13,487 nucleotides of DNA from Thermoplasmatales archaeon SW_10_69_26 (lineage in GTDB: Archaea > Thermoplasmatota > SW-10-69-26): contig PXUB01000007.1 of assembly GCA_003009755.1 (NCBI GenBank), positions 46,941-60,427 on the forward strand. Reading direction: 5' to 3'. Position numbers and translations under genes: made by a program. How positions within the stretch are numbered: the stretch's first letter is position 1; each line of letters starts with the position of its first letter. The notes beneath the pieces were generated by a model. It had not been told where the DNA came from, searched no databases, and saw only the letters and a list, made by a program, of their open reading frames with translations. Shown here in pieces: positions 1 to 13,487 of this stretch.

Positions 1-6
1 ACCTCG

Positions 7-170
7 AAATGCCCTCCGGGCATTCCTTCGTCTCGGCTCCGCGCTTTCACCGCCTGAGGCCGAGCGAGAGCTTAACCCAAGCACAGCCGGCAGTCTAGGC
101 GTTTCATGTCTCGTCCTCCCAACAGCACCCTGGGAAGGCCGAGTCGACGGATAGGCCTTTCCCCGGGGGG
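7..170. other. Cluster of stem-loops (possible terminator or part of a structured RNA)
   Basis: Hairpins GAAATGCCC-tcc-GGGCATTCC (7-27), CTCGGCTC...GAGGCCGAG (32-64) and CCCTGGGAAGGCC...GGCCTTTCCCCGGGG (about 128-168). No convincing CDS here. Confidence 0.35.
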
Positions 171-171
171 C

Positions 172-270
172 TCAGCGTTCCTCCTCGTGCCACCACTCGT
201 CGACGAGGCCGCCCAGCGCCCCCAACAGGACACCGGCCCAGAACCACTCGTCGTCCGTGTCATCGCTCAC
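172..270 (-). CDS. 32-aa acidic microprotein with a glycine-rich hydrophobic core (MSDDTDDEWFWAGVLLGALGGLVDEWWHEEER)
   Basis: Translated by hand from GTG at 270 to TGA at 172. GC3-rich host-like codons, acidic termini, TTTCATGA TATA-like element about 25-30 nt upstream, and a hairpin directly downstream. Below the ORF-track length cutoff. Confidence 0.65.
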   Translation of the reverse strand: MSDDTDDEWFWAGVLLGALGGLVDEWWHEEER

Positions 271-360
271 GGATCCCTAGCCCTCGACCCGCCTCATGAA
301 ACGGTCCGCGAACGGTTGCGGGTGGCCTCGATCGGTGCGTTACCGACGGGCTGGGGAGAA

Positions 361-372
361 GAACGGTTTTCT
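361..372 (+). promoter_or_regulatory. Putative BRE/TATA promoter of the 396 lipoprotein gene
   Basis: GAACGGTTTTCT lies about 25-35 nt upstream of ATG 396, the spacing expected for a leaderless archaeal transcript. Confidence 0.4.
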
Positions 373-395
373 ACGAGCAACCCGACTCCCGTGCC

Positions 396-1415
396 ATGTT
401 GCGACGGGCAGGCGTGGTGTTGCTGGCGTTCGCCTTGGTCACGGCCGGCTGCGTCGGGACGCAGGCTCCCGAGGACGATAGCGAGGCCAGCGAGGAGGAA
501 CTGACCGCACAGAACGCCTCCCCGACGGCCCCACCAGCCGAGGGCGAGCGCGGGCTCGACGAACCGCCGACGCTTCGCCAGGGTGAATGGTGGACCGTCG
601 AGCTGCGAAGCGACGCCTTCAACGTGGAATCCGAGGCCACGATCGTCAACGCCGGCATGAAGGACGGCCGCTACATGATCGGCATGCCCGCCGACGACTA
701 CGCCGTGGAAGCCCTCATCCTGCACCTGCCGAGCATCGGTCCCGTCCAGCCGGACACGCTCGGCTACGAGAGCCACGACGTGCCCTTCGCGCCGGCCTCG
801 TTCCCGCTGCAAGAGGGCGAGACCTGGTCCACGGAGTGGTACACGGGCGAGCTCGAGGGCGAGGTCACCCAGGCCAACCCTGCGGAGGGGACGGCCGAGG
901 CCGAGCTCACCGGGGCCGAGAACGTCAACGTCACCTACGAGGCCGGGCTCGGCATCCCCACGTCGGTCGAGATCGACGGCTACGGCTCCTACGAGGTGAC
1001 CGACCACGGCTACGGCTTCGAGGGCGACGTCAAGGTGCCCTGGGAGCACGACATCGTGTTCCTCAACGGGCGCGTGGGCCCAGCCGCCGACACGAGCCTG
1101 CAGCCGGCGCCGCCCGTCGAGCAGATCCCCGTCGAGGGTGACTACGACGAGGCCGCGATCGCGCTGTTGATGGGCAACCTCGTCGTCGAGGGCCCGCCGG
1201 GCGTCTATCGCGTGTCCGCGGATGCGCCAAATGGCAACACCTACGAGGACACGTTCGTCGCGGAACCGACCGGCCCCCAGCTCAAGATCGTGCCCAGCGC
1301 CGTGCCCGACCCGGTCGGGACCTGGGACGCCGAGTACGAGGCCGGCGGGGCCGGCGTCGCCGCGATCGAGGGCATGGCCTACGAGGTCATCGAGCGCTCG
1401 CTCGGCGATGGATAG
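396..1415 (+). CDS. Acidic lipoprotein of unknown function (339 aa)
   Basis: Basic N-terminus, hydrophobic stretch and lipobox TAGC, then an acidic linker and a beta-rich body. Strong GC3 codon bias. Confidence 0.85.
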   Translation: MLRRAGVVLLAFALVTAGCVGTQAPEDDSEASEEELTAQNASPTAPPAEGERGLDEPPTLRQGEWWTVELRSDAFNVESEATIVNAGMKDGRYMIGMPADDYAVEALILHLPSIGPVQPDTLGYESHDVPFAPASFPLQEGETWSTEWYTGELEGEVTQANPAEGTAEAELTGAENVNVTYEAGLGIPTSVEIDGYGSYEVTDHGYGFEGDVKVPWEHDIVFLNGRVGPAADTSLQPAPPVEQIPVEGDYDEAAIALLMGNLVVEGPPGVYRVSADAPNGNTYEDTFVAEPTGPQLKIVPSAVPDPVGTWDAEYEAGGAGVAAIEGMAYEVIERSLGDG

Positions 1416-1456
1416 GCCCGCGAGGGCCGCCGGAGGGATCGCCTTCGAAGATCGCT

Positions 1457-1470
1457 GAAGACCCCTTATC
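1457..1470 (+). promoter_or_regulatory. Putative BRE/TATA promoter
   Basis: GAAGACCCCTTATC, with TTAT about 32-35 nt upstream of ATG 1501. Confidence 0.5.
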
Positions 1471-1500
1471 TGCCCGGCGGCCGCATGGTTGGGATAGACC

Positions 1501-2604
1501 ATGAGCCCGAACCTGCGACACCGGAGTTGGAGCCTGATCGCGAGCCTGCTGCTCGTCACGGCCGGCCTGGCCGGCTGCGTGCAGGAGGCCGAAGCCTCGA
1601 CCGGCGAAGTCTACGTCAAGGACGACGTCACCGACGAAGCCGAGGCCGTCCACGTCGAGTTCACGAAGGCCGAGATCCTGCCGGCCGACAGCAACGAGTG
1701 GGTGACGGTGTACGAGGGCGACAAGGAGATCGAGCTGTTGTCGCTGTCGGACGCCGACGCCCGCGAACAGCTGGCGGACTTCGAGATCGAGCCCGGCGAG
1801 TACGACCGCCTGCGTATCCACGTCGCCAACGTGACCGTCGACCACGAGAACGGCACCTCGGAGGAGCTCGTCGTCCACGGCAACATGGTGACCGTGGCCG
1901 AAGACATCAGCTACGAGCCCGGCGAGGACGTCAGCGTGCTGCTGGACTTCGACCTCGACGAATCAATCAACACGACCCGCGGCGAGTACACGCCCGTCGT
2001 GGGCGACCTGCAGCGCTCGGACGTCGATCAGGACGAGGACGGCGAGGCCGACCTCGACGACACCGACGACGACGGTGACGACACGCCCGACCACGTCGAC
2101 GACGACCGCGACGGCGACGGCCAACCCGATCTCCCCGCTCAGGCTCAAAGCTACGACAAGCGCGGCCTGAAGGGCGTCTGCACCGCCTGGGAGAACAACG
2201 ACCAGGGCCGCGAGAACGGCACCGTGGAGGAGAACGCGACGGCCTTCCAGTGGTTGCAGAACCGCTCGGCCGAGGCCGGCCAGAGCGTGGACGTCTACTG
2301 CGAGGAGACCACCTCCCAGGGCGCCCCCGACGAGATCGGGATCACGAAGGACGAGCTCCCCGAGCGCGCCCAGCAGGCCCTCGGCGACCGCCACCTGGGC
2401 CCGCCGGAGGACCGTCGCGGCCACGGTGACGATCGCTCGCAGGACCGCGGCGACGGCGACCGCGAGGCCGACCGCGGCGGCGACCGCGACCGGCGCGATG
2501 GCAACCAGACCCGCAGCGACGAGCAGGAGGACCGACAGCAGAGCGAGGACGAGCAGCGAAGCGACGAGCAGGAGACCAACCGCAGCGCCGAGCAGCAACC
2601 CTAG
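1501..2604 (+). CDS. DUF4382-like lipoprotein with DxDxD Ca-binding-type repeats, a two-Cys domain and a charged disordered tail (367 aa)
   Basis: Lipobox LAGC. DUF4382-like motifs (VYVKD, IELLSL, GEYDRLRI, VLLDFDLDESI). DVDQDEDGEADLDDTDDDGDDTPDHVDDDRDGDG segment. Eight N-x-S/T sequons. Confidence 0.8.
   Translation: MSPNLRHRSWSLIASLLLVTAGLAGCVQEAEASTGEVYVKDDVTDEAEAVHVEFTKAEILPADSNEWVTVYEGDKEIELLSLSDADAREQLADFEIEPGEYDRLRIHVANVTVDHENGTSEELVVHGNMVTVAEDISYEPGEDVSVLLDFDLDESINTTRGEYTPVVGDLQRSDVDQDEDGEADLDDTDDDGDDTPDHVDDDRDGDGQPDLPAQAQSYDKRGLKGVCTAWENNDQGRENGTVEENATAFQWLQNRSAEAGQSVDVYCEETTSQGAPDEIGITKDELPERAQQALGDRHLGPPEDRRGHGDDRSQDRGDGDREADRGGDRDRRDGNQTRSDEQEDRQQSEDEQRSDEQETNRSAEQQP
2515..2574 (+). 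repeat. 15-bp direct repeat AGCGACGAGCAGGAG (coding SDEQE twice)
   Basis: Copies at 2515-2529 and 2560-2574 in the low-complexity tail of the lipoprotein gene. Confidence 0.6.
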
Positions 2605-2729
2605 GCCGGATCGGTGAGCCCCGAGCAGGCCCGCCGGCGAGATCGTCGGCGGGCCCTCCCCCACCGCCCACGAAGCACAAGACCCACACGCCGCGACCGC
2701 ATCCCCCCGCCGACGCTCCCCTCACGATC

Positions 2730-3791
2730 ATGCCCTCCCCCACCCGACCTTCGCCCGCCCTCGCCCTCGTCCTGGCCCTCACCGTGGCCTTCGCACCAGC
2801 CCTGGTGCCCAGCTTGGCCACGTCCGCGCTGGCTCAGGAATCGGGCCCCGCCAACGGCGGCCCCGACAACGGCAGCCAGCGCGACGCCAACCGTTCCCAG
2901 GACCCCAACGGCAGCGACGACGGCGACCGCTCGGCCTCCGAGAGGCGCGGGACCGACGACGGCCAAGGCCACCGGTCCGACCGGGGCGCCGACGACCGCG
3001 GTCCCGACCAGGCCGGTCCGCCGGTCGAGATCGAGGATCGACGCGGCGGCTTCGCCACGCGCGCCGAGCCCGGTTCGCCCCGCCCCGAGGTGGCCGTCGA
3101 CGCCGCCAACGCTTCCGCCAGCGTCCAACGCGGGGACGTCCGCCCGCTCGACGTGCACCTCGACGAGGTGCTGGCCTTCGAGGACGGCGACGGCGACGGT
3201 GCCTACGACATCGGCGAGCGCGTGCTCGACCGGCAGTCCCTCCCCGAGGCGCCCGCCGAGATCCTCGTCACGGCGAACGAGACGCGCACGGCCGTCTACG
3301 AGCTCGGCGAGGAAGCGAGCCTCGAGCTCGTGTTCGACGTCTCCGCCGCCCACGGCGACGAGGTCGGCGCCAAGTTCGACGTCGAGGTTCACAACTACAC
3401 CTTCGCCGACGGCGAGGACGTCCACACCGCGCTCGGCAGCCGCATCCAGGTCGACGGCGGCCTCGAGCGCGTCGAACGCCAGGGACGCCCGGCCGTCGTC
3501 GGCGAGGCCGGCGACGACGTGGCCTACCTGTCCTGGGTTCAGAACGCGACCGTGGACGGTACCGACCACCGCGTCGGCTCCAGCGTCCTCGTCGACGCCG
3601 AGGAGCGCGACTCGGCCGTCGTCTACTGGGCCTACCCGCAAGGCGAGGAGATCGTGCACGATCCCGAGCTGGGCGTGAGGGACGCGGTCCGCGAGTTGGC
3701 CGGCAACCCGGGGTCCTTCGCCTTCGGCCTCGCGGTGACCACCACGATCCTGTTCGGCGGGTACGCGGTGCGGGCGAGGTGGAACCGGTGA
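2730..3791 (+). CDS. Secreted, C-terminally membrane-anchored glycoprotein (353 aa)
   Basis: Signal peptide ending ALA-Q, disordered D/R-rich linker, DGDGDG motif, KFDVEVHNYTF and YPQGEEIVHDP motifs, C-terminal TM helix with a basic tail. Seven sequons. Confidence 0.85.
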   Translation: MPSPTRPSPALALVLALTVAFAPALVPSLATSALAQESGPANGGPDNGSQRDANRSQDPNGSDDGDRSASERRGTDDGQGHRSDRGADDRGPDQAGPPVEIEDRRGGFATRAEPGSPRPEVAVDAANASASVQRGDVRPLDVHLDEVLAFEDGDGDGAYDIGERVLDRQSLPEAPAEILVTANETRTAVYELGEEASLELVFDVSAAHGDEVGAKFDVEVHNYTFADGEDVHTALGSRIQVDGGLERVERQGRPAVVGEAGDDVAYLSWVQNATVDGTDHRVGSSVLVDAEERDSAVVYWAYPQGEEIVHDPELGVRDAVRELAGNPGSFAFGLAVTTTILFGGYAVRARWNR

Positions 3792-4051
3792 GCCTCGTGC
3801 TCAACCTCGCCGTCGCCGCCTTCGCGTTGACCGCGATCGCCATGACCGGGCTCGCCGGGGTCGGCTGGCGCCGCTCCGGCCAGGCCCGCATGGGTGGCCT
3901 GACCGCCGGGTTCGGGCTCTTCGCCGTCGCGGGCTTGGTCACCGCGTGGTGGCTGTTCGCCCGCGAGGATCTGGAAACGCTGTTGACCGTGCACACCGCC
4001 GTCACCGCCGCCGGCCTGCTGACGATCTACCTGGCCGCCGTGAAACGTTGA
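3788..4051 (+). CDS. Small 3-TM membrane protein (87 aa), of the type often found beside archaeal wHTH regulators
   Basis: GTG 3788 overlaps the upstream TGA (GTGA coupling). Three hydrophobic helices with a WRRSGQARMxxLxxGF pattern after TM1. Confidence 0.8.
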   Translation: MSLVLNLAVAAFALTAIAMTGLAGVGWRRSGQARMGGLTAGFGLFAVAGLVTAWWLFAREDLETLLTVHTAVTAAGLLTIYLAAVKR

Positions 4052-4184
4052 CCTCTCGCCGGCCGGAGACCACCGAGGAGAGATCCAAGCGTGGAACCGA
4101 AGCGGTCAAGCGGGAGAGCGCCGTCGCTGGCCTCGCGATCCCGGCCGCAGGCGCCCGCTTGAGGCCAACGCGCCGTGAACCGCC

Positions 4185-4823
4185 ATGTCCACCGCCGATG
4201 CATCGACGACGGTCCGCTCCTCTCGCCCGTCGGCCGCAGCCGAGGGCCCGCGCCTCATCGAGCTCGCGATCCTGGCGATGGCTGCCGGCGACGATGCCAC
4301 GACGCGTCGCCGCGTGTACGAGTGCGTCAACGAGCACCCCGGGCTGCACCAGCGGGAGATCGCCCGCCAGCTCGACCTCGACGCCAGCCACGCCGAGTAC
4401 CACCTCTACCACCTGGCGAAGGCCGGCATCCTGCGCACCGAGGAAACCGACGGCTACAAGCGCTACTTCGTCGCGCTGGACCCCAACGAGGCGGTGCCCG
4501 AGGGCGCCGTCCAGCCCGAGGATCGCCCGTGGCTGGGCCTGTTCCGTCAAAAGCGCCCGCTGGAGATCGTGGCCCACCTGTTGCAGGAGGGCCCCAGCCA
4601 GATGGGCCCGATCGCCGACAGCATGGACATCGCGAAGAGCACGTTGAGCTACCACGTCGACAAGCTCGAAGACGAGGACGTCGTCGAGCGCGTGCGGGAC
4701 GGCAACCAGCGCTACCTGCAGCTCACCGATCGCGAGCGCACGATCCGCCTGCTCGTCCAGCACGAGCCGCCCGACGATCTCGTCGCCGGGTTCCAGGACC
4801 TGTGGGAGGACGTCGGGTTCTGA
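4185..4823 (+). CDS. Double winged helix-turn-helix (ArsR-like) transcriptional regulator
   Basis: Two wHTH units: RRRVYECVNEHPGLHQREIARQL...EYHLYHL...YKRYF and EIVAHLL...IADSMDIAKSTLSYHVDKL...V. The start may instead be ATG 4278. Confidence 0.9.
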   Translation: MSTADASTTVRSSRPSAAAEGPRLIELAILAMAAGDDATTRRRVYECVNEHPGLHQREIARQLDLDASHAEYHLYHLAKAGILRTEETDGYKRYFVALDPNEAVPEGAVQPEDRPWLGLFRQKRPLEIVAHLLQEGPSQMGPIADSMDIAKSTLSYHVDKLEDEDVVERVRDGNQRYLQLTDRERTIRLLVQHEPPDDLVAGFQDLWEDVGF

Positions 4824-4836
4824 CGGGCGAGAGGGA

Positions 4837-5001
4837 TCAGGCGTCGTCGGCCTCGTTCTCGTCGTCCTCTCGGTGCTCCCGCAGGATGCGCTTGGCCCTC
4901 CGCCGCATCTCTGGATCAGCCGTCGTGGTGAGACGGCCGGGTCGGAGGAAGCCCTCGGGGAGCTTCCGGCGGCCCTCGTCGTCCGACTCCGTCATCGCCA
5001 T
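4837..5001 (-). CDS. 54-aa charged small protein (MAMTESDDEGRRKLPEGFLRPGRLTTTADPEMRRRAKRILREHREDDENEADDA)
   Basis: Translated by hand. GGGAGG Shine-Dalgarno about 10 nt upstream, directly after the stop of the 5022-5555 gene. Acidic termini. Alternative start ATG 4995. Confidence 0.6.
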   Translation of the reverse strand: MAMTESDDEGRRKLPEGFLRPGRLTTTADPEMRRRAKRILREHREDDENEADDA

Positions 5002-5021
5002 CACTATTGCCCTCCCTGGAC

Positions 5022-5555
5022 CTATAAGGTTGTCGCCGCGACGAGGAAGAAGCCGAGCCCGGCGACCAGAACGAGCAACGAGGCCCGGAACCGTCGAGCT
5101 GTGCGTTCCAGCAGTTCTTCCTCTCTGGCGGCCGAGATTCGGTACGTCCGGACCAGCTCCGCCTTGAGCTCGTCCCCGGTGACGTCGAAATCGAGAGCTC
5201 CCGCGAGCGTTTCGGCGTCGACGCCCCCGGCCGTCCCCCGTTTCAGGTAGGCCGAAACCCCGATCACGGTCGAGGCGACCATCGAGGCGAAGCCTGCGAT
5301 CATGGGGAGACGGACGAGCGGCGACCCTCCCAACGACTCAGCCTCTTGGAAGAGAGAAACGATCGGTACGAACAGCCCCAGCATCAGGACGTTGAACCGG
5401 ACGATGCCCTGGATCCGGTCGTCCATCTCCGAGATCGCCTCGGAGAGAGCATCGACCCTGTGCTTCGCCTCTTCGTAGAGGAGCTGCACCGCATCCTCTG
5501 TCGGTCGGTGTCCTCCTTGACCCACGTCGTCTCTTGTCGCCGCTGTTCCCTTCAT
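5022..5555 (-). CDS. 3-TM membrane protein (about 177 aa) with helix-TM-TM-loop-helix-TM layout
   Basis: Start moved to ATG 5555 (or GTG 5525), because the upstream ORF-track extension overlaps DinB and is junk-like. Three hydrophobic segments, preceded by LYEEAKHRVDALSEAISEMDDR. Confidence 0.75.
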   Translation of the reverse strand: MKGTAATRDDVGQGGHRPTEDAVQLLYEEAKHRVDALSEAISEMDDRIQGIVRFNVLMLGLFVPIVSLFQEAESLGGSPLVRLPMIAGFASMVASTVIGVSAYLKRGTAGGVDAETLAGALDFDVTGDELKAELVRTYRISAAREEELLERTARRFRASLLVLVAGLGFFLVAATTL

Positions 5556-5617
5556 CTTTCTCCGGGGACGACGCTGACCTCGGCGGCTGTACGCGGCCAA
5601 CCCGCCCTCTGACCTGG

Positions 5618-6140
5618 TCAGGGGTGGGCCGCCGGCTCGGCCTCGTCGGTCGTCAGCTCTGTCCCGTACCGGGGCCAGTCGACCGGCGGGGGTTCCACGC
5701 TCTGCGACCAGAGGATCGAGAGCAGCTCGCCGCGGTGCCACTGTTCGTGGGTGAAGATCGTGAACAGCGCCTCCTCGGGCGTGAGGGCCTCGCGTTCGAA
5801 GCCCTCGATCTCGACATCGAGGTGGCGAAGCCGCTGCATCTCCTCAGGATCGAGGTCGTCGACGACCTCGTGCGTGTAGGCGCGGACCGCCTGGAGGTGG
5901 TCGATCACGGGCTCGGTCCAGCGGTCCTTCGAGGGGCGATCCCACGCGAAGCTCTCCCCGGCGATCAACCGCGCCCAGCTCTTCTCGACGTTGCCGACGT
6001 GCGTCGGCGGCCAGCGGGGTGTAGAACGAGCACTTGTAGTCGCGCGTCAACAGCTCTGGGTCCATCGAGCGCAGCTCGGGGAACCACCGATCGTTGAGCT
6101 GATCCGAGAAGACCAACAGCCGCTTGGCCGAGAGGGACAG
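5618..6140 (-). pseudogene. DinB/YfiT-superfamily protein, frameshifted at about 6005 and lacking a canonical start
   Basis: The N-terminal frame (LSLSAKRLLVFSDQLNDRW...SFYTPLAA) joins the C-terminal frame (THVGNVEKSW...HEQWHRGEL...PPPVDW) across a stray base at 6005. The His triad typical of DinB is present. Reconstructed length is about 174 aa. The likely start position is CTG 6140. Confidence 0.75.
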
Positions 6141-6204
6141 GGCTCGGGAGGCGCGCTGGCGAGCATCGAGCTTCGCCCCCGAACCGACGGCGGCCGCCGG
6201 GCGC

Positions 6205-7116
6205 TCAGCGCCGGGCTCGGACGATCGCGACGTGGGGCGCCCCGACCCGGCTGTCGGCGTCGACGAGGCCCGCGCCGGCGAGCGCGTCGGTCAACCGCTC
6301 GTGGAGGTCGGCGGCCAGCTCGGCCTCGCCGGCCTCCCGCTTGCGCACGGTCGCCGCCAGCACCGCCGCCAGCCAGCTGGCCGTCAACCGGTCGCTCTCG
6401 CGGGCCGGAGGCAGCTGCACGGGCGAGCCCACGACGCCCTCGGCCAGAAGCTCGCCCAGGTCGGCGACCCCAGCGGCGGCCAGCGTCTCCCGGTAGCCGG
6501 ATCGTCGTCGCCAGGCGGTGACGTCGGGGAACCGGACCGTCCGGCGGGGGCGCTTGGCGGGTGGCCACTCGCCCCAGGGGCGGGTGACCTCGGCCGAGGC
6601 GAAGGAAAGCTGCCAGGCCTCGGGGTCGGGGCGGTGGAAGACGAGCGAACCGCCGAGCGAGGGCAAGCGGGCGTCGGCCAGGATCCGCCTGGGCGGGGTC
6701 ACGTTGCCGGCCGGCGCGATCGCGGGCCGCCGGTGCAGCAGGTCCCAGTGGTAGACGTTGAAGCGAGCGCGCGCCAGCGGCACGTCGCCCGCCACCGCCG
6801 GCAACGGGCCCGGGCGCCGGCGAGCCTGCAGCAGGCACACGCGGAGGTCGGGCGGGTCCGTGGACGTGTATGTGACGACCAGCAGGTCGGCCAGCTGGCT
6901 GCGTCGCTCGTCCGCAGGCAGCTCGTCGTGGGGCCTGAAGTCGACGAAGGCGCGCTGGCCGCGATGCGTCTCGGCGGCGAGGTCGCCGGCTTCCCCGATC
7001 GCGGGCAGGGCGGCCATCCAGGCCTCGAGCAGCTCGTCCTCGTGGAGGCCGGGCTCCCCGGCGGTGGCTTCGCTGAAGGCGTCGGCGAGGGGCTGACCCG
7101 GCGGTGTCTCGCTCAC
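6205..7116 (-). CDS. Hypothetical protein with a degenerate PD-(D/E)XK restriction-endonuclease-like motif set (303 aa)
   Basis: ETH...AFVDF...SQLADLLVV...RVCLLQAR...FNVYHWDLLHRRP resembles the H...ELxDLL...QAK nuclease-like pattern. Divergent from the 7245 gene. Confidence 0.6.
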   Translation of the reverse strand: MSETPPGQPLADAFSEATAGEPGLHEDELLEAWMAALPAIGEAGDLAAETHRGQRAFVDFRPHDELPADERRSQLADLLVVTYTSTDPPDLRVCLLQARRRPGPLPAVAGDVPLARARFNVYHWDLLHRRPAIAPAGNVTPPRRILADARLPSLGGSLVFHRPDPEAWQLSFASAEVTRPWGEWPPAKRPRRTVRFPDVTAWRRRSGYRETLAAAGVADLGELLAEGVVGSPVQLPPARESDRLTASWLAAVLAATVRKREAGEAELAADLHERLTDALAGAGLVDADSRVGAPHVAIVRARR

Positions 7117-7210
7117 GGTGTGGCGCGCGGATGGGCGAGGGCCCTCATGCTTCCGGCGGCCGATGGATCGGTCGACGACGCTCCCACAGCTCGTTCAAGG
7201 GAGCTCACGC

Positions 7211-7220
7211 GAAGCCCTTT
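7211..7220 (+). promoter_or_regulatory. Putative BRE/TATA promoter of the 7245 gene
   Basis: GAAGCCCTTT lies 25-34 nt upstream of ATG 7245. Confidence 0.4.
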
Positions 7221-7244
7221 GCCGGCCCCCGGCGATCCCCGACC

Positions 7245-8543
7245 ATGGCGAGAGGGAGAGGCAAAGCGGCTGCCGGTAGGGCGACGAGCGGAGCATGGTG
7301 GACGGTTCTGGCGGTCGCCGCGTTGGTGGTGACCGCTGGGATCGCCGGACAGGTGGGGGCGATCAACCCCACCGACGACGACGCTGGGTCCGGCCGCGAC
7401 GCGGGCGATCAGCCGGCGACCGCCGTCCCGATCGAGCCGGGCACCCACGAGGGTCGTGTGACGGAGACGGTCGACACGCGCGACCACTACAGCTTCGCGG
7501 CCGACGAAGGGGACGTGGTCGTCGTCACCGTGCCCGATGGCGGCGCGCGGCTGTGGATCGGCCTGGTCGGTCCCGACGGCGAGGAGCACGCCTACGGGGC
7601 CGACTTGGAGGGCGTCTGGCTTCCGATCCCGGAGGCCGGGACGTGGACGGTGCTCGTCGAGCTGACGGGCGCCAGCAGCGATCTGCCGGCCGCTGCCGTC
7701 GACTACACCATCGAGCTCGAGCGCTCGCAGGACTACTACGTCCACGAGCGCACCGTCGCGGATGGCTGGTACACCGCCGAGGCCGCCGTCGACGAGCCGG
7801 GTCGGTTGATGGGCTACGTGCGCGGGCAGTCTCCGCAGGACCCCGGGGAAGCCTACGGGAACTTCGGCGCGGTCGCCTCCTGGAAGGCCAAGCCCGAGGG
7901 CGGCCGAATCTTGTCCTGGAGTGCGCACGCGTACGGGCACGGCGCCACCTCCGAGGACTCTCCGTTCGCGATCGCCTCCGAGATCCTCCCCGGCGACGAC
8001 GGGGCCCAGGCCGCCTCCTTCAGCCCCTGGAGCGAGGGGCAGATCCTGGACAGCTATGCCGAGGCCCAGATGCGCTTGACGGCGCTCGAGGCGCCCAGCG
8101 AGCACGGGCTCCGGGTGGCGATCGCCTCGACCTCGCCGCTGGAGGTTCGCGAGGCTACCGGGTCGGAGGTGGTCCACTGGACGACCAGCGACAACGAGGA
8201 GGAGACGGTCCTGCAGACCGGCGGCGTCGTCGCCACGGAGGCCGCCAACCTCACCGTCCCGACCGACCACGGCCTGCGCGGGGCTTTCTACACCTACGAC
8301 GCAGGCGGCGAGATCCACACGCCCGACAGCGACTGCCACGAAGCTGGAAGTGGCGAGCTGTTCGCCGACCCGCAAGCCGGATCCTGGGAGTTCCGCCTGA
8401 ACCCGGTGCAGGACGTCGGCTACACCGAGCACGTCTACCTCGTCGCGGCCGACATCCCCCAGCTGGGCACCTTCGACTGGGGCGGCAACCCTCCGCTGGC
8501 CACCGTGAACGGTCGCCCTTGCGGCCAGGCGGCGGGGAGCTGA
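7245..8543 (+). CDS. Secreted protein with an N-terminal PPC-like (pre-peptidase C-terminal) beta-sandwich (432 aa)
   Basis: Start moved from 7104 to ATG 7245, which gives a clean signal peptide. DDDAGSGRDAGD...G...DTRDHYSF...GDVVVV...GTWTVLV...YTI is a PPC-like pattern. Confidence 0.8.
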   Translation: MARGRGKAAAGRATSGAWWTVLAVAALVVTAGIAGQVGAINPTDDDAGSGRDAGDQPATAVPIEPGTHEGRVTETVDTRDHYSFAADEGDVVVVTVPDGGARLWIGLVGPDGEEHAYGADLEGVWLPIPEAGTWTVLVELTGASSDLPAAAVDYTIELERSQDYYVHERTVADGWYTAEAAVDEPGRLMGYVRGQSPQDPGEAYGNFGAVASWKAKPEGGRILSWSAHAYGHGATSEDSPFAIASEILPGDDGAQAASFSPWSEGQILDSYAEAQMRLTALEAPSEHGLRVAIASTSPLEVREATGSEVVHWTTSDNEEETVLQTGGVVATEAANLTVPTDHGLRGAFYTYDAGGEIHTPDSDCHEAGSGELFADPQAGSWEFRLNPVQDVGYTEHVYLVAADIPQLGTFDWGGNPPLATVNGRPCGQAAGS

Positions 8544-8651
8544 CCGCGCCCCGCCTAGGTCTGTCACCCCTGACCGGTAACACCGATCGCGAAGCCGCCC
8601 TCACGATGAGGTTTTCGCTCGGTCCCCACGGCCTGCGGGGGAGGTCGTACC

Positions 8652-8822
8652 ATGATGAGCAAAACCGAAGCCATACATGAATGCCCCGATTCTCCTTCGG
8701 CTGTTTCGGGTGGAGGCGTAAGGGAGAGCCTTCAGCGCGTGAAGCTAACGACGTCTACGGGTCCGATACCGACTCGTTCAGGACAGTTGGAGAGCCCTGA
8801 ACCGGGCATGGCTGGGAGGTAG
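8652..8822 (+). CDS. Possible 56-aa ORF or interrupted gene start upstream of the recombinase
   Basis: GGGGAGGT SD then ATG 8652, open to TAG 8822. Codon usage is atypical (AAA, ATA, TCT, CTA), so coding status is doubtful. Confidence 0.25.
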   Translation: MMSKTEAIHECPDSPSAVSGGGVRESLQRVKLTTSTGPIPTRSGQLESPEPGMAGR

Positions 8823-8826
8823 TTGC

Positions 8827-9711
8827 GTGGCGGGGTCCCTGACGGGACCGCAAGCTCGCTGGGAGGGGGACCAAGCGAAGGCTGCCGGGTATATCCGATA
8901 CAGTACGATCGACCAAGACCACGAGCGCGAGACGGGTGTCGACGCCCAGCTTGAGAGCATCAAAGAGCACTGCCGCCAGCAGGGCCACGAGCTCGACCGG
9001 GTCTACAAGGACGTCAAGTCGGGCCGCAACGTCGACCGAGCTGAGTTTTACGAGCTGCTCGACTGCGTGGCAGACTACGACGTCCTCGTCACGCGCGAGA
9101 TCTCGCGCTTCGGTCGTGACAAGGACGGCGTCAGCCAGGCCTATCTCATCCAGAAAGCGCGCGCCGCCGGCGTCATCGTCGAGACCACGGACGGAAAGGC
9201 GTTCGACCTTGAGGACCGCTTTGATCGGGCCTTCTTCAAGATGCTCGGCATCATCGCCGACCTCGAGGTCGGGTCGCTCGAGGAGCGCGTCCGCGAGGGC
9301 AAGCGCGAGGGCGCGAAGGCCGGCTACTGGGTGAGCGGCACGCCGCCAACCGGATACGAGACCGAGGGACCCCAGGGCCAGAAGGTGCTTGTCCCGAACG
9401 AGAACGCCGCCTACATCCGACAGATGTTCGAGCGGTACGTCCAAGGCGAGAGCATGCGGGATCTCGCCGCCTGGTTCCGCTACGCCGAGGCCGACCTTCC
9501 CTCCTCCCAGCCCTCGATCGGCAACCTCATCCGAAACCCGGCGTACAAGGGCAAAATCACCTGGAAGGGCGAGATCAACGAGGGCCAGCACGACGGGATC
9601 GTCAGCGAGGCGCTCTGGGAGGCCGCCCAAGACATACGCGAGGGCCGCCGGCGGACCTACCAGTGCTGGGACAAGGGCCTCGACGATGACGGGGAGAACG
9701 GCTCAGGGTAG
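8827..9711 (+). CDS. Serine recombinase/integrase (resolvase catalytic domain plus recombinase domain, no zinc-ribbon C-terminus; 294 aa)
   Basis: YIRYST catalytic Ser motif, DVKSGRNVDR, SRFGR, PPTGY, IRNPAYKG and HDGIVSEALWEAAQ. GGAGGT SD 6 nt before the GTG. Confidence 0.92.
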   Translation: MAGSLTGPQARWEGDQAKAAGYIRYSTIDQDHERETGVDAQLESIKEHCRQQGHELDRVYKDVKSGRNVDRAEFYELLDCVADYDVLVTREISRFGRDKDGVSQAYLIQKARAAGVIVETTDGKAFDLEDRFDRAFFKMLGIIADLEVGSLEERVREGKREGAKAGYWVSGTPPTGYETEGPQGQKVLVPNENAAYIRQMFERYVQGESMRDLAAWFRYAEADLPSSQPSIGNLIRNPAYKGKITWKGEINEGQHDGIVSEALWEAAQDIREGRRRTYQCWDKGLDDDGENGSG

Positions 9712-10008
9712 CTTGGCGAGCACGACGATGTCGTCCTCGAAGGCGCGGCCGACGTAGACGTCGGCGGGGCGCTTGAGCTCGTCGTCGAGCTGTTCGGTCG
9801 CCTTCTCCCCGCTCTCCCACTCGACGGTGATGCCGTCGGGGTTCTCGACGACCTCCCACCAGCTCGGGCCGGCGAGGACGAGCACGCGGGCGCCCTCCCA
9901 CGAGCTGGGGGCTCGCGCGACGCCGGCGCTGTTCGCTCGGGTGAGCTTGACGGCGTCGACGGGAATCTTGTCCGTCCCCGCGGGCTCGTACTCCTCTCGG
10001 GCTGGCAC
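9703..10008 (-). CDS. Small beta-rich protein with two DUF2080/AbrB-like repeats (101 aa)
   Basis: VKLTRANSAGVARAPSSWEGARVLVL and KRPADVYVGRAFEDDIVVL. Its stop overlaps the recombinase end by 9 bp. Confidence 0.65.
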   Translation of the reverse strand: MPAREEYEPAGTDKIPVDAVKLTRANSAGVARAPSSWEGARVLVLAGPSWWEVVENPDGITVEWESGEKATEQLDDELKRPADVYVGRAFEDDIVVLAKLP

Positions 10009-10034
10009 GAGCCCCCGTGAGGGCGAGGATGGGC

Positions 10035-10313
10035 TTAGTCGCTTGGGTCACGGACGAGGATGGCCTCCTCGCCCTCGAGGCCCTTCGCGATGTAGAGCTG
10101 CGGCGGCCCGGTCCCGCCCCAGGGCGTGGCCGTGTGCTCGTAGGCGACGTCCGCGGTCACGGTGACCTGGTCCTCGTCGACGTCGACGTGGATCGTGTAG
10201 TCGCCGTCGGGCACGAGCACGTGGATCGGGTCGCCCTGCCAGTCGGTGGGAGCGTACACGCGCCGGCTGGCGGGCACGGTGCGTCTCTCGACTGCGCTGC
10301 CGGTGACGGTCAC
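10035..10313 (-). CDS. Small beta-rich protein with two DUF2080/AbrB-like repeats (92 aa), probable paralogue of the 9703 gene
   Basis: RRTVPASRRVYAPTDWQGDPIHVLV and EHTATPWGGTGPPQLYIAKGLEGEEAILV. GTGA overlap with the upstream micro-ORF. Confidence 0.7.
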   Translation of the reverse strand: MTVTGSAVERRTVPASRRVYAPTDWQGDPIHVLVPDGDYTIHVDVDEDQVTVTADVAYEHTATPWGGTGPPQLYIAKGLEGEEAILVRDPSD

Positions 10314-10405
10314 GCGCCTCTCTCCTCGAGGCGTTGGTCGATCTGCTCGAACACGGGCCGCAGCTCGCTCGCCGGGCTTCCTCGGCGCCCGCTGCTATCC
10401 GGCAT
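10310..10405 (-). CDS. 31-aa micro-ORF (MPDSSGRRGSPASELRPVFEQIDQRLEERGA)
   Basis: ATG 10405 overlaps the end of the zinc-finger ORF, and its TGA overlaps the next GTG. It exactly fills the gap in the operon. Confidence 0.5.
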   Translation of the reverse strand: MPDSSGRRGSPASELRPVFEQIDQRLEERGA

Positions 10406-10547
10406 CGTCCCCGACCCCCGCGAGGAGGCTGTCCAGGTGCTTCTCGCGGCACGCGCGGCAGAGGTCGCGTTCGCGCTGGCCGATCGTGATCGAGGCGGTC
10501 GGCGTGTTGCCGCAGGCTTCGCAGACGAGTTTCTCCTGCTCAGGCAT
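10395..10547 (-). CDS. 50-aa zinc-finger microprotein (CEAC...CRAC)
   Basis: MPEQEKLVCEACGNTPTASITIGQRERDLCRACREKHLDSLLAGVGDDAG contains two CxxC pairs. Overlaps both neighbours. Confidence 0.7.
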   Translation of the reverse strand: MPEQEKLVCEACGNTPTASITIGQRERDLCRACREKHLDSLLAGVGDDAG

Positions 10548-10620
10548 CCTCGGGCGCCTCCACCTCGGAGGCGGCTTCGACCTCGGCGCTGCCCTCCAGC
10601 GTCACGCGGAACCGAGGCAT
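10540..10620 (-). CDS. 26-aa micro-ORF (MPRFRVTLEGSAEVEAASEVEAPEDA)
   Basis: TGATG overlap with the nuclease stop and ATGCCTGA overlap with the next gene. Contains a VEAxSxxEA pattern reminiscent of DpnD/PcfM-like small proteins. Confidence 0.5.
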   Translation of the reverse strand: MPRFRVTLEGSAEVEAASEVEAPEDA

Positions 10621-11813
10621 CAGGCGTCCCTCCGTTGGATGTACGTGTACCCGTTGCGGGTCTGCTTCTCCTCGAGGCAGGCGGACAGCGCGTTCCCGTG
10701 CGCCTCGAGGTCGGGCGTGTCGATGGCTTCGAGCGCGTCCTGCAACCGTTCTTCGTCGAGCCGGGTCTCGGTCCCGATCTCGATGCCCTCGATCCCGGTC
10801 AGGCCCAGGTCGTCCAGCCGCTCGGCGAGGCCCTGCTCGTCCGTCACGGTCGCAGTCGGCACGTCCTCTCGATACGCGTCGAGGTTCTCGTCCGTGTGTT
10901 CGTCGAGGAGCTTGCGCGCCTTCTCGACGTCGAGCTCCTGCTTCGTGCCCGGGCTGTTGTAGACGGCCTGGTACGGGCCGACCACGATGCTGTCCTCGAC
11001 GGTCTTGGCCTGGATCTCGTGGATTTTCTCGCGCTTCTCGTCGTAGGCCTGCTCGTGCTGTTCCTTCTGCTCCTTGGCCCAGCCCGCCTCCATGACGAGC
11101 TCGTGCAGGTCCTCGGGCGCCTCGACGAGATCGTCCAGCGCGGCCTCATCCGAGGTAACCTCGTCCGTTGTGGAGCCATCCGGCTCCCAGGTCCCGGCCA
11201 CCATGGCGCGCACCATCTGACCGTACTCCTCGTAGGCCTGCGTCATGCGCTGCCCGACACCGTCGCCGTCGAGCCGGATCGCCTCCCACTCGAGGCCGCG
11301 GCCGCCCCACCAGTCCACGATCAGGGTCTCGACCTTGTCGACGCCGAGCACCTCGCTCGCGGGGTTCCAGTCGCCGTCGGGCGTGCGGGCTTCGCCGCGC
11401 TCAATCGCCAGCGCGTAGAGCGCGAGCTGGTCGAGGTAGTCCTCCCGCTTGTCATCGGTGAGCTGGTAGCTGCTGCTCGTCTTCAGGTCCCGCAGCGCGC
11501 CGTCCGGCGTCAGACAGTCGAAGTGCCCGTGCCAGTACAGTCCACCGGTCTCGGGGATCTCCAAGCGGACCTCGGTCTCGCCGTTCGGCGCGTCCCCGTA
11601 CACGGTCTGGTGGAGCACCGTGCCCTTGGCGCGGGATCCCTGATCCTCGTCCTCGGGCAAGGGCTTGCCCCGGATCCGCATGCGCGTCAGAGTCGGGTCC
11701 CACGTCATGGTGCTGATGCCGAGGTGGTCGTCGTCGGGCCGCCCGGGATGCGTGTCCACCGCCTCTTGGAGCCGCTTGCGCGCGAAGTCGGGAGCCTCCT
11801 CAAGGATCCTCAC
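10620..11813 (-). CDS. RecB-type PD-(D/E)XK nuclease (phage recombination exonuclease-like) with coiled-coil C-terminal extension (397 aa)
   Basis: KGTVLH...EVRL...GHFDCL...DLKTS...QLALYA motifs. GTGA-coupled to the upstream ERF gene. Confidence 0.85.
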   Translation of the reverse strand: MRILEEAPDFARKRLQEAVDTHPGRPDDDHLGISTMTWDPTLTRMRIRGKPLPEDEDQGSRAKGTVLHQTVYGDAPNGETEVRLEIPETGGLYWHGHFDCLTPDGALRDLKTSSSYQLTDDKREDYLDQLALYALAIERGEARTPDGDWNPASEVLGVDKVETLIVDWWGGRGLEWEAIRLDGDGVGQRMTQAYEEYGQMVRAMVAGTWEPDGSTTDEVTSDEAALDDLVEAPEDLHELVMEAGWAKEQKEQHEQAYDEKREKIHEIQAKTVEDSIVVGPYQAVYNSPGTKQELDVEKARKLLDEHTDENLDAYREDVPTATVTDEQGLAERLDDLGLTGIEGIEIGTETRLDEERLQDALEAIDTPDLEAHGNALSACLEEKQTRNGYTYIQRRDA

Positions 11814-12739
11814 GAGGACCCACCCCCGAGTGTGGCCTTCTCCTTGAGACCCTGGAGCTTCTCGATCATCGCACCCGCCTCGTCCATCGTCCTCGGCTTG
11901 CCGCGCATCGCGTTGCTGTCGAATGGGTTCGCGTCATCCTCCATCTCGCCGGCGCTCGTCGGGACGCCCGCGTTGCGGCACTCCTCCCGCAGGTCTTGGA
12001 TGAACTCGAGCTGGGGCCCACTGGGGTCCTGCCCGGTCGACGACTGGGACTGCTGGGTGCCCTGCCCGCTGCCGGGATCGGCGTCGACCTCGACGTCCCC
12101 GCTCTCGAGCAACAGCATCTTCGACAGGGCGTAGCGGAGGAGCTGGGATTCGAGCGCGTAGTGGTGCTTGTCGCCGGCGTTCTCGTTCTCGCCGACGACG
12201 CGGCGGCCCATGCGGCTGTCGCCGTCGGTCAGGTAGACCTCCATGACGGCCGTCACGCACCAACGCTGGTTCCCGCTGCCCGTGGTGCCCGACGGCTGCT
12301 TATAGGTGTCGACGATGCTGCTGTGCACCCAGACGTCCGCCTCGGCCAAGGGTTCGGCGACGGCGCCGTTCACGTCGTCGTAGGTTGAGTACTCGTGGTC
12401 GATGTGGCTGTTGTACCCGCTCTTCGGGATCGTGCCGATGTTCTGGCGGGCCTCGCACACCTTCTCGATGAGCGCAGGGCTGGGGTCGCCGAGCGGCGTG
12501 CTGCCTTGGACGCGGAACCGCCAGGTCTCCTCGCCCTCGGGGCCCTGGTCCTTGCCCATGTCGAAGGGGCTGCTGGGCTTGGTCTCGGTGACCTGGACCT
12601 CGCGCACCGTGCGGCCGTCGACGGCTTGCAGGATGTCGTCGATGACCATCTTGGCCTGGCTCTGTGTGAGGCTCTCGCCTGCGTCGTCGATGTCGTCGGT
12701 CTCCCCGTCCGCGGGCGTGGCTTCTTCGGTCTCCGTCAC
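11810..12739 (-). CDS. ERF-family single-strand annealing protein (about 309 aa)
   Basis: IPKSGYNSHIDHEYSTYDDV...PLAE...GDK...A...LRYALSKML is an ERF-like core. Start moved to GTG 12739 (GTGA overlap, GGGGTGG SD). Confidence 0.85.
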   Translation of the reverse strand: MTETEEATPADGETDDIDDAGESLTQSQAKMVIDDILQAVDGRTVREVQVTETKPSSPFDMGKDQGPEGEETWRFRVQGSTPLGDPSPALIEKVCEARQNIGTIPKSGYNSHIDHEYSTYDDVNGAVAEPLAEADVWVHSSIVDTYKQPSGTTGSGNQRWCVTAVMEVYLTDGDSRMGRRVVGENENAGDKHHYALESQLLRYALSKMLLLESGDVEVDADPGSGQGTQQSQSSTGQDPSGPQLEFIQDLREECRNAGVPTSAGEMEDDANPFDSNAMRGKPRTMDEAGAMIEKLQGLKEKATLGGGSS

Positions 12740-12855
12740 GGGTCCACCCCCTGGCGCCAGCGAGGGTCGCTGCGGTCGAACAGCCACACGGTCTCGACCT
12801 GGAGCGTGGTCGGCGTGTCTTCCTCGAGCTCGCCGATCGCGTGCTGGCGTGCCAT
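12736..12855 (-). CDS. 39-aa micro-ORF (MARQHAIGELEEDTPTTLQVETVWLFDRSDPRWRQGVDP)
   Basis: TGATG overlap upstream, GTGA overlap downstream, GAGGAGGG SD. Confidence 0.6.
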   Translation of the reverse strand: MARQHAIGELEEDTPTTLQVETVWLFDRSDPRWRQGVDP

Positions 12856-13058
12856 CAGGCTCCCTCCTCGATGGGGATGAGGACGTGGATCAGGTCGTCC
12901 CAGAACGCCAGGTCGACCCCCTCTTCCCGCATGGTGCCCGTCTCGCCGAGCACGGCAAGCACGGCCTCGTGCTCGCCGCGGGCGATTTGGAGCTCGACGG
13001 CGAGCTCGTCGTGCCCGTGGTAGGGGCTCGGTTCGATGGAGCATCCGATGCTCGGCAT
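12855..13058 (-). CDS. Hypothetical acidic protein (67 aa)
   Basis: TGATG overlaps at both ends and acidic composition. Confidence 0.65.
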   Translation of the reverse strand: MPSIGCSIEPSPYHGHDELAVELQIARGEHEAVLAVLGETGTMREEGVDLAFWDDLIHVLIPIEEGA

Positions 13059-13297
13059 CAGGCGGCCCCCTGCTGGTAGTCGATGACCTCGAGGTTAACG
13101 CGCTCGTCGCCGCGCCCGGGTGTCTCGTCCCAGGCGAGGACGGCGGGGCAGTCGTCGCACGTGGCCCGGACGGAGATGACGTCGGGCTCGAGCTGCTCGC
13201 GGTCGATCACGCGGCAGGACTCGTGCAGGCACGTGTTCGGCTCGGGCGGCTTGAGCCGGCGTCGTTCGGCTCGTCGTAGGTTCGCGTCGGCGTACAT
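13058..13297 (-). CDS. Zinc-ribbon-like protein (CxH...CxxC; 79 aa), first gene of the operon
   Basis: CLH...CDDC pattern. GGTGA SD before ATG 13297. Confidence 0.7.
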   Translation of the reverse strand: MYADANLRRAERRRLKPPEPNTCLHESCRVIDREQLEPDVISVRATCDDCPAVLAWDETPGRGDERVNLEVIDYQQGAA

Positions 13298-13322
13298 CGG
13301 GTGTTCACCAGCGCCCCGGTGG

Positions 13323-13359
13323 CGCTACACTCTTGTAGCGACCGCCGCTACAAAAGTGT
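13323..13359 (-). promoter_or_regulatory. Operon promoter overlapped by a palindromic operator
   Basis: CGCTACA (13323-13329), TGTAGCG (13334-13340) and CGCTACA (13346-13352). A 13/14-bp inverted repeat spans 13327-13359, and a minus-strand TTTTGTA TATA-like element lies within its right arm. Confidence 0.7.
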
Positions 13360-13411
13360 TGCGTTGGCGGACGAGAGTCACCCTGCGAGGAGGAGAGGCT
13401 GCCTTCGTGAT

Positions 13412-13486
13412 TTACTCGTCGATGTTCCGTTCCGGATCGGCGTAGAAGGCGTCGAACGAGAGGTCATATCCCCGCCAAAGGACGAT
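13412..13486 (-). CDS. 3' end of a gene entering from beyond the window (...IVLWRGYDLSFDAFYADPERNIDE*)
   Basis: Open frame from the window edge to TAA at 13412-13414, with an acidic C-terminus. Confidence 0.5.
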   Translation of the reverse strand: MVLWRGYDLSFDAFYADPERNIDE

Positions 13487-13487
13487 C

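Follow-up and report, generated by a model that had tools for sequence, protein, structure and literature searches.

A tandem pair of rare small proteins beside a short serine recombinase at the edge of an archaeal provirus

The provirus edge and its early operon

The window (the whole stretch of DNA analysed here, 13,487 nt from the genome of Thermoplasmatales archaeon SW_10_69_26) takes in one edge of a tailed virus that has integrated into the genome of an archaeon from halite, where a short serine recombinase gene converges on an early operon carried by the opposite strand. The features that concern us are the following:

8580-8615, no strand: probable host/element junction (att crossover region), where the contigs of run X1 break
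8827-9711, plus strand: short serine recombinase, 294 aa, convergent with P1
9703-10008, minus strand: P1, 101 aa, acidic and predicted to be all-beta, final cistron of the early operon
10035-10313, minus strand: P2, 92 aa, by its sequence a distant paralog of P1
10395-10547, minus strand: four-Cys zinc-ribbon protein, 50 aa, the cistron upstream of P2 in the same operon
10620-11813, minus strand: PD-(D/E)XK exonuclease, 397 aa, phrog_2139 exonuclease
11810-12787, minus strand: Erf-type single-strand annealing protein, 325 aa

The early operon of the provirus runs along the minus strand from Erf through the PD-(D/E)XK exonuclease and the Zn-ribbon gene, with P2 and then P1 as its final two cistrons. 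The Erf gene matches PF04404 at 9.7e-10 (Pfam) and phrog_155 at 1.2e-16 (PHROGs), with Erf genes matched in 14 phages by tblastn, and the exonuclease gene has a Pfam match to PF12705 at 9e-5, over the cut-off. The Erf stop overlaps the start of the exonuclease gene and the 81-nt gap ahead of P2 holds no AT-rich promoter-like stretch, and it is on these overlapping or closely spaced cistrons and this gap that our reading of a single operon is based; the sequencing-run search listed no RNA datasets with the locus. The 50-aa protein drew at most weak, generic zinc-ribbon matches in Pfam, and as a candidate zinc-ribbon domain acting in trans for the recombinase it was rejected, its matches being to generic ribbons and none to a recombinase-type ribbon.

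The initial annotation had described a tandem pair of genes at the end of the early operon and abutting the integrase, and this arrangement is confirmed: the two ORFs lie on the minus strand at 9703-10008 and 10035-10313 as the final cistrons, and the 3′ ends of the convergent P1 and recombinase genes overlap by 9 nt. The putative host/element junction, at 8580-8615, falls in the 8544-8826 intergenic region, some 210 nt ahead of the first codon of the recombinase gene. The run X1 contigs break at this junction, with alternative continuations on both sides, and leave loose ends short of 8580 and beyond 8615. The ends labelled C7 and C22 have 99 nt in common, and one variant joins 9739 to 10401.

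The recombinase combines a Resolvase domain (PF00239, 8.2e-25) with a Recombinase domain (PF07508, 4.3e-14; both Pfam), matches the phrog_95 integrase at 4.4e-59 (PHROGs), and is the sole Resolvase match in the genome. It ends about 20 residues past the Recombinase domain, without a zinc-ribbon/coiled-coil domain, and the recombinase zinc ribbon (Zn_ribbon_recom, PF13408) gave no Pfam match at E <= 1. Its homologs P0008 and P0009 (301 and 251 aa) share the same two domains and likewise lack the zinc ribbon; P0008 is carried by a contig of 36,769 nt. No close relative was returned when the recombinase and its alignment were searched against genome, metagenome and viral contigs. A short form of this kind is common in the phylum: integrase-like ORFs with Resolvase and Recombinase domains only were found in 65 of 401 genomes, in open frames of 261-455 aa that are mostly shorter than 335 aa, and P1 and P2 are found among these 401 genomes in their own genome only. 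Since 65 genomes carry short enzymes and one of them carries P1 and P2, shortness is a trait of the recombinase family and not a defect that the pair mends. The suggestion that P1 and P2 replace a missing C-terminal domain of the integrase finds no support, the other 400 genomes having no credible relative of either protein, and in our preferred reading the pair is not a substitute for a lost integrase domain. Co-occurrence of short serine recombinases with canonical DUF2080 genes was seen in one of the 40 DUF2080-positive genomes (G040), on different contigs; canonical DUF2080 is present in 40 of 201 genomes.

According to one passage of a 2021 review, archaeal serine recombinases "were never fully investigated" (PMC8371274). 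In a genome of the same family, a short recombinase with 34% identity is met convergently by a small ORF, with a 4-nt overlap, and this small ORF gives a weak, sub-threshold sigma-70 region-4 HTH signal.

P1 and P2 as a gene pair

Judged from their sequences, P1 and P2 are true genes, an assignment that draws on codon-position GC, on homologs with conserved ends and on their paralogy by hhalign. GC at the first, second and third codon positions is 0.74/0.47/0.92 in P1 and 0.72/0.47/0.94 in P2, which matches the neighbouring true genes of this 70% GC genome and is a pattern absent from the overlapping alternative frames. Both genes start with GTG, P1 with GGGGG 4 nt upstream and P2 with GGAGAGAGG upstream, and the P1 start is backed by its two homologs, whose N-termini read MPAR.EYEPAG and MPEWEPAG.

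Each protein carries two motifs:

9874-9918, minus strand: P1 motif 1, residues 31-45, ARAPSSWEGARVLVL, a DUF2080/AbrB-like beta-P-x-x-W-x-G-beta element
9718-9759, minus strand: P1 motif 2, residues 84-97, VYVGRAFEDDIVVL, a second beta-loop-beta element
10215-10259, minus strand: P2 motif 1, residues 19-33, VYAPTDWQGDPIHVL
10056-10097, minus strand: P2 motif 2, residues 73-86, LYIAKGLEGEEAIL, aligned to P1 motif 2

Both motifs had been pointed out in the initial annotation and occur letter for letter in P1 and in P2, spaced 53-54 residues apart in the two proteins. Their regexes were derived from P1 and P2 themselves, so that genome matches speak to specificity and not to significance; each gave two of two matches, in P1 and P2 only, when all six frames of the 2.8-Mb genome were translated and scanned (5.63 million residues). 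A semi-global alignment of P1 with P2 reaches z = 3.8, a score attained by 4 of 2000 shuffles, and the P1-family profile aligns with P2 at P 5.8e-5 over 80 columns (hhalign). On the basis of this profile alignment and the equal motif spacing, P1 and P2 are distant paralogs by sequence. The internal duplication that had been proposed for each protein is not evident from sequence, as the N half of the P1 family aligned with its C half at P 0.12 (hhalign), a score reached by 29 of 100 column shuffles, and P1 motif 2 is not significantly like P1 motif 1 by hhalign and column shuffles. Cradle-loop barrels have an internal two-fold pseudo-symmetry that stems from a duplicated beta-beta-(alpha)-beta unit bearing a GD-box-like G-(D/E)-x-hydrophobic element. 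At both motifs G-(D/E/x) elements stand ahead of the strands (QGDPIHVL and LEGEEAIL in P2, EGARVLVL and FEDDIVVL in P1), and the GD-box is described as a hallmark of cradle-loop barrels (PMC11258233).

The P1/P2 family is tiny and very rare. A full HMMER search of 1.84 billion representatives yielded two P1 homologs, P0003 and P0004 (54% identity, 103 and 99 aa). The word-based homolog searches returned P1 and P2 themselves and no others, and P2 had no homolog in these searches, in the six-frame genome search, in the phage tblastn search or among related contigs. Neither protein matched any of 50,697 phage records (tblastn), and no close relative turned up when the P1-family alignment was searched against viral and metagenome contigs or when related contigs were searched with P2 and with the exonuclease. 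Six-frame searches of 21 genomes of the class and 401 of the phylum gave nothing credible beyond the home genome, in which P1 and P2 are each single-copy; the best per-genome E values, 0.002-0.009, fall inside large unrelated frames and are about what chance would yield over 400 genomes. No HMM of Pfam, PHROGs, NCBIfam or PADLOC recognises P1 or P2, the ESM Atlas held no usable match (the best P2 feature score, 0.78 to Ig_halo clusters, is at chance level), and when the PDB was searched by sequence, the matches to P1 and P2 and to the profiles of the P1 family and of DUF2080 were all chance or repeat-driven. The full HMMER search also brought up two giant proteins, P0005 (3345 aa) and P0006 (1527 aa), but both are built of fibronectin-III-like repeats and were rejected as relatives, their scores being sums over 12 short stretches matched to P1 28-72. 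P0004 and the recombinase homolog P0009 occur on three contigs each, with a longest contig of 20,897 nt in both cases, and they probably share contigs and travel together.

Likeness to DUF2080 and AbrB/MazE and the predicted fold

P1 and P2 had been described as DUF2080/AbrB-like, a description that survives, weakly, for one N-terminal element and not for family membership by HMM. P1, P2, P0003 and P0004 have no DUF2080 match in Pfam at E <= 1, and PF09853 (gathering score 21.5 bits) has no match at E <= 10 in the six-frame translation of the whole genome; DUF2080 is also absent from all 21 genomes of the class. By hhalign, the P1 family aligns with the DUF2080 core at P 0.005 (z 4.7), with P1 21-45 falling on profile positions 21-45, P2 does so at P 0.0045 (z 3.4), and the two jointly at P 0.0055; the scores of the P1 family and of P2 were each reached by 0 of 100 column shuffles. 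Similarity to the DUF2080/AbrB profiles spans 17-26 columns only, with 24-26 of them for the DUF2080 core, at an hhalign probability of about 7%, and the likeness to the DUF2080 core is confined to an N-terminal element of about 25 residues. Against AbrB/MazE, the P1 family gives P 0.005, with 1 of 100 shuffles reaching the score, while P2 gives no signal (P 0.19, 33 of 100 shuffles; both hhalign). The three loci that a genome scan with PF04014 picked out at E <= 1e-5 all lie elsewhere than P1 and P2, and neither protein has a Pfam match to this family. The sequences thus lend weak support to an N-terminal AbrB/DUF2080-type element in P1 and P2 (P 0.005 and 0.0045 for the DUF2080 core).

The AlphaFold2 model of P1 is an all-beta barrel of nine strands (pLDDT 79.4, pTM 0.66) in which motif 2 falls on strands 82-85 and 94-99. 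One of the five P1 models is confident, their pLDDT values being 79.4, 64.9, 50.7, 42.0 and 40.5, and the P2 model, folded alone, is unusable at pLDDT 42. Matched over its full length, the P1 model comes closest to PhS018 (Z 4.5, rmsd 3.1 A, 70 of 92 residues), although structural matches of P1 at Z 4.5-5.1 lie below the level that the aligner gives for models without a true match, and a phage tail-tube domain matches equally well (Z 5.1). Next come ribosomal L3, ferredoxin-reductase FAD domains, and periplasmic-adaptor and phage-tail barrels, and no AbrB, MazE or SpoVT chain is among the structural matches listed for the model, an absence that is compatible with such a fold. Foldseek of the model against PDB and BFVD returned nothing at E <= 0.001, its top hits being cupins and dUTPases at TM of about 0.3. 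The model weakly supports a small symmetric barrel for P1, and we infer that P1 and P2 most likely fold as small closed barrels that belong to the cradle-loop group, with RIFT or swapped-hairpin proteins as relatives.

Possible roles and known counterparts

Our preferred reading, to which we give a probability of roughly 0.4, is that P1 and P2 are an accessory or regulatory pair of the provirus, of cradle-loop type, that binds DNA or protein and works jointly. Their genes close the early operon, behind those for Erf, the exonuclease and the Zn-ribbon protein. Each protein has an N-terminal beta-turn-beta-P-x-x-W-x-G-beta element, of the type that builds the half-barrels of DUF2080 and AbrB/MazE, and a second beta-loop-beta element 53-54 residues downstream of it. 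Firing of the early operon would yield both P1 and P2, which may then cooperate as a DNA- or protein-binding factor of the provirus, and the same transcript would read antisense into the convergent integrase gene. We infer that P1 and P2 may form a heteromer, may bind DNA and may have some link to recombination; the only basic residues invariant in the three P1-family sequences are K21, K69 and R88, which is thin for a DNA binder.

Phage accessory genes commonly sit at the end of the early operon, and this usual location also suits a reading in which P1 and P2 act early as accessory factors whose targets are proteins and not DNA, for instance as host-takeover or anti-defence factors, inhibitors or MazE-like neutralisers, with no relation to site-specific recombination. 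So tiny and fast-evolving a family, with two homologs of P1 and, in the searches made, none of P2, is typical of arms-race genes, and both proteins have a strongly acidic composition and conserve few basic residues, although acidity is general in this halophile's proteins and carries little weight. DUF2080 domains, for their part, are reported both to act as an antitoxin and to pair with a MazF-like domain, which makes them MazE-like binders of a toxin or MazF domain (PMC10440598; bioRxiv 10.1101/2024.05.08.593097). Set against this are the absence of PADLOC and PHROGs matches and of any toxin-like partner gene near P1 and P2 in the window (ORF list and Pfam), and we consider the reading possible but on the unlikely side.

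The known small RDFs of serine integrases vary widely in sequence and are often ORFans. P1 and P2, as the final genes of the early operon that touch the integrase gene, invite the proposal that one or both are a directionality or accessory factor acting directly on the short serine recombinase, enabling or directing attL x attR excision. In a possible variant, they would supply in trans the zinc-ribbon/coiled-coil function of large serine integrases, which the recombinase lacks. The probable sharing of contigs by P0004 and P0009 fits this proposal, as does the small ORF that converges on the 34%-identical recombinase elsewhere in the family. However, known RDFs are reported to control direction via the coiled-coil motifs of the zinc-ribbon domain (PMC5499577, PMC3783163, PMC11722253), and this enzyme has no such domain. 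Equally short enzymes occur in 65 of the 401 genomes with a P1/P2 relative in none of the other 400, the single co-occurrence with DUF2080 among 40 positive genomes is on different contigs, and PHROGs and Pfam show no likeness to excisionase or RDF families. We therefore regard direct action on the recombinase as improbable.

Also a poor prospect, in our view, is that P1 and P2 serve the Erf/exonuclease module as accessory subunits, for instance by binding single-stranded DNA or by modulating the nuclease. Their co-transcription with Erf and the PD-(D/E)XK exonuclease would agree with this, and a small beta-barrel fold would suit an OB-like binder, but the 81-nt gap and the Zn-ribbon gene separate the pair from the exonuclease gene, Pfam and PHROGs show no likeness to SSB, Gam or other recombination families, and the Erf modules of the 14 phages have no P1/P2 relative. 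Finally, that P1 and P2 are non-functional ORFs, whether chance open frames, which are plentiful at length in GC-rich DNA, or decaying remnants, would accord with their lack of family matches but is already close to refuted by third-position GC of 0.92 and 0.94 with 0.47 at the second position (as in true neighbours, unlike overlapping frames), by full-length P1 homologs with conserved ends and by P1-P2 paralogy.

The recombinase at the edge of this tailed provirus is a short form without the domain that governs directionality in bacterial phage integrases. To our knowledge, all characterised serine-integrase RDFs depend on the coiled-coil/zinc-ribbon domain. Should P1 and P2, as a heteromeric cradle-loop pair, bind this short archaeal serine integrase, its att sites or both and set the direction of recombination, which we hold to be a long shot, they would represent a directionality mechanism independent of that domain. 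They would then also be the first accessory factor known for a serine integrase in archaea, offering a new way to steer serine recombination along with a compact toolset. If not, they would be a further example of a rare viral accessory family that evolves fast, with distant AbrB/DUF2080-like ancestry and of interest chiefly for the evolution of cradle-loop barrels.

Among known systems, DUF2080 (PF09853) shares with P1 and P2 its encoding on archaeal mobile DNA and the core G/N-S-x-x-V-x-x-P-x-x-(Y/W)-x-G-x-x-x-x-V, in register with P1 21-45 and P2 15-38. DUF2080 proteins of archaeal mobile elements are about 50 aa long (their open frames are mostly 50-90 aa), whereas P1 and P2 are twice that length with an extra C-terminal half, and DUF2080 genes often occur in several copies and at the ends of contigs (12 matches in genome G035, 6 in G159), unlike the single-copy pair in the provirus. 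In AbrB/MazE/SpoVT (PF04014), small beta proteins that bind DNA or toxin, the domain start beta1-turn-beta2-P-K-x-W aligns with P1 24-40 (P 0.005), but AbrB domains are halves of about 45 aa that dimerise, while P1 is modelled as a single barrel of about 85 residues. PhS018 from Pyrococcus horikoshii (PDB 2GLW) is described in the literature as a RIFT protein with two-fold symmetry and a relationship to barrels of the AbrB type (PMC11258233, PMC4333400). It is likewise archaeal and of similar size, with P1 model residues 15-101 placed on chain residues 1-86. Sequence identity is 11% and Z is under the noise bar, and PhS018 is internally symmetric where the P1 sequence has no significant internal symmetry (P 0.12); PhS018 is itself a protein without an assigned function.

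Large serine recombinases have in common with the window enzyme the Resolvase and Recombinase domains, the nucleophile Ser26 and conserved Arg residues, but possess a zinc ribbon and a coiled coil, both of which the window enzyme lacks. The RDFs of serine integrases, such as SprB, A118 gp44 and TP901-1 Orf7, along with phiC31 gp3, which is described as the RDF of a large serine integrase, act on the coiled-coil/zinc-ribbon domain that is absent here and show no sequence likeness to P1 or P2, yet they resemble the pair in being small, phage-encoded, sometimes located beside the integrase gene, and diverse in sequence.

The tandem genes and the early operon

The two small open reading frames convergent with the serine recombinase, P1 (101 aa) and P2 (92 aa), are real genes as judged from their composition and relatives, as the initial annotation had proposed. 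G+C at the three codon positions is 0.74/0.47/0.92 in P1 and 0.72/0.47/0.94 in P2, the same pattern as in neighbouring genes of this 70% G+C window, and frames overlapping the pair have an inverted codon-position pattern. When 1.84 billion cluster representatives were searched in full with HMMER, P1 had two full-length relatives, P0003 (103 aa, E 4e-28) and P0004 (99 aa, E 2e-26), each 54% identical to it, whose N-terminus equals that of P1 and thus fixes its GTG start. The remaining two matches, giant fibronectin-III-like repeat proteins whose score is the sum of 12 short stretches, were rejected. Neither P1, P2, nor the P1 homologs match any family in Pfam, PHROGs, NCBIfam, or PADLOC, and no published pair of this kind was found in the main texts of the DUF2080 and archaeal serine recombinase literature; by these searches, the family is new and tiny. 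The pair ends a tight minus-strand operon, running from two small ORFs through Erf, exonuclease, micro-ORF, and zinc ribbon to P2 and P1:

13058-13297, minus strand: small ORF of the early operon
12855-13058, minus strand: small ORF of the early operon
11810-12787, minus strand: Erf single-strand annealing protein (Pfam/PHROGs)
10620-11813, minus strand: PD-(D/E)XK exonuclease (Pfam/PHROGs)
10540-10620, minus strand: 26-codon micro-ORF, start and stop overlapping the neighbouring genes
10395-10547, minus strand: ORF for a 50-aa zinc ribbon with generic Pfam ribbon matches
10035-10313, minus strand: P2 ORF, separated from the zinc-ribbon gene by an 81-nt gap
9703-10008, minus strand: P1 ORF, 26 nt beyond P2
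8827-9711, plus strand: serine recombinase, its 3' end overlapping the end of P1 by 9 nt

The 81-nt gap before P2 holds no AT-rich promoter-like stretch. The micro-ORF between the exonuclease and zinc-ribbon genes (translation MPRFRVTLEGSAEVEAASEVEAPEDA) has GC-rich third positions, an ATG overlapping the exonuclease stop (TGATG), and a stop overlapping the zinc-ribbon start, and may be a translationally coupled micro-gene. A stand-alone CxxC...CxxC zinc ribbon also shares this operon, near a recombinase without such a domain; its Pfam matches are to generic ribbons, with none to a recombinase-type ribbon.

Paralogy, DUF2080 likeness, and predicted fold

The initial observation on this pair is largely right and beyond chance. 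Both described motifs, an N-terminal beta-hairpin and a second beta-loop-beta element in the C-terminal half, are present exactly in P1 and P2, spaced by 53 and 54 residues, and in a six-frame translation of the genome (5.63 million residues) the two matches to each motif are those in P1 and P2. As these patterns were derived from the two proteins themselves, homology was tested independently. BLASTP aligned only the first motif (E 0.017), while a semi-global alignment gave z = 3.8, a score reached by 4 of 2000 shuffles, and hhalign of the three-member P1 family (P1, P0003, P0004) against P2 gave P 5.8e-5 and a probability of 66% over 80 columns (P1 19-101, P2 7-90). P1 and P2 are thus distant tandem paralogs. 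The further claim of an internal duplication is not shown by sequence: hhalign of the two halves of the P1 family against each other gave P 0.12, and 29 of 100 shuffles scored as high, although the best local alignment nonetheless pairs motif 1 with motif 2.

The pair had also been described as DUF2080/AbrB-like. As family membership this did not hold: PF09853 has no match in the whole genome even at E <= 10, and PF04014 matches three other loci and neither P1 nor P2. DUF2080 is present in 40 of 201 genomes of the phylum and in none of the 21 genomes that represent the window's class in the collection. A remote N-terminal likeness did hold when we aligned 21 DUF2080 domains from the same phylum and 24 AbrB/MazE domains from the window's class into profiles. 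With the DUF2080 core, hhalign gave P 0.005 for the P1 family (P1 21-45 with profile 21-45; score 18.0 against a shuffle mean of 9.4, sd 1.8; 0/100) and P 0.0045 for P2 (residues 15-38; column shuffles 0/100). With AbrB/MazE, the values were 0.005 over 17 columns for the P1 family (column shuffles 1/100) and 0.19 for P2 (33/100). DUF2080 and AbrB/MazE matched each other through the same N-terminal element at P 0.013, so in this same crude test P1/P2 resemble DUF2080 roughly as strongly as DUF2080 resembles AbrB. From these hhalign and shuffle results, the beta-turn-beta-P-x-x-(W/Y)-x-G-beta element seems weakly but reproducibly DUF2080-like, and kinship to DUF2080/AbrB would be remote. DUF2080 itself is multi-copy in some genomes (12 matches in G035, 8 in G053, and 6 in G159, the last all at contig positions 7-120) and often sits no further than ~120 nt from a contig start (G035, G159, G053), which fits carriage on insertion sequences.

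An AlphaFold2 model of P1 from the three-sequence alignment has nine strands and no real helix (pLDDT 79.4, pTM 0.66); it is the one confident model of five, the others ranging from pLDDT 64.9 to 40.5, and P2 folded alone reached 42. Foldseek searches of PDB and BFVD gave no match at E <= 0.001 (best E 0.04). In a Foldseek-independent search of 48,161 chains, the best match was PhS018 (2GLW), aligned over 70 residues that span both proteins at Z 4.5 and rmsd 3.1 A, followed at Z 3-4.2 by small barrels of phage tails, ribosomal protein L3, ferredoxin-reductase FAD domains, and periplasmic adaptor proteins, with a tail-tube domain at Z 5.1 in a second comparison, all of these Z values being below the level this aligner typically gives models without a true match. 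Passages in PMC11258233 and PMC4333400 describe PhS018 as a RIFT protein of high two-fold symmetry, an archaeal intermediate related to AbrB-like barrels. The model would fit the small symmetric barrel originally pictured.

The probable provirus and its short recombinase

The element resembles a tailed provirus. The window is the final 13.5 kb of its contig, C7, in a 2.8-Mb genome of 49 contigs (95% complete), and its last 99 nt (13389-13487) are identical, in the same orientation, to those that close contig C22. That end of C22 (L078, G000:C22:68963-80962) has genes of virion type, one of them with a weak tape-measure match (phrog_305, E 0.0016). Probably a repeat or variant node has split the provirus over contigs. 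The host is an archaeon: families of haloarchaeal type, among them HVO_0163 HTH and DUF7521, are found in the neighbouring genes; the sole public run containing the window DNA is labelled halite metagenome. Two host-side ORFs, 6205-7116 (minus strand, 303 aa) and 5022-5741 (minus strand, 239 aa), match no Pfam family, and the latter gene call is doubtful because its GC3 (0.74) is lower than that of its neighbours.

In that public run, X1, contigs end and overlap at 8580-8615, one continuing leftwards and two rightwards into unlike sequence. Given these alternative continuations, this is likely the host/element junction and att crossover, and it hints at empty-site or excised forms present alongside in the sample. 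A related element also occurs in the run. Before 9350 one contig departs into sequence encoding residues of the type in P0008, a recombinase homolog, and over 9578-9725 a shared 148-nt contig reaches roughly the summed depth (23 vs 9). A further contig of 2,977 nt (depth 11.7) connects 9739 with 10401 and 10453 with 12129 at a likeness of at least 85%, and the related element (9350-12505) may lack P1 and P2 or carry diverged versions, though joints at low likeness can stem from other organisms.

The recombinase, the genome's sole serine recombinase, retains catalytic Ser26 and the conserved arginines and ends 20 residues after its Resolvase and Recombinase domains, with no zinc-ribbon/coiled-coil domain detected by Pfam. 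Its closest relatives are equally short: P0008 has 301 aa (62% identity) and P0009 has 251 aa as called (63%). The final ~53 residues (about 242-294; 9550-9711) are nearly identical to those of P0008, and this difference from the overall identity suggests a mosaic junction within the 3' end of the gene. Of 401 genomes of the phylum, 65 have the short architecture (E <= 1e-20; open frames of 261-455 aa, mostly <335), among them 13 of the 14 in family f7 and 29 of the 48 in family f8 (loci L013-L041). With archaeal serine recombinases described in a 2021 review (PMC8371274) as never fully investigated, this looks like a widespread, uninvestigated archaeal type. At L013, in a same-family genome, a small gene (1676-2065, minus strand) encoding 129 aa, in which a sigma-70 region-4-like HTH is weakly matched (E 0.007, below cut-off), converges with a 4-nt overlap on a 34%-identical short recombinase.

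It had been suggested that P1 and P2 may replace the missing C-terminal domain of the integrase, with co-occurrence of short serine recombinases and double-DUF2080 genes as a check. Only one of the 40 DUF2080-positive genomes has such a recombinase (G040), on a different contig. As 65 of 401 genomes have the short enzyme and the 400 other than the window's own hold no credible relative of P1 or P2, the short form is, on this census, a lineage trait generally unaccompanied by the pair. This speaks against the pair standing in for a lost domain and leaves that idea disfavoured. Pointing the other way, P0004 and P0009 probably share contigs, since each is recorded on 3 contigs, the longest 20,897 nt in both cases.

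Possible roles of the pair

We propose that P1 and P2 are co-expressed and form, probably as a heteromer, a small-barrel factor of cradle-loop type that serves the provirus. This factor would bind DNA or a protein partner and be made together with the early recombination genes; we put this whole reading at roughly 40%. There is no T-run terminator at the P1/recombinase overlap on either strand, and early-operon transcription would necessarily read antisense into the integrase gene. A protein-binding role in host takeover or anti-defence is nearly as likely as DNA binding, though itself tentative. That the pair instead serves the Erf/exonuclease module, encoded in the same operon, is less likely and we regard it as improbable.

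Direct action of P1 and P2 on the recombinase, as a recombination directionality factor (RDF), also seems a long shot, despite their position beside it. PMC5499577, PMC3783163, and PMC11722253 describe characterised large serine integrases in which directionality and its reversal by the RDF operate via coiled-coil motifs, and an RDF acting on this short recombinase would therefore need a different mechanism.

Follow-up and report, generated by a model that had tools for sequence, protein, structure and literature searches.

We report that an archaeal genome carries what appears to be a head-tailed provirus, and that next to its left border lies a gene for a serine recombinase of 294 aa, which comprises a catalytic domain, a long helix E and a recombinase domain (RD). 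Comparison with homologues shows that the enzyme is a naturally compact form and not a truncation. We favor, with moderate confidence, the reading that this enzyme is the integrase of the provirus, a role we deduce from the position of its gene, from its status as the sole recombinase found and from what is known of its family. What is new is a presumed integrase of the large-serine-recombinase lineage that naturally does without both control domains, the zinc ribbon and the coiled coil, and whose gene adjoins a head-tailed provirus in an archaeon. The DNA analysed here, called the window, is a stretch of 13,487 nt (positions 46941-60427 of contig C7 of genome G000). Other contigs of the same genome are named likewise (e.g., C22), and coordinates given without a contig refer to the window (Table 1).

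Table 1. Features of the window and of the viral gene block on contig C22
Feature	Position	Strand	Remarks
DinB-family host gene	5618-6116		closes the conserved block of the window
Host ORF nearest the left border, 479 aa	7104-8543	+	no confident family; GC3 0.88-0.89
attL core	8587-8615		29-nt direct repeat; 5-bp hairpin and T4 inside (terminator-like)
Non-coding spacer, 211 nt	8616-8826		from attL to the start of int; P' arm and presumed promoter
Compact serine recombinase gene (int), presumed integrase	8827-9711	+	RD follows the catalytic domain and long helix E; zinc ribbon and coiled coil absent
148-nt stretch	9578-9725		3' ends of int and of the convergent ORF; also carried by a second element of this sample
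ORF, 101 aa	9703-10008	-	convergent with int; GC3 0.92; pI 4.4; no Pfam or PHROG match
ORF, 92 aa	10035-10313	-	GC3 0.94; no Pfam match
PD-(D/E)XK exonuclease, 397 aa	10620-11813	-	PF12705, E 9e-5; phrog_2139 exonuclease, E 1.2e-4
ERF-type single-strand annealing protein, 325 aa	11810-12787	-	PF04404, E 9.7e-10; phrog_155, E 1.2e-16
ORF, 79 aa	13058-13297	-	first gene after an intergenic palindrome; GC3 0.90; no Pfam match
99-nt repeat	13389-13487		end of C7; identical to the last 99 nt of C22, same orientation
RuvC-like resolvase	C22 viral block	+	phrog_159, 6.9e-24
ParB-like protein	C22 viral block	+	phrog_6218, 1.1e-41
Terminase large subunit (TerL)	C22 viral block	+	phrog_2, 3.4e-24
Prohead protease	C22 viral block	+	PF04586; phrog_80
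Capsid protein (MCP)	C22 viral block	+	PF17236, 1.2e-4; phrog_25898, 7e-8
Head-tail adaptor	C22 viral block	+	phrog_442, 3e-25
Tail tube	C22 viral block	+	PF18906, 1e-7
Tail fibre with S74 chaperone domain	C22 viral block	+	PF13884, 5.6e-8

The recombinase consists of a catalytic domain and RD

The int ORF starts with GTG, and its product matches the Resolvase profile PF00239 at residues 19-167 (E 8.2e-25) and the Recombinase profile PF07508, which corresponds to RD, at residues 191-274 (E 4.3e-14), with no further Pfam domain at E <= 0.01. Only about 20 residues follow RD, which leaves no space for a zinc ribbon and a coiled coil, and the zinc-ribbon profile PF13408 has no match in the protein. 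These findings uphold the original prediction, which had been made from the letters of the window and had described the enzyme as missing both elements. A six-frame search of the genome with PF13408 gave no match on C7 or C22 and a single sub-threshold match on C3 (E 0.016), and the same kind of search with PF07508 gave no second copy over threshold, which leaves a split, two-gene form of the enzyme unsupported. The AlphaFold model of the protein (mean pLDDT 83.0, pTM 0.58, with a 15-row alignment as input) ends in one last helix at residues 261-284 followed by a disordered tail, so that nothing is left for a coiled coil. In structural alignments of 285-290 columns, this model matches the N-terminal parts (roughly 290 residues) of the Bxb1, SPbeta and phiC31 integrases, and the modelled RD superposes on 4kis and 6dnw (121 residues, rmsd 3.0).

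The catalytic domain of the protein starts at residue 19 with no domain found before it, which sets the protein apart from the IS607-type serine transposases, in which a MerR-like DNA-binding domain comes first. With gamma-delta/Tn3 resolvase and Hin/Gin it shares the catalytic domain (PDB sequence matches of E 6e-6 to 2e-4), a single DNA-binding module after helix E and probably identical sites on both partners. However, small serine recombinases carry a short C-terminal HTH of about 45 residues and measure about 180-210 aa, whereas the module found here is an RD of about 100 residues, the protein is about 100 residues longer, and its gene lies at a provirus border and not at a transposon res site or an invertible segment. 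Like the Bxb1, phiC31, SPbeta SprA and Listeria A118-type LI integrases, it has a catalytic domain with a serine nucleophile, helix E and a mixed alpha/beta RD; unlike them, it has neither a zinc ribbon nor the coiled coil inserted in it, and its 294 aa contrast with the 486-596 residues of the full-length chains that it matches. Among PHROG profiles, it matches integrase phrog_95 (E 5.2e-59, restricted to positions 88-362 of the 651-position profile) better than invertase phrog_125 (E 3.4e-25).

The catalytic residues are also present, as had been anticipated. Across the 15 sequences of alignment A2, conservation is at least 90% at catalytic R24 and S26 and complete at R71 and R94. The int stop codon (9709-9711) lies in a 9-nt overlap with the convergent 101-aa ORF, in agreement with the prediction.

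The closest homologues are also short

The original prediction had argued that the enzyme is naturally compact, and the lengths and phylogeny of its homologues bear this out. A HMMER scan of 1.84 billion cluster representatives returned 17,024 matches at E <= 0.001 and 10 at E <= 1e-30. These 10 comprise the query itself and nine others, all nine of 276-316 aa, and proteins of 450-570 aa first appear at about E 1e-28. Two closer relatives were found in a word-indexed search: P0003 (301 aa, 62% identical), which is encoded on a contig of 36.8 kb, and P0004 (251 aa, 63%). The closest homologues thus measure 251-316 aa and not 450-550 aa. In A2, the short proteins stop 0-30 residues past the last RD helix; P0019, in which a zinc ribbon begins, seems to be a piece of a long protein.

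A FastTree phylogeny of 158 rows, which comprise the query, P0003-P0155 and four proteins from archaeal loci (P0002, identical to the query, was omitted), was built on columns spanning query residues 18-280, with 265 of 556 columns kept from a MAFFT FFT-NS-2 alignment; supports are local (SH-like), and the root is a midpoint only. The query is nested within sets of three rows (SH-like 99), five rows (98) and 15 rows (95). In the 15-row clade, 13 proteins measure 251-316 aa and two measure 351 and 354 aa, the latter with small Cys/His motifs in their tails. The tail after RD reaches about 60 residues at most in this clade; a tail of more than 120 residues occurs in none of its 15 members, as against 124 of the 158 rows of the tree. 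Within the clade, pI values run from 4.6 to 5.2 in the inner six proteins, which are acidic, and from 8.4 to 11.2 in the outer, basic ones, which indicates that the clade is not confined to halophiles. Taken together, the homologue sequences show that the 294-aa enzyme is a naturally compact form.

Relatives of the enzyme are also found away from viruses. Of 401 genomes searched in the phylum, 11 contained a match at E <= 1e-25, and six of these belong to a different family, one with small genomes. The proteins of that family (in G211, G191, G370 and G217) measure 262-286 aa, contain both domains and are 30-33% identical to the query. They therefore resemble it in architecture and size, but they form a separate clade (SH-like 94-99) and have a housekeeping context that includes genes for thermosome, Nre and Ppx; in one case two copies lie in tandem, and the surrounding stretch of about 10 kb has no recognisable viral gene. 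Because these relatives sit in non-proviral contexts, the combination of Resolvase and RD is recurrent in archaea and is not tied to viruses, and the architecture alone does not imply a viral integrase. A profile search with alignment A3 for loci related to the close homologues found none in genome or metagenome contigs and returned one weak, unrelated viral-contig locus. In GenBank phages, tblastn matched 378 records, all below 60% identity (best 31.7%), and no archaeal virus is among the 25 of these 378 matches that were listed, which are bacterial phages or uncultured sequences.

The recombinase gene lies next to the border of an archaeal provirus

The host genome is archaeal, as originally proposed: its 16S sequence scored 1497.8 bits against the archaeal model and 1108.8 bits against the bacterial model. 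The 49 contigs of the genome total 2.8 Mb, with a GC content of about 69%, and the sequencing runs that contain the sequence are labelled halite metagenomes. The pI values of 29 of 31 provirus proteins lie between 4.0 and 5.2 (the other two are 5.98 and 8.84), and such acidic proteins fit a salt-adapted host. Ordinary host genes (purH, ZPR1 and enoyl-CoA hydratase) precede the window, and the segment 564-6110 retains gene order and 65-76% DNA identity in genomes of the same family. A left border at about 6150, where similarity to these relatives ends, was considered and rejected, since contigs of about 98-99% identity cross this point and reach 8615, where a direct repeat is found.

These contigs (X2-X4) are Logan contigs of three halite runs of another study, and they are about 98-99% identical to the window over 5500-8615. 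Record 14 of X2 (1390 nt) covers 7277-8615 and continues for 51 letters that do not fit the window, and the match of X3 record 23, which covers 8281-8615, ends at the same position. Because the contigs from other samples run through to 8615, we regard the ORFs at 6205-7116 and 7104-8543 as host genes at the strain level. Word depth was low to the right of about 8550 in X3 and X4, an observation that was not counted because absent cover in contig data proves nothing.

The last 29 nt before this point of divergence recur at the other end of the element. The attL core is the reverse complement of C22:50359-50387 at 28 of 29 positions, which is the sole such match in the 2.8-Mb genome (blastn-short E 3.6e-7), and the identity stops exactly at 8615 (alignment A4). 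The C22 copy is set in a tandem repeat of 86-107 nt, which also contains a second core copy (reverse complement of C22:50677-50701, 23 of 25 positions identical to attL). The exact attR is ambiguous because this inner copy lies 318 nt inside the first. Synteny supports the same arrangement: the CHY-zinc-finger gene of C22 (48359-48709) adjoins the DinB gene in three of the four family relatives that have both (G002, G003 and G004), and in G005 each of the two genes is on a small contig of its own. From their divergent arrangement in G003, the expected order is C7 (plus), insertion, reverse complement of C22, in which case the repeats are direct. Based on the contigs from other samples, the direct repeat and synteny, we place the left border of the provirus at 8615. 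The serine recombinase gene therefore starts 211 nt from the border, in line with the proposal that it borders a provirus-like element.

The insertion site is intergenic, just after the terminator-like hairpin downstream of a host ORF. Consistent with the prediction that no tRNA is visible, ARAGORN found none in the window, and none is present in the provirus part of C22. Rfam gave no match at E <= 1 for the window, including the spacer at 8616-8826, and none at the gathering score for C22:44-64 kb. The only ORF in the spacer (8652-8822) has a GC3 of 0.56, as against 0.87-0.94 for real genes. In attL, attR and the reconstructed attP and attB, the best dyad symmetry was 8/13, compared with a mean maximum of 7.9 in shuffled sequences, and exact scans of metagenome, viral and genome collections with a degenerate 25-nt att core gave no match. 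Base differences between attL and the inner C22 copy fall on both sides of the hairpin; in our reading, this would put the crossover inside the hairpin segment, provided that the inner copy is the real attR.

The window stops at the 3' end of C7, and most of the element therefore lies on C22, a correction of detail to the original prediction. The provirus spans at least 35 kb, with 4.9 kb in the window (8616-13487) and 30.6 kb on C22 (50388-80962) separated by a gap. Host genes on C22, which encode GNAT, CHY zinc finger and FAD/BBE oxidase proteins, extend up to 50159, and from about 53.6 kb to the contig end (80.9 kb) a single block of plus-strand viral genes is found. The set of structural genes in this block, some with modest E-values (Table 1), points to a Caudoviricetes-like head-tailed provirus. 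A related X2 contig of 35.7 kb matches 10384-10568 and 12726-13288 and runs about 31.3 kb past the end of the window; this length agrees with that of the viral DNA on C22 (30.6 kb) and suggests that the gap is short.

Position and elimination favor the recombinase as integrase

The enzyme is the main candidate for the integrase of this provirus because of where its gene lies and because other recombinases can be eliminated. A place near the att site is usual for an integrase gene. PF00239 matched the genome once, at the int gene itself, and the three genome matches of the tyrosine recombinase profile PF00589 lie on C2, C19 and C1 and not in the provirus. Neither a tyrosine integrase nor a second recombinase was found in the window or the provirus part of C22, which agrees with the earlier view of a non-tyrosine integrase system. 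Near attR there is no integrase-like ORF, and the ORFs found there lack a family match or coding-type GC3; no other integrase thus bounds the element at either end, again as predicted. Among 28 scanned proteins of the viral block, from which an 869-aa ORF that spans two loci (C22:61813-64422) was left out, no recombinase family was represented except the RuvC-like junction resolvase. Several points weigh on the other side: a shared core of 29 nt is long for a serine integrase, the dyad symmetry of the att region does not exceed that of shuffled sequences, the two core copies at the right end leave attR ambiguous, LI integrase is impaired by loss of the zinc ribbon or the coiled coil (see below), short archaeal relatives occur outside proviruses, neither an empty attB site nor a circular attP junction was observed directly, and the element is assembled in two contigs, so that the gap could hide another recombinase.

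The gap also brings in a different role for the enzyme. When the provirus is joined, the two 99-nt copies, which occur nowhere else in the genome, form an inverted repeat around the unassembled gap, directly after the tail-fibre gene. Read by eye, the repeat holds the last seven tail-fibre codons and the 3' end of a convergent gap-derived gene (minus strand in the window). Invertible segments are known from Mu, P1 and phiCh1, and it is possible that such a segment lies at the gap and is served by the recombinase. Accordingly, the enzyme might be a viral DNA invertase or resolvase that flips the segment beside the tail-fibre gene or resolves multimers, with integration left to another recombinase or to host functions. 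Gin, Hin and the resolvases belong to the same superfamily, have no zinc ribbon or coiled coil and use identical sites of 26-28 bp, and both the identical 29-nt core and the missing coiled coil would fit a simple, non-directional recombinase. Moreover, a direct repeat of 29 nt is more typical of tyrosine integrases, given that a 2026 survey reports longer cores in tyrosine-integrase proviruses (43 bp on average) than in serine ones (PMC13626063). However, int starts 211 nt from attL and lies about 3.7 kb from the inverted repeat, whereas classical invertase genes adjoin their invertible segment. Just 22 nt of the repeat belong to the tail-fibre ORF, which stops there, and inversion would thus leave that protein unchanged. 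Furthermore, no other recombinase that could integrate the element was found in about 35 kb, and the PHROG matches favor an integrase. On this evidence we regard the invertase or resolvase role as unlikely.

Less probable still is that int has been inactivated or domesticated and persists as a remnant in a fixed provirus that is decaying. In A2, the RxGR motif of the clade members P0014 and P0015 is missing its second Arg, the duplication of an att-like unit at the right end may point to a past rearrangement, and the neighboring host DinB gene looks frameshifted, all of which would suit decay. In contrast, the int reading frame is intact with a coding-type GC3 of 0.87, its product retains S26, R24, R71 and R94, the viral module has a full set of open structural genes, and a close relative of both the gene and the virus is present in the same sample and in others. 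The least probable alternative, that the right part of the window and the viral part of C22 belong to two separate elements, with the window holding a smaller island and the 29-nt match being a coincidence or a host repeat, draws on the unassembled join between C7 and C22, on the location of the core inside a tandemly repeated C22 unit that could be a host intergenic repeat and on the 99-mer, which in the same orientation at both contig ends would fit a shared module, but it is opposed by the uniqueness of the 28/29 match, whose place and orientation are those that flanking synteny predicts, by the end of identity exactly where other strains diverge and by the length of the X2 contig beyond the window.

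A possible reaction without the control domains

Taking the enzyme as the integrase, we propose a mechanism whose steps derive from knowledge of the serine-recombinase family. Dimers would bind the near-identical viral and host core sites through the catalytic domain with helix E and through RD, and two dimers would then synapse. S26 would cut all four strands at the central dinucleotide, half of the tetramer would rotate by 180 degrees, and the strands would be rejoined. In large serine integrases, the coiled coil lets the enzyme distinguish attP x attB from attL x attR. Since the enzyme has no coiled coil and all four sites share 29 nt, the reaction itself is probably reversible, and its direction would in that case depend on the expression level or on a separate viral factor. 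The enzyme most likely integrated the provirus, and it may also excise it.

The model of serine integration that is based on the LI, phiC31, Bxb1 and SPbeta structures assigns att recognition and directionality to the zinc ribbon and the coiled coil. A natural clade devoid of both, with a member at the edge of an intact-looking provirus, raises the question of how sites are chosen and how immediate re-excision is avoided. One study reports that LI integrase without the zinc ribbon is impaired in DNA binding and that the same enzyme without the coiled coil is inactive on every site pairing tested (PMC3783163). We tentatively suggest, with somewhat less than even confidence, that integrases with no more than a catalytic domain and RD represent a minimal class of their own, which serves head-tailed archaeal viruses and elements of non-halophiles; such enzymes would use near-identical viral and host sites of about 29 bp, without discrimination or one-way control by a zinc ribbon and coiled coil, and their direction would depend on a separate factor or would not be controlled at all. 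If this suggestion is correct, the system described here would be the first serine-integrase system of an archaeal virus. If the enzyme is active, its small size (fewer than 300 aa) and its site of about 30 bp would make it attractive for applications, with the 294-aa protein as a scaffold for genome engineering.

Relation to known integration systems

The position of int at the provirus edge beside an att site is shared with the large serine integrases. In those systems, attP and attB are distinct and have a short common central core, in contrast to the 29-nt flanking repeat found here, and the present host differs in being an archaeon. With the archaeal tyrosine integrases of the SSV, pNOB8 and SNJ2 types, the enzyme would share its role, namely viral integration flanked by direct repeats of tens of bases, but it belongs to an unrelated superfamily, the insertion has no tRNA target and the int gene is unsplit.

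The finding adds a probable serine-integrase provirus to archaeal virology. A 2021 review of archaeal tyrosine recombinases states that the serine enzymes of archaea have been seen in transposons and never fully investigated, and work on integration in archaea has dealt with tyrosine recombinases alone (PMC8371274). A 2014 paper mentions that a bacterial relative of an archaeal provirus has a serine integrase (PMC4158269). In the full-text literature searched, which lies outside subscription journals, we found no description of a serine recombinase that has RD and lacks both the zinc ribbon and the coiled coil, and none of an archaeal provirus that uses a serine integrase.

Related elements in the same sample and in relatives

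Virus-like regions also occur in relatives of the host, where ERF, exonuclease or TerL homologues are found on G001:C6 and G002:C49; none of the PF00589 or PF00239 matches in these two genomes is located on those contigs. Within the sample itself, the 148-nt stretch at the 3' end of int stands out. The X1 unitig that covers it has a depth of 23.2, compared with 8.7-9.0 for its neighbors, and shows A>G at 9630 and 9636, and the stretch is single-copy in the genome. The last 41 residues of P0003 differ from those of the query at one position (I to M), despite an overall identity of 62%.

Possible mosaic segments of the provirus

We compared positions 10568-12726 of the window, which hold the ERF/exonuclease block, with a related virus from another study, represented by a 35.7-kb contig (X2 record 15, from a different halite metagenome run). 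At the place of this block, the X2 contig carries 3,048 unrelated nucleotides. This difference between the window and the X2 record looks like the exchange of modules among related viruses.

The 3' end of the gene for the compact serine recombinase also stands out from its surroundings. A 148-nt unitig (9578-9725) comprises the last 41 codons of this gene together with the convergent ORF's 3' end, and in the source sample its depth is about double that of the adjoining unitigs. The same segment is nearly identical in the integrase homologue P0003, even though the rest of the P0003 integrase is only 62% identical. It could mark a mosaic junction of related viruses, or else be an element conserved for its function.

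Contig ends and right end of the provirus

An identical 99-nt sequence lies in the same orientation at two contig ends, namely at 13389-13487 of the window and at 80864-80962 of contig C22 of the same genome, which indicates that inverted copies flank an unassembled segment beside the tail-fibre gene. The segment between the 99-nt repeats could be invertible. Reading by eye, we also noted a near-perfect palindrome at about 13325-13360 with approximately 13 bp per arm. The palindrome is intergenic, upstream of the minus-strand ORF at 13058-13297, and may serve as an operator or an origin.

At the right end, contig C22 features a tandem direct repeat (50280-50386 and 50599-50704) of 86-107 nt, with 94% identity and a spacing of 318 nt. 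Each copy contains one copy of the att core together with approximately 78 nt of host-side flank, and the pair represents either two attB-like sites or the trace of an earlier event.

Short recombinases in other archaea

Members of a different archaeal family with small genomes also encode short proteins of 262-286 aa with Resolvase and Recombinase domains, at the positions listed below. These genes adjoin thermosome, Nre or Ppx genes, or genes for adhesin-like repeat proteins, and no viral genes were found in their neighbourhood within about 10 kb.

Short Resolvase+Recombinase proteins at loci of another archaeal family
Locus	Positions	Arrangement
L034	9615-10403 and 10413-11258	tandem pair
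L035	8781-9638	
L036	10519-11379	

Within the short clade that holds the window's recombinase, P0018 (351 aa) and P0024 (354 aa) have tails of approximately 58 residues with small Cys/His motifs, and neither tail contains a coiled coil. The Cys/His tails may be zinc-ribbon remnants or may have been gained independently.

Host region left of the provirus

The DinB-family host gene at 5618-6116 on the minus strand has an apparent frameshift: relative to its relatives, the gene has a 2-nt gap and does not retain their start codon. In metagenome contigs from X2 and X4, one additional base is present at each of the positions 6005 and 6007. The apparent frameshift reflects either a pseudogene or an assembly error. 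The adjacent 794 nt (4824-5617) hold no convincing gene and are single-copy in the genome. This stretch is missing in the same-family relative G003, in which the two flanking genes are adjacent, and a single X4 contig that spans the site has just 12 nucleotides between 4823 and 5618. The stretch may be a small insertion.

The first 98 nt of the window belong to a dispersed repeat of approximately 98 nt, of which about 50 copies, complete or partial, lie on many contigs of the genome, often close to contig ends. Its word depth reaches hundreds and above in all four metagenomes. The repeat resembles a MITE-like or intergenic family.
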